IMG/VR virus record: IMGVR_UViG_3300044946_000086
Coordinates: 1-62,037 of that record
Source of the DNA: a virus
Taxonomy: Duplodnaviria > Caudoviricetes
Reading direction: 5' to 3' (one strand)
Length of the DNA stretch: 62,037 nucleotides
The notes below the pieces were generated by a model. It saw only the letters and a program-made list of their open reading frames with translations. It ran no database searches and was not told the origin of the DNA. The position numbers and the translations under genes are program-made. Of the stretch, positions 1 to 62,037 are shown piece after piece. Within the stretch, counting starts at the first letter, position 1. Each line of letters begins with the position of its first letter.

Positions 1-126
1 CCATTGATCGACCTCTGCTCCGTGGCCTTCGACAACGGCGTGCTGCTTGCCTAGATGCTCGGCTGTTGCGCCTTCGGGTAGTGGTTTAAGTTCTGTCGCC
101 GCCAGCCCAGCGTCGGTGGGTTTGGA
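1..126. repeat. Terminal direct repeat, copy 1 (circular-assembly overlap)
   Basis: Bases 1-126 are identical to 61910-62035, and a reading frame continues in phase across the join. Confidence 0.95.
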
Positions 127-3123
127 AGTTTCTGGCTGTGATTTGTCACCCAGCGAAGCTGGCGGCGAAGAAGTGGTTTCAGTGGGCTTTTCGGGAACTT
201 GGTATCCGGCCTTTTCCAAAGTGTCACGGCTGACCGTGCTCCCTTTTGGATGGTCAGGAATATCTTCATTCAGATGATAAAATTCTACGCTGGCCTTACC
301 AGCTTTTGCCTCATCCATGTTCGCTGAACCCATGTGAGCGAATGTCGCAGGAGCGGGCTTGGCTGCTGGTGCAGGGGCAACTTGAGTCGTCGGCGCAGCG
401 GGCTTTTCACCCGATTGTTTGAGCAGCGATTCCCTGAGTCCGGCTTCGGCAGATGGGGGTGTAGGCGCAGGCTCAATAGGGGGTTCGCCCTTGGGTTCAC
501 CAGATGGAGCAGCCGGAGGGTTCTCTGGCGTTGTTGGTGTGCCTTCAGCACCTTTCTCTGGCATGGCATGTGGCACGACATGGGAAAGAGCTGACATGAA
601 AACTCCAACGAAGCCCATGTTGTCTGCTCCTTCCAAGGCCTTTGTCGCTGACACCTTGCGGGTAGGATCATAAATGTTTTTCGCCGCCACGTCTGTCGCA
701 AGTGTTTGGACAAATCCAACGCCAGAAGTCTGAATGCCCTCGCGCACAACGTCGGCCAATGCCTTTTTACCTCCATCCCCAGCCAACCATTTCAAAGCCG
801 AAGAATTTCCTCCTTTTGCTGCGTAATTTAAGAACTGAGATAAAAATGTTTTTCCTGCTACCGTTCCGCTGATGCGTTGCGATACCCGAGCAAACGGAAT
901 GAATGCTGCCATGCCTAGTGTTGTCCCGGCAATTTCAGCCAGACCAACCGCCTTGCTATAATCTTCTTTGGATATTTTACCTGCGTCGAGTTGGGGTTTC
1001 AGTGTGTTGATCGCCTCGCGCCGCATTTGATTTCCTTGCTGCGCTCCACTAGTCATTGCCGCCGCTGATTTACCAAGAAGTCCTACGGTCTTTTCACTGA
1101 GGCCAGCAGCACGGCCAGCGACACTAGCGACACCATCACTCAGAAACATCGGCACCAGTTGTCCGACAAGCTGCGGCGCTGTTCCAGTTACGAATGATTT
1201 GTCTAGTTTTTCCTGAACTTCTGGAGATACTGTTGGGTCTCCAGGGGCATTCTGCTGACTACGTTCATAGGTCTGTATCGCATCCTTGGTCTTCTGAAAC
1301 GTCTCTTGAATCCCCGGATCGTCGTTTTGTATTGGCGAATGCCTAGTAGCGAACTCCGCTGCGTCCAGCACGCCCTCTCCAACGGTTCCAACAGCACTAC
1401 GAGCGAACCGAGTCAGTTTTTCCTTCAGCGTCGGATCACGAGTCGCGTTTATGACAGCCTTCTTTTTGTCTGCATCCAGATTATTGAATCGCTGGAGATA
1501 GAGGCTATTGAGATAATCATTTTCCTTTTGCAGACTCGGCTTCATTACGTCACTCGTCTGCTTGTCGGCCAGCATTTCTTTGATGTCGGACAGGCGATTG
1601 CTCATCTTGACCAAAGATGCAGGCGTAACATCACCATTCCCGCTGCCATAGTTTCGGGCCAATGCCTGAACAGAAACGCCGCCAACGCCTTTGATGCCAC
1701 TCGCCGCAAGCTGGTAGGGTTCTTGTGCAACGCCGACAGCGGGCGGTTGAGACTGATCAGGAGACACAGCCGCAGGGTTATTGTTTTTTATCCCCTGATA
1801 AAGAGCACCGCCAAACTTATCAATCGCCCGGCCATAGGTATCTATGGCTTGCGCGTTTGCCGCCAATGTGGGATTTTGGTCATCAGGAATACCATTCTGT
1901 TTTCCCGCCATCTTGATCTCATCGGTCTGACCTACATGCGCGTGATATGTCGCCGCAGCCTTATGTAGCGCAAGGTTAAGCTGCGCCTCTTGTTTCTTTT
2001 GCCATAGCGGGCCGGGAGCATGATCTTTGTCTGGCTCCTGAATCTGGGTGCCTAAATCGGCCTGCGCCTTTGTCGTTTGGTCGAGTTGGTTTTGAAGCAT
2101 CGCCCGCTGCGATTGAAGCTTGGTCGCTGCATCAGTCGGACTTCCGCCGAACCCCATGACACCTCCAGCCGTTTCGTTAAACTTAGGGTCTTTGTCGATG
2201 GCATCGATCTGTTGTTGAAGCGCGTATGCCGTCTGCCCAAGCTGGCCGTGCTGCATCTTCGCCGCATCATACGCCTCATTGGTCGCTGAAAGCACATCCT
2301 GCATTGGCTGGATGGCCTGCTTCCATACCGCAGATTGTTGCTCATTTCGCGCCTTTAATGCCGCCCTTGCCACCTTGAAATTCGGACTCTTAATCAGGTC
2401 ATCGATATTGCCGTATGGCACCTGCTTTTCGTTCCCGAAATCGGCATAAAGTTGTTTATCGTTAGGGTCAGTCGGGTTCGCCATCAGTTCCGGCGAATCG
2501 TACTGCTTCTGACCAAACTTGTCTCGGCTCACCCATGCCGGTTGTTTTGTGTCAGGATCAATGCCCTGTTCCCGCTTGCCTTCCTCGTACAGAAGTTTGC
2601 CTGTTTCTTGGTCGATCATCGGCTGAACAAGGCCGTTTGCGTCCCGATAATACTTCTGGCCAGAACCTCGCATCTGCTGCTCAATCTGAGCATTCTTGCC
2701 ACGCAGCGAATCACGAGCATCGAGATCAGATTGCCTCAAAGCCCGCTGGTACTCTTCTGGCGGCGTCTGAGGCTGCCAGCCGGACGGAGCAAAAGGGTGC
2801 TCTTGATTCCACTGATCGCCCATCTGCTTGTCGACCGTCTTGTAAACGTCGGCATGGCGGGCATCGGCATCATCTGCCTGCCACGGCATGACTGGCGGGG
2901 CTCCCGGCGCACGCTGCGCGGGCTGTGGCGGCGGCGCAGCCTCGTGGACGACGCTCAGGTTGCTATCCTCGTCTTCGAGCGGTTGTGGGGACGCAGACGG
3001 GTTATAGGCTGGTGCCTGCTGCTTTGCCGGAGCAGTCTTTTGGGCAGGCTGGGCGTCCGCAGCATCGGTTTGATTCTGCGTGGCGACAGTAGGTTCCTCC
3101 GGGTCGGCGACTGCGGGTGGCAC
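1..3123 (-). CDS. N-terminal 1041 codons of a giant internal virion (ejected/polyvalent) protein, continuing at 61909..57635
   Basis: GTG at 3123 (MPPAVADPEEPTVATQNQ...) reads open to position 1 (...HGAEVDQW), then joins in frame to Q-V-KMPGEQ at 61909. It is absent from the ORF track because it has no stop within the linear window. Confidence 0.85.
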   Translation of the reverse strand, partial: MPPAVADPEEPTVATQNQTDAADAQPAQKTAPAKQQAPAYNPSASPQPLEDEDSNLSVVHEAAPPPQPAQRAPGAPPVMPWQADDADARHADVYKTVDKQMGDQWNQEHPFAPSGWQPQTPPEEYQRALRQSDLDARDSLRGKNAQIEQQMRGSGQKYYRDANGLVQPMIDQETGKLLYEEGKREQGIDPDTKQPAWVSRDKFGQKQYDSPELMANPTDPNDKQLYADFGNEKQVPYGNIDDLIKSPNFKVARAALKARNEQQSAVWKQAIQPMQDVLSATNEAYDAAKMQHGQLGQTAYALQQQIDAIDKDPKFNETAGGVMGFGGSPTDAATKLQSQRAMLQNQLDQTTKAQADLGTQIQEPDKDHAPGPLWQKKQEAQLNLALHKAAATYHAHVGQTDEIKMAGKQNGIPDDQNPTLAANAQAIDTYGRAIDKFGGALYQGIKNNNPAAVSPDQSQPPAVGVAQEPYQLAASGIKGVGGVSVQALARNYGSGNGDVTPASLVKMSNRLSDIKEMLADKQTSDVMKPSLQKENDYLNSLYLQRFNNLDADKKKAVINATRDPTLKEKLTRFARSAVGTVGEGVLDAAEFATRHSPIQNDDPGIQETFQKTKDAIQTYERSQQNAPGDPTVSPEVQEKLDKSFVTGTAPQLVGQLVPMFLSDGVASVAGRAAGLSEKTVGLLGKSAAAMTSGAQQGNQMRREAINTLKPQLDAGKISKEDYSKAVGLAEIAGTTLGMAAFIPFARVSQRISGTVAGKTFLSQFLNYAAKGGNSSALKWLAGDGGKKALADVVREGIQTSGVGFVQTLATDVAAKNIYDPTRKVSATKALEGADNMGFVGVFMSALSHVVPHAMPEKGAEGTPTTPENPPAAPSGEPKGEPPIEPAPTPPSAEAGLRESLLKQSGEKPAAPTTQVAPAPAAKPAPATFAHMGSANMDEAKAGKASVEFYHLNEDIPDHPKGSTVSRDTLEKAGYQVPEKPTETTSSPPASLGDKSQPETSKPTDAGLAATELKPLPEGATAEHLGKQHAVVEGHGAEVDQW

Positions 3124-3131
3124 GGAGATAG

Positions 3132-3160
3132 CAAGTATTTACGTTTGGCCTACCTGTCAA
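3132..3160 (-). promoter_or_regulatory. Sigma70-like promoter for the giant gene (nearly leaderless)
   Basis: TTGACA-N17-TACTTG, ending 8 nt before the GTG start. Confidence 0.45.
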
Positions 3161-3205
3161 TTTACGAAAATAAGGAAAAGAGTGCTGGCTATTCGCACTT
3201 ACCAG

Positions 3206-3643
3206 CTAAGCGACAAACCTTGTGCGCAAGGATTCAGCTATGACTAACTGAGCTGCCGAGTCAGAACTTAACCATTTTTTCTGAAATTTTGACCAAATTA
3301 AGTGCTGGCTTGGATTCTCAACATCAAAACATAAATGAACCTGATTCGTGAACGCTTTCTTGCAACCTTTATTCCAACTTTGGAAATTCATGTAGAAATT
3401 TTTAACCAAAAATCCCTTGCTTGAAAATGACGACACCATCCAATTCTGTCCAGAGCCATTATGAAAATCGAAAAGAACTACGTCTCCCGTTAAAAACAGC
3501 CGATGATTATGAGCAATAACACCGATAAATACATCGGCCTTATCTTCTAAATAATAGGAATTTTTTAAGACCGAATCAATCTCTAAAATTAGTTTCGGTA
3601 TGTTGCCTAGAACGCGATCAGATGGATAAGTTTTATTTTTCAT
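3206..3643 (-). CDS. AT-rich hypothetical protein (possible moron)
   Basis: 145-aa ORF starting a few nt after the terL stop; visibly more AT-rich than its neighbours. Confidence 0.55.
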   Translation of the reverse strand: MKNKTYPSDRVLGNIPKLILEIDSVLKNSYYLEDKADVFIGVIAHNHRLFLTGDVVLFDFHNGSGQNWMVSSFSSKGFLVKNFYMNFQSWNKGCKKAFTNQVHLCFDVENPSQHLIWSKFQKKWLSSDSAAQLVIAESLRTRFVA

Positions 3644-3646
3644 AAA

Positions 3647-5479
3647 TCAAGAATACGCCGCCCCGCCCATTGTCGCCTCTTGCTGGGCCTGTCTCAAGTC
3701 GGGATGGCTGGCTCCACGGAAGGTCTGCGGAAAGTATTTTGTCGCCTGTTCAATCAGGTGCAGCCCAAGAGCGATTGCGATCACATCGTCGTCGTGACTA
3801 CCGGGAGCCGCTTCGCTTCTACCCGAATCCGTTCTTACAAACTTTTGTAGTTCGCCTACAGCGTGTGGGCACCAAACGTCAATACCTGAACCCGGTGTAT
3901 CCCATTCCCTGATAGCCCGAGCCAGAGTTTCGATCAGAATTTCCCGAGTTTTCGAATTGGTCTGAAAACCTAGCGCCTTTGTCAGCGTAAATTCACGCTG
4001 GTTGAACATCTCTCGCTGATACAAATCAGCACCGCGAAGCTTCAGTAATTCCGTGAGCCCGCGATCCATGTTCATTTCGATGGCTATCTTGCAACCGTTC
4101 GATGGACCGTAAAACCGGGCCAACCTCCAAACGTCGAGTTCTAGAACGTCGATGTCCCACCGGCAAGGAATGACGCGAGCAACGGTTGCCGGTCTAACCC
4201 ACTTCCCGTCTTTTCCCCATTCGCCAGCTCGCATGATAAACGGCGCATGAAGGTCAGGGTCTTTTCCGCCAGTTTGGGTTGCGCCGGTCATCACGTCCAC
4301 TGCCTCGAGATACCTGCCGCCCGGAATCGGTTTCTCAAAAATCGTTATCCGCGCCTCGTTCTTTTCGGTCTGCCGCCATGCGAGCCTCTTGTCCTTGGTG
4401 TCCTCAAGCACGCCGTATTCTGGCGTCCTGTTCGTCAGCCGCTTCACGAGGATATTGAGCCCCGTCTGGTTGAAGCGGAGCGAACCAGATTCGATGAATG
4501 CCGTCTGCCAGCTATGTGGGTAATCTTGGTCAAAATTTCTTGGGTCTCTTTTGCATTCCCCATGGATAGCGTAGCGCCGCCAAGCAAGTTGTTCCCAAAC
4601 ATCGAAGTCATCTACCGCCGTTCCAAGTCGCGTAGTGCCGATGTCATCGCGGCCATACATTTCAATTAACTCTTTCTCGCCCTTGTATTCCTCTTCCGCG
4701 TCGATCGTGCGCTGGATGTCGCCTTTCTGCTGTGGCGTCAGGCGAATCGCGGAATCTGTGAACTCGTACCAGGGCGCGAAGCAGCGCACATACTGTCCCG
4801 GCTGAATATCGACCTCACCAGAAATGAAGGCTTCGGCGTCAACGGCACTCGTCCATCGTTCAACGAACGGCCCGGTTCCGCCTTCGGCAGTGCTCTCAAG
4901 GAAAATGTAACTGCCGGGAATGAGCGGCACGGCTTTGAGCAAGTTGGCGAGAACATCTGCGGCGTTCGCCACGCCAAACTTTGACCAGCGAGCAACCTCC
5001 GTTGCGTGCAGCAGTTGATAGGTGTCACCGATACCTGCCTGTACGTCCTTTGCCGTCTCCTTTTTAGCACGGCTGCTATTGGTAAAAGTAGCCCCCTTCT
5101 CATTTACTACGCCAGTGTTTCCCCAATCGAATGTGTCGTTCTGATGGTACACCTTGAGCATATTCCAAAGACCCACCGTCTGATCGGATTGACCACCGAT
5201 AAAGATGGCCGATGCAGAACGCCGCCGCATGAGCGTGTAGCCGAGCGCCATGCAATAGGTCGTCGATCCACGAGCACGAGGCTTCAGCAAAATCAGGCGA
5301 ACCGGAAGCTCAAGGTCTTCAAACCGATCGACCGTCTGCTGAAGCTTTTTTTGTAGGTAGTTCTGGCGAGGTTTAACCAAGCCTCCGGTTCGATCCTTAG
5401 GCCAGATTCGTCCATGCGTCTCAAACCAGGCTCCCGTGTTATCTCGCAAAGTCAGCTTTATAACGTCATTGATATTCAT
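3647..5479 (-). CDS. terL: Terminase large subunit
   Basis: Walker-A-like LILLKPRARGSTT, Walker B LLHATE, coupling motif FLESTAEG, RNase-H-type nuclease motifs EAVDV and HDDDVIAIAL. Confidence 0.92.
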   Translation of the reverse strand: MNINDVIKLTLRDNTGAWFETHGRIWPKDRTGGLVKPRQNYLQKKLQQTVDRFEDLELPVRLILLKPRARGSTTYCMALGYTLMRRRSASAIFIGGQSDQTVGLWNMLKVYHQNDTFDWGNTGVVNEKGATFTNSSRAKKETAKDVQAGIGDTYQLLHATEVARWSKFGVANAADVLANLLKAVPLIPGSYIFLESTAEGGTGPFVERWTSAVDAEAFISGEVDIQPGQYVRCFAPWYEFTDSAIRLTPQQKGDIQRTIDAEEEYKGEKELIEMYGRDDIGTTRLGTAVDDFDVWEQLAWRRYAIHGECKRDPRNFDQDYPHSWQTAFIESGSLRFNQTGLNILVKRLTNRTPEYGVLEDTKDKRLAWRQTEKNEARITIFEKPIPGGRYLEAVDVMTGATQTGGKDPDLHAPFIMRAGEWGKDGKWVRPATVARVIPCRWDIDVLELDVWRLARFYGPSNGCKIAIEMNMDRGLTELLKLRGADLYQREMFNQREFTLTKALGFQTNSKTREILIETLARAIREWDTPGSGIDVWCPHAVGELQKFVRTDSGRSEAAPGSHDDDVIAIALGLHLIEQATKYFPQTFRGASHPDLRQAQQEATMGGAAYS

Positions 5480-6147
5480 TTCACATGAGCCCATTTTTTA
5501 CCGTGAATCACGTTGTATATGGTCGTGTCGCTAACACCAAATTTACGTCCTAACGCACTCTTATTTGTAAATCCTTCAGAGAAAAGAACCCTTATTTTTC
5601 TAACACGTTTCTCGGTCAACTTGTGCCATTTATACGCCTCTCCTCGAATGACCTTTTCTGGATACATGCGCATTGGATTCTTGTCTCCCCATGCCAATCT
5701 CTCAGGGTGCGTTCTTGAACCATTTCTATCGCCACGGGCAAGTCTTTCCGGGTGAAGCCTTGCAAAGCTTTGATCTCCGCGACGAATCCGCTCCGGGTGA
5801 CGCTTCATCCAGTGCATCTTCCCTCTTATCCAACGAGCCCTTCCCTTTCTTATCATGTCATGAGTATTGTCTTTATCTGTCCCTGCAAACAGATGGGCTG
5901 GGTTTACGCATGGAGGATTGTCACAATGGTGGCAGACATTAGGTTTGTCTTTCGGAATCGCACCGTTTTTTTCCACGAAAGAGACTCTGTGGGCCATAAC
6001 TGTTTTTCCGTTTAATCTCAATGTTCCGTATCCGGCCACGCTTTTACCACCAGTCCAAACCCAACAGGCGTTTGACCCATCAGATTTCTTTATCCTAGAA
6101 TAAAACCTCCGCCTGTCTTTATCAGAATGTATTCGAAGGTCCTTCAT
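5476..6147 (-). CDS. HNH homing endonuclease with C-terminal HTH
   Basis: CWVWTG...GYG...AHRVS...VCHHCDNPPCVNPAHLFAGTDKDN motif, RGD..HPERL repeats and a C-terminal HTH. Confidence 0.9.
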   Translation of the reverse strand: MKDLRIHSDKDRRRFYSRIKKSDGSNACWVWTGGKSVAGYGTLRLNGKTVMAHRVSFVEKNGAIPKDKPNVCHHCDNPPCVNPAHLFAGTDKDNTHDMIRKGRARWIRGKMHWMKRHPERIRRGDQSFARLHPERLARGDRNGSRTHPERLAWGDKNPMRMYPEKVIRGEAYKWHKLTEKRVRKIRVLFSEGFTNKSALGRKFGVSDTTIYNVIHGKKWAHVK

Positions 6148-6605
6148 GGGTCTTTTGCCATCACACCATTACACGGGGTAAAGCCAAACTTTTTGTAGAA
6201 TCTAGTCGCCGCTTCAGGGAATTGCGCCAACTCAGTGCCGAGGATGCAGCAAGTGCCTTTGACCTCTGGATGCTCCAAAATGTCCTGCATCAGTCGTGTG
6301 CCAAGTCCCTGCTTCCGATACTGCTCATCGATCACCAAGTCCATGATCGAGCTGAACGTAATGCCATCGCCGACCACACGAGCGAAGCCAATCATGTCGA
6401 GTTGGACGGGCTCGCCAACATGACGGTACAGGCCAAAGCACAGGCTTTTGTCCGATGAAATGGCATCGCATATTCGATCAACAGCCGCGCCTTTTCCCCA
6501 AGGCATCGACTGAATCTCGGGCACCAGCCAAGTGCAGTCGATCAGCTTTTTGTCGGTGCTGATAGTGAACTCGGTGACGGGGATTGCCATTGCTACCATG
6601 CTCAT
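6144..6605 (-). CDS. GNAT family acetyltransferase
   Basis: IGFARVVGD...MDLVIDEQYRKQGLGTRL (acetyl-CoA motif A) and FYKKFGF. Confidence 0.88.
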   Translation of the reverse strand: MSMVAMAIPVTEFTISTDKKLIDCTWLVPEIQSMPWGKGAAVDRICDAISSDKSLCFGLYRHVGEPVQLDMIGFARVVGDGITFSSIMDLVIDEQYRKQGLGTRLMQDILEHPEVKGTCCILGTELAQFPEAATRFYKKFGFTPCNGVMAKDP

Positions 6606-7312
6606 CCTTTTGAAAGTGCCGCGACGATTTCACGGCGTTTTTGGATTAAAAATTCCGTTGGCGACGTTGCGCGATCACCGCCGTCTGGGCCTTCGTTTAT
6701 TGGGTGACGGAGCCCACCAAGGCCGATGTGATCTAAATAACTTATTCGAGAGATAGCGCAGTGATTACCAAGTAGGTCTGGAATCTGCCAGTCAAATGCC
6801 GTGATCTGTCCGACAACAGGCAGAAGGATTTTAACGTGATTTCGGCTTAGAAGATAGCTGACGCCTGGAGCATACCTACGAATAATGACTTCTGATTGTG
6901 GATCGTCTATCCGTGTATTTCCAGCCAATCTTTCGTGCGCCTGCGTGTTGTAAAGCCCGATCAAAATATCGCCGTATTTTTCACGGAGATGAAGTGCATA
7001 TTCTCTCCATGAAATATCGTGTATCGTATCGTGATCCGTGAAATATAGTAGGTCGCAGTCTGACTCCCAAAATTCGTGCAACTGGATTCTGCGATTGGCT
7101 TCTATCCCAAGCGGGAGCCCAGACGGGGATGCCTCGATTGCCCTGTCAGCCCACTGACGAAGCCAATGCGTGTCATATTCAACAGAACCATCGTTCCTGC
7201 AAACAAACACGTCTTGGTCACCGACTGACGCACGAAGCGTCGGAAGGCATTGCTCGGCGATTTGACGCCGGTTATGACAGGATACCGCGATGTAGATGCG
7301 CTCTTGAATCAT
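6602..7312 (-). CDS. GT-A fold (GT2-like) glycosyltransferase
   Basis: IYIAVSCHNR...NDGS...LYFTDHD (DxD)...DHIG. Confidence 0.8.
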   Translation of the reverse strand: MIQERIYIAVSCHNRRQIAEQCLPTLRASVGDQDVFVCRNDGSVEYDTHWLRQWADRAIEASPSGLPLGIEANRRIQLHEFWESDCDLLYFTDHDTIHDISWREYALHLREKYGDILIGLYNTQAHERLAGNTRIDDPQSEVIIRRYAPGVSYLLSRNHVKILLPVVGQITAFDWQIPDLLGNHCAISRISYLDHIGLGGLRHPINEGPDGGDRATSPTEFLIQKRREIVAALSKG

Positions 7313-8004
7313 ACCCAATTCCTCAGTCCATCGGTTGCCGCTTCCGGGTTGCGCTCAAAGAAAAGTTTGCGGCCTTGCTCGTAGTTCTCAGGCGAGTTTT
7401 GCCTTTCGTAAGTCGCATCAAAAGGAACAGTCTTATTGTGGTAATGATGCTCGTGCTTGAACACCAAGTCTCGTGCATTGATTACATTGCAATTCCCGTC
7501 GCGTGAATCGCGGTAAGCCCTCCATGAAAATTCGTCATCTGAAAATACTGAGGTATAGCCCGGATGCAGGAACTCTCCTTGTTGGCAGTACCTTGATCTA
7601 TTGCAGATGGCCGTCACCAGCAAACCGTCTTTCCGGTAGCCATCTGACACGGCTAAAACCGTAGGCTTATAGAAGTCCATTCGACGCATAATCTGCAAAT
7701 CGAAACTTTCCGGTGGCTCAATGTCATCGCTGGCCTGAATCAGAATATGCCCCACGCTCCGCTTCGCCGCAGTATTCCATGCCGGTGCCGAGCCACGTCC
7801 TTCGTTAAAGCAGACGAACGCATGGTGGAACTTCGTCGGACCGAAAATCAGGTTTCGCCGCGTGTGCTCGTCTTCCTCGTCAACACAGAAGATGTATTCG
7901 ACTGCTGACGGCGCAGCGGCGCGAGCCTCCCACATTTTCATCGCGGCAATCGCCTTTTCAGGACGGCCACGGGTGGCGTGCAGAATTGAAAATGTCAGAT
8001 TCAT
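7309..8004 (-). CDS. GT2-like glycosyltransferase
   Basis: SILHATRGRP...IFCVDEED...AWNTAAK...ILIQASDD...FSDDE...FKHEH. Confidence 0.82.
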   Translation of the reverse strand: MNLTFSILHATRGRPEKAIAAMKMWEARAAAPSAVEYIFCVDEEDEHTRRNLIFGPTKFHHAFVCFNEGRGSAPAWNTAAKRSVGHILIQASDDIEPPESFDLQIMRRMDFYKPTVLAVSDGYRKDGLLVTAICNRSRYCQQGEFLHPGYTSVFSDDEFSWRAYRDSRDGNCNVINARDLVFKHEHHYHNKTVPFDATYERQNSPENYEQGRKLFFERNPEAATDGLRNWV

Positions 8005-8729
8005 TCGACACACTCCAGTAGCAGTCGGCGGGCGATGTTATAGGCTGAGTCGTCTTTGTAGCCGTGAACAAGCACCGGGAATCTGCCGTCCGCATGACAG
8101 ACAGATCCTCGCATATCTTGCTCAGTAGCGTTGCGCGATTCAAAGCAGTTTTTAATCTGATGCGTCGGCCACCAGTTTTGATAGATGTCGGGCACGATTG
8201 AGCAGTCCCAAGCCAAATACTCATTAAACACGCCTTCGCTTAACACCTCGAAAATACTAGGCTTTAATATGCAGTTACCATTCAGGTGCCCGTGCTCGCC
8301 GCCAGACGGCCTCCATGCGCCCATCATCAGCACGCCATGAGGATGCGCTTGGTTCCATTCCTCGAGCAGTAGGTTTATCCAATTCGCGTGAACCGGAACG
8401 CAGTCAGGTTCGATTAGGATTAAAGCGTCTTTACGCGATACCTCGCCAGCCTTAACTCGGTTGAGCATCCAACGAAGAAGATCGAATGCCATGCCGTTCG
8501 GCCCAGCCGGCCACCCTGTCCACGGTGTCGAAGTATTGAACCTCGTCACCTGAAATCTATCCGCACAGTACCGCTCCGTCTCTTCGTCGTGATCACAATC
8601 GAACCGCGCACAGAACACGAGTTCAACGTCATCCCGTTTCACCGGCTCAATGTCCGTAATGAAGCGTGCCAGCCGCATCGCGGTGGCTTTGTCAGCTTCG
8701 TATAACTGGAGACAAATCACTGTTTTCAT
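8001..8729 (-). CDS. Divergent GT-A-like nucleotide-sugar transferase
   Basis: LILIEPDCVP (ExD in place of DxD), HLNGNC and LVHGYKD; paralogous to the N-terminal half of 8983..10629; lies within the GT operon. Confidence 0.55.
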   Translation of the reverse strand: MKTVICLQLYEADKATAMRLARFITDIEPVKRDDVELVFCARFDCDHDEETERYCADRFQVTRFNTSTPWTGWPAGPNGMAFDLLRWMLNRVKAGEVSRKDALILIEPDCVPVHANWINLLLEEWNQAHPHGVLMMGAWRPSGGEHGHLNGNCILKPSIFEVLSEGVFNEYLAWDCSIVPDIYQNWWPTHQIKNCFESRNATEQDMRGSVCHADGRFPVLVHGYKDDSAYNIARRLLLECVE

Positions 8730-8986
8730 TCGATTGTCATTCCCGGTTGTGTGCGCCTATGAATTTCAAGCCCGTCGTAAGTTGGAACGCTCGGGCCGAT
8801 GCAACTCACGCCTATCATACGCAAAATATCGTCCATCTCGTCTTGAAGTTGAAACCATTTTATATGCCCAAGGATGACACGACGCGGTTTATCACCAGTA
8901 GCCATCTCAAACTCTATCCGACCTTCATGGATACAGTCGGTGATAGAACGGTCTTGACCTCGCATGATTTTAATTACTGGTGTCAT
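8726..8986 (-). CDS. Hypothetical protein
   Basis: 86-aa ORF (MTPVIKIM...) with 4-bp start/stop overlaps on both sides. Confidence 0.6.
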   Translation of the reverse strand: MTPVIKIMRGQDRSITDCIHEGRIEFEMATGDKPRRVILGHIKWFQLQDEMDDILRMIGVSCIGPSVPTYDGLEIHRRTQPGMTIE

Positions 8987-10629
8987 TTTGTGTAGTACGC
9001 CGGCACACGTTTGTTTAAAAAAGCATTCGCATCCGAAGCATACTGAGCGAACTTCGCGTGACTCCAAAATTCGACAATTCTGTTGCGATCTCTCCGGTAA
9101 ATATACTGCCATCCATCATTGCCGTCCAACGCGCATTCCTTGGCGTCCTGATGCCGGTCGTAATCGACGAAGTGATAGTCGAATCCGAAGTATCTGATTG
9201 CCACGGCTCCGAGCGTGTTGAACTCACAGAATGTCTGAGGAAACTCATTCTGCTGGGAAAATACAAAATCATCGAAGTTTTTTCCAGTATGCCTTTCGAT
9301 AAGCTGCCTCGTCTTGGCGAAGACCTCGCGGAGATAGACTTGAGGGTGACATACCATGCACTCGTAATCGGGCTTAAAGCCTACTGCCCGCTCCACGCAG
9401 CCCTGCCAATAAACACGGTTCGGGTTCTTGATGTCGGCATACCGCTCCCTAACCATCATCACCCGACCACCGCGAACGAAGTCCTGCGGGGTCGCCGTCT
9501 GCCAGAACATGCAGTCAGGGTCCATAATCAGGATGGCCTCGGCATTCGGACACCATTCGTCAGCCCTGCACTTCTGGATCATGTGGTGCAGAAATCCTTT
9601 GCCCGGAGCCTCGTCGAAAGTCTTGAGCACGGCATACCGCGAGACCCATGCGAATTGCTCTTTCTCAGCCGTCGGAACAACTACCGTTACCCCATGAAAT
9701 CGCCGTGCATACATTTCCACCGACTGAAGGCAGTTGCGCAGATAGTCCATATCGCGGGCAAAAGTCACGATCAGGATTTCCATGCCGGTGATCTGACGTT
9801 CTGGCGGTGGGCCAGCTTTGGCACCGTGCTGGAACTGTGGACCGCTGCCGTTGTGCCGGTCAGTCTCGTAGGTTGATTCGCAGAGAGCGGCGTCCAACGG
9901 AATTAAAGGCCATTCCCTTGCCTCACAAATTCTATCGATAAGTGAACCATCTTTACATTGATGGAAAAGTGCTGTTGATGGACGGATATTGTTATCCCAC
10001 CAAGTTTCGGTCATTGGAAGTTCTGGACGCCAGACTTGCTGGATCGTCTTAGCATTGTGCGCCTGCGGCACGATTTCATGGGCGCATTGAGAATCGAATC
10101 CCCAGCGAGGATCAGGCCCGGGAAGCAGGATCATTGACGGAGCGAACTTACGCCACTCAGGACTGTAAACTCCATTGCCAGTCATGTGATCGCGTTCACA
10201 CCGTATGATTTCACCCATGAACGGTTTTCCGCAGGCACGGTACTCGTCGCGGATTTCCTTGAACCAAGTTGGACGTGTAGGCACAGCGTCAGCCTCCAAC
10301 CATAGCATAGCTTGGCCGGGATGATTTTTTTCGACGTAATCGAGTGCGGCTTTGAAGACCTGATTTGCGACCCCGAAATATCCAGGCTTTTCATCGATAC
10401 CATCGGCCACGACAACGATGGCATTTGTGTCCAACGCTTCCCGCTGGCCGTCGGTAAGAGCAGGTGACGTTAGTACAATGACCGTTGCAATGTCCTTCGC
10501 GTCTTTAGTGGCATCGCCCAGCCGTTCCAACCACCGCAGCAGCTTCTTCGCTAAATTCCAATCGAAACGGGCGACCGGAATCACAACGACAATATCCAAT
10601 TCCGAGTTGTCTGTTTCTTGAGGGATCAT
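8983..10629 (-). CDS. Two-domain glycosyltransferase-like protein (C-terminal half DUF6492-like GT-A)
   Basis: N-domain WLEADAVP...HMTGNGVY...FHQCKD; C-domain ILIVTFARD...CLQSV...ILIMDPDC (DxD)...EFNTLG. Confidence 0.65.
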   Translation of the reverse strand: MIPQETDNSELDIVVVIPVARFDWNLAKKLLRWLERLGDATKDAKDIATVIVLTSPALTDGQREALDTNAIVVVADGIDEKPGYFGVANQVFKAALDYVEKNHPGQAMLWLEADAVPTRPTWFKEIRDEYRACGKPFMGEIIRCERDHMTGNGVYSPEWRKFAPSMILLPGPDPRWGFDSQCAHEIVPQAHNAKTIQQVWRPELPMTETWWDNNIRPSTALFHQCKDGSLIDRICEAREWPLIPLDAALCESTYETDRHNGSGPQFQHGAKAGPPPERQITGMEILIVTFARDMDYLRNCLQSVEMYARRFHGVTVVVPTAEKEQFAWVSRYAVLKTFDEAPGKGFLHHMIQKCRADEWCPNAEAILIMDPDCMFWQTATPQDFVRGGRVMMVRERYADIKNPNRVYWQGCVERAVGFKPDYECMVCHPQVYLREVFAKTRQLIERHTGKNFDDFVFSQQNEFPQTFCEFNTLGAVAIRYFGFDYHFVDYDRHQDAKECALDGNDGWQYIYRRDRNRIVEFWSHAKFAQYASDANAFLNKRVPAYYTK

Positions 10630-11051
10630 GCTTTGTTGTCTCCGTGCATGAATGGTCGTTTTTCGTTGTACGCCATCTTTTGAAGGATGACTTCGGCCAA
10701 CGGAAGTTCGTAGGCATTAGCGTAGTCCATGATGCGGATAATCGTATCAGCAAGCTCAACGACTTCCATGCTTCGGTTTGGCAGATGATCGTCCTTTAAG
10801 TCTTTGCGCAGGCCATGCACGCATTCCGATAATTCTTCGTGCATAAGCGCGATTCGACTCAGTTTGTGAATCACGCCATCAGGGTTATCGACAGCCCAAA
10901 ACCCATGATTAACTGAGTTCTGATGCGCCCGATAGCTCAACGAGGAAAATGCAGCGATGAATGATTCTTTCGCGTCTTGATATGCCGTTGCTCGTGCCTC
11001 TTCGACTTCTGAACGCGGTACGTCGGTTGGAAATTTATCGTCAGTATTCAT
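10626..11051 (-). CDS. MazG-like NTP pyrophosphohydrolase
   Basis: IALMHEELSE...VVELADTIIRIMD...KMAYNEKRPFMHG. Confidence 0.85.
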   Translation of the reverse strand: MNTDDKFPTDVPRSEVEEARATAYQDAKESFIAAFSSLSYRAHQNSVNHGFWAVDNPDGVIHKLSRIALMHEELSECVHGLRKDLKDDHLPNRSMEVVELADTIIRIMDYANAYELPLAEVILQKMAYNEKRPFMHGDNKA

Positions 11052-11758
11052 TTTTTCGGCGTTGCTAAAATATCTCGTTGCGAAAGATGGGTGCCGTGTC
11101 CGGGCTCAAGCTCGTTCCATTCGTAACCAAGCCCTTCGATGGCCGGGCGAACATTCTTCTCAGTCAGTTCATTTCGAGCCAAGCACCGATGGTTGATTTC
11201 GATGACCAAGAATGGATGAAACTTTTTAATGATTTCAGACGCTCCGTAAAGCACCAATAGCTCTAACCCTTCCACATCCAAATGGATGAGATCGCACCGC
11301 GATAAACAGTGAAGATAATCATCAAGTATATCCGTCTCAACCTGAATACCGCCGTCTTCGATTTCACTGTCAACGTATGACTCTCCGGCATTTTTTTGCA
11401 ACTGAAACCAAGATGGCCAATCTGTTGATGAGAGTGCTTTATTAAAACATATCACATTTCTCCACGGCGCGAAGTTCAGCGCAAGGGCCTTGAAGGAAAG
11501 CGGGTGAGGCTCGAAGGCTAGAACCATGCCTGTAGGGCCGACGATCTTCGCGTAAGTCAACGTGTGATCGCCGATGCACGCACCAGCGTCGATCACCGTT
11601 CCACCAACCGGAATAAACCGCTTGAATTTGTCGATCTCCTGTTCAGCGATGTCCAACCGTTCATTTTTTTCCACCCAACGGCTCATGTGGTCGTCATCCT
11701 TCAGCACATAGATGCCTTGCGGCGTGCGAAGCAGTCCTTCTGGAATTGGATCATTCAT
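11048..11758 (-). CDS. FkbM family SAM methyltransferase
   Basis: VIDAGACIGDHT...VLAFEP...IHLDVEGLE...LVIE. Confidence 0.9.
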   Translation of the reverse strand: MNDPIPEGLLRTPQGIYVLKDDDHMSRWVEKNERLDIAEQEIDKFKRFIPVGGTVIDAGACIGDHTLTYAKIVGPTGMVLAFEPHPLSFKALALNFAPWRNVICFNKALSSTDWPSWFQLQKNAGESYVDSEIEDGGIQVETDILDDYLHCLSRCDLIHLDVEGLELLVLYGASEIIKKFHPFLVIEINHRCLARNELTEKNVRPAIEGLGYEWNELEPGHGTHLSQRDILATPKK

Positions 11759-12084
11759 GGCGTTATCCCCAAACAATCTTTTAACTGCTTTAGCTCCTCG
11801 ATGACTTCTTGTTTTTCACGATACCTGCGTTGATATTCCGAATATAGCATGGCATTAGTTTTGCGGCTAGTTTCTTCATTGTCCTGCATCCTACTTACGC
11901 ACGAATTTAATATCCACTTGCGTTCCTCTTTGGCCGCACGAATCCAGTCGTGGAGATAATGGTCAGAGTTGTCCTGACAAAATTCTTGAGCGACATGCTC
12001 TAAGATTTCTTCGATTGTGCATCGCTTAATTTCCTCGCGGGTGAAATGAGCCCACGGTTTAGGCGGTGGAGTTTTGGTGCTCAT
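11755..12084 (-). CDS. Hypothetical coiled-coil protein
   Basis: MSTKTPPPKPW... ORF with overlapping start and stop codons within the operon. Confidence 0.6.
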   Translation of the reverse strand: MSTKTPPPKPWAHFTREEIKRCTIEEILEHVAQEFCQDNSDHYLHDWIRAAKEERKWILNSCVSRMQDNEETSRKTNAMLYSEYQRRYREKQEVIEELKQLKDCLGITP

Positions 12085-12305
12085 TTGATTAAAAACAACC
12101 GTGCCGCGATGGCCGGTGACCAGTCGAGGTGATGGCACAGCCGAAAATAAGCCGGTAGCTGAATCCAGTTTCTCCCGCATTCGATGTTGTAGAGCGTCTT
12201 GGCATGGACACCGATGACCTTAGCCAAATCGTCAACCGTGACCTTCAGCGACTCACGCCGGTCGCGAATCAACTGCCCTAAAAGTTTTTGTCGCGCTTTG
12301 TCCAA
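12081..12305 (-). CDS. XRE/Cro-CI family HTH regulator
   Basis: LGQLIRDRRESLKVTVDDLAKVIGVHAKTLYNIECG. Confidence 0.85.
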   Translation of the reverse strand: MDKARQKLLGQLIRDRRESLKVTVDDLAKVIGVHAKTLYNIECGRNWIQLPAYFRLCHHLDWSPAIAARLFLIK

Positions 12306-12330
12306 GATTGGTTCATATTCGCTGCTTACC

Positions 12331-12350
12331 GATTCGCGTCAAGCGCGAAA
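12331..12350. promoter_or_regulatory. Palindromic operator (TTCGCG-N5-CGCGAA) overlapping a leftward TTGACG -35
   Basis: GATTCGCGTCAAGCGCGAAA; an identical 20-mer is at 55121-55140 and a variant at 14147-14164. Confidence 0.7.
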
Positions 12351-12391
12351 AGAGTTGACCGCCAATTATCCATCTGACTGCATCAATACCG

Positions 12392-12598
12392 ATGAACGCC
12401 GACTTCCTTTTCTGCCTGCTTGTTTGGCTCATGGGCGTGCTGACAGGCGTTGGCATTGGCGCGACAGCAACCTTGCTCTACGTCAGGCGCGTGCCCCAGT
12501 TGTTCAAATTCCACCATCACCTTGCGCACCAAGTCGGCATCCAGATTGTGCCGGGTGAGCAGCCGGGCGATAGTGCCGATAAATGGAAAATGAATTGA
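12392..12598 (+). CDS. Small membrane protein
   Basis: Hydrophobic N-terminal segment; TTGACC -35-like hexamer upstream. Confidence 0.55.
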   Translation: MNADFLFCLLVWLMGVLTGVGIGATATLLYVRRVPQLFKFHHHLAHQVGIQIVPGEQPGDSADKWKMN

Positions 12599-12628
12599 CG
12601 GGGCGAGCCAACACTCAGACAGGTAGGC

Positions 12629-12865
12629 ATGGGCGTTTTGACCGCAGCTATGAGAAACAAACTTCCGGCCAGCAAATTTGCTTTGCCGGGTCGTCGCTAT
12701 CCGGTGCCGGACAAGGCTCATGCAAATAATGCCCTTGCTCGCGTCAGCCAGCATGGATCGCCAGCCGAGAAATCGGCGGTACGGGCGAAGGTCAAAAAGC
12801 TTTTCTCTACGTCCTCGCGCAAGTCCAACCCGCAGGACGATCACGACGCGGACGACGGGTATTGA
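12629..12865 (+). CDS. Small basic protein, DUF6582-like
   Basis: RNKLPASKFALPGRRYPVPDKAHANNALARVSQHG signature. Confidence 0.7.
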   Translation: MGVLTAAMRNKLPASKFALPGRRYPVPDKAHANNALARVSQHGSPAEKSAVRAKVKKLFSTSSRKSNPQDDHDADDGY

Positions 12866-12870
12866 TAGGC

Positions 12871-12907
12871 AAAAAAAGACCCGACTGCCTTTCGGCGCCG
12901 CCGGGTT
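12871..12907 (-). terminator. Rho-independent terminator
   Basis: Minus strand ACCCGGC-GGC-GCC-GAAA-GGC-A-GTCGGGT followed by CTTTTTTT, between convergent genes. Confidence 0.7.
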
Positions 12908-12938
12908 CGCCCCGTAAAGGGTTGTGTCTTTACTGCGC

Positions 12939-13178
12939 TTAGGTCTTTGGAACCGGCGTGAAGTCCACGTAAAACGTGTCTCCAGGCTGGTAGACCCCAA
13001 GCAGCTCCTTGTTTGCGATGGTTAGTTCGATACTGCCGCTGGGCGTGGTCTTCGCAAACGAGTTATCCTCGTCGTTGGTAGACCCGCCATAAACGGCAGC
13101 CATCTTGATGACCTCGCCAGACCACATCTGTTTCGCAACAGACTGAATCTGCATCTTTGCCCGCATTGGTTTAGACAT
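12939..13178 (-). CDS. Conserved phage hypothetical protein
   Basis: RAKM...EDNSFAKTTPSGSIELTI.N...YVDFTP, a pattern common in phage small proteins. Confidence 0.7.
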   Translation of the reverse strand: MSKPMRAKMQIQSVAKQMWSGEVIKMAAVYGGSTNDEDNSFAKTTPSGSIELTIANKELLGVYQPGDTFYVDFTPVPKT

Positions 13179-13222
13179 AGCGATGAAGACAAGACGATTA
13201 GACTGATTCCGACTCAATCTAA

Positions 13223-13453
13223 TTATTTTCCGTCTTTCCAGTAGTCAGCCGGATCGCTTTCGTCGCGAACTTTGCCGATGGTGTTTTCCGGCCCAGCCTC
13301 GTCTTCGACCTTACCTAATTTCTGAAGCCTCGAACAGAGGCAGTGAATCTTCATCTGGAGCACGCCGATCAGTTCGACGACTTCCAATTCGCCGGAGCAC
13401 TCGTTGAGTGCCTTGTTCACCATCTCCTCGAACTGAAGAAGCTTATCGTTCAT
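13223..13453 (-). CDS. Hypothetical protein
   Basis: MNDKLLQFEEMV...DPADYWK. Confidence 0.6.
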   Translation of the reverse strand: MNDKLLQFEEMVNKALNECSGELEVVELIGVLQMKIHCLCSRLQKLGKVEDEAGPENTIGKVRDESDPADYWKDGK

Positions 13454-13598
13454 CGCCGGGAAGTTTTGGGAGATGCGGCGGATCAAGTTTGTAAACGACG
13501 AAGCACAGGAAGCACGCCGCCAGCCATTGCCGAAACGTCTCGCAGTAAACCTGCCGAAACGGCACCTTCCAGTAGTTGCGAAGTGGTCGGTCTTTCAT
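13443..13598 (-). CDS. Small hypothetical protein (51 aa)
   Basis: MKDRPLRNYWKVPF..., translated by hand; overlaps the start of the next gene. Confidence 0.45.
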   Translation of the reverse strand: MKDRPLRNYWKVPFRQVYCETFRQWLAACFLCFVVYKLDPPHLPKLPGDER

Positions 13599-13788
13599 GG
13601 TGGTATATGTACGATAAAAGTTGCGCCCTGGCCAGCCGTTTGTTGCGGGCGCGGCAACTATGAACGGAGCGCAGTCAAAGTTCGTAAACCTGCCCCCTCA
13701 ACGGACGGCTCCAAGCCGGATGCAGCCATGACTTTAACGTGGTAAGCAGCCACGAGTGCGCGACGACACAAAAACACCGCGCAAATTA

Positions 13789-13952
13789 CACCAATATGCA
13801 GGCGTCTCTTGTCCTGCCGCGAGGCCCGTGTGATGGAAGATACGCAGTAGCTTGACCATCATTTGTCGATTGCGTCTCTGCATGACGGATTGCCTTAGAG
13901 TTTCAGTTGCCGTCTATGCCACGCCGCAGCGCACCTGCGGAGATATTGGGTG
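13789..13952 (-). ncRNA. Putative multibranch structured RNA (unit 2)
   Basis: Closing stem CCAATAT/ATATTGG encloses hairpins CCGCAG/CTGCGG, GCAT-A-GACGG/CCGTC-ATGC, ACGCA/TGCGT and GCAGG/CCTGC; no convincing ORF. Confidence 0.45.
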
Positions 13953-13954
13953 AG

Positions 13955-14112
13955 TGGTAGTGAAGGCACAGGAATTTCTACCGGAGTTTCACCGATGTTG
14001 GGTGCTTATCAGGCTCCCGATTTGTTAATGAGCCGTAACCCTTGGTGCGCCGCGTTGCAACTTGGCATACCCGATTCGTGCTTCCAATCCAAGAAACTCC
14101 TTCGCCTTCACT
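13955..14112 (-). ncRNA. tRNA-like cloverleaf RNA with extended acceptor stem and 3' ACCA
   Basis: 21-bp 5'/3' stem, UG linker, 4-bp D-like arm, anticodon-like arm, long variable arm, T-arm ATCGG-TGAAACT-CCGGT, then ACCA. Confidence 0.65.
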
Positions 14113-14127
14113 TCAAAGAACAGCCGC

Positions 14128-14164
14128 ACGAAAAAACATTTTACCGTTCTCGTCAAACGCGAAA
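14128..14164 (-). promoter_or_regulatory. Leftward promoter/operator variant upstream of the RNA array
   Basis: TTGACG-N17-TTTCGT; the -35 lies within TTCTCGTCAAACGCGAAA, similar to the 12331 and 55121 element. Confidence 0.5.
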
Positions 14165-14224
14165 TTTTTTATTTCACGTAATTTTTTCTTGCGCACAAGT
14201 GGGGGTGTGCCCCATCTGTTACCT

Positions 14225-14387
14225 GCCAGCGTTCCATCTGAGGCTCCACTGGCGATTCCAACCCAACTGACCGCGATGACATCGCTACCACTTTTTCAAT
14301 TTGCCTGCCTTGGCGGGAGACAGCCGATTGCGTTATGCGCTTTCAGGCAAAGCCTCAGAAACTCGCGCTCGCTGCTGGGGCAGGCAA
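14225..14387 (+). promoter_or_regulatory. Structured 5' leader of the replication operon
   Basis: The GCCAG/CTGGC hairpin loop TCTGAGGCT (14237-14245) is complementary to AGCCTCAGA (14351-14359), which lies inside a long stem TTGCCTGCC/GGCAGGCAA. Confidence 0.45.
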
Positions 14388-14489
14388 TATTTTTACCGGG
14401 CGTCGGCACGACCATGCGGGCGTCACTTCAAACAGGGTTGAGATACCCGCGAGAGAATCGTTCTGTGCGCCCGGTTTAATTTTTACCCC

Positions 14490-14897
14490 ATGAGCTTCGC
14501 CATCTCCCCAGCCGAACTCGCGGTCGTCGCCAAAAACGGGCTGCTGCATATCGACCGGCGCACGGCATTAGGTAAGAAAATCCCGGTCATCACGCCGGCA
14601 CCAAAGTTCAATGCGGACGTTGCCAAGGCCACGATTCACATGCTCGAAGGAAAGCTGGCTGCGATTGAATCGCACTGCAAAAAACAGGAGCGCATCGCCT
14701 ATATAAACCTGACAGGAATCACGACGATCCAAACTGAAATCGGGGCCAAGGTCGCTGAACTCGAGGAGATAATAATTCTGATCGAAGACGGAAAAGGCGA
14801 AGTCACTCGCATGGTTTGCCAGGCTGCCGTCGAGGCTTTCAAGGAAACATTGGAGTTGTTAGCTCAACACCAAACTAGGATGGAGGGGATGGCGTGA
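14490..14897 (+). CDS. Hypothetical coiled-coil protein
   Basis: 135-aa ORF coupled to the next gene by overlap. Confidence 0.6.
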   Translation: MSFAISPAELAVVAKNGLLHIDRRTALGKKIPVITPAPKFNADVAKATIHMLEGKLAAIESHCKKQERIAYINLTGITTIQTEIGAKVAELEEIIILIEDGKGEVTRMVCQAAVEAFKETLELLAQHQTRMEGMA

Positions 14898-15319
14898 AGA
14901 CCCGCCACAAATGCAGAACGAAATTCTGTCGAGGTCGGTCGGCTGACGAGCATCATCATTTTTGCCAAAAGTGTCGGCACCGGAAATGGAAAAAACGAAA
15001 TCCGATGCGTGCGATTTTTATAAGCCATGTTCGCCACGCAAAAGATCGCGGTATCACCGTAACATGGACGTTCAATGAATTTAAGGTCTGGTGTGTCAAA
15101 TGGAATTACGTTCACGAGCACACGGTTAACGAGATGACTATTCACCGCAAAAATTGTCTGCTCGGATATTGCTACGATAACTGTGTCCCGATGTCGCACG
15201 CGGAAAATTCCAAGCTCGGCTGGAGCGTCGAGCGTTGGATGAAGGCGAAGATCGATAAGTGGGAACAAAAAAAGGAGGCGCGGCGCCGGGCGACAATGCT
15301 GGCCGTGAGATCAGTATGA
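14894..15319 (+). CDS. Zn-finger plus HNH-like endonuclease
   Basis: N-terminal Cys/His cluster; AKDRGI...TIHRKN..GY..DN....HAEN is a degenerate HNH. Confidence 0.65.
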   Translation: MKTRHKCRTKFCRGRSADEHHHFCQKCRHRKWKKRNPMRAIFISHVRHAKDRGITVTWTFNEFKVWCVKWNYVHEHTVNEMTIHRKNCLLGYCYDNCVPMSHAENSKLGWSVERWMKAKIDKWEQKKEARRRATMLAVRSV

Positions 15320-15450
15320 GCCTTCCAAAACAACGAAAGCGTAGCGCAGCTTGGCGGGAATACATGCGCTGGTACTCGGTGATGTGGCGCGAACTAAATC
15401 GCTCCTACATGCGCGACTACGGACGGAAATATCGGAGGCTTTATCGGTGA
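15316..15450 (+). CDS. Small basic protein
   Basis: MSLPKQRKRS...; overlaps both flanking genes by 4 bp. Confidence 0.45.
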   Translation: MSLPKQRKRSAAWREYMRWYSVMWRELNRSYMRDYGRKYRRLYR

Positions 15451-17204
15451 GCAATGAAACCGACTTTTCCGACGAGCTGCCCCCTGACGACCCACCGCCT
15501 CCAGAGTCGTTCGAGACGGCTAAGCCGGTTGCGAAGGTGGCGCCAAAGCTGGAAGTCGCGCCACGACCGGATGAGCGTGACGCAGAGCCACGTCCCGAGT
15601 CGAGGATAGTGCCACGCAGCACGGCATCAGGTCGCACGCTCCCGCACAGCTTGGAGGCCGAGGAACAACTACTGTCCTGCTGCTTGCTCGACGGGGCAGA
15701 TACTATTGCGCGGTGTGCAGAGGCGCATTTGACGCCAGCAGCCTTCTTTAACCCTCACAACCGATTTATTTACGACTGGATGATGGCGGCGCCAGGCCGA
15801 GGGCTGGTCGTCGATTTTCAGATCATGGCTGACGATTTGCGGGCTCGAGGAAAGATCGAGGAGGCGGGCGGGCTAAACCATCTGCTCAAAATCTCTTCGT
15901 TTCCAGGCACGACTGCGCAAGCCTCGTATTTCATCGAGCGCGTAAAGACCACGCACACCCAGCGCGAACTCATTAAACTGGCGACAGGCGCGATCGAGGG
16001 TGCCTACACCTGTAATGGAAGCCTGACTGAGTTGCTGGCCGAGACCCAAACGCGCATAAACCAGCTTGGGCACAGCGGTCCAAATGGCGTCGGGCATAGC
16101 GTGACCGAGTTCACGGTGCCCTTGAAAGGCGACCACAGTATCCTGCTTGGTGATCGCTACCTGAATAGGGGTGATGGCGGGGTACTGGTATCGACGAGCG
16201 GCATGGGTAAAAGCTCGATGAGTATCCAGGCTGCGACGAGCTGGGCGTTGGGCCGTGATTTTTTTGGGATCAAGCCGAACGGGAAACTGAAGTCGCTGAT
16301 CGTCCAATCTGAGGACTCTGATGGTGACATTGGTGAGGTCATAGCCTCGATCCGGCACGCGATGAAACTGACGCCAGACGAACACCAACAAGTCGGTGGC
16401 AACGTCATCATCCATACCGAGCGCGTGGCTCGAGGCGCCGTGTTCATGGCTGTGCTGCGCCGGCTCATCTCCAAGCACAAGCCCGACTTGGTTTGGGTGA
16501 ACCCGCTGCAAGCGTTTATGGACGGCGATGTGACGCAGGGAAAAGACCTGTCGGCATTCTTGCGTGCTGGGCTGAACCAACTCAATGAGCCACCGACTTT
16601 CGGCTATATCATCGTCCACCACACGACCAAGCCAGCGACAGGCAAGGAGCGGGCAGACAGGCTGTGGCATGAGGTGATGTACGATATGGCTGGCGGCGCA
16701 GAAATCATCAACTGGGCGCGGTTTATTATGAGCCTGAGGGCAACCGACACTCGCGGACAATTTACGCTCGAGCTGGCTAAACGCGGGCGCAGGGCGGGGG
16801 TGACAAAGCGGGTAGATAATGGAGTTGGGTGGCGAGATGAAGTCGTCACTAGTATTCCTCTCAAGCACAGCGACGATCGCATCAGGATTGCTGGCCATGA
16901 CCACGATATGCCTGTCGTGTTCTGGGAAGGTCGAGAAGAGACGGCGGAAGAAAAGGCTGGAGCTAAGCCGAAGGCTGATAGGCCGGGCGCCCAAGAGAAA
17001 TATCCGTTTCAGGATTTCAAAGGGATTTTCCCTGCAAAGACCGAGCCAGGTGAAAGAGCCCCAGTCCTTCACCGCAAGGCACAGGGAAATTTTCAAATCT
17101 CCAACGGCAGTTTTAACGCCGTATTAAAACGGTTTGAGGCGTCTGGATTGATAGAGCGTCTTGAAGACGAAAAAGGCACGCACCGTTATCGTCTAACCGT
17201 TTAA
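15447..17204 (+). CDS. Replicative helicase: DnaB N-terminal domain fused to RepA/AAA_25 helicase and C-terminal wHTH
   Basis: LPHSLEAEEQLLSCCLLDG...FFNPHNRFIY (DnaB-N); Walker A STSGMGKSS; QSED; LVWVNPL; IIVHHTTK. Confidence 0.85.
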   Translation: MSNETDFSDELPPDDPPPPESFETAKPVAKVAPKLEVAPRPDERDAEPRPESRIVPRSTASGRTLPHSLEAEEQLLSCCLLDGADTIARCAEAHLTPAAFFNPHNRFIYDWMMAAPGRGLVVDFQIMADDLRARGKIEEAGGLNHLLKISSFPGTTAQASYFIERVKTTHTQRELIKLATGAIEGAYTCNGSLTELLAETQTRINQLGHSGPNGVGHSVTEFTVPLKGDHSILLGDRYLNRGDGGVLVSTSGMGKSSMSIQAATSWALGRDFFGIKPNGKLKSLIVQSEDSDGDIGEVIASIRHAMKLTPDEHQQVGGNVIIHTERVARGAVFMAVLRRLISKHKPDLVWVNPLQAFMDGDVTQGKDLSAFLRAGLNQLNEPPTFGYIIVHHTTKPATGKERADRLWHEVMYDMAGGAEIINWARFIMSLRATDTRGQFTLELAKRGRRAGVTKRVDNGVGWRDEVVTSIPLKHSDDRIRIAGHDHDMPVVFWEGREETAEEKAGAKPKADRPGAQEKYPFQDFKGIFPAKTEPGERAPVLHRKAQGNFQISNGSFNAVLKRFEASGLIERLEDEKGTHRYRLTV

Positions 17205-17560
17205 TCGGTGTGCGGGGCGACTTCGACTGGCGGCAAAGCTTCAGTCGGTTTCTCGGTCTGAACAGGGTCAGGCTCGGCCTCGGTAATCACGATGTCGTAG
17301 GTCTTCGTCGAATCAAAGACGATCGCCGCCTCTCGAGTGAGCCCACTCACGTTCAAAAAAATATGCTGGGCCGAAGGGTCTTCAAACATGTGGTCGTTCG
17401 GACTCTTATCGAAGCGCCGAACCACCCCAGTTCCCTGACCGTTTAGCGTCGGGTACTTCTCTTGGCGAAGACCAACACCCTCCATCACGATCTGCTTTGA
17501 GTCGCCGGATGATGCGTCAGCCGGCATTTCAGAGTCATAATAGGTGTTGGCATAGGGCAC
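17201..17560 (-). CDS. Hypothetical protein
   Basis: 119-aa ORF convergent with the helicase and coupled to the upstream gene. Confidence 0.55.
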   Translation of the reverse strand: MPYANTYYDSEMPADASSGDSKQIVMEGVGLRQEKYPTLNGQGTGVVRRFDKSPNDHMFEDPSAQHIFLNVSGLTREAAIVFDSTKTYDIVITEAEPDPVQTEKPTEALPPVEVAPHTD

Positions 17561-17757
17561 TATGATTCGGCGATAGGGGTGGGGTCAATACCAAGCGCAG
17601 CCCGACCAGCCTGAATCTTGCGCCGCTTGATAGCCGCGACACTCGCCGCCTGTGCCCGGCGCAGGGCATCCAGAGACCGGCGTTTACTCGCGCCACGTCC
17701 AAGCGATCCGAGATGCGTCATCACGCGCTTTATGTCTTCTGGAGTTGGAGGCTGCAT
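17560..17757 (-). CDS. Small basic putative DNA-binding protein
   Basis: MQPPTPEDIKRVMTHLGSLGRGASKRRS...; a TTGACG promoter just upstream implies a nearly leaderless mRNA. Confidence 0.55.
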   Translation of the reverse strand: MQPPTPEDIKRVMTHLGSLGRGASKRRSLDALRRAQAASVAAIKRRKIQAGRAALGIDPTPIAES

Positions 17758-17794
17758 TAGACAACCGTTGCGCCGCGTGGAATTGTCGTCAAGT

Positions 17795-18469
17795 TTACTC
17801 GGGTAACTCAGATTCGGCATCCTTCCCGACAGGAATCCAGCCAGCCTCCTCAAGCTCCTGAATTGTGCCAAACAATGAATCCGGTTTTTCAGTCCATGTA
17901 ACCCCTTTTTGTGCGTAGGCTTTTTTAACCTCTTCAGCCACCTTTCTGACAGGATAAATCCCACCAACTTTTAAGCAGGCGTCGATCAATATCTGGGTGT
18001 CGGCATCCGGCTTCTCATCGTCGATCGCCGTGCTTTTTTGAGCCGAAGCGAGTCGGTAGGTCTTTTCGGTTTTAATAACTTCGCCTGTCTTTAGGAGGAA
18101 TCGAAGCGAGTGAATCACAGTCCAGTGCCCGCACTTGTCACCCATCTCCTCGAGATCAGCCTGAATCTCGCCAAACCTTTTAGACCCAGTTTTAAGCGCA
18201 GTGAGCACAGACTCTTTCTTCGGCCACGTCGAACCCCATGTCTTACCAACGTAAGCCAATAATTCGCCTCCATCTTTTTCTTTGTGATAGCCGCCCTGGC
18301 CACCGATCAGCTCCCCTGATTCTGTGACCTCAAGTGCTCCTCGGTCGATCAGCACTTCCAACACATATTCAGCGAGCATAGGCGCCTTTTTTATGGCCGC
18401 TCTCGCAGCATCATGATCAGCGAATTTCTGTGCCCTAAACTTGTCTTCAAATACCTGTTTTGTGCTCAT
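17795..18469 (-). CDS. Winged-helix-like DNA-binding protein
   Basis: VLTALKTGSKRFGEI...LRFLLKTGEVIKTEKTYRL and a second wHTH-like segment. Confidence 0.55.
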   Translation of the reverse strand: MSTKQVFEDKFRAQKFADHDAARAAIKKAPMLAEYVLEVLIDRGALEVTESGELIGGQGGYHKEKDGGELLAYVGKTWGSTWPKKESVLTALKTGSKRFGEIQADLEEMGDKCGHWTVIHSLRFLLKTGEVIKTEKTYRLASAQKSTAIDDEKPDADTQILIDACLKVGGIYPVRKVAEEVKKAYAQKGVTWTEKPDSLFGTIQELEEAGWIPVGKDAESELPE

Positions 18470-18788
18470 ATATTTTTCTCCTATTTTAAACCATCATTAA
18501 TTGGTAATAATTGATGATGATGGTGCAAAGGCCGCTAGCAGAAATCAAGCCTTTTGTGTGACCATTAATTAATATACCTAATTAATTGATGATTATTTCG
18601 CAGCCTATGCAGGCCATTCCTCGATGAAACAGTGTCTATATGATCGCATTTGCTTTGCTCGGCGGGCTAATGCTACCGCCGCCCGCTCGCACAATGCGAT
18701 TATAGAAACAATTTCGAGTTCTGTCAATAGGATGGTGGTTTCAGAAAAACAAACAGATGAAAAATAACCCGAAATTTCACAGCAAAAA

Positions 18789-18976
18789 CACCCCTATCTA
18801 CCACCAAAATTTATTTCCGGCATAGGGGTGTCTGAAATCAAGGCATAGGGGTTAAAATAGGATAGGGGTGGCGTGCACGGAACCAAGGCAACGGAGGGGA
18901 AGAAGAGAGAAAGACCTTCCTCACACTCCGTCTGCTGGCCACCTACTCGGGCGAAAAGCGGGGCATAGGGGTGTCT
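18789..18976. repeat. ATAGGGGT(G) repeats (four direct, one inverted)
   Basis: Copies at 18789 (inverted), 18822, 18845, 18862 and 18965; GGCATAGGGGTGTCT occurs twice. Confidence 0.7.
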
Positions 18977-19399
18977 CCCGGCCCACCAGGCGGCTCCGGG
19001 CAGCGGAAAGCCGCTGCTCGATCGCAGTCAGAATCTTTCACGCTCGGCGAAGGAGGGTGAACCGTTGGCCGGATGGTCTCACGCTGGACGCTCAGACCGC
19101 CCGCCGTGCAACGCTGGGTGTGCTCAGGCTTGCGCGGACCGCGTGGCGGCTGTCCTGATACCCACTGGGCAAACGTCGGGCAACGTGGCGCGGCGGCGCA
19201 GTGATTCGCAACACGGTTTCCGCTGGTCTCATCACCGTTTTCTTTCACTGAGTTGCAACGACTTGCATTTGTCTCAATAGCAAAAAAGAACAATAAACTC
19301 GCAAAGTGTTGATGCTCTAAGAAATCACATTTCGGACAATAAACATTATGGGAAATATAGAAACGACTTCGTAAAACCATTTCCAACGACTTGCGTTAT

Positions 19400-19813
19400 T
19401 CACTCCACCGGCAGCTCCGATGGCTCGGCCTCGATGGCCTGCACTTTCCGTGGCGCCTTCTTGCCGCCTTTCCACTCCACTTTCTCAATCTGCCGTTTCA
19501 TCGCCTCGATGACGGCAGGTGAGTTTTCAAGCATTTCCTGCATCTTGCCGTAGGTCTCGCCGGCCACCGCAAAGGCAACGCTGCGCTGCAATGGCAGGCC
19601 AGCAGAGTAGGCGAAGATCAGTTTAACGGCGTCAATGCGCGTCCTAAAGTCCGGCTCTTCAGCCCAGTCTTTTAATGACTTATCCCATCGGCTATTCGCT
19701 GCATCCAGACAGCCCTCAATCGTTTCTTTCAGACGATCCACGAAGCCAGGATCATTTTCCCAACGCTCGCAGAGCTGGGCGGCGATGTCTCTTTTTTTAT
19801 CAATGGTTTGCAT
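19400..19813 (-). CDS. Putative terminase small subunit
   Basis: Small helical protein with PDFRTRIDAVKLIFAY oligomerisation-like motif, flanked by repeat-rich noncoding DNA. Confidence 0.55.
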   Translation of the reverse strand: MQTIDKKRDIAAQLCERWENDPGFVDRLKETIEGCLDAANSRWDKSLKDWAEEPDFRTRIDAVKLIFAYSAGLPLQRSVAFAVAGETYGKMQEMLENSPAVIEAMKRQIEKVEWKGGKKAPRKVQAIEAEPSELPVE

Positions 19814-19862
19814 GCGTCCGGGCAGGCGCGAAGTTACGCAAACCAAAACACCCTGTCAATTC

Positions 19863-19975
19863 GAGTATACCTTTTAGTTATGCTCGGAGTATACCTTTAA
19901 AGCATGCTCACCTATGAGGATTTTGGTCTGAGCATAACTTTTAAGCATAGTTGAGTATAACCTAAAGGTATGCTC
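19863..19975. repeat. Four 23-bp imperfect palindromes GAGYATA-N9-YATGCTC
   Basis: Copies at 19863-19885, 19887-19909, 19930-19952 (degenerate) and 19953-19975. Confidence 0.85.
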
Positions 19976-20007
19976 GCCTACATCCTGTGTGCAACCTACT
20001 GGCAGTG

Positions 20008-20016
20008 TTATCCACA
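20008..20016 (+). promoter_or_regulatory. Consensus DnaA box
   Basis: TTATCCACA about 30 bp from the palindrome array; a single 9-mer could be chance. Confidence 0.35.
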
Positions 20017-20126
20017 GTTTAAGTGCAAGCCACGCTTGGTGTTTGTCGCATCACATCAACGTATGCGGATACGAAAATATGTTACCTAACTTCTTAGCTT
20101 GCAGCGTCTTTGCCTTGCTGCCGCCG

Positions 20127-20155
20127 ATTATGCTTCTACTAGAGCGGCTTTAGTG
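20127..20155 (+). promoter_or_regulatory. Conserved early promoter/operator, copy 1
   Basis: ATTATGCTTCTACTAGAGCGGCTTTAGTG; 26/29 identical to 23191-23219. Confidence 0.7.
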
Positions 20156-20167
20156 TATGGTGATGGC

Positions 20168-20323
20168 ATGAAGCTTACTTTGACCGTTCGCCAAGTCCGT
20201 GCCCGCAGCTACTTATTCCAAGAGCTGATCGCGGACTACGTGCAAGCGTTTCGGAGCTCGCCGACATTTGGCGAGTGCCGGACGTTCTTCTTGTATGCGA
20301 CGCGCAAGGCTCGCTTTTACTGA
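20168..20323 (+). CDS. Hypothetical early protein
   Basis: ATG just downstream of the conserved element (MKLTLTVRQV...). Confidence 0.45.
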   Translation: MKLTLTVRQVRARSYLFQELIADYVQAFRSSPTFGECRTFFLYATRKARFY

Positions 20324-20362
20324 ACAACCACACCCGCAAGACGCGGGGCAACCACGACTAAA

Positions 20363-20623
20363 ATGAAAACTGAAACCATCGAAAGAAAAGACCCTGTTAA
20401 ATCTCTGTTACCTTGGCTTGGTGCGCTTGGTCACACGTTTTTTGTAATTGAGCCTGACGACTCGCCAAACAGCCTTTATGGAGGCTGGCGCTGTTGCTCT
20501 GAAAACGGCTGTATCGAACATGCCTTAATTGACCTAAAGCCCGGTCGCCAAGTTTGGCAGAAGATCATGAAGCGCGGTCGCTACGGGTCAATCAAGGTCA
20601 CTTATAAGGAGGTCACGCCATGA
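20363..20623 (+). CDS. Hypothetical protein
   Basis: ORF track; co-oriented with the early operon. Confidence 0.55.
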   Translation: MKTETIERKDPVKSLLPWLGALGHTFFVIEPDDSPNSLYGGWRCCSENGCIEHALIDLKPGRQVWQKIMKRGRYGSIKVTYKEVTP

Positions 20624-20934
20624 GAGAAAATTTTCCTATTTTAGGGTGGCGCAAAACCGTCAGCGAGTGCGGTAACGAATGGCATCAATGTATCGCGCCG
20701 CTCTCAGTCGTTGGGGACGTTTGGAAGATCACAAATTCCACGCGCCCAGAAAAAGAAGATATCGGTCTATATCTCTGGAACGTGCGCACAATGTTCTGGT
20801 CGCGATACAATAATAAAACCCCGCGTGGTTACGCCAAGACTCTTGAGGCGGCTAAGGCTATCGTTGAATGCGTGCTTATTAACACCGATACCTGTAATCC
20901 GCAGGAGCTTCCTAATAACTTAACTTCCGCCTAG
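20620..20934 (+). CDS. Hypothetical protein
   Basis: ATGA overlap with the previous gene. Confidence 0.6.
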   Translation: MRENFPILGWRKTVSECGNEWHQCIAPLSVVGDVWKITNSTRPEKEDIGLYLWNVRTMFWSRYNNKTPRGYAKTLEAAKAIVECVLINTDTCNPQELPNNLTSA

Positions 20935-20989
20935 TCGTGGAACTCATCCGAAACGGCGAGGAGCCGGTGAGAGCGACGGCACACACACC

Positions 20990-21337
20990 ATGAACGCACA
21001 GAACACAAAAACGACGCACACGCAGGGCCCTTGGAGATTATTGACAGCCTTGGTTCTTCCCGGTTGCTCAATTCTTATCGAAAACACGGAGGGTGATGTT
21101 GTCACTCGCCTTGGTGACACGCAACGCGGAGCCCCACTTTTGACAGAGCAAGACCATGCCAACGCACGCCTAATCGCCTCCGCGCCGGAGCTGCTGGCGG
21201 CTTTGCAGGACTTGGCCGACAGCGCAGCGCATAACTTAGAGCAAACGGGTTATCCGCACGACCAAGCTATGCTTACCCTCGCGCATATTGACGCCGCCCG
21301 CGCCGCAATCCTGAAAGCAACGGGAAGGCAGTCGTGA
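20990..21337 (+). CDS. Conserved phage protein (HTPGPW...ANARLIAAAPELL family)
   Basis: HTQGPW and ANARLIASAPELLAAL motifs. Confidence 0.75.
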   Translation: MNAQNTKTTHTQGPWRLLTALVLPGCSILIENTEGDVVTRLGDTQRGAPLLTEQDHANARLIASAPELLAALQDLADSAAHNLEQTGYPHDQAMLTLAHIDAARAAILKATGRQS

Positions 21338-21483
21338 AAACCTTTATCTTCACAGACCGCACGCCTGCCATGAACCACTTTGAGATTCAGGCAGAAACCC
21401 CCGCCGAGGCAATTCGCCGTCTTGTCGCGCTACACGGCAAGCAACCTTACCGGATCGTCAACATCATCCCATGCGCGTCCTAA
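21334..21483 (+). CDS. Small hypothetical protein (49 aa)
   Basis: GTGA overlap; MKTFIFTD...FEIQAETPAEAI. Confidence 0.45.
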   Translation: MKTFIFTDRTPAMNHFEIQAETPAEAIRRLVALHGKQPYRIVNIIPCAS

Positions 21484-22115
21484 TTGCCTGTGAATTTTCC
21501 GGTGTCGTGCGTCGTGCTTTTCGTGAGCGCGGTCACGATGCATGGAGCTGTGATTTACTGCCGAGTGAGGACTTGTCGCAATTTCATTTGCGCGGTGATG
21601 CGCTTCAATATATCCAGCCGGGAAAAGTTTTCCTGCATGGATCGACCCGCGTCTTTACCGATTGGGATTTGATTATCGCGCATCCTCCGTGCACCTATCT
21701 TTGCAATTCAGGCGTGCGATGGCTAAAGCCGGATGGACGCTTAAACGTGGAGAGGCATCAGGAAATGATGAACGCATGCGACTTATTTGCCGCGCTTTAC
21801 AGTTCAAAATGCCCGCGAGTCTGCATTGAGAATCCGATAATGCACAGCTATGCGCGGGACTATCTGCAATCGGCATGGAGCGTGCCTGTCTTCACGCAAT
21901 CAATTCAGCCTTGGCAGTTTGGTCACGGCGAGGTTAAGCGCACCTGCCTCTGGCTGCGCGGCCTGCCTGACCTGAAGCCGTCAAACATTGTCGCGGGGCG
22001 CACGGCTCGCGTGCATCGCGCTTCACCCGGCCCAGATCGCTGGAAGGAACGAAGCCGGACACTTTCAGGCATAGCCAAAGCGATGGCCGAACAATGGGGG
22101 AGCCTGCCAGTTTAA
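21471..22115 (+). CDS. Short C5 cytosine DNA methyltransferase-like protein
   Basis: VLIACEFSG (motif I variant), WDLIIAHPPC (catalytic PC), IENP and KRTCLW; no obvious target-recognition domain. Confidence 0.8.
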   Translation: MRVLIACEFSGVVRRAFRERGHDAWSCDLLPSEDLSQFHLRGDALQYIQPGKVFLHGSTRVFTDWDLIIAHPPCTYLCNSGVRWLKPDGRLNVERHQEMMNACDLFAALYSSKCPRVCIENPIMHSYARDYLQSAWSVPVFTQSIQPWQFGHGEVKRTCLWLRGLPDLKPSNIVAGRTARVHRASPGPDRWKERSRTLSGIAKAMAEQWGSLPV

Positions 22116-22191
22116 TTTTTCAGCCTAACCCCCGCAAGGGCGTCGCCGGACGTTTCCGGCAGTCGGATCAGACTCAAAACGATAACAAAAT

Positions 22192-22404
22192 ATGCAAACA
22201 TACGCTATCAGGAATCAAACAGAGCTTCGCGCCGATTTTTGGCGGGAGCATGGGCACTTAGTGTGCCGGACAAATGCGCGGGGCAACCCGCTTCCTCAGA
22301 ATCAACAGCCGACAGACACGCGGTGTGCGTTCGTCGAATACGTGGACATGCTCTGCAAGAACGGAAACATTTCCGCCAAACTCGCGGAGGTCGTCACGCT
22401 ATGA
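22192..22404 (+). CDS. Hypothetical protein
   Basis: TDTRCAFVEYVDML motif; operon context. Confidence 0.6.
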   Translation: MQTYAIRNQTELRADFWREHGHLVCRTNARGNPLPQNQQPTDTRCAFVEYVDMLCKNGNISAKLAEVVTL

Positions 22405-22916
22405 GCACACAAAAAGCAAAGTTTGAACTATTCGCCCGGCTGCAAGCCTTGGGCTTTACTTATGACGAAGCTGCGAGCCTGCGGCGTATTGAAATGACAC
22501 TTCACCGCTGGGCGGAAGCTGAATGCAATGGTGAAATTCAGCGCGAGGAACGCCTTGACGATCGAGGCTGGGATCAGGGCGATGGTAAACCGTTTCGCGT
22601 TTACGGCCAGAGCCATCAGAACCGTTACCCGATTGCAGACCGTGAAGCCGGGGCGCTGCGCAGGCTGGCCGCTATCGTCAAGGCTCGCAATAAACGCGCA
22701 ACCACCGACGAAGGCGCAAGCAACTTCGTGTTCGCCTATCATCAAGGCGATTGCCGGGGCTGCATGCTATACCTCGTTACACGCGGACAACTGCGCGAGG
22801 TGGATCGCGCCACAATTGAACGCCACTCAGGCAAGAACGCCGCTCGAAGCGAAGAAAGCCGCCTGCAATGGACTATCTCCCAATACTACAATAACGGGCT
22901 GGCAATCTGCGCCTAA
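22401..22916 (+). CDS. Conserved phage hypothetical protein
   Basis: LRRIEMTLHRWAEAECNG...YHQGDCRGCMLY. Confidence 0.65.
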   Translation: MSTQKAKFELFARLQALGFTYDEAASLRRIEMTLHRWAEAECNGEIQREERLDDRGWDQGDGKPFRVYGQSHQNRYPIADREAGALRRLAAIVKARNKRATTDEGASNFVFAYHQGDCRGCMLYLVTRGQLREVDRATIERHSGKNAARSEESRLQWTISQYYNNGLAICA

Positions 22917-22975
22917 CCTAAACCACCGCTAACCCCGCCAAAAGCTCCCGCCAAGTTGGATTTATGGCCGGCATG

Positions 22976-23140
22976 TCAGCCTTTCGCTTTGTCCATGCTC
23001 GCCAAAAGACTTCTCTCTGCCCGCAAGACCAACGCTTTTCTTGCATTCATTGACCGCGCTCTCTTCTGTGCGGGGGTATTCGCATTGCCGCCTTTAGCGC
23101 CGATCTGCGACAGGTATTTTGCGATGGGATTTCGTGCCAT
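22976..23140 (-). CDS. Small basic KGG-motif putative regulator (54 aa)
   Basis: MARNPIAKYLSQIGAKGGNANTPAQKRARSMNARK, translated by hand; divergent from the conserved promoter at 23191. Confidence 0.6.
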   Translation of the reverse strand: MARNPIAKYLSQIGAKGGNANTPAQKRARSMNARKALVLRAERSLLASMDKAKG

Positions 23141-23190
23141 ATAGTGAGCATTAGACCGGCTTTCGTAAGACGCAAGAAAAAATCTTTAAA

Positions 23191-23219
23191 ATTATGCTTG
23201 AACAAGAGCGGCTTTAGTG
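23191..23219 (+). promoter_or_regulatory. Conserved early promoter/operator, copy 2
   Basis: ATTATGCTTGAACAAGAGCGGCTTTAGTG. Confidence 0.7.
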
Positions 23220-23257
23220 ATGCGAATTGAGGACATAAACTTCTGAGGTTATAAACC

Positions 23258-23980
23258 ATGATCACAACAAAACTACTCGCATTCCACGGCAAAAAATCCG
23301 TGAAGAAAAAGTATCTGTCCAGAATCCAAGCGCACCGTAAAGCTGATGAACTCGCCAGCGGTTTTTACTGGGAAAAGAAAGGTGATCGCATGATGGGCTG
23401 CGCGGTTGGCTGCATCCTGCACAGCAACCAGCACGAAAACGCCGCGCCTGAACTCGGCATCCCGCCGATATTGGCGCGCCTGCTCGACCGACTGTTTGAA
23501 TCGCTATGGGGCCGCGACAAGGAATTTGCCAAGGCGCTACCCGAACGCTTTATCGCAGCACCAAAGCCGGGCGCTGACTTGTCGCTTGTGTGGGCAAAAT
23601 GGTGTCTCTGGATGCTGCTCGACGAAAAGGATGGCGTCATTAACTTTACGAAGCGGGAAAATTCCATCGAAGCGATCAAGGGAGTCGGCGCGCTTTACCG
23701 TCGCTGGGCAGCGGGCGATAAGCCCGCAACCAGCGAGTGGGAAAGCGCGAAAAAATTAGCCGCCGCCTACGACGACGCCGACGCCGCCGCCGCCGCCGCC
23801 TACGCCGCCTACGCCGACGCCGCCACCTACGCCGCCTACGCCGCCTACGCCGCCTACGCCGCCGCCTACGCCGCCGCCGCCGCCTACGACGCCGCCTACG
23901 CCGCCTACGATGCCGCCCGAAAGCGTCATTATCTGCTCATGGCCGATAAACTGATCAAACTCATGACCGAGGCGAAATGA
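23258..23980 (+). CDS. Phage protein with Ala/Tyr low-complexity repeat
   Basis: GCAVGC motif; GCC/TAC/GAC codon repeats at 23759-23917. Confidence 0.75.
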   Translation: MITTKLLAFHGKKSVKKKYLSRIQAHRKADELASGFYWEKKGDRMMGCAVGCILHSNQHENAAPELGIPPILARLLDRLFESLWGRDKEFAKALPERFIAAPKPGADLSLVWAKWCLWMLLDEKDGVINFTKRENSIEAIKGVGALYRRWAAGDKPATSEWESAKKLAAAYDDADAAAAAAYAAYADAATYAAYAAYAAYAAAYAAAAAYDAAYAAYDAARKRHYLLMADKLIKLMTEAK

Positions 23981-24195
23981 ACACCTCGAACAAAAACGAA
24001 GAGGCTCAACGCAGGGTAGAAGAGATGGCGTTGCGCCAGGAGCGGCGTGATAATTTCTTTCGGTGCGGCGGGTATGACCATCTGCCTGCTATGACGCCGA
24101 AACAACAGGCCGCTGAACGCACGAAGTTTGAAGATCACGCTGACTTGCTGGCGAGCCGTGAATTTGGAGAAGAGAAAGACGACGACATTTTATGA
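23977..24195 (+). CDS. Hypothetical protein
   Basis: ATGA overlaps on both sides. Confidence 0.55.
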   Translation: MNTSNKNEEAQRRVEEMALRQERRDNFFRCGGYDHLPAMTPKQQAAERTKFEDHADLLASREFGEEKDDDIL

Positions 24196-24812
24196 CCACC
24201 GAACAATCCGACAACCCACCCGCCAGCGTACCGACGCCTGCGCCGGAACTGGATAAAATGTCCAACGAAGCACTGCTGAGATTAACCTTGGAAATCTACG
24301 CCCGTTGGGGTGCATACGGCACGCGCGAAATGTGGCAACGGAATACCGAGTGCCAAGACGAGATGCTGCGCCGATTTCGCCTGTTTGAACTCGAAAAGAC
24401 CGCCAAGGAGATTGCTCAAAAGGAACGGGACGACGCTTTCGCTTTCGTGCGAAACAAGGCAGATAATCAGATGATCGACGCGGACGGCATGAGACGCGAG
24501 AACGCCGCGCTGAGAGCGGAACTTGCCATCTTGCGTAATTATTCGCGTGCAGCAGACGAACTGACGGTTCTGCGACAAGCAAATAAAGCAGCAAACAGGT
24601 TGATTTCAGAATCCGCCGATGAGAAAAAGAAAATCAGTGACTCGCTGACCGCCCTGCGCAGCGCGAACGCGGAGCTGGCGAAAGCATTGTCCGATATTAA
24701 AATATGCTTTGATGCATCTGAGGAGAAAGCTTTAGTTGCTACGTGGGAACGAAAAGAAGCGTGGTGGCAAGCCCTGGCCTCGCACGCCACACAGAAAGCG
24801 GGTGGAGCGTGA
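24192..24812 (+). CDS. Coiled-coil hypothetical protein
   Basis: Heptad-rich ORF with coupled start and stop. Confidence 0.6.
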   Translation: MTTEQSDNPPASVPTPAPELDKMSNEALLRLTLEIYARWGAYGTREMWQRNTECQDEMLRRFRLFELEKTAKEIAQKERDDAFAFVRNKADNQMIDADGMRRENAALRAELAILRNYSRAADELTVLRQANKAANRLISESADEKKKISDSLTALRSANAELAKALSDIKICFDASEEKALVATWERKEAWWQALASHATQKAGGA

Positions 24813-25723
24813 GCACGCATCTTGAATCGGTATCCAATGGGCTGGGCGCTCCGTCACTGTGGCTGCTGCTGATGGCGATCCGCAAGGAGATACCGGCCAC
24901 GGTTAGCATCACGGCTGATACCGGGGCTGAAAATGACCGGCTCTGGAACACGGGCCGGAGAAGCACCAATCAGGAATACTTCGATGAGATAATCGTTCCG
25001 CTTTGCAAAGGCACGCATGTCACGCCTTATTTCGTGCGCTCAGTGGATGAAAACAAAGCAGAGCTTCTGCCCTTGATGGATGAGGTGGCCCTTAACGCCT
25101 TAGATGGCCGAGCAACTTTTATCCCGCTATTTGGCTCTAAAGGAGGACGACAAATGCAGTCCTGCACCGATAAATTCAAGATCAGGGCAATTCGTCAACA
25201 GCAGCGTCGGCTTGGAGCTAAGACAGGCCGAACGGCTCAAGGAATACATTTCCACGAGGCTTCGAGGCGCGTGAAGGGAATTTATATGGGAACCTACATG
25301 ACAACCACGGGAGAGAGTGATTTGTCTGCTGGCCCTTGGCATGTGTACCGAACAACCTTGATGCGAAAAAAGAAAGAGGTTCCTGTTAAATGGCAGGCAC
25401 ACTATTATCCATTGGTGGATTTGAAAATGAGCCGCCAGCAGGTTTACGATGCCGTAAACAAAGAGGGCATCCCGTTCATTATTTCGTCCGAATGCGATTT
25501 GTGCCCCCATAAAGATTTAGCCCGATGGGAGAGAAGTAGTGAATCCACGATTGCGGATGGGGAGCGGATCGAGACGCTACTGAAGGGTAAATACTTTTTC
25601 ACGGATCGCCGCATTCCTCTCCGGCAGGCTATCGCCGCCATGCAGGCCGAACGTGCTGCCAATCCAGAACGCTATAAGCAAGAGTCGGATTTCGGGTGCA
25701 GAAACGATCTATGCGGAGTCTAA
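24809..25723 (+). CDS. PAPS-reductase-like (PP-loop/AANH) Fe-S protein
   Basis: SNGLGAPS (degenerate PP-loop), ADTGAE, CTDKFKI, GIHFHEASR, YPL, CDLCP and C-terminal Cys residues. Confidence 0.75.
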   Translation: MSTHLESVSNGLGAPSLWLLLMAIRKEIPATVSITADTGAENDRLWNTGRRSTNQEYFDEIIVPLCKGTHVTPYFVRSVDENKAELLPLMDEVALNALDGRATFIPLFGSKGGRQMQSCTDKFKIRAIRQQQRRLGAKTGRTAQGIHFHEASRRVKGIYMGTYMTTTGESDLSAGPWHVYRTTLMRKKKEVPVKWQAHYYPLVDLKMSRQQVYDAVNKEGIPFIISSECDLCPHKDLARWERSSESTIADGERIETLLKGKYFFTDRRIPLRQAIAAMQAERAANPERYKQESDFGCRNDLCGV

Positions 25724-25727
25724 ATCA

Positions 25728-26108
25728 ATGAACGACCCAACCCCCACCCAACCCGCAGGCCAGCCCACCGAGGCGCGTGTCGCGGCAAAAGCTCTCTACG
25801 ATCAGGAGTTTCTTGAGAGCGACATTATGCAAGATGATACTGGCGTAATTGCTATCGTTGAACGCGCCGTAGCGGAGGCGACGAAGGAACTGCGGGTAGA
25901 GAACGCCAAGTTGTCGATTATGGTTTCAGATAGAAACCACCGAAACGACGACCTCCGCGCCCAGCTCGCGCAAGCCGAAGCCGCGTTGAGTCAGGTTAGG
26001 CTGGCCACAAGTTTTGCGCGTGGCGTCCTCTCTATTGTCGAAAAGACACGAGAATTTAGGGTTGATGGCGTCATTGAAGCATTGAAGCGCATCGACGCTT
26101 CCATGTAG
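25728..26108 (+). CDS. Hypothetical protein
   Basis: ORF in the early operon. Confidence 0.55.
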   Translation: MNDPTPTQPAGQPTEARVAAKALYDQEFLESDIMQDDTGVIAIVERAVAEATKELRVENAKLSIMVSDRNHRNDDLRAQLAQAEAALSQVRLATSFARGVLSIVEKTREFRVDGVIEALKRIDASM

Positions 26109-26130
26109 CAGAAACCGGGAGGGAAATAGC

Positions 26131-26508
26131 ATGATTACAAACAAAACCGACAGAGTAATTTATAAGCTGGCCGAGGCGTTTATCGCGTGGCCTTTGCCAG
26201 AGAGTGTTAACGCTGATCTATGCACCACAGAACAAATTAAAGGTCGGGTAGGAACAAATCTACTAACGTTCGCAGAGGCTCAACAGATGTTCAGTGAGAT
26301 TGCAGGCCCACAAATCAAAGAGCTGATCGAGCAGCGGGAAAATATGTGCGGGCTTATCTCTCGACTCTGCCGTCAGAGCTATAAACTAGGCGTGAAAAAC
26401 AAGCTCACTGATTCAGCAATGGACTACATCAACACGACCGACGCGGATAACACGCCAGCTTCAAGGCTTCTTCGTAAACTCGTGTCAGCACCCGCGCAAA
26501 AGCCATGA
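26131..26508 (+). CDS. Hypothetical phage protein
   Basis: FIAWPLPESV..D...GTNLLT..EA motif. Confidence 0.65.
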   Translation: MITNKTDRVIYKLAEAFIAWPLPESVNADLCTTEQIKGRVGTNLLTFAEAQQMFSEIAGPQIKELIEQRENMCGLISRLCRQSYKLGVKNKLTDSAMDYINTTDADNTPASRLLRKLVSAPAQKP

Positions 26509-26644
26509 GCCGCCTTTACCTATACGCTGAACCAGCGAATCCACCCATCAAGATGGATAGCCTTAACGTCACGGCTCGACCTTCCAAACCGCCGATCAAA
26601 CCCATGCCGATGACCAAGCTGAAACGCCGCACCAAGCAAAAGCC

Positions 26645-26842
26645 ATGAGCCGCACCCATAGAAACTGGCCGGGCGGAATACTCTACTGCTCAAAGTGCAA
26701 AAAAGCCTTTAAGCAGGCATCGAGCATTGCCTCACATTCCCGCGTTTGCACCGGCCCCACAAAGTCAAAGCGACCACGTTACCCAAAAGCGTTCCAAAAA
26801 CTTTTGGACGCGATACCCCGCCAGCCCGCACCAAATTTATGA
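26645..26842 (+). CDS. Small C2HC zinc-finger protein
   Basis: YCSKCKKAFKQASSIASHSRVC. Confidence 0.6.
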   Translation: MSRTHRNWPGGILYCSKCKKAFKQASSIASHSRVCTGPTKSKRPRYPKAFQKLLDAIPRQPAPNL

Positions 26843-27147
26843 AGACCAAATTAAAGGACGGCGCATCCTTAATTGCGCATGAACGGCGCAGACAAATTCT
26901 TAACGAGGGATTCGACTCGAACCATGACGCTGGCCACCGAGATCAATCTCTTGCCGTGGCCGGAGCCTGCTATGCGCTTACCGGCGACCTGTGCGATAAG
27001 GAAATATGGGATAAGCCGCTCCTGGATTATCTCTGGCCGTGGGAATCTCAATGGTGGAAACCCGACCAATCCCGAGTAAGAAATCTCGTCAAGGCTGGCG
27101 CGCTCATCGCCGCGGAAATCGACAGGCTCCAAGGAACTACGCCATGA
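26839..27147 (+). CDS. Conserved phage protein (ERxRQ...WPW...WWKP...LVKAGALI family)
   Basis: Signature motifs present. Confidence 0.8.
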   Translation: MKTKLKDGASLIAHERRRQILNEGFDSNHDAGHRDQSLAVAGACYALTGDLCDKEIWDKPLLDYLWPWESQWWKPDQSRVRNLVKAGALIAAEIDRLQGTTP

Positions 27148-27602
27148 ACCCATCCACCGACACTTGGACTCCGCTCAATGAACGCCAGCCGACCGCACAG
27201 GACTGGGATGAGACACACGCGGTTGAAGTTTGCCATATCGAGACAAGTATGCGCTGCGTGTTAAATCGTGTTGAGAAATTCACGTGGGGAAACGGCTGGA
27301 CTCACTGGCGGCGCGTGGAGCTGCCGCCGTTGCCTGTCGCTTATAGGCACAACCAAAAAGAAGTGGATCAATACGCTTACCGCGACGAGTGCGGGAAATG
27401 GCAATACGATAAGATTGGCCCGGAGCACGCATGGCACGCAGCCCTAGCCCGCGAACGCTCACACCTCGGCGGAATCAGTGCCGAGTTGTTCGTCAAGGAG
27501 CTGCGGGAGATCAGTAAAAAGTGGCAAACCGGGAAAATAACTAGAGCCGAAAACGCGATGGCTTATATCCACGATATGCTCGACCGCACAGCAATTGGGT
27601 GA
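27144..27602 (+). CDS. Hypothetical protein (DUF551-like N-terminus)
   Basis: WTPLNERQP...WTHWRRVELPPLP. Confidence 0.55.
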   Translation: MNPSTDTWTPLNERQPTAQDWDETHAVEVCHIETSMRCVLNRVEKFTWGNGWTHWRRVELPPLPVAYRHNQKEVDQYAYRDECGKWQYDKIGPEHAWHAALARERSHLGGISAELFVKELREISKKWQTGKITRAENAMAYIHDMLDRTAIG

Positions 27603-28016
27603 ACCAATGAAATCCATCCTTATTCGCCTACTCTGCCATCTCGGTTGTGTCTGGAAGGTAGTGCTGATTTTCGATGACGGAACGTCTGTATTTTTTACGG
27701 TGCTCAGCCCAATCACATCCGACATGCTTCCGCCTTTTGGAACCCGCTGGAATAACGGGAAAATGATTGTTGGTAATCGCGTAGAGAGGGTTATTTACTG
27801 ATGCAGGCTACCCGCAAACTTCCTTGGCGTGCCCGCTGCGAGCTACTGATTCGTTCTGGACTAGCTTCTGATTTTTATACCGCCGCGTCATTACTTTCGA
27901 AAATGCGAGGCAAAAGAAAAGCGCCAAAGCTGCCAGACCCGGCTACGGCTAGGTTGCCGTACAAAGACTAATTTTGTGCTTGCGCGAAGTCGCTACACTA
28001 CTTTACACCATTTCAC

Positions 28017-28202
28017 ATGCAGCTCACGTTCTCCTGTTCCAAGAAATCTGCGGCCAATCGCACGGAAGAAGCAAAGCGTCTCGGACGTTCCCGCAGCTCT
28101 TACATTGCGCTAGTGCTCGACCATTGCGCAGAGAAGTTTGCCGATTCTTGCGTCCCACCATTACCGATCAAAACTCAACTCCGGCCACGCCGAAAGAAAT
28201 AA
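28017..28202 (+). CDS. Ribbon-helix-helix (CopG/Arc-like) regulator
   Basis: LTFS...EEAKRLGRSRSSYIALVL. Confidence 0.6.
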   Translation: MQLTFSCSKKSAANRTEEAKRLGRSRSSYIALVLDHCAEKFADSCVPPLPIKTQLRPRRKK

Positions 28203-28203
28203 T

Positions 28204-29358
28204 ATGTCACAGCAAAATCAACTCGCCGTCATCGGCGATTCACTCGAAATTAGCACGATGGATCAGGCCATCGCGTTCTCATCTAAAATGGCCGAAGCAA
28301 AACTGCTTCCGGCGCATCTCCAAAAAAGTCCAGCCGACTGCCTTCGTGTTGTTATCCAAGCATCGAAATGGCGCATGGACCCGTTTGCGGTTGCCGACAA
28401 AACCAGCGTCATCAACGGTAAGCTGAATTTCGAGGGCCAATTAATTTCTGCGGTTATCAATGCACGCGGCAACTTAGTTAAGCGCCTCGATTACTCGTTT
28501 AGCGGTCAAGGCGATGCTCGCGTGCTCACTGTTTCGGGAACGATCAAAGGCGAATCTGAGCCGCGCACCATCGAACTTCCTTTCTCTCTGGCAAAACGAA
28601 TCAACAAAAACGGCCAGATGAACATCAATCCCGACCAGCAAGCGACCTACATCGGTGCCCGCATTTGGGCGCGGCGCCACATGTCCGAACTTCTGCTTGG
28701 CGTTTACGCGCCAGATGAAATGCCTGATGACGACGAGCCGAAGAACGTGACGCCGGGCGCTGAAGGAGAACCCGCCAGCGGCCCCGGCATATCCACCGAA
28801 ACCACCGCCAAACGTCGTGGCCGTCCTCCAGGGCGAAGCGCGACGGGGGCGGCGGCAGTCGTCGATACGGAGCCTGCTACGGTCACAGAGAGCAAGACTA
28901 TCGACGTGCAAGCTACGGCGACGGCTGACGCACAGGCCGAGGTTGAGACGCCAAAGGCTACCGAGAAGCGGGTAAAAGCGGCGTCGGCACCAACTGCCGA
29001 GCAGGCCAAGCCCGTCACCTCACTTTCTGCCGGCGAAAAGAAATCGTTTGCCGGCGTCATGGTCGTAGAGATCGTGGCACAAAACTTCGGCACAGTCGAA
29101 AAGCCGAGGCTGGCAGTCAAAGCCAGCGTCGAAGGCGCATTCACTGGATTGGTTTACGACACGCGCATTGGCAGCGCGGAGTGGGTCGATGCCAAAGACC
29201 CGGCCAAAGGCGTCAAGGCGGCTTTGCCGTGGCAGCTTGACCATCCGATCAACCTCGTGATTGTCGGCAAGAAACGGCCAGATGAGACGATTGCAAACGT
29301 CGTCGAATCAGCAGAATTATCGGAGGGCGCGGTGCAAGAGGCCGGTGAACTGCCGTGA
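28204..29358 (+). CDS. RecT-like single-strand annealing protein with extended C-terminus
   Basis: LPAHLQKSPADC...WRMDPFAVADKT.VINGKL...ARIWARRH..ELLLGVY.PDE. Confidence 0.8.
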   Translation: MSQQNQLAVIGDSLEISTMDQAIAFSSKMAEAKLLPAHLQKSPADCLRVVIQASKWRMDPFAVADKTSVINGKLNFEGQLISAVINARGNLVKRLDYSFSGQGDARVLTVSGTIKGESEPRTIELPFSLAKRINKNGQMNINPDQQATYIGARIWARRHMSELLLGVYAPDEMPDDDEPKNVTPGAEGEPASGPGISTETTAKRRGRPPGRSATGAAAVVDTEPATVTESKTIDVQATATADAQAEVETPKATEKRVKAASAPTAEQAKPVTSLSAGEKKSFAGVMVVEIVAQNFGTVEKPRLAVKASVEGAFTGLVYDTRIGSAEWVDAKDPAKGVKAALPWQLDHPINLVIVGKKRPDETIANVVESAELSEGAVQEAGELP

Positions 29359-29533
29359 TCTACAAAGTTCAAGTAGGCGATTTCATACGGATTTGCCACA
29401 ACGGCAATAAGCAGCGGCGCACTCGGGTATCTGAGCGGGCCTACTGTGTCGGCGCTGTTTACTCGGACAAAATCCGAATCTTTGACTATGGCAATTACGT
29501 CCGCAGTTGGATTCTCGTGAGAAAGGATGCGCC

Positions 29534-30385
29534 ATGACACAAGACATTACAGGCAACACAATCTCAGTCATCCCGGTAATCCCTCCGGCGCCGCACGTCT
29601 TAGGTGACAGCAAGTTCGTGGCGACGTTGGCCGAGGTCGAGAACCAAGTGTCTGCGCTTAGGGTTGCTGACACGGCTACAGCTCAGTTGGCTGCAAGCCT
29701 CCAAGTCAGGCTCACGCGAGCCAAGGGCACGCTGGAGGCCACGCGGAAGACGCTAATTCAGCCATTCCTCGACGCACAGAGGCTCATCAACAAGACGGCT
29801 GAACCTGTCGTTACTCGGATCGACGCTGCAATCAGTCGCCTGAAGGCGTCACAGACGGCCTACGACGACGAACAGCAGCGCATTGCGGCAAAGTTAGAGA
29901 GGGAACGCAGGGCGGAGCTTGACAGGCTGGAGAAGATACGGCTGGACGAAGAGGCGGCTGCCGCACGCAAGGCCAAGGAAATTGCTGAGGCTGCGGCCAA
30001 GGTCGAAGCAGATCGTTTAGCCAAGCTGACGGCAGACCAGAAGGCAAACGAAGCCGAGCTTGGCTTTGTCGAAGACGAGGTGCCAGAACTTCCGCCTGAA
30101 CCTGTCCAAAAGACGGAGACAGAGCAGAAGATAGAGGCGCTGAAGTATGCGCCGGTCGTCGTCGCGGCCAAGCCTGTCGGCGTGGCGTTTAGGGTTACGC
30201 TGCGCATCAAGTCGATTGACGTGATGAAGCTACCAGAGGTCTTCGTGGAGCGGAAGGCGAAGGAGAATGCCATTAGGGCAGCGTTTTGCGTAGGCTTTCG
30301 AGAAGGCCAGCCCATGCCGGTGTGCGAAGGCTGCGTTTTCGAAGTGGACAAGCAACCAATCAGCACTGGAAGGGAGCAGTTTTAA
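29534..30385 (+). CDS. Coiled-coil recombination-module protein
   Basis: LEATRKTLIQPFLDAQRLIN motif and a long coiled coil. Confidence 0.65.
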   Translation: MTQDITGNTISVIPVIPPAPHVLGDSKFVATLAEVENQVSALRVADTATAQLAASLQVRLTRAKGTLEATRKTLIQPFLDAQRLINKTAEPVVTRIDAAISRLKASQTAYDDEQQRIAAKLERERRAELDRLEKIRLDEEAAAARKAKEIAEAAAKVEADRLAKLTADQKANEAELGFVEDEVPELPPEPVQKTETEQKIEALKYAPVVVAAKPVGVAFRVTLRIKSIDVMKLPEVFVERKAKENAIRAAFCVGFREGQPMPVCEGCVFEVDKQPISTGREQF

Positions 30386-30386
30386 G

Positions 30387-30761
30387 ATGCCGCACTTCGA
30401 TATAGGGCTTTCTTTCGAGGCTCACCGCGAACTTGTTCGTCGAGCGGAGGAAGGTGACGTTGCGGTTGCGCGACTCCGCGATGAATGCCGACGCATCGAA
30501 CAAATGGAAATGTACGGCGGCGATGCCCAGGTCGTGCTCCGCACCAGAGATGGCCTTCAGGTGCCGGTAACAATGGGCTTTGAAGTCGGTTGCTTCACAC
30601 ACGAACTGCGACGCCCTATCCTTTCCGCATACATGCCGATTCAAATTGACCGACCGCCATCCATCGAGCCAATCGAGGAGCGCCGATATCAACGAACAGG
30701 AGAGCGCATTTATGGTCGCGCTGTGTTCGAGGAAGTCTTTGAACGGAAGATAGCCACATGA
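30387..30761 (+). CDS. Hypothetical protein
   Basis: Operon context. Confidence 0.5.
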   Translation: MPHFDIGLSFEAHRELVRRAEEGDVAVARLRDECRRIEQMEMYGGDAQVVLRTRDGLQVPVTMGFEVGCFTHELRRPILSAYMPIQIDRPPSIEPIEERRYQRTGERIYGRAVFEEVFERKIAT

Positions 30762-31153
30762 AAATCTGCGAATTTAGCGAATGGGAGTTGATGCACACTG
30801 CCTTCGACGGAAAGAGCACGGGTGTTTTTATTAGCAATCCTATGATGAACGGACTGGCTCTTATTCAGCGGGCGCTGGAAACCGTCAATCAAGCCGGGCT
30901 CGACGGCAAAAAGCTGACCGACATGAAAGTGATCCATTTCAGCAATCCGGCAGACGGGCCGGATGGCGGACGCTTCGAAGTCCACGCCAAGGTTAGGCAC
31001 CGACTTTCCGCGCCGGCCATGACGAATCAACCTGACTGTGGAAATCCTGCGTGTCCCGAGTGCTACAGCCACCTGACCGAACGTGAACGATTGGCAAAGA
31101 TTGGACTGACGCCGGAAATCCTGAACCCCGCAACGCCAGCGCAGAATTTATGA
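30758..31153 (+). CDS. Hypothetical protein with CxxxxCxxC motif
   Basis: CGNPACPEC; ATGA overlaps. Confidence 0.55.
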   Translation: MKICEFSEWELMHTAFDGKSTGVFISNPMMNGLALIQRALETVNQAGLDGKKLTDMKVIHFSNPADGPDGGRFEVHAKVRHRLSAPAMTNQPDCGNPACPECYSHLTERERLAKIGLTPEILNPATPAQNL

Positions 31154-31557
31154 GCAACGATAAACACGCTTACGGATGGTGCGGGCACATTCTTGTGTCC
31201 GACGCAGACCATGATGACGACAAAGCCGCTGGCCCATTCGTCGTCATTCCTGACATGGCATTCCGGTCGCTTGTAGCGGCCTTTGAAAACAATAAGCTAG
31301 ATGGACGAATTGGCATCGAACGCCTTGGGGTGGTCGATAGCGATTGCTACTTTCTGGCCGTCGGTCATCCCACAACGTTCACGACCGGCTACACCTACTA
31401 TGGTGCAGTCTTCGAAGAAGCAGAGAACCGCGTCGAAGGCGGGGAGGCCGTTGATCCTAAAGACCGGGACGCCGAATACCTGAAGGCGATGAAGGAAATC
31501 TACAACCTCAACATGCCGCCGTGCAAACTGATGATCGGTTGCGCGGTGGAACACTAA
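31150..31557 (+). CDS. Hypothetical protein
   Basis: ATGA overlap. Confidence 0.6.
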   Translation: MSNDKHAYGWCGHILVSDADHDDDKAAGPFVVIPDMAFRSLVAAFENNKLDGRIGIERLGVVDSDCYFLAVGHPTTFTTGYTYYGAVFEEAENRVEGGEAVDPKDRDAEYLKAMKEIYNLNMPPCKLMIGCAVEH

Positions 31558-31570
31558 CCCGACCCCGCCA

Positions 31571-31840
31571 ATGATCACACCTGAAAATCCTCCTGCATTT
31601 CCTCTGCCGCCACAACACTTCTCGTCAGGAACTACTATTACACAGGATGGTATGAGCCTGCGGGATTATTTTGCTGGTCAGGTTCTTTGTGGGATGCTCA
31701 ACAATCAAAATATGACCGACAACATCACCAATCTAGCGACATCCAGTGGCGTGAAAAATATCGACATTCGCGCAAAATACTGCTACGAACTAGCCGACGC
31801 GATGCTGGGTGCCCGCGCGCCGAAAGGCGGCGCGGCGTGA
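31571..31840 (+). CDS. Conserved phage protein (PAFP...GMSLRDYFA family)
   Basis: PPAFP, GMSLRDYFAGQ and YELADAML motifs. Confidence 0.8.
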   Translation: MITPENPPAFPLPPQHFSSGTTITQDGMSLRDYFAGQVLCGMLNNQNMTDNITNLATSSGVKNIDIRAKYCYELADAMLGARAPKGGAA

Positions 31841-32052
31841 GCAATAAATATTCAATCGAGTGGCATGAAGGTTGCCTGAAAAACTGGGAATCAAACATGG
31901 TTCGAGAGGATCAACGCGCTGAACGTATCCTCGCAGAATTGGCCGATCAAAGGAAGCGGTTAGAGTTTTACCGCCGCCAAATTACGGAGGCCAAAAAGCA
32001 GCGCAAAGACGGCTTTGACCTCGAACGCTTCCTTAAAGGCACCCCCCGCTGA
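31837..32052 (+). CDS. Hypothetical protein
   Basis: GTGA overlap; WHEGCLKN...QITEAK...DGFD. Confidence 0.6.
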   Translation: MSNKYSIEWHEGCLKNWESNMVREDQRAERILAELADQRKRLEFYRRQITEAKKQRKDGFDLERFLKGTPR

Positions 32053-32262
32053 AGACCGCGCCATGAAAATTCCTCGCGTTGGCCAAGTTTGGTGCTACGG
32101 GAATCAAAATGGATACCCGAGAACTATCACGCGCATTTCTCGTGGCATGACTGCCCGCACTGAACACGCCGCGCATTGTCTCTTTGTGACATGCTCACCC
32201 TCGTGCTACACGCAAAGCCTGCGTTCATTTCTAACTAATTTTGTGCCACAAAAAACTTCGCC

Positions 32263-32718
32263 ATGAACTTCCACAAAACTACGCAGGACGTAGCCAAGGC
32301 TATCGACCCCTACGCTCGCAAGAAATATCGCCCTGGCCCTGTGCTGAAGACCTTCGAACAAGTGCTCGATGCTGCTCAACGTGGCGTCTGGATTTTCTAT
32401 AACCATAAGGCATACCATCCATCGTGGGCACTCAACTGGTCGTTATGGAGAACGAAGCAGGCTCTTGCTGCCGGAAATATCCGCATCGGGATTCGCAACA
32501 AAGCGTTCCCTCTCGTCTTTGAGGCTATCTGGACTGGCTCAAAGGCTGAGCCGCGTCCAAACTCAGACTCGTATTACATGACGTGCAGCGAGCTTCCCGG
32601 CTATCACAGCCAAGCTCTTGACGCCGAGATCGTTTTTCACCGCGCCTACGAAGTTGCGAGAAAGCATGGTCACTTTGGCGAGGTCGATGTGAAATTTCAG
32701 AAGGAGTGCCCGTTTTGA
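32263..32718 (+). CDS. Hypothetical protein
   Basis: Operon context. Confidence 0.55.
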   Translation: MNFHKTTQDVAKAIDPYARKKYRPGPVLKTFEQVLDAAQRGVWIFYNHKAYHPSWALNWSLWRTKQALAAGNIRIGIRNKAFPLVFEAIWTGSKAEPRPNSDSYYMTCSELPGYHSQALDAEIVFHRAYEVARKHGHFGEVDVKFQKECPF

Positions 32719-33878
32719 AACCTGTCATCCGTTGCTCCTCTCTCGGCCAGCTTCTTTCCTGCCACGGATCACAGTTGCTTCGTTCACTCGTCAATTCACG
32801 CGAAGGCGACGAGTCGCACGAAGGCCAGTATCGGCATTGGGAGACGGCTTGGCGCATCGTCAATGAGCTTGGCGCCGACCAGCCTGACGGTGGGCTTCAA
32901 CTTCCTCGCGTCCCTGCCGGATACAAGGCACCAAAGGCTAGTGAATGGCTGACAGGTTTCTTTTTCAACCACGCGAAGCACGCCTATCCTGACGACTGGG
33001 CGATTGAGGTTGAGCTTCCGATGGCGTATGAGTTCCCGCGATTCATTCTCTCCGGCCACCAAGACTTGAACGGTGTCAACCTCGACGCCTCTGCCTGCCG
33101 AGGATCAGACTGGAAGTGCGTTTACAAGCCTGTTCCACCTGCCCCTGAGAATGATCAGGTCTTGGGCTACATCTGCCTCAATGCTCGTGCCTACCCAAAC
33201 CTAAGCCATCAATCTTTCGACATCGTGCAGCCTCGCATCAGTGAAGACGACACTGGCATCCCTCGCATATCGACCATTGAACTCGACCGCGACATGATTC
33301 AGAAATGTCTGCATAGCCTTGAGACGAGAGTGAATGCGGCACTCGACAGTCCGATGGAACTGAACACCGGGCCGCGTCAATGCTCTTGGTGCGATGCTGC
33401 AATCTCATGCCCTGCAATAATTCAAACCCGAGAAAACATGAAAATGACGCTCACGCCAGAGATGCTGGCTAAGATTAAAAAAGAACCTGACGACGGGCTG
33501 CTCGGCGACATCATCATCGACGCCGGCATTCTCAAGCGGCCTTTCGAGGACGCCAAAGACATCATCAAAGAACGAATCGCCGCCAAAGGCGAAGTGTTCT
33601 CTGCCAGCGGCACCCGCATTACCGCCAAGATCACGAAAGGATCGTGGGACTGTCTAGACCCGGTTTCAATGTACCGCACGCTTCACGAACTGATCTCGGA
33701 CAAGGACAAGCTGGCCAAAGCCCTGTCCTATCCTGGTGGTCGCATCAAAGATGCGATTGCCGAAGACCGCGATATTCCGAAGTCCGGCAAATCCGGCAAC
33801 AACGCCGAAGCCATTTTTAACGCCTCGCTCGCGCCGTTCTGCGAGCAGGGCACACGAACGATACTGCAATTCGACTGA
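32706..33878 (+). CDS. PD-(D/E)xK exonuclease (Cas4/RecE-like)
   Basis: VELPM...LSGHQD...SDWK...QVLGY...CSWC....CP. Confidence 0.75.
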   Translation: MPVLKPVIRCSSLGQLLSCHGSQLLRSLVNSREGDESHEGQYRHWETAWRIVNELGADQPDGGLQLPRVPAGYKAPKASEWLTGFFFNHAKHAYPDDWAIEVELPMAYEFPRFILSGHQDLNGVNLDASACRGSDWKCVYKPVPPAPENDQVLGYICLNARAYPNLSHQSFDIVQPRISEDDTGIPRISTIELDRDMIQKCLHSLETRVNAALDSPMELNTGPRQCSWCDAAISCPAIIQTRENMKMTLTPEMLAKIKKEPDDGLLGDIIIDAGILKRPFEDAKDIIKERIAAKGEVFSASGTRITAKITKGSWDCLDPVSMYRTLHELISDKDKLAKALSYPGGRIKDAIAEDRDIPKSGKSGNNAEAIFNASLAPFCEQGTRTILQFD

Positions 33879-33879
33879 C

Positions 33880-34257
33880 ATGATTGATCTTAAAGGCGAC
33901 GGTCGCGTTCATGTTACTGTCGTTGATCGTGTGTTTCAATATCGCTTTCCCAAATCAAAGAAGCGAAGAATCCGTCGTAAATGGGCGAAGCGAGAAAGTA
34001 ATTTCAGGCCAAATATGAATTTAATTGGCGTTCAATTTATAGTGGGCTCGATGGCTCGATTAAAGGAAATCGAATCAAGTGAAAAGCCGACCGTAGATTA
34101 CGGAGACAGATACCTTGAAATGTCCACAGACCTTTGGTGCTATATCTCGGCAATGAACCCTGATTTTGCAGAACGATGTGACCTATACGAAAATGTCTTA
34201 GAAGAACAAAACGGAGTTAAAATGACAGCCAAGGTTTTGATATACGAACCGAACTGA
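33880..34257 (+). CDS. Hypothetical protein
   Basis: QYRFPKSKKRRIRRKWAK motif. Confidence 0.6.
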   Translation: MIDLKGDGRVHVTVVDRVFQYRFPKSKKRRIRRKWAKRESNFRPNMNLIGVQFIVGSMARLKEIESSEKPTVDYGDRYLEMSTDLWCYISAMNPDFAERCDLYENVLEEQNGVKMTAKVLIYEPN

Positions 34258-34259
34258 CC

Positions 34260-34499
34260 ATGAAAACAAAAACACTTACTAAACCCCAAAGAGATGCTGC
34301 TGAAATGGCTGTCGCTAGCTTTATGATTTATGCGGCAGTTGTGCGTTCGCCAGATATTGATGCCTTGTCGAATGAATTTAGGAACAAGGTGATTGGATTA
34401 ACGTGTCTGATAACTCAAAACATCATACCGCCACAGGAGAAAAAGTTTGTGACAAAATCCATATACAAACAAGTCTTTAAATCTTTGCTCAAAACCTAA
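34260..34499 (+). CDS. Hypothetical protein
   Basis: Operon context. Confidence 0.5.
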   Translation: MKTKTLTKPQRDAAEMAVASFMIYAAVVRSPDIDALSNEFRNKVIGLTCLITQNIIPPQEKKFVTKSIYKQVFKSLLKT

Positions 34500-34733
34500 A
34501 TGCAAACCACCCGACACGGCCCAGCCAAGATCACTGACCTCGACGCATTTATGCGGGACAGAGAAAAGCGTCCGCGCAAATACTCGAGAATGCCGCAATG
34601 CAATAAAATCAACCGCCTGAAACGCCGTTACATTCAACATGGGCTAAACGGAACGATAAGCAGCCTGTTCGCGCCGACCAAACTCAAGACGGTGTTCAAG
34701 GTACTGGCGCGAGAAGAAATGGAGGGAACGTGA
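34500..34733 (+). CDS. Hypothetical basic protein
   Basis: Operon context. Confidence 0.45.
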   Translation: MQTTRHGPAKITDLDAFMRDREKRPRKYSRMPQCNKINRLKRRYIQHGLNGTISSLFAPTKLKTVFKVLAREEMEGT

Positions 34734-35095
34734 GCCCGAACACGCAGGCCGCAGTCATCCAACAGCAACGCCGTTGGCCCGGTCTGTCAGAGCAAGAGGC
34801 TCTGGCTGATCTTTGGTCTCATGGAATCAAGGATAACGATACCTATCGTGGATATTACGAGCGCATGGCCAACGCCGAGGATGATGATCACAACGTATTC
34901 AAACACCCAAGCCAATTCAATGGCTGGCACGTCGCTATCTGTGAACTCTACAAACCGAAGGTTTATCGTTTCGAGATAAGCCGTTGGCTAAACAACGGTG
35001 CAGAGAAACGGATTGGTTACTGCAATCAGGATATTCTGCGAGTCGCTATCGAACAGAGGCTCTGCACTAAGCCGAACGGTTTCATGCTGCCATGA
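34730..35095 (+). CDS. Hypothetical protein
   Basis: Coupled overlaps with neighbours. Confidence 0.55.
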   Translation: MSPNTQAAVIQQQRRWPGLSEQEALADLWSHGIKDNDTYRGYYERMANAEDDDHNVFKHPSQFNGWHVAICELYKPKVYRFEISRWLNNGAEKRIGYCNQDILRVAIEQRLCTKPNGFMLP

Positions 35096-35460
35096 GCCAC
35101 GAACTCGACTTCCTTCCAGAGAAATACCAGAAGCAGGTAGCCGCTCAACTTCATGCACATAACCCTCGTCGTAAAATATCGAACCCCAAGTCTGAACGTC
35201 ACCAAGCGGCAGCATTGGACGAAGCAGTTGGCGACCAAGCAGCGTGCGATAGTCGCCCTATCGTTCGCTTTACGCTCCACCGCGTCAAACCCCTTGATCC
35301 AGACAACGCAGCCGGAAGTTGCAAAGACTTGCTCGACGGCCTGCGACACGCTGGACTTATTCCTGGCGACGAAGCATGGCGTATAAGGTTCGAGACTGAG
35401 CAAGAGAAAGTGGCTCACTACACCGACGAGAAAACCGTCATCGAAATCATCACGCCATGA
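35092..35460 (+). CDS. RusA-like Holliday junction resolvase
   Basis: LDPDN....KDLLDGL..AGLIPGD motif. Confidence 0.75.
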   Translation: MSHELDFLPEKYQKQVAAQLHAHNPRRKISNPKSERHQAAALDEAVGDQAACDSRPIVRFTLHRVKPLDPDNAAGSCKDLLDGLRHAGLIPGDEAWRIRFETEQEKVAHYTDEKTVIEIITP

Positions 35461-35515
35461 ATCCGCTTTACTCTGACCGCCCCGGCTGCCAAATAACCAT
35501 AACCCAGCTTACGAA

Positions 35516-35914
35516 ATGAACATCGAACCTGCCTCGTCAGAGTTAGATTTCGTCACGCCAGTCGTAACAGCGCCGCTTCAACCGCCAACCGTCGAAAAGT
35601 TCAAGGGCCGATTGCCAGATTCACCAGCCGAGATTCCAGAGGTAGATATTGACGACGAGGAGCCGAAGGTTGACGGGCGGAAAGGGCATGGCGGTCTATC
35701 GCCGCGCCGCAGGGAAAGTTCTTGGCCAAGGGTCATGGCGATGTACCTGAAAGACAGATTCACTTTTGAACTGCATCGAGGCCCAATTACGCAGGCCCAA
35801 CTTACCGATTTGGTTAATGGCCTAGATTCCAGCATCTGGAATGTTGTGGTTTGGGATAAAATGCCAGATCGCGCAGGCATGTTCAGCATCGAGGATGAGG
35901 CTTTAAATGGATAG
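35516..35914 (+). CDS. Hypothetical protein
   Basis: ORF directly upstream of the helicase. Confidence 0.55.
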   Translation: MNIEPASSELDFVTPVVTAPLQPPTVEKFKGRLPDSPAEIPEVDIDDEEPKVDGRKGHGGLSPRRRESSWPRVMAMYLKDRFTFELHRGPITQAQLTDLVNGLDSSIWNVVVWDKMPDRAGMFSIEDEALNG

Positions 35915-37661
35915 CGAGATAGATTTTTTGGAGGATGAGGCAGAGGAGTTGCCTCCAGAGGTGTCGCTACCGATGCCGAATGGCTTTGCGCTACGCGACT
36001 ATCAACTGCGGTGCCTGATTGCGATTAACGAAGCATGGCGCAATTACAGTCGCGTGCTCGTCGAGATGCCAACCGGCACTGGCAAGACCGTCGTTTTCGC
36101 TCGACTTATAAAAGAGGAGATCGAGTCCGGCGGTCGTGTGCTGCTAATTGCACACACCGATTTTCTGCTTCAGCAGGCCGCTGAAAAGCTGGAGGATGCC
36201 GGCGTTGAATGCGAGAGAGAGAAGGGTGATGAACACGCATCTCTGTCAGCCCGAGTTGTCGTCGCGTCCATTCAGACGATAGCCAAAGACAACCGGCTGA
36301 TGGGTTTTCCTGACGATCACTTCACGCTGGTCGTCGTAGATGAATGTCACCGACAGCTCGCTTTTTCGTACATCAAAGTCTGTTGCTATTTTCATTTCGG
36401 CGAGGCTTCGCTCGACGAGGCATGGGTGATGCCGGAGCCTGGATTCCCGTTCAAATACAAGGCGCGTTGCTGCGGGTTTACGGCCACGAGCGACCGAGGA
36501 GATAAGCGTAGCCTCGGTGAATTTTATCAAAGTTGCGCCTATTCGTTTGGATTGATCGAAGCCTGCCGAGACGGTTATCTCGTGCGTCCAATCGTCAAAA
36601 ATATCCCACTGAAGATAGACCTGAAAGGTGTTCGAATCAGCCGAAGCCAAGGTGGTGCTGATTTTGACAAGATGGAAGTTGCGGCTCGACTCACGCCGTT
36701 ACTTCGAGAACTCGCGGCTCAGATCGCCAAGGAGGCTATCGACAGAAAGGTGATCGTCTTTGTCCCGTCAGTCGATTCAGCGCAGCGTATGGCCGAGGCT
36801 GCCGCTGAAGTCGGGTTTCACGCGAGCTATGTTTCCGGTGCCTGCCAAGATCAGGACGCCAAGATCAAGGCGTTCAAGGCTGCTGGGCCGGGAACGCTGA
36901 TCGCCAATGCGATGCTACTCATCGAGGGATTCGATGCGCCTGATGTGTCCTGCATCTGCGTGCTTCGTCCGACAAAGATCAGAAGTCTTTACGTCCAGTG
37001 CTGCGGGCGCGGTTCCCGTCCACTCACAGGCACGCTGGACGGGCTTAATACCGCCTCGGAGCGTCTTGCGGCTATCGCAGCCAGCGGAAAAAAGGACATG
37101 CTTATTTTAGACCCACTCTGGCTGTCAGACCGCCTCGACCTAATCCACCCGATCGACCTTGTAGCCACACGCGCCGAGGTCAGGCAGAAGATGGCCGAGG
37201 CTATTGAATCCGGCGCGACGACCGACCTACTGAGCCTCGAGGCCACCGCCACCCGCGACCTGATGAAAAGCCTCGAGGCGGCGGCAAGGAAGCACGCCAA
37301 CAAGCAGGCCAGGGTGATCGATCCTCTGAGTTGGGCGGTGAGCTTGGGCGATGCTGCGCTGGGCTCATTCGAGCCTCAGACGGCATGGGATGAACTTCCG
37401 GCGACGGTTGGCCAGCTCGATTTTATAAAAAAGCAGCACATCGACACGACGCATATCGTCTTCCGAGGCCATGCGAATAAAATCATCGCACGGTTACTCG
37501 CTAGGATGAAGACCGGCCTTGCTACGCCTTTGCAGTTGAACTTCCTTCGCCAACTCCAAGTGCCTGAAGAAAAGGCTATGACGATGACGATCAAGGAAGC
37601 GTCAGCCGCCTGCGACGCCATACTGAAAGAGAAACAAGCCCGTCGTGCCATCCCCGCATGA
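35907..37661 (+). CDS. Superfamily 2 DEAD/DEAH-box helicase
   Basis: LRDYQ, MPTGTGKT, DECH, TAT, EGFDAP and QCCGRGSR motifs. Confidence 0.92.
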   Translation: MDSEIDFLEDEAEELPPEVSLPMPNGFALRDYQLRCLIAINEAWRNYSRVLVEMPTGTGKTVVFARLIKEEIESGGRVLLIAHTDFLLQQAAEKLEDAGVECEREKGDEHASLSARVVVASIQTIAKDNRLMGFPDDHFTLVVVDECHRQLAFSYIKVCCYFHFGEASLDEAWVMPEPGFPFKYKARCCGFTATSDRGDKRSLGEFYQSCAYSFGLIEACRDGYLVRPIVKNIPLKIDLKGVRISRSQGGADFDKMEVAARLTPLLRELAAQIAKEAIDRKVIVFVPSVDSAQRMAEAAAEVGFHASYVSGACQDQDAKIKAFKAAGPGTLIANAMLLIEGFDAPDVSCICVLRPTKIRSLYVQCCGRGSRPLTGTLDGLNTASERLAAIAASGKKDMLILDPLWLSDRLDLIHPIDLVATRAEVRQKMAEAIESGATTDLLSLEATATRDLMKSLEAAARKHANKQARVIDPLSWAVSLGDAALGSFEPQTAWDELPATVGQLDFIKKQHIDTTHIVFRGHANKIIARLLARMKTGLATPLQLNFLRQLQVPEEKAMTMTIKEASAACDAILKEKQARRAIPA

Positions 37662-37920
37662 ACGAACCGCAACCAGCCTGCTACACGGCGGAGACCATTC
37701 TGCGCGATGGATACCTGCTGGCCGTAAAATACGACGCGCCTGCCGAGACTCAGGAGCGGCTGGCTGCGGCTCACAGAACCGTGGTGAATGGTAGGGAAGA
37801 ACCCCATCGCATTCAGCACACCGAAGGCGCATTATGCGGAAATGAATCACTCTCCTTATCCAACGTCACCTAAACCGCTAAGGCTGCATATTGGGGGTCA
37901 ACACAAGCGGGAGACAACTT

Positions 37921-37950
37921 GAGCCGGGGTGCGGGGGCATCCCGGCTCTT
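37921..37950. terminator. Terminator hairpin between the convergent early and late arms
   Basis: GAGCCGGG-GTGC-GGGG-GCAT-CCCGGCTC followed by TTTGCTTTT. Confidence 0.7.
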
Positions 37951-37955
37951 TGCTT

Positions 37956-38237
37956 TTATGGAATAGTCGCTATCGATTTACCGTGAGGCTGACCGCCCTG
38001 CTCCCGAACCAGCCATGCCACATCCGCCTGCATCTGGTGCTGCGCTTCTTTAAGCTCAAAAATCTGCGTTTGGAAAGACTCCAGCTTCGCCTGCAAATTC
38101 GTGGCCCACACTCCGCAGGTAAAAGCCCCGCTGAGGCCGGCAATGACGACAGCCCAAGACATCCACGCCCCCTTGCCTTTGATGCGGAATGGCACGCCGG
38201 TATTGTCATCTTGGCGCTGCCAATGTTTCGGGGGCAT
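37956..38237 (-). CDS. Single-TM coiled-coil protein (lysis accessory)
   Basis: One transmembrane segment followed by a coiled coil; last gene of the late operon. Confidence 0.55.
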   Translation of the reverse strand: MPPKHWQRQDDNTGVPFRIKGKGAWMSWAVVIAGLSGAFTCGVWATNLQAKLESFQTQIFELKEAQHQMQADVAWLVREQGGQPHGKSIATIP

Positions 38238-38246
38238 AGTATTATT

Positions 38247-38864
38247 TTAGACTAACGCTTGGTTGATCGCCGCCTCGTAGTTTGCGAAGATGTGGTGAAG
38301 GCGCACGCTCAAAATCGGCACATCGGACGGCGCAGGCAGATGGATCGTTTGTGGGACGTCAGGATACATCGGTGCAGCCAGCGGCACAATATCACCATCC
38401 ACCCAGTAGGCTGCGGCAATCTGTGCCTTGGCCAATACGTCCGCGCCCACCAGCTTCGGACAGGCGTAGAGTATGGCTGGGAGGCTGAGCATGGCTGAAA
38501 GCGTGATCGCGAGCGGACCACCCCGGCTATGTCCAGTCACGCGGGCAATAGAATAGGAGTCTAATGGTTTCCCTGATACCCACCGCCAGCTCTTGGCCGT
38601 CTGCCAGATGCCGCGAGCCATGACCCCCAGCGGGGTGTCGATCTGAAAGAAGTCGAAGTCCAAAATCCATTCAGCGGCGTCACGCGTGCCCGCAATAGCT
38701 AGAGTCAATGACCCGTCTGGCTGGCCCACCAACGCGCCGTAGGGCATCGGCCCGTCAATATCGTCGCCAAAGAGGGTGTCCACCAGTCCCGAAACCGTTC
38801 CGGCCACAGGAAGGGCATAGGCCGCTTCCTGAGCTGGAAAGAAAGGTCTCGGGTCGAAGAGCAT
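38247..38864 (-). CDS. Class-3 lipase (alpha/beta hydrolase)
   Basis: AIAGTR...EWILD lid, TGHSRGG nucleophile elbow, DIVP and a C-terminal His. Confidence 0.85.
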   Translation of the reverse strand: MLFDPRPFFPAQEAAYALPVAGTVSGLVDTLFGDDIDGPMPYGALVGQPDGSLTLAIAGTRDAAEWILDFDFFQIDTPLGVMARGIWQTAKSWRWVSGKPLDSYSIARVTGHSRGGPLAITLSAMLSLPAILYACPKLVGADVLAKAQIAAAYWVDGDIVPLAAPMYPDVPQTIHLPAPSDVPILSVRLHHIFANYEAAINQALV

Positions 38865-38866
38865 TA

Positions 38867-39346
38867 TTAGGGAACCAGCGAGGGATTAGCTTGCGCGACA
38901 GCGATGGCGGCATTGATGCCGGCCACAATGTCCTTCAGCTGGCTCCACTCTGCGCCTTGGATGAGCGTTGGAGAGGCTCCGGCGTTCACCTTGGCCACAT
39001 CACCGTTGATAGCGTCGATCACGCTCACGACGGTCAAATCAACCTTGGCGTTTACCAAGTGTGCGACGTAACCGGCGAGAATGGAGTTGTCGGCGGGCGT
39101 GAGCGCCACACCAGAAGCCACGCCCGGCAAGTCTGCGGCGAGCTGCTGAAGCTGAGGAACGGTCGCCAGCTTGTTTTGGATGGCGTAGGATGCGCCGATC
39201 TCGGCCCCGTTGGTCAGGGCATCTGCGGACACGACAGCGGTGATCTGTGCCCCGGTGCAGCCAGAAAGGATGACAACGAGTGCTAGCAGTGGAAGCAAAA
39301 GCGCAGCGTAAAGAGCCGTGCCGATATTGTAACGGATGTTTTTCAT
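38867..39346 (-). CDS. Lipoprotein
   Basis: Signal peptide with lipobox ILSG-C. Confidence 0.7.
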   Translation of the reverse strand: MKNIRYNIGTALYAALLLPLLALVVILSGCTGAQITAVVSADALTNGAEIGASYAIQNKLATVPQLQQLAADLPGVASGVALTPADNSILAGYVAHLVNAKVDLTVVSVIDAINGDVAKVNAGASPTLIQGAEWSQLKDIVAGINAAIAVAQANPSLVP

Positions 39347-39540
39347 GGTTGTTTTGTGGGAGGAGTTGGCGGAGGTGTCGAATCTTTAAGAAGCTGATTT
39401 CCTACGTTGACGAGAAGCGCGATCACGATGCCCACCCAGGCGGGGACGTGGTCGTTTGCGGCTAACTGCGGGATGGCGGCCTGCGCCATACCAAGGATGG
39501 CCACTGATTCTGCGATGGCGTTGCGGATTTTTGGGTTCAT
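39343..39540 (-). CDS. Putative holin
   Basis: 65 aa with two hydrophobic segments; directly downstream of the tail genes. Confidence 0.6.
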   Translation of the reverse strand: MNPKIRNAIAESVAILGMAQAAIPQLAANDHVPAWVGIVIALLVNVGNQLLKDSTPPPTPPTKQP

Positions 39541-39585
39541 ATCTATGATTTGGTTTTCGGTCTCAAAAAAGCGATTTGTTCTACT

Positions 39586-41475
39586 TTAGTCAGCGAACCA
39601 GGTCCATGTTGGCGGGGCAGAGTAAGTCAGTGTAATAGACGATCCAACCTTCAACCTGAATCCCCCTGATGTCAGCCCGGTTGCGGTGCCACTCACTTTC
39701 ACGATAGTCACTGTGCCCCCCGTCAGGTAAACTGTCACATCAAACGGAAATGGGTTAACGAGGGTCACAGTTGTGGCGGGCACTGATGGCGCAACTAACA
39801 CACCGAAAGGATTAATTCCAATGCAGTCGCGAATGACGACGGTAGGGCCATAAGTGGAAAGGACGGATTGGTTGTTTAAAGGGGTTCCAGAACCAGAGCA
39901 ATCGAGATTATTTACGACAACACTATTGGGAAATGCAGCCGTTCCAAGGGTCAGGCCCTTCGTTGTTGTTGCTGCCCCAACATTTATTTTCACTCTTCCC
40001 GGTGAACTAGCCGCATCATTTTGCAGGAGGTATCCGTACTGCCCGATGTCTGCCAAGCAGTTATTGAACGAGATCAAGTCTATGTTGCAGGTGGCGCCCA
40101 AGTGGAATGCTGCACCGCCTGTCGCGCCGGCGATACCGCGCACATTAGAGAACTCGACATCATACCCCGCACCGTTCAGTAAAACCCCGTCGCCTGTGGC
40201 TCCGTTTACGCCACCGGCAACCCACCCGGTATTGAACACGATCCGGTTACAAACTGCCCCGCCAGTGGCATTGAACACAATGCCATTATTCATCTGATCG
40301 ACAACGAAGTTTGAAAAATAGTAGTCGCTACAAGCTCCACCCGCCGTGGGCTGAAGGCTCATTCCGGTGTCGAAAGAATTAACCAGGAAGTTTGAAAAAA
40401 CAACGGTGTCTTGGACCACGCTAATAGGGAAACGAATACCAATCGACCCCGTGACAACGGGATTTGACCCTACAAGCGCGAATCCGTTTCCGTAAATCAA
40501 AGATGTGGAAGTTTGGAGATCGAGCCCGATGCTCGCTCCAGCCACGGTGATATTCGTATTATTACCAAGGAAATAATGCAGCGCAGACGTTCCGGTCAGC
40601 CCAACGCCATTCCATGAGGTGCGTATGTTTACGTTGCCGGCCACGAATGATTCCGTTCCCCCGTTGATGTTAACTACGTAGCCCGATGAACGCACGCCTG
40701 AGTCAGTTAGGCTAATATTTGTGACCCCCTGCTGCCCTCCCGCAGCAGTAAGCTTGATGCAGTCACCCGTGGTGCCGGTGAATTTTATCGTTCCTCCACC
40801 ATAACCTGAAACGACCTGATTTGACTGCGTCAAAAGGATCGGGCCGCTGGCTGTCTGGTTATAAAGGAAAGTGCCAAGAGGGAAATTAATCGAGCCCCCA
40901 GGTGTAAGTGAATTTGCGTAGGCGACGAGATTCAAAATCGCCGCAGAGTCATCGGTAGAGTTGTCGCCCCGACAGCCAAACCAGTAGGCGTTGACCGCTC
41001 CCGAGTAAGAAAGAATCCACCTTCCAGATCCCGCGTTTGGCGCGATAATTGTCCCGCCATTGTCCGTGGAGCTACTCGCCGAATTGTAGACGTAGGTGCG
41101 CGTGCCTGCGGCATCGCCTGCGGAATAGTAGCCAAGGACGTTCTCCGCATACCCCGTAGAAATACCACTCACAGGCAGTGCCTTCAATGCAGCAATCGTC
41201 GAACATGATGGCATCAAGATACCCATTGCCGGAAGGGTTACGCCGCCGTTAAGATCGATTGTACCAGCACTGAAGTTCCATATTCCTGTTCCATTATCAG
41301 TTCCGTTCATCACCTCAATTCCGTTCATCGCAAATGTCTGAGCTGATGGAATGCTAATTTGTCCTGTCAGTGCGTTCGTTCCATCGCTCTTTTTCTGGAC
41401 ATTGGTATATACGGTCTGCGCTATGCATGAAGCGGACAATAACAATACCTGTAGAAATAAAATAATGCGTTTCAT
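39586..41475 (-). CDS. Tailspike-like beta-helix (pectate_lyase_3) protein with signal peptide
   Basis: Tailspike N-domain TIAALKAL...GYYSAGD...DNGGTII...GRW; VNAYWFGCRGDNSTDDSAAI; N-terminus MKRIILFLQVLLLSASCIA. Confidence 0.8.
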   Translation of the reverse strand: MKRIILFLQVLLLSASCIAQTVYTNVQKKSDGTNALTGQISIPSAQTFAMNGIEVMNGTDNGTGIWNFSAGTIDLNGGVTLPAMGILMPSCSTIAALKALPVSGISTGYAENVLGYYSAGDAAGTRTYVYNSASSSTDNGGTIIAPNAGSGRWILSYSGAVNAYWFGCRGDNSTDDSAAILNLVAYANSLTPGGSINFPLGTFLYNQTASGPILLTQSNQVVSGYGGGTIKFTGTTGDCIKLTAAGGQQGVTNISLTDSGVRSSGYVVNINGGTESFVAGNVNIRTSWNGVGLTGTSALHYFLGNNTNITVAGASIGLDLQTSTSLIYGNGFALVGSNPVVTGSIGIRFPISVVQDTVVFSNFLVNSFDTGMSLQPTAGGACSDYYFSNFVVDQMNNGIVFNATGGAVCNRIVFNTGWVAGGVNGATGDGVLLNGAGYDVEFSNVRGIAGATGGAAFHLGATCNIDLISFNNCLADIGQYGYLLQNDAASSPGRVKINVGAATTTKGLTLGTAAFPNSVVVNNLDCSGSGTPLNNQSVLSTYGPTVVIRDCIGINPFGVLVAPSVPATTVTLVNPFPFDVTVYLTGGTVTIVKVSGTATGLTSGGFRLKVGSSITLTYSAPPTWTWFAD

Positions 41476-41484
41476 TGGTAAATT

Positions 41485-41889
41485 TTAGGCTGGTACTTGA
41501 GCGCGAAGCGGCTGCCAGACAGATGAAGCATTGAAGTAAACTTCAAATGTCGCGGCAGCACTTATTCCGTCTGTGTTGTACGAGAAAAGTAGAGGGCCAC
41601 CTATCGTGCCAGAAGTAATGTTTATTGTTATTCCAGCTGTTGCCGGAAGTTCAGCGCGGATCACGCATCGATCACCTGCGGTGCGATTGATGGTATCTAC
41701 AAAAACGATGCGCGTACTAGCAGTACCACCAAACGTGATGTCTTCAGTATGAAGTCCTGAACCCGGAGAGACCTCAGAGTTTCCGCCGTTATTGGTCTGT
41801 GAATTAAAGGAGGTTTCCATAATCGGCGGTGGAAATGGTGATGGCCCCGGAGGCGGATTGTAAACGGCGGGGCCGGATCGGGTTTTCAT
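41485..41889 (-). CDS. Tail-associated beta-rich protein
   Basis: Located among the fibre genes. Confidence 0.5.
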   Translation of the reverse strand: MKTRSGPAVYNPPPGPSPFPPPIMETSFNSQTNNGGNSEVSPGSGLHTEDITFGGTASTRIVFVDTINRTAGDRCVIRAELPATAGITINITSGTIGGPLLFSYNTDGISAAATFEVYFNASSVWQPLRAQVPA

Positions 41890-41891
41890 GT

Positions 41892-43445
41892 TTAGTTCCC
41901 ATTAGATGTTCCGTTTCCGAACTTGAAGCAATTCAAAATAGCGGCAGCTACGGGTGCGGCGGCGTACTGCAACGCCCCGATGTCCCATGCGGCGGAAGGT
42001 GGGCGAGTCACGCCAGCGAAGTCCATCGTGAAGAAGGACGATAGATTAACCCCTGCGGAGATCGCGGCACTGGTCGGCTGCGGGACATAACTACCGTTGA
42101 GATTCGGGTTTCCGTTGGTTCCATGTGTATCGAACCCGTCGGACTGCCACTGCGCAAACGTCTGCGGGTTTGAACCGCCGCTGGACGACCACGAATACGC
42201 CTGCCCGGAGTTCAGGTTATAGCCCAGATTGTAATCCGCCGTGGCCGTGTAAAGGTTAACGTGAAAAAACGCGATGGCCGTCCCATCCCCAGAGAATAGA
42301 TTATTCTTTAGTAACACCGTCCCAGAGGTTCCGCTAAGAGCATCTATATCTACGCCAATTCCTGAAGAATTATAACCAATTGAGGTGTTATTGTAGTAAT
42401 TCAAAGTCGTGCCTGTACCATACTTGTTGTCAAAATATATGTTACCGTTGTTAGGATTTCCGGTTGAATCCGCTAAAAATATGTTGTTATAGATCGTGAA
42501 AGTTCCGAGAAGATCGCCTGAAAGGAAGATATGAGCAGTAGCATTGGTTCCAGCACCGGGGCCTATCTGGTTATCATAGATCGTCGCCCCGGTGATGCCC
42601 CCGCCAGATTCAGCGTATCCATAAAATCCGTTGTGATGGTAAAGGTTCGATACCGAATCATCCCAATTAGAGAAATTATAAAATAGGTTATGGTGGATTG
42701 TTGCCCCGGTGAGGTTCTGTCCAGAGGTTCCTGCGTCCCCGAACGAAGATCCCCAGTTGCAATTATAGGCCGTGCAATAAGACACTTCCCAAGTCGTGCA
42801 CGCGCTCCCTCGGTAGGCGGCGGCGACACCAGTATTCATGTCATGGAACACGCAATTTGTGACCTTTAGGTTGGTCAGGTTTCCTGAACTGTTTAGCACA
42901 TAAATACCGCTGCTGCTGGAAGCACCTGCGCTTTCATCAGTCGAAGAATTTCTGACGTATAGGTTTCGGATTACCAACCCTTGGATCGTCAGGTTGTTGC
43001 AGTCGGTTGCAGCAATTGCATTCGTAACTGCGGTATTGGCCAACCCCGTCCCATTAGCCGTGTTTTGGATGTACCCGTTGGTCGTTCCAGCCGCGCCCGG
43101 GCCTCCGATAGTACCGGTCGCACCACCATCAATCGTGATGTAGTTATTATTTGCGAGAGTGAAAGCGGAGTTCCAAACCGTCGTGCTCATGGACGCACCT
43201 GATGCGAAGAGGTAGGTAATCGGGTTGCCGGATGCTCCGCTACCATTGACCGTGATGCCACTGGTGATCGCCCCATTCAGGCTCACTGTATCACCGGCAG
43301 CTGGCATATGTCCATTGAGGGTTGTGATGCTCGCGGCATTGCCTATGGAGCTGCCATTGCCAGACCCAGCACCGGATTGGGTGACGTAGTACGTGGCAGC
43401 GGTTAGGCGCACCGTCAAAATAAGGCTTAAAATAAAATACCTCAT
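41892..43445 (-). CDS. Secreted-type right-handed beta-helix protein with choice-of-anchor-Q-like C-terminus
   Basis: Signal peptide then ATYYV..SG.G...G; parallel beta-helix repeats; DFAGVTRP...WDIGALQY. Confidence 0.75.
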   Translation of the reverse strand: MRYFILSLILTVRLTAATYYVTQSGAGSGNGSSIGNAASITTLNGHMPAAGDTVSLNGAITSGITVNGSGASGNPITYLFASGASMSTTVWNSAFTLANNNYITIDGGATGTIGGPGAAGTTNGYIQNTANGTGLANTAVTNAIAATDCNNLTIQGLVIRNLYVRNSSTDESAGASSSSGIYVLNSSGNLTNLKVTNCVFHDMNTGVAAAYRGSACTTWEVSYCTAYNCNWGSSFGDAGTSGQNLTGATIHHNLFYNFSNWDDSVSNLYHHNGFYGYAESGGGITGATIYDNQIGPGAGTNATAHIFLSGDLLGTFTIYNNIFLADSTGNPNNGNIYFDNKYGTGTTLNYYNNTSIGYNSSGIGVDIDALSGTSGTVLLKNNLFSGDGTAIAFFHVNLYTATADYNLGYNLNSGQAYSWSSSGGSNPQTFAQWQSDGFDTHGTNGNPNLNGSYVPQPTSAAISAGVNLSSFFTMDFAGVTRPPSAAWDIGALQYAAAPVAAAILNCFKFGNGTSNGN

Positions 43446-44230
43446 TGGAAATTTGTATAAGCGTATCCTGCTCCGCCGTTGTAGAGAGTCGCGATACTGG
43501 TAGTGCCGGTTAATGGCAATGCCCGACCAACCCAGTACCCTACTTGGCCAATTGAGCCATTGTAGGATGCAGTCCCAGTAGCATCCTGAAACACTTCAAA
43601 GTTACCGATTCCGGAGAATAATGTCGTGCTCCATGCCGTAGTCGCGAAAGCGCCGCCATCAAAACTGATCTTTATATTGGATCCGTCCCACTCGGCCACA
43701 ATCAAATGAAAAGTGGTCGTATCTGTAAATGCTGTGGAAGCTGTAACGGATGTACTGGTTGTTCCATTTGCACTTACCTGCAACACTGCCTTAGAAGACG
43801 GGGCATCCCAATAAATAAGCCATTCGATAGAAGTAGGATTGCCTCCCTTTTCTGCAAAAGTAGGATAGGCAGCTTGTGTCAAGCTGGCAGCTTTAGTCCA
43901 AAAAGCTACTGTGAAACTATTGGAACCGGGGCTGAATGAGCCTACGCTAGCCAATGTAAAATTATTACCCGGAGCTCCGTTGCTCGTTCTACAATTTGTT
44001 ACTATGCCAGCGGACGAACCAATCGTTCCATTCAGTGTCATATTGTGCGCAGCGAATATGTCGGTTGCGCCAGACCCCGCCGAATCGTCCATGTTGTAAA
44101 AAGCCACCAAGTTCGTCTTGAAATTGTTGGATGCAGCCGTTGTATACGCCGTCAGCAAGCATTGCTGCGCCGCTCCACCAAAGGCCAGAGAAGCGAAAAA
44201 TAGACCTGCGAAAAATATCAGTTTTTTCAT
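43442..44230 (-). CDS. LamG/concanavalin-A-like lectin domain protein with signal peptide
   Basis: LVAFYNMDD...FTVAFW...FHLIVAEWDG...YNGSIGQV...LYN. Confidence 0.75.
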   Translation of the reverse strand: MKKLIFFAGLFFASLAFGGAAQQCLLTAYTTAASNNFKTNLVAFYNMDDSAGSGATDIFAAHNMTLNGTIGSSAGIVTNCRTSNGAPGNNFTLASVGSFSPGSNSFTVAFWTKAASLTQAAYPTFAEKGGNPTSIEWLIYWDAPSSKAVLQVSANGTTSTSVTASTAFTDTTTFHLIVAEWDGSNIKISFDGGAFATTAWSTTLFSGIGNFEVFQDATGTASYNGSIGQVGYWVGRALPLTGTTSIATLYNGGAGYAYTNFQ

Positions 44231-44234
44231 GAGA

Positions 44235-45608
44235 TCAATTCATTGAGATGAACCAGCGCGTGCTCGCGACCTTGACCGCCGTGGCGGTGTGGCCGGCCAG
44301 TAGTGTTACCGATCCCGTCGTGCCCGCAGGAGACAGCACCAGCGTGTCTGACGTGATGGCAATCGTCACCGTGCCCGCGCTCGTATCGTTGTAGAACGAG
44401 AGTGAAGTGCCAATAGGTGCCGCGACGTTCGCGTTGCTGTCGATCGTCCACGTCCTCGCCGTCGTGTCTGCACTGGGATGGTAGATGATGTCGCCTTGGT
44501 CGGTAAGCAACGTCGTATAGGCCGCCGACTGCGAGTTGACGTGGATGTGGGGATATTGGTAAGTGGGATTGGCCGAACCGTTTCCAGTAAGCACGGTGTC
44601 CGCTGCACCAGCAGCTGTCACTTGGGGAACGGCTCCCGCGCCGCCACCCACCACTACGCCGTACTGAGTCAGGACACCCGATGAAGCGAGCGTCCCTGAT
44701 GCGGTGTAGGCGAGGACGCCACCAGATGTGCCGGAGGTAAGACCAGTTCCGCCGGCCGCTACAGTCAAAGGTGAGGCAAAGATGTCGTCCGAGTAAAACC
44801 AGATGCCGTTAACATACTCGAAATATAGCTTGTGGTCGCCGGATGGAGCCGGGGTGATAAGCGTGATCGTTGCGCCGCTGCCGCCGAATCGCTGCACGTT
44901 GCCCGAAGTCGTGAAAGTGGAAGTGCCGTTGCAAGCCAATGCGTATAACGTGAAATTGTTCCCCGAGGCCGGCGAACCTGGCAACGTGATCGAAGTCGTC
45001 GTGCCATTGGTGAACGGCGTAAAGTAGAGCTTACTGCCCACCGAGGGTGCGTTGGTTGCGCCTGTGGTGCCTGCGGAGGCTGAGATGGTGATGGAGGTTG
45101 CGGTGGCACCTCCAAGAGCCGGAGTTACAAGCGTAGGGGACGTGGCGAAGACGAGTGCTCCCGTGCCCGTGGCACCAGTAGAAGTAACCCCCTCGATGGT
45201 TTGATGGCCTGTGAAGGTGTTCGCAGCGTCAGTTCGTGCGAGGGTGGCATTCGTTGATGGGAAGGTCATCGTCGTGCTGTCAGTGCCGGCCAGCGTAATC
45301 GAATTGTTGAATGTGAGTGTCTTTGCTGCGGCACCTGTCAGCGTATAGGTCCCGGTAGTGAACGTGTTGCCGTTTACGGTAGTGGGAGTGATCGCACCGA
45401 GCGTCAGCGTAATAGCTGGCGTGGTTGTAGCTGTCGCAACGCTTCCTGAAACGCCGTTGTTTGTAACCACTGAAACGCTTGTGACCGTGCCTGAGCCACC
45501 ACCACCACCAGGATTATAGGTATTCCCGCCGCCGTTTGATGGATATTGCGCCTGAGCAATCGAAACTCCTGCGATAAGAACTGAGATTAGATAGCGGAGG
45601 AGTTTCAT
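44235..45608 (-). CDS. Tail-fibre-like protein with signal peptide
   Basis: Fibre repeats GTVTSV, GTGALVFATSPTLVTPALG and VAAGGTG; C-terminal NSQSAAYT domain; AQA cleavage site. Confidence 0.75.
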   Translation of the reverse strand: MKLLRYLISVLIAGVSIAQAQYPSNGGGNTYNPGGGGGSGTVTSVSVVTNNGVSGSVATATTTPAITLTLGAITPTTVNGNTFTTGTYTLTGAAAKTLTFNNSITLAGTDSTTMTFPSTNATLARTDAANTFTGHQTIEGVTSTGATGTGALVFATSPTLVTPALGGATATSITISASAGTTGATNAPSVGSKLYFTPFTNGTTTSITLPGSPASGNNFTLYALACNGTSTFTTSGNVQRFGGSGATITLITPAPSGDHKLYFEYVNGIWFYSDDIFASPLTVAAGGTGLTSGTSGGVLAYTASGTLASSGVLTQYGVVVGGGAGAVPQVTAAGAADTVLTGNGSANPTYQYPHIHVNSQSAAYTTLLTDQGDIIYHPSADTTARTWTIDSNANVAAPIGTSLSFYNDTSAGTVTIAITSDTLVLSPAGTTGSVTLLAGHTATAVKVASTRWFISMN

Positions 45609-45917
45609 TTACTTGTATTTCCTCCAGATGAATTGCACGTTGGTGCCGGTCGCTGATTTATCATTTCTCCGAACCTGAATCTCCATTGCATTTGCCACAA
45701 CATTGATGACGATACCTGAGTTTGCGCCAATCGTAACAAATTGGCCGGGCGCGTCGGTGCTCGCACAAGCAATGTCAAGTGCCACTCCGGGATTGATGAT
45801 CGTGACTTCATCTGCCGGGATATTAGGCAGTGAGACGAAGGCAGAACCGGGTGAGCCGGTGTTGACCGAATTATTGGCTCCCCATGAGGAGGTTGGGTTG
45901 AAAAAGTTTTGAGGCAT
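45609..45917 (-). CDS. Virion structural protein
   Basis: Beta-rich 102-aa ORF in the late operon. Confidence 0.55.
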   Translation of the reverse strand: MPQNFFNPTSSWGANNSVNTGSPGSAFVSLPNIPADEVTIINPGVALDIACASTDAPGQFVTIGANSGIVINVVANAMEIQVRRNDKSATGTNVQFIWRKYK

Positions 45918-45929
45918 TTTGATGATAAG

Positions 45930-46817
45930 TTAGAAACCGAGAGGTGTTCCGATTTGGTTGGCTGGTGTGGATGGACTTCCGAGTTGATTTTTTGCGAACT
46001 GCCGACCGTCTTCGGCCTGCTTTAAGACCTGCGCCTTGTCCCCGCTTTTATCCCATGTTGGCGTGGACATCAATGCTTCAATTGCAATTGGTATCAGGCT
46101 TTTGTTCACAAACTGATCTGGAACAGGGATGGTTGTGGCATTGTCGTAATCGGCCTGCGTGAGCAGTTTTGGCCAGTAAGACATGCGTGCGTTTATCGCA
46201 TAATTTTGATCGGGTGCCGGTGACACACGGAGCACAAGAAGCGGCTCGTTTCCTTGGGAATTTCCGAGTGGCTGAACCCACCATGTCAGAGGCCGACCGA
46301 CCGTTTGCTGGAATGGCCATGAGAGTAGCTGACTTGGAGCCTTGGCCAGTTCGATATTGATTAATCCTGTGGCGCCTTGGGCGAAGCGAGGATTGCCCAC
46401 AATCCGGTCAAAAGGATAGCGGGTTGAATAGACCGCATCACCATAGATCGTGGAAACAACGGTGCCCGTCGGCCCAAGGTAGGGATTAAGCAAGGTGTCT
46501 GGACTTGCCCCAATAATCTGGTTCCAGCTCGAGTCTCCGGGAAGAACAATAGACCGACCAATTTCAGCCGCAGTAAAAAGGCTCGAGGCAAGTTGATTTG
46601 ATCCTTGTACGGGTGAAAGCGTTACCGTCGTCGGTGCAGGCAGAAGAAAACCTTCCGTCAACTCCTTGAAATATGCCGGTAGAGAGTTGTAAATCTCCTG
46701 AAGCGCAGTGTTCGCCGCCTCCAGCACATCGAACTGCTCGCTCAGCGTGAGCTTGGTAAAGTCATTGCCGCGAGCCCGGCGCCCAATACTGTAAACTAGT
46801 TGTGTGACCGTAATCAT
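45930..46817 (-). CDS. Head-tail adaptor / tail tubular A-like protein
   Basis: N-terminal helix pair, GRPLTWW, LRVSPAPDQNY; located after the major capsid gene. Confidence 0.6.
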   Translation of the reverse strand: MITVTQLVYSIGRRARGNDFTKLTLSEQFDVLEAANTALQEIYNSLPAYFKELTEGFLLPAPTTVTLSPVQGSNQLASSLFTAAEIGRSIVLPGDSSWNQIIGASPDTLLNPYLGPTGTVVSTIYGDAVYSTRYPFDRIVGNPRFAQGATGLINIELAKAPSQLLSWPFQQTVGRPLTWWVQPLGNSQGNEPLLVLRVSPAPDQNYAINARMSYWPKLLTQADYDNATTIPVPDQFVNKSLIPIAIEALMSTPTWDKSGDKAQVLKQAEDGRQFAKNQLGSPSTPANQIGTPLGF

Positions 46818-47542
46818 TGATTATCGACAACCTCCCTTCCTGGGTTGCGCGGCTGGACATTCGGGAAGCCGCCTGTCGCGCCAAGACGCTGCATGGCAAC
46901 CTCAGCGTCGGCAGTAAGTTGCTCGAGCAAGTCTGGCCGGCTGAATTGACTGCTGCGGGTCACCAGCATGCGGGCGATAGGCAGAAAGATGCTCTCCGTG
47001 TATTCGTGGGCAACTGGCAGTAGCGCGGTCGATCCTATATTTGCCACGGTGTACGATGGGGCACCAGCAATCGCGTCAAACGTGATGTTCCCGTTGGAAT
47101 TTGGAACTGGGGCGAGATAGATCGAAATCTGATCGATGTCCGACTGTGGAGAGCCGCTGACCTGATTTTGAACCCAGTATGCCGATGGGATTCCCGTGGC
47201 CTGTCCATAGGTCGAAGACCCAAGGAAAATCCTGTCGTACTGGTCAAGCTCACCACGGCTGGCAATGGCCCGCAGTGGTTTCACGTCATTCAGCCGCATG
47301 TTTCCGAGCACAGCCTGAGTGCCGAGAGCCAGAGGGTAGATGGACGTGCCGGCCTGGATATTTTGCGTAATCCTCGTCCGCGTGAAGTAATCCTCGCCGG
47401 CTGCCTGAAGCTGCTGCAACGCTGCGTTAATCGCTACAATCACGTCCTGCTGAGCCAAGGCGGGTGCCAGCGTCGGATCGGAACCCTCGATACCGAGCTT
47501 GCTCAAAAGGTCATTGGCGACTTGGATGATTTGAAGTGACAT
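46814..47542 (-). CDS. Head-tail adaptor-like protein (paralog)
   Basis: AINAALQQL...GIPSAYW...IYLAPVP; resembles 45930..46817. Confidence 0.6.
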   Translation of the reverse strand: MSLQIIQVANDLLSKLGIEGSDPTLAPALAQQDVIVAINAALQQLQAAGEDYFTRTRITQNIQAGTSIYPLALGTQAVLGNMRLNDVKPLRAIASRGELDQYDRIFLGSSTYGQATGIPSAYWVQNQVSGSPQSDIDQISIYLAPVPNSNGNITFDAIAGAPSYTVANIGSTALLPVAHEYTESIFLPIARMLVTRSSQFSRPDLLEQLTADAEVAMQRLGATGGFPNVQPRNPGREVVDNQ

Positions 47543-47545
47543 CGA

Positions 47546-47911
47546 TCATGCAGGTACGAGGGCAGATTTTGGGCCGGGTTTCTTTTTCAGACGGTGCGGG
47601 GCAAGGCGCTCGAGAGTATCCTCGGCGCGGGCGACAAGAATTTCGTCAGTAGTGTCTTCAGCGATCGGCAGTTCATCTGCGGTCAACGGTGGCGTGATCT
47701 GCGCCGGAGGGTTCTCCTCCACGAACTTCACCAAAGGGAAAAGCGAGTGATAGCGTGTAAAACAGAGGGTGAATGCGTCGTTGAAATTGGTTTCATCGAA
47801 CACCTTGTTTTGAAAGAGGTAGCATTGGTGTGCTTCGCTCCATTGAAACTCGCCTCTCGAGTAACCGTTTACGCGGGGATGCCCGGTGAAGTATATGATG
47901 ATTTTCGACAT
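47546..47911 (-). CDS. Hypothetical protein
   Basis: Directly downstream of the major capsid gene. Confidence 0.6.
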   Translation of the reverse strand: MSKIIIYFTGHPRVNGYSRGEFQWSEAHQCYLFQNKVFDETNFNDAFTLCFTRYHSLFPLVKFVEENPPAQITPPLTADELPIAEDTTDEILVARAEDTLERLAPHRLKKKPGPKSALVPA

Positions 47912-47917
47912 AAAGTG

Positions 47918-47948
47918 AAGCTGGCCGGAGGTTTAGTCCGGCCAGCTT
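47918..47948 (-). terminator. Hairpin after the major capsid gene
   Basis: AAGCTGGCCGGA-N7-TCCGGCCAGCTT, a perfect 12-bp stem. Confidence 0.7.
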
Positions 47949-47966
47949 GTGAGTCAACGACTCGTA

Positions 47967-49451
47967 TTAAACGACCGTCGGTAGCGCGAGTTCCGGGTAA
48001 AGAATCGCGTGTTCCATCTGGACGTAGCCCGGATAGACACCGCGATTGTTCTTGCGGAGCACCTGACCGAAGACGGTCGTGATGTAGGTGTTGGTCTGGT
48101 GTTCGCCGTCAACCAGCCATTGCGTGCGGTTGTTGCGATACATGCCGTAGCCACGGAGCATTGAGCCAGCAGCCAGCATGACCGTGCGGCCAATCGGGAC
48201 GCCATTGGCATTGCACTGGACGATGGTGGCGCCTTGGGGGTGGGTCTGCGTGTGCAGGTTGGCCCAAACACCCGTGCTCCACGTCACATTGCCCACGGTC
48301 AGGAGAGCGACCGGGCCGTTCTGGACGGGCGCGAGACGCTTGGTGATCGTGATCTGATTCCCGTTGTTTCCGGTCGTGTAGGCATACATGCAGGACTTGC
48401 CCGGATCGGTCGGGGCATTGCTCGGATTGACGATCAGGAAATACTTCTCGTCGGTCGGTGGGCTGAACGTATCGTTCGCCAAGAAGGGGAACGCATAGTT
48501 CGAGAAGAACCGGAAGTATTGCTTGAGGGTGTCTGGAGCGCCGACCGCCAGACCGCCGCCAGTGATAGCGATGGCCGAGGTTCCAGCCGTGATGGCCGTG
48601 CCAAGGAAGCCTTTGGCGTTGAACGCGCTGCCGACTGGGCCGTTGCCGTCGTGATCGATCGGATTGTACTCACGGATGGAGTGACCGTCGATTTCGGCAT
48701 AACCGCCCGTATAGAGAGGATTCTGCTCGTAGTTCTCACGGGGCATCGCCTGTTGCAGCATGAGCTGGTAGCCTGGGTCTTGCTTGAGGCTGAAGAGGCC
48801 AGGCGTGACGCCGACCACGCAGTACTTGAGCACGTCAGTCCCGCGAACAACCGCCGTTTTGCACGGCTGGCCACCGAGGGGCTTGAGGGCTTGTCCCATC
48901 GTCAGAATGCTGTTCAGCGATAGGCTGTCAGCCGACTTAAGCAGGCCAATGCTGGTTTTGCCGTTGGCAAACACCGTGTTCTGAGAACCGCCACGGAGGC
49001 GGTAGGTCATCATGGCGCGAGCCGTTTTTTCACGGCCCATCCACTTGCCGAGTTCCTCGACTTGGCCGGAACGCAGTTCGCCCATCATACCCATGTACTC
49101 GTCAGAGCGACGGGTGATCGACGTGGCGTTGCGCAGGTAGTCGGCGTCCAGTTCAAAGGAGCTGATGTTATCGACTTCGAAGTCGGTGGGCTGGGTGAAT
49201 TGATTATCGCCCAACTTGCCGGGGCCGTAGTAGCCCGAACGGACGGTGACGCGGAACTTGAGGCCGGCGCCCTTGCTCGTGTCGTTAGTGACCCAAATCG
49301 GATCAGTCCGATTCGCGCCTTCAAAAGTTGAGAAGAAGTCTTCGGTTTGTTCGAAGACGTCGATATTCTTCTGCCAAAGGATGCGCAGAGAATTTGCATC
49401 GAGTGCCGCAAGAGCGTCACCCGTGTTATTAGTGCCGAGATTCCATGACAT
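47967..49451 (-). CDS. Major capsid protein (N4-gp56/DUF4043-like)
   Basis: Follows the scaffold; strong codon bias; DTSKGAG...LRNAT...LKQDPGY...NPLYTGGYAEIDG. Confidence 0.85.
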   Translation of the reverse strand: MSWNLGTNNTGDALAALDANSLRILWQKNIDVFEQTEDFFSTFEGANRTDPIWVTNDTSKGAGLKFRVTVRSGYYGPGKLGDNQFTQPTDFEVDNISSFELDADYLRNATSITRRSDEYMGMMGELRSGQVEELGKWMGREKTARAMMTYRLRGGSQNTVFANGKTSIGLLKSADSLSLNSILTMGQALKPLGGQPCKTAVVRGTDVLKYCVVGVTPGLFSLKQDPGYQLMLQQAMPRENYEQNPLYTGGYAEIDGHSIREYNPIDHDGNGPVGSAFNAKGFLGTAITAGTSAIAITGGGLAVGAPDTLKQYFRFFSNYAFPFLANDTFSPPTDEKYFLIVNPSNAPTDPGKSCMYAYTTGNNGNQITITKRLAPVQNGPVALLTVGNVTWSTGVWANLHTQTHPQGATIVQCNANGVPIGRTVMLAAGSMLRGYGMYRNNRTQWLVDGEHQTNTYITTVFGQVLRKNNRGVYPGYVQMEHAILYPELALPTVV

Positions 49452-49517
49452 GGTAGTAAAATTTAAATGCCTGCTGGATGCCTTCCAGAGAGGGGATTCA
49501 TCGCACTAAAACCGGGC

Positions 49518-50654
49518 TTAGAACTCCTTAACCCCGAAACCTGCCATCAGTTTTCGTAGGTCTGCGGGAGTGCTTGCGGCGGTGATTTTCTTTGCGATTT
49601 CTCCGTTTGGACTTGTCGCGGGCGGTACAGTCGAACCTGTGGGCAGGATGTTCTTCTTGGGAGCGGCTGCGGCGGGCGCGGGTTTAGTCGGCGCGGGCTT
49701 GGCAATCTTACTCTTGGGTGCAATACCCATCTCCTTCGCAACCATCTGCGCAATTCGCAGAGGTTTTTCCGGGTCAAAGTAGAGCGGGTCTTTGTTGGCT
49801 TGGAGTTCCCCCTCAATTTCCAACATTCTTTTCCCAAACTCGCTGTCTGGCTTTGCGGCGTCTTGGTAGAGATCGGCTGCCTTGCGCTCGGATGCCGAGA
49901 AGTTGCGTTCGTAATCAGCGGCGGCTTGCACCTGCTGCTGTTCAGATTGCTTCTCGATTACATTGCGTTGGCGGTCGAGACGGCGAAGGTTGCGGTCAAT
50001 TTCATCAACTGATTCGAAGTTGAGGTCTTTGACGGCTTTGGTTCGTTCTGCCTCGAGACGTTCGATAGTGGAATCAACCGCTTCGATAGTCTGAGGAAGG
50101 TCGGAACCCGGCTTGGGCGGCTCTGGTTCGGCGGGCGCTGCGGTCGGGGTTTTAATTCCGAGTTCGGCGCGGGCGTTCATCAGGGCTTCTTCCATTGTCA
50201 AGCTGGGGTCGCCCCGCATAATTGAAATGGCTAATTTGCCTGCCTTGTCGTCTTGCTTGAGTCTGAGACGAAACCGATTCTTTTCCGTGGCCTCGGGTTC
50301 ACCCTCGGGGGCCGTATCTGGTTCGGCTGGAGTCTCAGGTTCGGCTGGTGTCTCTTCGGGCTCGGCAGGGGTTTCACCGCCTTCGGGCTCGGCTGGGATT
50401 TCGGCTGGTGTCGCCTCGGCTGCGGGTGGTTTCACCTCCGCAGGCGGCGGCGTTGCCGGTACGGGATCAGGTGCCTTTGGAGCACGGAGATCATCCATCA
50501 TCTTTCTGACATCTGCCGGAGTGGACGCGCTTTTGACTTTGTTCGTAAACTCCTGCGTTGCTGGTAAAGAACTAGGCGGCGGTGAGGCTGCCGGAGTGAC
50601 TGTAGGTTCTGCGGTTGCAGATTGCGGGGGAGACCCGGCAAGTGCTGTTGACAT
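49518..50654 (-). CDS. Capsid scaffolding protein
   Basis: Pro/Glu-rich N-terminus plus coiled coil, immediately upstream of the capsid gene; TTGACA promoter upstream. Confidence 0.75.
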   Translation of the reverse strand: MSTALAGSPPQSATAEPTVTPAASPPPSSLPATQEFTNKVKSASTPADVRKMMDDLRAPKAPDPVPATPPPAEVKPPAAEATPAEIPAEPEGGETPAEPEETPAEPETPAEPDTAPEGEPEATEKNRFRLRLKQDDKAGKLAISIMRGDPSLTMEEALMNARAELGIKTPTAAPAEPEPPKPGSDLPQTIEAVDSTIERLEAERTKAVKDLNFESVDEIDRNLRRLDRQRNVIEKQSEQQQVQAAADYERNFSASERKAADLYQDAAKPDSEFGKRMLEIEGELQANKDPLYFDPEKPLRIAQMVAKEMGIAPKSKIAKPAPTKPAPAAAAPKKNILPTGSTVPPATSPNGEIAKKITAASTPADLRKLMAGFGVKEF

Positions 50655-50764
50655 AAATGACTTGTGCTTACCGCCGAGAATTATTGTCAAAACATTTTCT
50701 GTGGATTGGCCTACTATCCGTGTTATCTCTTGAAAAAAATGCCAGACGGTAAGTAGATGATTCG

Positions 50765-52381
50765 GTGTCTCCCGACCTGCAAAATCGAAGTCCTCAAGTT
50801 GAACGCCTTCCTGATCTTCGTCTTCGGGTAACAAGGATTTACGATGTCCTTAACAATGTTCCGAAGACACCGGCAGCGATTTTGTCGGCGTGCTGGTTGC
50901 CTTGGGCAACGGCGGACGCCTCCTATGCTAACTGCCTACTGATAAAGCAGGATGTGAGCGGTCAGGTCGGCCCGTTTGAAGAACCATGCAAGGAGCCGCC
51001 TATTCTCACTCGGGTTTACGAACAGATTTCACCGACCGCCGAGACGCAGGTGGGTAATTGCGGATTAGAAATCGGCCCGCAAAACGGTTTAACGGTAATT
51101 ATTGCCGAGTTCCTTCAGTTTTCCGGCCAGACCCCAACCTACGGCGTTCCTGGCACGACAACCGCCCCGGCACCGTTCGCCTCGTATCTAATGAAGACCG
51201 AGGAGCGGACGGATGACGGGACGCTCCAGAGGATCAAGCGCACTTACATCAACAGCGGACAGATTTCTTTGGACACCGAATATCTGAGGTCAGTCGATAC
51301 CGGAACGACAGGCGTTACCAAGACGACGATCAAATATCTCAGCGAGATTACGGTTAATTCAAATCCGATAACGCAACCCGGTGGAACCGCCTTACTTCAG
51401 AGCAGTTATGATAATGCTGATGGATACAGAATTTGGACGATGGTTTATGCCAGTGGAACTGGCACCGTCGAATCGTCCATAGAATACAAGAACAATGGGC
51501 TGCTCGTAATTTACAGCATAACGGCGCTGACAACTCCACCCACTGCACCGTCACCGACCATCGGAGGCACCGTCGTCCTGATTCGTTCATCGCATCGCAA
51601 TAGCCCGCGACTCGAGGAAGGAGCCATTGTTTATGATTATGTCTGGGCTGAAGGGTTGGGGTTGATAGAAAGTTCAATAATTGTTCGTGAAGATGGGTTA
51701 CGCGATCAGACATACGTTTCGCTTGGAACAAAACAGACTCCGACAGGCGCCATAGTCCGCGACGAATCCGAGCAGATAGATGGTGTCACAAAATACACGG
51801 TCACAGCCCGTCAATCTGCGGCTGGAGGAGCCCCGTCAGGTTACTCATTGAGCTATCAGCGATACCATCAGTTCAGGTATCCTGGTCGTCTGAAAGCGTA
51901 CATATACACTGCGGCTAGCGGTAAAAGATTTCTGGATGTTTTCAAATCACCCCCGGTTGACGTTGACATCCTCGCAACCGTCACAATCACCTACCAGACG
52001 ACAAACACAATTTCCCTTGTTGGAGGGTATCCATTTTGGCAGCCTACCGATGGCGCCACCATACAAGGCGATTGGGTTGGGCTCAATAACTATCAAGCTA
52101 ATTTGGTTGAAAGCTGGCCGGGATATAGGGCTGTAAATTCTAGCGCATCGATAACCTCTTCCGCATCTCAGCCGAACGACTCCGTTTTTGGTAATCTGGC
52201 GTATGGAGGAACAGCCGCCTCTATTTCCATTTCTGGTGGCCCGGCTAGTCCGGACAATAATAATTACACTATCGGCGTGCCTATGTTAGAATACGTTTTT
52301 ACTGACACTTCTGGCACAAAATACTATCGCCAGACACTTGTAACAGCCACCATACCAGCCCAGCCTGCATTACCAGTATGA
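50765..52381 (+). CDS. Probable virion/tail protein
   Basis: 538-aa Thr/Ser/Gly-rich beta protein with internal repeats, divergent from the scaffold gene. Confidence 0.6.
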   Translation: MSPDLQNRSPQVERLPDLRLRVTRIYDVLNNVPKTPAAILSACWLPWATADASYANCLLIKQDVSGQVGPFEEPCKEPPILTRVYEQISPTAETQVGNCGLEIGPQNGLTVIIAEFLQFSGQTPTYGVPGTTTAPAPFASYLMKTEERTDDGTLQRIKRTYINSGQISLDTEYLRSVDTGTTGVTKTTIKYLSEITVNSNPITQPGGTALLQSSYDNADGYRIWTMVYASGTGTVESSIEYKNNGLLVIYSITALTTPPTAPSPTIGGTVVLIRSSHRNSPRLEEGAIVYDYVWAEGLGLIESSIIVREDGLRDQTYVSLGTKQTPTGAIVRDESEQIDGVTKYTVTARQSAAGGAPSGYSLSYQRYHQFRYPGRLKAYIYTAASGKRFLDVFKSPPVDVDILATVTITYQTTNTISLVGGYPFWQPTDGATIQGDWVGLNNYQANLVESWPGYRAVNSSASITSSASQPNDSVFGNLAYGGTAASISISGGPASPDNNNYTIGVPMLEYVFTDTSGTKYYRQTLVTATIPAQPALPV

Positions 52382-52629
52382 ACAATCCTTTACACGGCTT
52401 TCAAGTTGGCCCGCTTGACTCGGCTCATCATTCTACGCCAACCAGTGTTTTCGGCTTCGCATCAAGGCCACCTGAACAAAATCGCGTTGACCGAACAGCG
52501 ATGTCTCCTAATAGTGAAGGGGATAGGCGTTGGATGCCTCAATTAATAAGCGCGTCTGGTTCAGTTACGGTCGGGGCTGGAACATCCACGATGTCTGGAA
52601 CAGCGAACATTACCTCATTTTTCTATTAA
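52378..52629 (+). CDS. Hypothetical protein
   Basis: ATGA overlap. Confidence 0.5.
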   Translation: MNNPLHGFQVGPLDSAHHSTPTSVFGFASRPPEQNRVDRTAMSPNSEGDRRWMPQLISASGSVTVGAGTSTMSGTANITSFFY

Positions 52630-52637
52630 TAAAACCA

Positions 52638-53582
52638 ATGAACGCAGCCTCAAAAGGTCGCCGTGGACCGCACAAATTATTCCGAGGTAATCAATCTCAG
52701 TTTACCAATGGAGAGATGGCGACAAATTCACCCGACCAAATGATTCGAAATCCGACAGGATATGATCCAAACGATAGCACAAAGTTGATTTACGGGGATA
52801 ATCAGCAGCATCCTACTTATGGCGCGGATGGTGAAATCAATTCGGAATACACACGGAGCATGGGCACAAAGTTTGGAAGTGCAGCCGGTCAGCCGGGTGA
52901 GATTACCGGATTAACTGCTGCTGTTCCGGGTTCTTCGCAAGCCCTGCCACTTGCTTCCTATAACGGTCCAGGAGCCACTTCAGCCTTTGCCCCATCCGGT
53001 CAATCTCAGTCTGACATCATCAATCGGATAAACCGTGGCCTCCCTCCACCAAGTTCATTCCAGAAATCAACAAGTTTTGCCATAGGAGGCAGTCTAGGAC
53101 CGGGCGGCGTGCCTATTCCCGGTTCATCACAAATTGAATCGACCAACCCTCTGACTGGTGGCAAGAGTCCTGCGCCGACAGGCAAGACGCAGACGGTTTC
53201 TTCGACGCCAGCCACGCCAAACTCTGGCGGCGTCATCACTCGAGGTAATGGAGACTTTGCACAGTTGAATCCTGATGCTGGTTACAAAGGCCCGAAGGCC
53301 ACGCTGGGCGCATCTGACACGATAGATCATGGCAGGGCGCTAGGATTTAGTTCTAGGGGTGGCGCAATGCCACAGAGTACCGACACAAACGCCCCATCTT
53401 TTACTGGCGGGACTGGTGCATTTCAGCGTGCTTTCAGCAACCCCGGCTCAGCCCAAATTTATCACTCATTTGTGCAAAACCTTTTTGGAAGTCAGAATGG
53501 CGGTGGTGGAGGCGGCGCTGCACCTTCGACCGGCATGACCCGGACTCCTAGCGGCGCAGGCCAAGGCGCATTAAGCCCCTGA
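52638..53582 (+). CDS. Gly/Ser/Pro-rich disordered protein (possible ejection protein)
   Basis: Amino-acid composition and location. Confidence 0.55.
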   Translation: MNAASKGRRGPHKLFRGNQSQFTNGEMATNSPDQMIRNPTGYDPNDSTKLIYGDNQQHPTYGADGEINSEYTRSMGTKFGSAAGQPGEITGLTAAVPGSSQALPLASYNGPGATSAFAPSGQSQSDIINRINRGLPPPSSFQKSTSFAIGGSLGPGGVPIPGSSQIESTNPLTGGKSPAPTGKTQTVSSTPATPNSGGVITRGNGDFAQLNPDAGYKGPKATLGASDTIDHGRALGFSSRGGAMPQSTDTNAPSFTGGTGAFQRAFSNPGSAQIYHSFVQNLFGSQNGGGGGGAAPSTGMTRTPSGAGQGALSP

Positions 53583-53852
53583 TTGGTTTTCTATAGTCGT
53601 TATCGCAGCCTTGAAATCCCTGTCCATAAACGACAGAATTTCTTTCTCGTACTCGACGTAAAGTTGACGACTTTTTTCCCTGTCATACGGATCATCTAAA
53701 GTAAGGGCATCGTCTTTCAATTTATCCCTGCGCCGTTTCAGCCGCGCCATAAAATAGCGGTTGAACGACAGGTTATCGCGCAGCGTTTTGATGTCGTTGA
53801 TCTGCTGCTCGGAAACCTCAATCCGGCGTGAGTCTTCGGCGGGGTCGTTCAT
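53571..53852 (-). CDS. Small helical protein typical of portal-downstream genes
   Basis: DIKTLRDNLSFNRYFM coiled-coil pattern. Confidence 0.55.
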   Translation of the reverse strand: MNDPAEDSRRIEVSEQQINDIKTLRDNLSFNRYFMARLKRRRDKLKDDALTLDDPYDREKSRQLYVEYEKEILSFMDRDFKAAITTIENQSGA

Positions 53853-53854
53853 GG

Positions 53855-54013
53855 TTAATACCCAGTTGAAATCCACCCGTTATTTATGGCCCAGCACAAC
53901 AATTCTATGAATCCGAAATAAGCTACGGCCAAAATGAACGGAAGAGCGGGAAGCATTCCGTCCTTTGACATCGGCTTTCCGTAAGCATCTCTATTCCAAA
54001 ATGGAGCACTCAT
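53855..54013 (-). CDS. Small membrane protein (52 aa)
   Basis: MSAPFWNRD...LPFILAVAYFGFIELLCWAI, translated by hand; ATGA overlap with the GT9 gene. Confidence 0.5.
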   Translation of the reverse strand: MSAPFWNRDAYGKPMSKDGMLPALPFILAVAYFGFIELLCWAINNGWISTGY

Positions 54014-55098
54014 AACGCAGCCAACGTAAGTTTCTTCGCGACCTGCTCGATCTTATTGACGATGCGCTCTGGCTTGATCGAAGCCAGAACCTCGCATTGT
54101 CCCGTCTTCTGGCATGGGCCGTTTTCAGGAAACTGTTTATGCAGGTGGACGTGATGGAAGCAGGGTGAGCACGCACCTTCGCCTTGGATGGCAAAGGTCG
54201 TCGGGCAGTAGGCCGTGCGCAGCTTCCATAGGAAAGGGCCATACAGACCGACAGCAGGCACGCCAAGAGCCCCGGCAACGTGCAGGAGCGCAGAATCAGG
54301 GGCCAGCACGCAATCGCACGTCTCGAGTACCGCGCAACTCTGCCGGAAGGTCGTGCCGATGGCCGCAAGGTTGATGACGTTCTCTTTCGGCGCACATTCG
54401 ATTGAGCCCCGATTGCCCATCAGCACAATTTCCCAGCCTTTTTCAAGGAGGCTGTCCATCACCGCCTGCATAAGCTTGGCCGGGTAGGTTCTGCATTGGG
54501 CTTCTGCCGCAACCTGGATGGCTATGCGCCGCGTACCGTTGACCCGAGGATAACCTTCTTCCGCCCATGTCTGCTCGCCGCCCGTTACCCGATATTCTGG
54601 CAGCAGGTTTTTGATGTCGGTAATACCCGTCACCTCCGCGAACCTGTCGGTCATGTGGATTTCTTCAGCTCGCTTGTTTCGCTCGATTGAGTTCTCGAGG
54701 AAAATCCATGCGTCGTAGGTTTCAGCATCGGCCTTGGTCGGCGGGAAATTTATCGTCTTATCGACGAACGGAAGATTCTGAAGTACCGGCGCATAGCGGC
54801 GGAAAGTCGTAACGTGAATCTCGCATGTCGGCCAGCGAAGTTTGATAGCCCGCAACACTGGCGTGAGGAGAATCAGGTCGCCGAATCCGCCTGCCCGAAA
54901 GAAAAGAATCTTTTTCCCGTTCCAGTCTGTGTTCTCGTCAAACCTGCGATACTGCTCCAATTCAAGCGGTCGCATTGTGCCACGGCCAACTTGAACCAGA
55001 AGTTGAGCGGCGGGCAGGTCATCGATCAAATACTCGCCTGCCTCCACGACATCCTGTTTGGAAATTACGAAGCGATCGGGCAGGGAAAGGTAATGCAT
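54010..55098 (-). CDS. GT9 (ADP-heptose:LPS heptosyltransferase-like) glycosyltransferase
   Basis: RAGGFGDLILLTPVLRAIK; DSALLHVAGALGVPAVGLYGP; CSPC...C...C. Confidence 0.88.
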   Translation of the reverse strand: MHYLSLPDRFVISKQDVVEAGEYLIDDLPAAQLLVQVGRGTMRPLELEQYRRFDENTDWNGKKILFFRAGGFGDLILLTPVLRAIKLRWPTCEIHVTTFRRYAPVLQNLPFVDKTINFPPTKADAETYDAWIFLENSIERNKRAEEIHMTDRFAEVTGITDIKNLLPEYRVTGGEQTWAEEGYPRVNGTRRIAIQVAAEAQCRTYPAKLMQAVMDSLLEKGWEIVLMGNRGSIECAPKENVINLAAIGTTFRQSCAVLETCDCVLAPDSALLHVAGALGVPAVGLYGPFLWKLRTAYCPTTFAIQGEGACSPCFHHVHLHKQFPENGPCQKTGQCEVLASIKPERIVNKIEQVAKKLTLAAL

Positions 55099-55120
55099 GG
55101 CTCCAGACTTTCAGAAACCG

Positions 55121-55140
55121 GATTCGCGTCAAGCGCGAAA
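55121..55140. promoter_or_regulatory. Palindromic operator/-35 element identical to 12331-12350
   Basis: GATTCGCGTCAAGCGCGAAA. Confidence 0.7.
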
Positions 55141-55180
55141 GTTATTTGACATATGGAAAGTCTTCTCGTGATATTTAGAT

Positions 55181-55408
55181 ATGCAACCTTCGGATATAGC
55201 CACTGTTTTACTTCAGTTGCCGGCAGAGCAAAGAGATTGGCTCAAGCAACACCCTGAAACTCGCCCATTATTTCTCGATTTTGTTAGGCTGGTTAAGTCC
55301 TCCGTTATATCTACGAATATGTTGCGAGACGCTCTAGCCCAGATAATGAACGAAGGTTATTTTCCCGGCGTTCCACCAGGAGCCGAAACCCCTGGCATCT
55401 GCGAGTGA
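55181..55408 (+). CDS. Small hypothetical protein
   Basis: TTGACA at 55146 gives a nearly leaderless ATG; its 3' end overlaps the end of the portal gene. Confidence 0.45.
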   Translation: MQPSDIATVLLQLPAEQRDWLKQHPETRPLFLDFVRLVKSSVISTNMLRDALAQIMNEGYFPGVPPGAETPGICE

Positions 55409-57630
55409 GTCTGACCTAATTGTGTCGGCATGGCCGTGGCCGCGACAGGCTTGGCTGAGGCTGGCTGAGGCTGTCCCGGTGCGCCCGGCGTTGCTGGTTG
55501 GCCGTCAGGGCCGACTGGCCCCATGCCCAGCGGCACAATCACCTCGTCCGCATTGCACTTCGGCACAAGGGCACGGAGCTGCGCACGGATAAACCCGGCG
55601 ATATGAACCTGAACTTGCGGAGGTTGTAGGTAGAAATCTTTCACCAATGCTGTCGCCTGAGCGTTGAGCTGAAGTTGCTGCTGGTTCTTGTGAGTCGTCA
55701 GTTCGATCTTCACCTTGAATCGGAGCCCGCGAACGTCATCAGGCGTCAGCGTGCCTATCTGGACGTTATCACCTTCCAAGTAGGTGTAGGCTTCCTGCGG
55801 GTTCATGTTGGCCAGCGTCACGTTCACCTCGCGGTTGGTGATGGCTGTCAGCGCAGGCTCAAGATCGGCGATAATCGGCTTGGAAAGTTCGTCGCCCGAT
55901 TTCTCAATTTGAACGATGCCGGTTGCCAGCTTCGCCTGCTCCATGCCTGCAACCATATTGTCGTTGGCATTGGCCACGCCGGACTCATTCATCGCCATCT
56001 GCATGAAGAATTGCAGCATGGTTTGAATCTTTTCAAACTTCACATCGTTCAGATAAACGACGCTCAACGCATCTTCCGCCTTCTTGCCGGGCTTCAGCGT
56101 GTACGTTCCGCCCCAGTTAAGACGTAGGCTAGGGTCAGCATCCCCTTCTTGGGTCGATGTTGGATCCCAAAAGTCGATGCGGCCTGACCGGCTTTGCGAG
56201 AAGTTCCAGCGATTGACCATCAAATCGCAAACGATCTGGTAGCTCTCGAATAGCTCGATCAACCCCTGTCCATACCACCGCCCTTCAACCGGGTTGATGC
56301 GGACAATCTCGATAGGGCGAAGGCCGTCGGTCGTGACGTTCGGAACATTGTCATAGAAGATCGGCGACTGATTTTTGCGGTCAGCAATCAGCATGATGTT
56401 TTCAGCGATGCCGTCTTCGTTCGCGTCAAACCACATGTAGAACTCGGCAAACTCTGCCACCGGGCCGTTCGTCGCACTTGGCGCGGGATAGTAGTTTTCG
56501 TTAGGCCGTAGTTCGACGGTCGCTGCCGACTTCGATTGCTCTGAGTTGTTTTGCAGGGCATTGACCATCGCCAGCATCTTCTGCATGGCTTCCATCCTGC
56601 CTTGCGGGTCGTTGTCGGCCATGCCCCGCTTCACAATGAGATCGACGAACTCCATCACCGATTTATCGTAGAGGTGAACCACGCAATCGGCTGTCTGCAC
56701 ATCTTGGGCGGTAATTGGGCACAGGAAGTCTTTGTAATAAATCGGTTCGCTGCGCGTGCCCTCAAACAACACTTGGCGGCGGTTTAAGATTTGTTTCTGC
56801 CAGATAGGAGCGTCAGGCATCGGCGTTTGACCGTCTCGGGCCAACACCTGCTGGCCTGTCCCGTCTTCTGCGTCCTTCCACTGGTCGTCTTGGGTAATCG
56901 TATTACCATCAGCACTACGAATCGGAAGACCCTCAACGTCGGTAAGCACGATGGCTTCGATGTCGAAAAGCTGGTCGCGGACAACGTAGCTGGTTTTGAC
57001 CGCGCACTCGCCCAAGATAAGTGCCCGGCTGATAGCCCTCTTTTTGTCGGCTTCAGAATGGCTCTCACCAAGTTTGAACCGGCAGAAGCGTTCAATCTCG
57101 CTAGCCAACTCGTCGTCGATTGGCGAACTCGGCTCTGGGGCCGGATCGACCGAGAACCAAGGATCACTGCCAAAAAAGCTTTCTTGTGCCTTGGCGATCA
57201 TCTGCCGGCAAATGCGGCGGGACAGTGGCACGGCCAAATTCGAGTCCCAAAAGATCGAACTAACACCCATCGTGTACGGGCGCCATGTCACGTCGTTGTA
57301 GAACGTGGCATCAAACCGCGAACGCTTACCAAGGAAGGTCTCGCCTACCGGCACCGCGCCCTGAGTCGCCAGCAGCTTGCCAGCAGCCGCCACAGCGGCA
57401 CGGGACGTCGCCCACCATGTCGGATTAAGCGTTTGATTTCGGCCCATGTCATTGCTGATTTCGTCCAGCCGCTTAAAGGCGTGGTCGAGCATCTTTTTCT
57501 CCTGCTCGGCGGTCAGCTTGAGCGCGGTCTGGAAAGGGACACGAGGTTGGTCGTGAGGAAGCGGAGGAGCATCGGCAACAGCCTTTTGCAAGTTATCGGC
57601 TACCGTGCGAATCTGTTGTGCGTCGGCCAT
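55357..57630 (-). CDS. Portal protein (podovirus type)
   Basis: 757 aa; ALILGECAVK, FAEFY..FD...DG..E, WYGQGL.EL...Q...D...N and LATGI motifs. Confidence 0.85.
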   Translation of the reverse strand: MADAQQIRTVADNLQKAVADAPPLPHDQPRVPFQTALKLTAEQEKKMLDHAFKRLDEISNDMGRNQTLNPTWWATSRAAVAAAGKLLATQGAVPVGETFLGKRSRFDATFYNDVTWRPYTMGVSSIFWDSNLAVPLSRRICRQMIAKAQESFFGSDPWFSVDPAPEPSSPIDDELASEIERFCRFKLGESHSEADKKRAISRALILGECAVKTSYVVRDQLFDIEAIVLTDVEGLPIRSADGNTITQDDQWKDAEDGTGQQVLARDGQTPMPDAPIWQKQILNRRQVLFEGTRSEPIYYKDFLCPITAQDVQTADCVVHLYDKSVMEFVDLIVKRGMADNDPQGRMEAMQKMLAMVNALQNNSEQSKSAATVELRPNENYYPAPSATNGPVAEFAEFYMWFDANEDGIAENIMLIADRKNQSPIFYDNVPNVTTDGLRPIEIVRINPVEGRWYGQGLIELFESYQIVCDLMVNRWNFSQSRSGRIDFWDPTSTQEGDADPSLRLNWGGTYTLKPGKKAEDALSVVYLNDVKFEKIQTMLQFFMQMAMNESGVANANDNMVAGMEQAKLATGIVQIEKSGDELSKPIIADLEPALTAITNREVNVTLANMNPQEAYTYLEGDNVQIGTLTPDDVRGLRFKVKIELTTHKNQQQLQLNAQATALVKDFYLQPPQVQVHIAGFIRAQLRALVPKCNADEVIVPLGMGPVGPDGQPATPGAPGQPQPASAKPVAATAMPTQLGQTHSQMPGVSAPGGTPGK

Positions 57631-57634
57631 AGGG

Positions 57635-60600
57635 TTATTTGATTTTTGGCATTATGCCACGAACCTTTTGTCGTTCATCTCGTTCGATTTCCTTTATCTG
57701 CTTGTCAGCTTCTTCGGAGGTCATTGAACGCAATTCAGGTAGCATTTCCTCAAGCCTAGACTTAATTCGCTGCCCGCTAAGTTTTTGGTAAAAATCATAC
57801 TCATGCTCGGTCATCACCCGGTTGCCTATCTTTGTATCACGACTCGGTGTGCTAACGAACACATTTTTTTCGTTTAGCGTGTCTCTCAACGCATCTGGCT
57901 TAACCCCGGACGAGAACCGTTGAGTCGGACTATAGGTCATGGGTGAGCCAAGCGCATCCGTCCGTTCACTGCCAAGACGACGGACAAACGGTATCTCTGA
58001 TCCCACCACTCCAAATGGGCCGTTGTCCTTATGCTGGGTAGGACTGAGGGCCATATCGATCTGCCGAACTCCATTGGGAATGACGGCGCTTGTTGCGGTG
58101 GAAGCCAAAAATTTTCCAAATCGGTTGGGCGTAACGCTTCCTTTGGCGAAATCCATTAACTGCGAAAGCCCCTGTAGCATTGACGTATCCATGACCGCAC
58201 GTCCAGCACCGCCAATGGCGTCGGCCACATGGCTACTCAGAAGCATCTCGTCTCGCTGCTTTTGGTACTTCAGTGAATCTGAAACATTTCCGACGACGGT
58301 AAGCGGAATCATTAGCGGCGAATACATGTAGTTGTACCACCGATCACCGATTTTAATAGAATGGGGTGCCCACCCTGTTTGTTGAAGTTGAACCCGCTTG
58401 TTGTAATCACGAGGCCCGGCACCGCTGATGTCGAAAGTTTTGTCTTTGGATTTATCCAAGGCCATCGCCGTCAGCGCACCCATTAGCATTGTCCCGCCTA
58501 CGCTCTTTATCAGAAGCCGCGTGCGATCATCACTGTTCATTTCCACCGGAGCCTTACCCTCCGCATCCAGCGTTCCTACCAATGCTCGCTTCGCTCCGAG
58601 CGGAGTATAATTCATCGACTCATTGAAAAGATTGGTTGGAATGCGAAGGAACGGCATGAACGGTTTTAAGACTGGAACGCCAGCAATTTTTATCTTGTTA
58701 TTCACCGCATCGTTTAGAACTCGGTAGATAGCTCCGGCCACGCCGGTTGGTTCCTGCCTATAAACCGCCTGTTCGCCAAATTTCGCCCCAAGTGATTGAG
58801 CTTGATTGCCAACATCGCTTTTATTTCGATGCTGCTCGATAAGTTGACCGACCCTTAATCCGAGATCAGTTCCTTTGAATCCTTCGACCTTTGCCTGTTT
58901 AGTGAACAACTCAAATTGCGATGGAGAGATTCCGAGCGTCGATTGAACCTTGGCATTGAGTTCTTTCCCGCTGTATTCCGATTCGAGTAACTTTGTTGCC
59001 ACCAATTTAGCGTAGGCTTCGCGTGCTGGCTGATAGAAAAATGCCTCAATAGCCTTGAAAGCACGCGGAACATACTTCAATGCGCCAGTATAAGGATTTT
59101 TGGCGTCTTCCAATGAACTGAGCTTATGCGGAGCCGTTCCAGCCTCGCCATAACCTCCGGTCAACGGATTGTATCCGATGCCGCCTTTTCCCTCTGAAAT
59201 AGTCGCCTTTGCGCGTTCCCATCCGGCACCGAGGCCATCCAGCCATCCAGAGATAAGCGTGTTTGCGTGCGCCGGATTTGCAGCAATAGCCGTCGTCATC
59301 TGCCCAAGTGAATTGAGAATATCACCACCCGTCTTCACGATTGTCGCCGTTCCAGCCAACATATTTGCATACCAGATACTTGTTCCTGTATCTATGGCCT
59401 TGGCCCACTTTCCTCCTTGCCTAGCTTTCCGCATTTCATCGGCCAAGTCCAATGTGGCTCTGGCCTTAGACGCAGGATTTTCCGCTGTCTCAACCTTGTC
59501 AGCTAGGTCAGCAATTTTCTTCAACTGCTCTGGTTTAACATTTGGCAAATGAAGTTCATTCGCCACTGCATCCTGAACATCGGCCCTAGTCAGAGCCCCG
59601 ATATTATTTAAGCTTGTGGCCTTTGAAACTGCGTCGAAAATCTTCTTCGCCTTGAGCGTATTGGCGAACCGCTTTTTCAGTGATTCTATCGCCTTGTCAC
59701 GTTCTTCCGAATAAATTGATTTTGTGCGTTCAGTTATTTCAGCAGCAAGGTTCGCGGCATCGGCACCACTGAGGCCGGCATCGCGCACAAGAGCATCGGC
59801 GAAGTCTCCAGCCTTCGCATCGCTCTTCGTGAAGTGTTCCTTGGCGATCTGCGCAACTGATGTTTGCATCAGTTTATGCGCGTCATTTATCGCATGATCC
59901 ACAAGTTTTTCGGAATACGGATGAAGCCCAAGGTTCGCCAGTTCGGTATCAATTGAATCCATTAACGGGCCGCCCTCTCCGTATTTATCTACGAATGCCT
60001 TGCGAACAGTAGTCAGAACATCGCCGTATTTGTCTTTGTTATCAATGGCCTCGCGCAGCAAATCACCTGGCGATGGAGGAGGTTTCCCTCCCGGTTTTTC
60101 AGGAAGGAGTGGCTTTATCCGGCTTTGGAGTTCGCTAACTACGCGCTGGGCGAACTCCTGAAGAGGAGCTTTTTCTTTTGGCGGCGTGACGCTGGAGTCC
60201 ACCAAGTCGATCATGCGCTGGGCGGCACTATCCCGATAACGCTGCCAGATGTCTTTCGTCACCTGCGTCTGCTGGGTCGCCTTGTTGAGCGCCTTGGTTG
60301 CCCTTTCTATCGCCTTGTTTTTGGCTCCGTCGATGGCTTTAGTTGCTTCGTCAACCGCCTTTTTACCATCACTACCCAAGCGCTTTGTCTGCTCGGTTTG
60401 AACGTCGTCAAGGTGCTGCTGGATTGATCCTGAACGCGCATTCTTATTGATCTGCGCATACATCGCAATTTGCTGGCCTTGTTCGGTTGCAGCCGGCGAT
60501 TTAGCTGTGCTGAGAGATTGTCTAGCCCGGACGGCTTTCGCTAATTCCTGCGGCGTCTTGGCCTCAACAACGCGCTTATCTGCGGCCTCACCCAGTTTAA

Positions 60601-61909
60601 CATAAATCGCGCTTTTAACTGGCAGGGGAACGCCATCGTCAGCCTTGCTCATAGAAATACTCATGGCCTTATCGGCACCGTGATGGTCTATGATGGCTTG
60701 AGCGGCCTCAAGATCAGGCTGTTGGCTTCGCCGTTGATAGGTCTGTCTCACAACCTCCGCATTTGCCTCACGCTCAGTATCAGGAAGGCTGCGGTAAAAT
60801 TTACCCGGCTGTCCTTTTACGGGTTCTGGTTTCACTGCTTTTTTCTCTTCAGGCTCTTCTTTGACGCTGGCATTTCCGTGCTCGGTTGTTTCAGCACCAG
60901 ACGACCCCGATTCGCGTAAATTCCTGAGCATAGCCCTTGCTGCCTGCTCATTCGTCAACGTGGCTAGACCTCGTTTAGCCAGCCAACCTTTGACTGCCTC
61001 TACGATCTTACCGAACACGCCGGGATTTTTCTCTGCGTTCTGTGCCACCCATTCGTTGACCAAGCGCAGCTTGTAATCTGCCGGGCTTTCACCGTCTCGC
61101 TGCGCATACTTACCTTTAAGCGCGTCCATCTGTTCCGCAGGAATTTCACGGGTGGCAAAAGCAGACAAAGCCACCTTTCCCTTTTTAGAGGCAAGCGTAT
61201 CGTGGGCGTGCTCATGGTTCAGAACTTCGTGGATGGACGCTGCATCGGTTGCGTGAGCCGCGTTTATCGTTATTTCTCCGTTGTGATGAAATCCTCTAAC
61301 ACCCTTTCCATCCTGCGTCCACTCAGGATCATTGATGACCTTGATGTTTTTCGGCGCATTAGGATTTTTCGCCTTCCAATCATCCACTGCTTTCTGAGCT
61401 TCGTCCGTTGACAGACTCCCTGTTTTTTCGCCTTTTTCAACCAATGAAGCTGAACCGATTTTGTCTGACACTTGGATGTTTCGAGAAGTATTTTGTCCTG
61501 CATCATTCGCTTTTCTGTTTTTAAACACGGCACTCATAAGCTCGGAATGATTAGCCGATTTCAATGGCTTCCCGTTGATGGTCTTAATACCTGATTTATT
61601 TAATTCGGCGCTAAGATCATCCGGCTTCATCGTGACTACGTTCGGCTTTTCTGAAACAGCTTCCGTACCGGCCTTTTCTTGACGTGCTCCGGCAGCGCCT
61701 TGATCGACGGCGTTTCCGCCGCCCACCGTTTCGCCATTGCCGGTTTGTTTGCGAACATCCACGCCTGTTGAGCCTTCGATTTTAGTGGCATTTGATTTGT
61801 CCTCCGTAGTTGGTTTTTCTGTGATTTCAGGTGCCTTGAATCCTTGCGCGGCTAGTTCCGCAGCGGTCATGGTGTGCCCGCGACCTTGCTCGCCCGGCAT
61901 CTTCACCTG
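57635..61909 (-). CDS. C-terminal part of the giant internal virion protein (total ~2,465 aa) with zincin-like metallopeptidase motif
   Basis: GVRGF..G.ITIN...EVLNHEHAH; C-terminal G.GP...GWAPHSIKIGDRWYNY motif typical of podoviral internal proteins. Confidence 0.85.
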   Translation of the reverse strand, partial: QVKMPGEQGRGHTMTAAELAAQGFKAPEITEKPTTEDKSNATKIEGSTGVDVRKQTGNGETVGGGNAVDQGAAGARQEKAGTEAVSEKPNVVTMKPDDLSAELNKSGIKTINGKPLKSANHSELMSAVFKNRKANDAGQNTSRNIQVSDKIGSASLVEKGEKTGSLSTDEAQKAVDDWKAKNPNAPKNIKVINDPEWTQDGKGVRGFHHNGEITINAAHATDAASIHEVLNHEHAHDTLASKKGKVALSAFATREIPAEQMDALKGKYAQRDGESPADYKLRLVNEWVAQNAEKNPGVFGKIVEAVKGWLAKRGLATLTNEQAARAMLRNLRESGSSGAETTEHGNASVKEEPEEKKAVKPEPVKGQPGKFYRSLPDTEREANAEVVRQTYQRRSQQPDLEAAQAIIDHHGADKAMSISMSKADDGVPLPVKSAIYVKLGEAADKRVVEAKTPQELAKAVRARQSLSTAKSPAATEQGQQIAMYAQINKNARSGSIQQHLDDVQTEQTKRLGSDGKKAVDEATKAIDGAKNKAIERATKALNKATQQTQVTKDIWQRYRDSAAQRMIDLVDSSVTPPKEKAPLQEFAQRVVSELQSRIKPLLPEKPGGKPPPSPGDLLREAIDNKDKYGDVLTTVRKAFVDKYGEGGPLMDSIDTELANLGLHPYSEKLVDHAINDAHKLMQTSVAQIAKEHFTKSDAKAGDFADALVRDAGLSGADAANLAAEITERTKSIYSEERDKAIESLKKRFANTLKAKKIFDAVSKATSLNNIGALTRADVQDAVANELHLPNVKPEQLKKIADLADKVETAENPASKARATLDLADEMRKARQGGKWAKAIDTGTSIWYANMLAGTATIVKTGGDILNSLGQMTTAIAANPAHANTLISGWLDGLGAGWERAKATISEGKGGIGYNPLTGGYGEAGTAPHKLSSLEDAKNPYTGALKYVPRAFKAIEAFFYQPAREAYAKLVATKLLESEYSGKELNAKVQSTLGISPSQFELFTKQAKVEGFKGTDLGLRVGQLIEQHRNKSDVGNQAQSLGAKFGEQAVYRQEPTGVAGAIYRVLNDAVNNKIKIAGVPVLKPFMPFLRIPTNLFNESMNYTPLGAKRALVGTLDAEGKAPVEMNSDDRTRLLIKSVGGTMLMGALTAMALDKSKDKTFDISGAGPRDYNKRVQLQQTGWAPHSIKIGDRWYNYMYSPLMIPLTVVGNVSDSLKYQKQRDEMLLSSHVADAIGGAGRAVMDTSMLQGLSQLMDFAKGSVTPNRFGKFLASTATSAVIPNGVRQIDMALSPTQHKDNGPFGVVGSEIPFVRRLGSERTDALGSPMTYSPTQRFSSGVKPDALRDTLNEKNVFVSTPSRDTKIGNRVMTEHEYDFYQKLSGQRIKSRLEEMLPELRSMTSEEADKQIKEIERDERQKVRGIMPKIK

Positions 61910-62035
61910 CCATTGATCGACCTCTGCTCCGTGGCCTTCGACAACGGCGTGCTGCTTGCCTAGATGCTCGGCTGTTGCGCCTTCGGGTAGTGGTTTAAGT
62001 TCTGTCGCCGCCAGCCCAGCGTCGGTGGGTTTGGA
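61910..62035. repeat. Terminal direct repeat, copy 2
   Basis: Identical to 1-126. Confidence 0.95.
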
Positions 62036-62037
62036 CG

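Follow-up and report, generated by a model that had tools for sequence, protein, structure and literature searches.

A candidate phage small RNA with a 21-position terminal helix and an encoded ACCA end, in the position of a tRNA gene of a related soil phage

What kind of element is the 158-nt sequence that ends like a tRNA, in a gap between two operons of a phage for which ARAGORN reports no tRNA genes? The window analyzed here is the whole of virus record IMGVR_UViG_3300044946_000086 (62,037 bases), which originates from soil metagenomes and is complete or nearly so (CheckV estimate of 98%). It encodes an SU10-type portal, a capsid protein, a DnaB-like helicase, a RecT-like protein, an SF2 helicase, an FkbM-family methyltransferase, a pyrophosphatase, a GNAT protein, and an HNH endonuclease. 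The element lies in an ORF-poor gap of ∼1 kb (13487 to 14489), with a minus-strand operon on one side and a plus-strand operon leading to a helicase on the other. ORFs within this gap have no Pfam or PHROG match, and one of them (14042 to 14479) is lost in metagenomic relatives. A consensus scan of the gap returned no sigma-70 promoter and no intrinsic terminator. Elsewhere in the window, a 1,423-amino-acid ORF (57635 to 61906, minus strand) adjoins the portal gene; it has no Pfam match and shares 50% identity with a homologue in a related phage.

The candidate RNA occupies 13955 to 14112 on the minus strand, is present in one copy in the phage, and consists of a terminal helix, four inner hairpins, and a single-stranded ACCA (13955 to 13958) immediately 3' of the helix. 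The 21-position helix, inner arms, and ACCA listed by the first-pass annotation are all present there, in the order it gave. The helix joins 14092 to 14112 (5' strand, pair probabilities of 0.79 to 1.0) with 13959 to 13979 (3' strand, recovered by an inverted-repeat search and by folding); as DNA, the two 21-nt arms are 86% complementary and 112 nt apart. Read as minus-strand RNA, the 21 positions contain 18 Watson-Crick pairs, two G-U pairs, and one A·G mismatch, whereas on the plus strand both G-U pairs turn into C·A mismatches, and the MFE is −50.7 kcal/mol compared to −56.9 kcal/mol for the minus strand. Because the G-U pairs exist on the minus strand only, this asymmetry favors an RNA made from the minus strand. 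The fold of the 158 nt is more stable than expected from shuffled sequences (z = −3.23), with 2 of 200 shuffles equally stable.

The interior is less sharply defined. From 5' to 3', it contains a D-like hairpin (GAUU, 9-nt loop, AAUC; RNA positions 24 to 40, window 14073 to 14089) that has a probability of ∼0.4 and does not appear in the MFE fold, an 8-position arm (GGUAUGCC, 12-nt loop, GGCGCACC; RNA positions 42 to 69, 14044 to 14071) found in both the MFE and centroid folds, a long arm with GGGU..ACCC around GGCUC..GAGCC (RNA positions 72 to 113, 14000 to 14041) found in the centroid fold at 0.45 to 0.76, and a T-like hairpin, AUCGG-UGAAACU-CCGGU (13980 to 13996, probability of ∼0.5), that abuts the 3' strand of the terminal helix. 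Only the closing stem (∼1.0) and the 8-position arm (∼0.9) are well-supported helices. A cloverleaf-like inner fold has a predicted energy of −52.8 kcal/mol versus the MFE of −56.9 kcal/mol, which makes it one of several folds and not the predicted optimum.

How often such a stem arises by chance was assessed by counting stems with at least 20 of 21 positions paired, G-U pairs allowed, and a loop of 40 to 200 nt. Two places in the window qualified, whereas 40 dinucleotide shuffles averaged 0.5; at least one such stem was present in 15 of them and at least two in 3. Because similar stems occur 0.5 times per shuffled window, the stem by itself is weakly above chance. This background is one argument for the view that the locus has no function of its own and is a chance or relic inverted repeat in a recently exchanged spacer module, which is taken up again below. 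The second stem in the window (26397 to 26546, minus strand, loop of 106 to 108 nt) overlaps ORFs of the plus strand, and a direct repeat of 16 nt (GGCTCATGGCTTTTGC on the minus strand) at ∼26635 to 26650 and ∼26496 to 26511 resembles repeated gene starts.

The 158-nt RNA is not a decoding tRNA. ARAGORN in tRNA mode at default settings finds nothing in the element, and Rfam gives no tRNA match, which bears out the first-pass opinion that it is unlikely to decode. Canonical tRNAs have a 7-bp acceptor stem and a 5-bp anticodon stem with a 7-nt loop, and their T loops follow the consensus UUCRANY. The element has an acceptor helix of 21 positions, not 7, a central arm of 8 positions with a 12-nt loop, an extra arm of 42 nt, and the loop UGAAACU, which has U at position 1 and A at position 5 and departs from UUCRANY. 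It resembles a canonical tRNA in the single-stranded NCCA after the helix, the 2-nt UG linker after the 5' strand, and the 5-bp, 7-nt-loop hairpin that abuts the 3' strand. With a threshold of 80% and introns allowed, ARAGORN calls a tRNA-Ile(GAU) with a 54-nt intron; the same settings produce 175 calls in the window, so this call is noise.

Searches for other known classes gave similar results. Rfam at gathering scores has no match in the whole window; with E values up to 10, there are two weak matches in a 901-nt query and four in a 178-nt query, all far below gathering scores. The hallmarks of tmRNA are a tRNA-Ala-like acceptor with G3:U70 and a tag reading frame. ARAGORN in tmRNA mode was empty even at the 80% threshold, pair 3 of the helix is U-A, and Rfam gives no tmRNA match. 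A retron msr-msd was rejected on the basis of zero reverse transcriptase (PF00078) matches in the phage record, and an attP site at a tRNA 3' end on the basis of zero tyrosine integrase (PF00589) matches in the same record. A MITE was rejected as well: no target-site duplication was seen by eye at the helix ends, and the element is single copy in the genome. A single-sequence covariance model of the element (R1) found no sequence or structure similar to rnaC or rnaD in the tRNA region of phage T4; the element's own copy in the window scored 203.5 bits as a positive control. The ARAGORN and Rfam scans that the first-pass annotation had called for thus found no tRNA, tmRNA, YrlA, or Y RNA, and its view that the element is not a known family is upheld.

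The first-pass annotation had also pointed to Y RNAs. Under that reading, the element would be a Y-RNA-like ligand of a host Ro60 (Rsr), and GGCGAAG in the 5' strand of the terminal helix (14100 to 14106, RNA positions 7 to 13), beside the G·U and A·G irregularity, would be a putative Ro60 site. The string fits GNCGAAN0-1G, which in YrlA and YrlB lies near the 5' end and is presented by Chen et al. (2014; PMC4201824) as the proposed Rsr site. The terminal stem is built from the 5' and 3' ends, as it is in Y RNAs, and the same paper describes YrlA with such a motif-bearing stem, a multi-arm interior likened to tRNA, and related sequences in 22 bacteriophages. However, GNCGAAG occurs 84 times in the window, so a chance match is expected in ∼1 to 2% of cases for a 21-nt strand and ∼10 to 20% for 158 nt. 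The arm order of YrlA (V, T, AS, D) is unlike that of the element, its terminal stem replaces the anticodon stem, which is not so here, and its nearly invariant tRNA-like T and D stem-loops are absent from the 158 nt. None of the four weak Rfam matches in the 178-nt query belongs to a Y-RNA-type family. YrlA is encoded within 4 kb of Ro60 on the same strand (PMC4201824), whereas the TROVE domain (PF05731) has zero matches in the whole phage record, with control matches in 2 of 14 genomes; the absence of a Ro60 gene noted at first pass is therefore correct. The motif is real, but the T and D loops of YrlA and the linkage to Ro60 are missing, and we regard a Ro60 ligand as very improbable.

Is the locus conserved? 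Six public sequencing runs share words with 13500 to 14500, and four of them, X2, X3, X4, and X6, were compared to the window over 13200 to 14800 at 80% likeness. These runs were found through the compared stretch itself, and the small word shares of X2 to X6 are uninformative on habitat. All four are soil runs with near-identical contigs over the 158-nt element. In X2, two contigs covering the core differ from the window at 6 of 298 positions (13783 to 14080) and 3 of 136 positions (14058 to 14193), while contigs covering the neighboring genes differ at 27 of 288 (13200 to 13487) and 19 of 313 (14488 to 14800). The difference between core (9/411) and genes (46/601) is significant (Fisher P = 1e−4). 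In X4, a contig across the RNA (13945 to 14095) has 0 differences in 151 positions versus 23 in 167 for a flank contig (13466 to 13632; P = 2e−7). X3 contributes a single 246-nt contig (13915 to 14160) with eight differences and two indels, both indels upstream of the 158-nt RNA. In metagenomic relatives, 13783 to 14193 is thus ∼98% identical versus ∼91 to 94% for the flanking genes. None of the four differences listed for 13783 to 14193 (13851, 13883, 13940, and 14143) lies inside the 158 nt, a statement that covers these four and not the 29 others.

The spacer adjoining this block is replaced. X2 has no cover at 13686 to 13782 and next to none at 14194 to 14487, and its contigs continue into these flanks with dissimilar sequence (unaligned ends of 16, 245, and 255 nt). 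Two variants occur in X2 at 13610 to 13667, and X2 and X4 may each contain more than one strain. The conserved unit is therefore a block of ∼410 nt, from 14193 to 13783, and is bigger than the 158 nt. The first-pass annotation was right that a noncoding, conserved element lies on the minus strand, but it missed the larger extent of that element and the second RNA-like element within it.

High identity in the core could be explained by recent exchange of a module rather than by selection. Whole segments are replaced around it, as recombination predicts, and no homologues were found beyond the near-identical relatives; both observations fit a chance or relic repeat. Against this, the RNA is the part that varies least in three runs, and the stem, the ACCA, G-U pairs specific to one strand, and the tRNA-slot position described below come together at one place. 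We consider it improbable that the element lacks a function of its own.

The search for more distant homologues of the 158 nt was negative at every level tried. There was none by BLASTN against 50,697 phage records or by nhmmer against 17 loci, R1 found none in 16 related records, and with filters off its hits in four loci were plain hairpins (best E = 0.21). Neither an exact 21-mer nor a loop-anchored pattern had a match in IMG/VR. Among 400 genomes of the class of record G016, nine had matches, all of at most 35 nt. The two best of these were inspected; by our reading of the DNA, one lies in an AT-rich ORF-like stretch and one in an aminoacyl-tRNA-synthetase-like frame, and because both are in apparent coding frames they were treated as chance. 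A scan of related loci for a 14-bp stem followed by NCCA returned five matches, none near the cassettes, that were judged to be chance. Four of the five are one site, a 14-pair stem followed by GCCA (L043 404 to 563, plus strand, and also L044, L046, and L049); it was placed in a glycosyltransferase-gene-like region, its C/U changes keep pairing with G, and it probably reflects coding-sequence conservation. Because no homologue was found, the tRNA-shaped inner fold has no covariation support. The literature covered describes no long-acceptor, CCA-ended phage RNA, although the candidate viral RNAs tabulated for PMC10690425 could include the cassette.

The rest of the conserved block gave a different result. 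A second conserved structured element occupies 13783 to 13951 on the minus strand, and homologous stretches were found in six other phage records: G012 (loci L042/L053), the record of L054, G008, G009, G017 (L043/L049, L044/L048, and L046), and the record of L094. These copies were identified from matches to the 411-nt query and three pattern scans. When 16 related phage records were searched with the 411-nt query, 4 had matches, 3 of them with the downstream element, and the only match inside the 158 nt was 14 nt long (E = 0.17). Copies are located at L042 1497 to 1700 (plus strand), L054 ∼1090 to 1280 (minus strand), L043 ∼1480 to 1625 (minus strand), and L094 ∼1900 to 2100 (minus strand).

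In the window, all on the minus strand, the downstream element contains a hairpin, H1, with loop GUGCG (13924 to 13940); a helix, P1, pairing 13910 to 13920 with 13880 to 13888, that encloses CUGAA..UCUAAGGCA (13891 to 13906); the stretch CACACGGGCCUCGCGG (13817 to 13832); and a terminal hairpin (13798 to 13817). H1 has 4 to 6 bp, and one five-base loop is found in five of five distinct sequences (GUGCG, or AUGCG in the L043 type) on three different stems. The halves of P1 differ between the window and the other records with pairing retained, and H1 plus P1 appear in four of five independent MFE folds. The interior CUGAA ... UCUAAGGCA is conserved, as is a CACNCGGGCCUC stretch (CAGGCGGCCUC in L094), whereas a further hairpin is variable. 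In G012, the final hairpin takes the form of a same-strand terminator with a stem and a U-run. These helices were taken from single-sequence folds and direct reading, because MAFFT/RNAalifold alignments were misaligned around the variable hairpins. Rfam detected only tRNA in L042 to L045 and no family for the downstream element, which is common to seven soil phage records and may itself be a new RNA motif.

What precedes the downstream element varies among phages. In G008, G009, and G017, the portal gene is upstream, and in L094 another gene is, so that the element sits between two genes. In L054, it is preceded by ∼230 nt of other structured sequence (z = −3.67), and in G012 by a genuine tRNA-Thr(UGU) with an encoded CCA (ARAGORN; Rfam tRNA, 59 bits). 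The structured stretch in L054 (1283 to 1520, minus strand) runs between the end of an SSB-like gene and the downstream element and includes a 19-pair hairpin. It also has a ∼73-nt part with a closing helix, the 3' strand of which leads into a CCA located 7 nt ahead of the element; ARAGORN finds no tRNA in this stretch.

The G012 arrangement provides the closest connection between the 158-nt element and a tRNA. The downstream element starts with ACCCAA; the tRNA-Thr of G012 (L042) ends in UCCA 4 nt before it, and the ACCA of the window lies 3 nt before it. Alignable sequence among the window, L042, and L054 begins just past the CCA, which favors a junction of two distinct modules at a 3' end of tRNA type. 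The tRNA-Thr and the 158-nt element share an encoded NCCA after a terminal helix and the same position relative to the downstream element, but sequence similarity between them is undetectable. By this comparison, the helix-plus-ACCA end is positionally equivalent to the 3' end of tRNA-Thr. The correspondence is drawn from one relative, G012, since five of the six other records have no tRNA upstream of the downstream element. The first-pass description of the RNA as tRNA-shaped is supported for its end, which matches the 3' end of a real tRNA in position; it is not supported for the interior, where the cloverleaf is not the MFE fold and the T-loop consensus is missing.

The same block could be read as a structured phage RNA that is not tRNA-like, in which the 158 nt belong to a longer transcript (a leader for the minus-strand operon, or a single sRNA of ∼330 nt that also takes in the downstream element) and the ACCA and T-like hairpin are coincidental. 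The conserved block is unbroken from 14193 to 13783, the inner fold is ambiguous, and neither ARAGORN nor Rfam assigns a tRNA-type score; by simple arithmetic, NCCA follows a helix by chance 1 time in 64. Furthermore, a 202-nt contig from the RNA-library run X6 covers 13830 to 14031 and crosses the proposed 3' end. This contig is evidence of presence in an RNA library and not proof of transcription. Coincidence does not readily account for a CCA in register with that of tRNA-Thr in G012 or for window/L042/L054 similarity that begins just past the CCA, and we judge a longer, non-tRNA-like transcript to be rather unlikely.

Upstream of the 158 nt, 14113 to 14193 (minus strand) is kept along with the RNA in run X2 (∼98% identity), and sequence beyond 14193 is replaced. 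We infer that this stretch is likely a promoter and short leader. It includes an AT-rich tract with two 13-nt direct repeats (14160 to 14172 and 14177 to 14189) spaced 17 nt apart, and the GC fraction at 14100 to 14199 is 0.39. TAAAAT is found at 14138 to 14143, and the X2 relative alters its first T (position 14143), which makes the promoter call weak.

An AT-rich dip with two direct repeats (14160 to 14189) beside the large inverted repeat, in a divergent intergenic region 1.2 kb upstream of the DnaB-like helicase operon, would also suit an element that acts as DNA, such as a replication origin or a protein-binding or cruciform site, with any transcript being incidental or a primer. By our own reading, the related cassette in G012 and L054 follows a gene that ends in what we take to be an SSB-like acidic tail, which points in the same direction. 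The repeat pair is statistically unremarkable, however, with at least two matches in 13 of 100 shuffles, and none of the 71 loose DnaA-box matches in the window falls within 11821 to 15091. The G-U asymmetry favors an RNA strand, and the occurrence of the downstream element after the portal gene in three relatives and with an intrinsic terminator in G012 fits an RNA gene. A purely DNA-level role is quite unlikely on this evidence.

The explanation that we tentatively prefer, while holding it to be somewhat short of probable, is a new phage small RNA that occupies the tRNA slot in a cassette of two RNAs and probably matures through the action of tRNA end-processing enzymes. The 158-nt element would be the first gene of a self-contained noncoding RNA cassette on the minus strand, from ∼14193 to 13783. 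Transcription would begin in the AT-rich conserved stretch at 14113 to 14193. The helix and the 3' ACCA could then direct cleavage by host RNase P to the helix 5' end, in the way that hairpin-type substrates do. Cleavage of the A/U-rich spacer by an endonuclease and subsequent trimming by an exonuclease as far as the ACCA would release a nuclease-resistant 158-nt RNA with a tRNA-acceptor-like end and would also free the downstream structured RNA of ∼170 nt. That the RNA is transcribed, where exactly it ends, that tRNA enzymes process it, and what it may bind are all inferences. The T-like loop would lie 26 stacked pairs from the cleavage site, compared to 12 in tRNA, so the RNase P specificity domain is not expected to recognize it as it would a tRNA. 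Hairpin RNase P substrates and tRNA-like handles include the 4.5S RNA precursor, MALAT1 mascRNA, and the gammaherpesvirus tRNA-miRNA units. By analogy, the shared concept would be a module cut by tRNA-end enzymes to set the ends of a neighboring RNA.

After release, the likeliest candidate role of the small RNA is to bind or divert a factor that recognizes tRNA acceptor ends. A more specific version of this idea, which we think unlikely, is a new class of tRNA-acceptor mimic, produced by RNase P and 3' trimming, with a triple-length acceptor helix and no anticodon, that titrates or misdirects a host 3'-end reader. Candidate targets are an anti-phage acceptor-end nuclease or nucleotidyltransferase, an aminoacyl-tRNA synthetase, or a Ro60-type protein, and the same processing would release a second, regulatory RNA. 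The phage record has zero matches to a phage CCA-adding enzyme, and the 50 ORFs scanned with Pfam include no aminoacyl-tRNA-dependent transferase, RNA ligase, or other tRNA enzyme. No link was found from the 158-nt element, as an aminoacyl donor, to the methyltransferase, pyrophosphatase, and GNAT genes on the same strand. The decoy and aminoacyl-donor roles suggested at first pass are conjectural, with evidence neither for nor against them.

The closest known RNAs in kind are rnaC (species 1) and rnaD (species 2) of phage T4, which are ∼120 to 140 nt long, nondecoding, and located in a tRNA gene slot (AF158101, 70908 to 71171). Like the window RNA, rnaC has a multi-arm fold with a hairpin adjoining the 3' end. 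However, the T arm of rnaC is canonical (CCGGG-UUCGAAU-CCCGG) and its terminal stem is short, whereas the window RNA has a 21-position terminal helix, a nonconsensus loop, and an encoded ACCA. We know of no function for rnaC or rnaD.

Nondecoding tRNA-like RNAs of phages, such as T4 species 1 and 2 and phage YrlA, are a long-standing puzzle, and tRNA ends are known targets in phage-host conflict. Should the 158-nt element prove to be just a leader or a relic, the finding would be unremarkable. If the preferred explanation is true, a long-helix, CCA-ended RNA in place of a real tRNA would be a clean and testable case of tRNA-end mimicry. The analysis also brings to light a second conserved RNA motif that is common to several soil phages.
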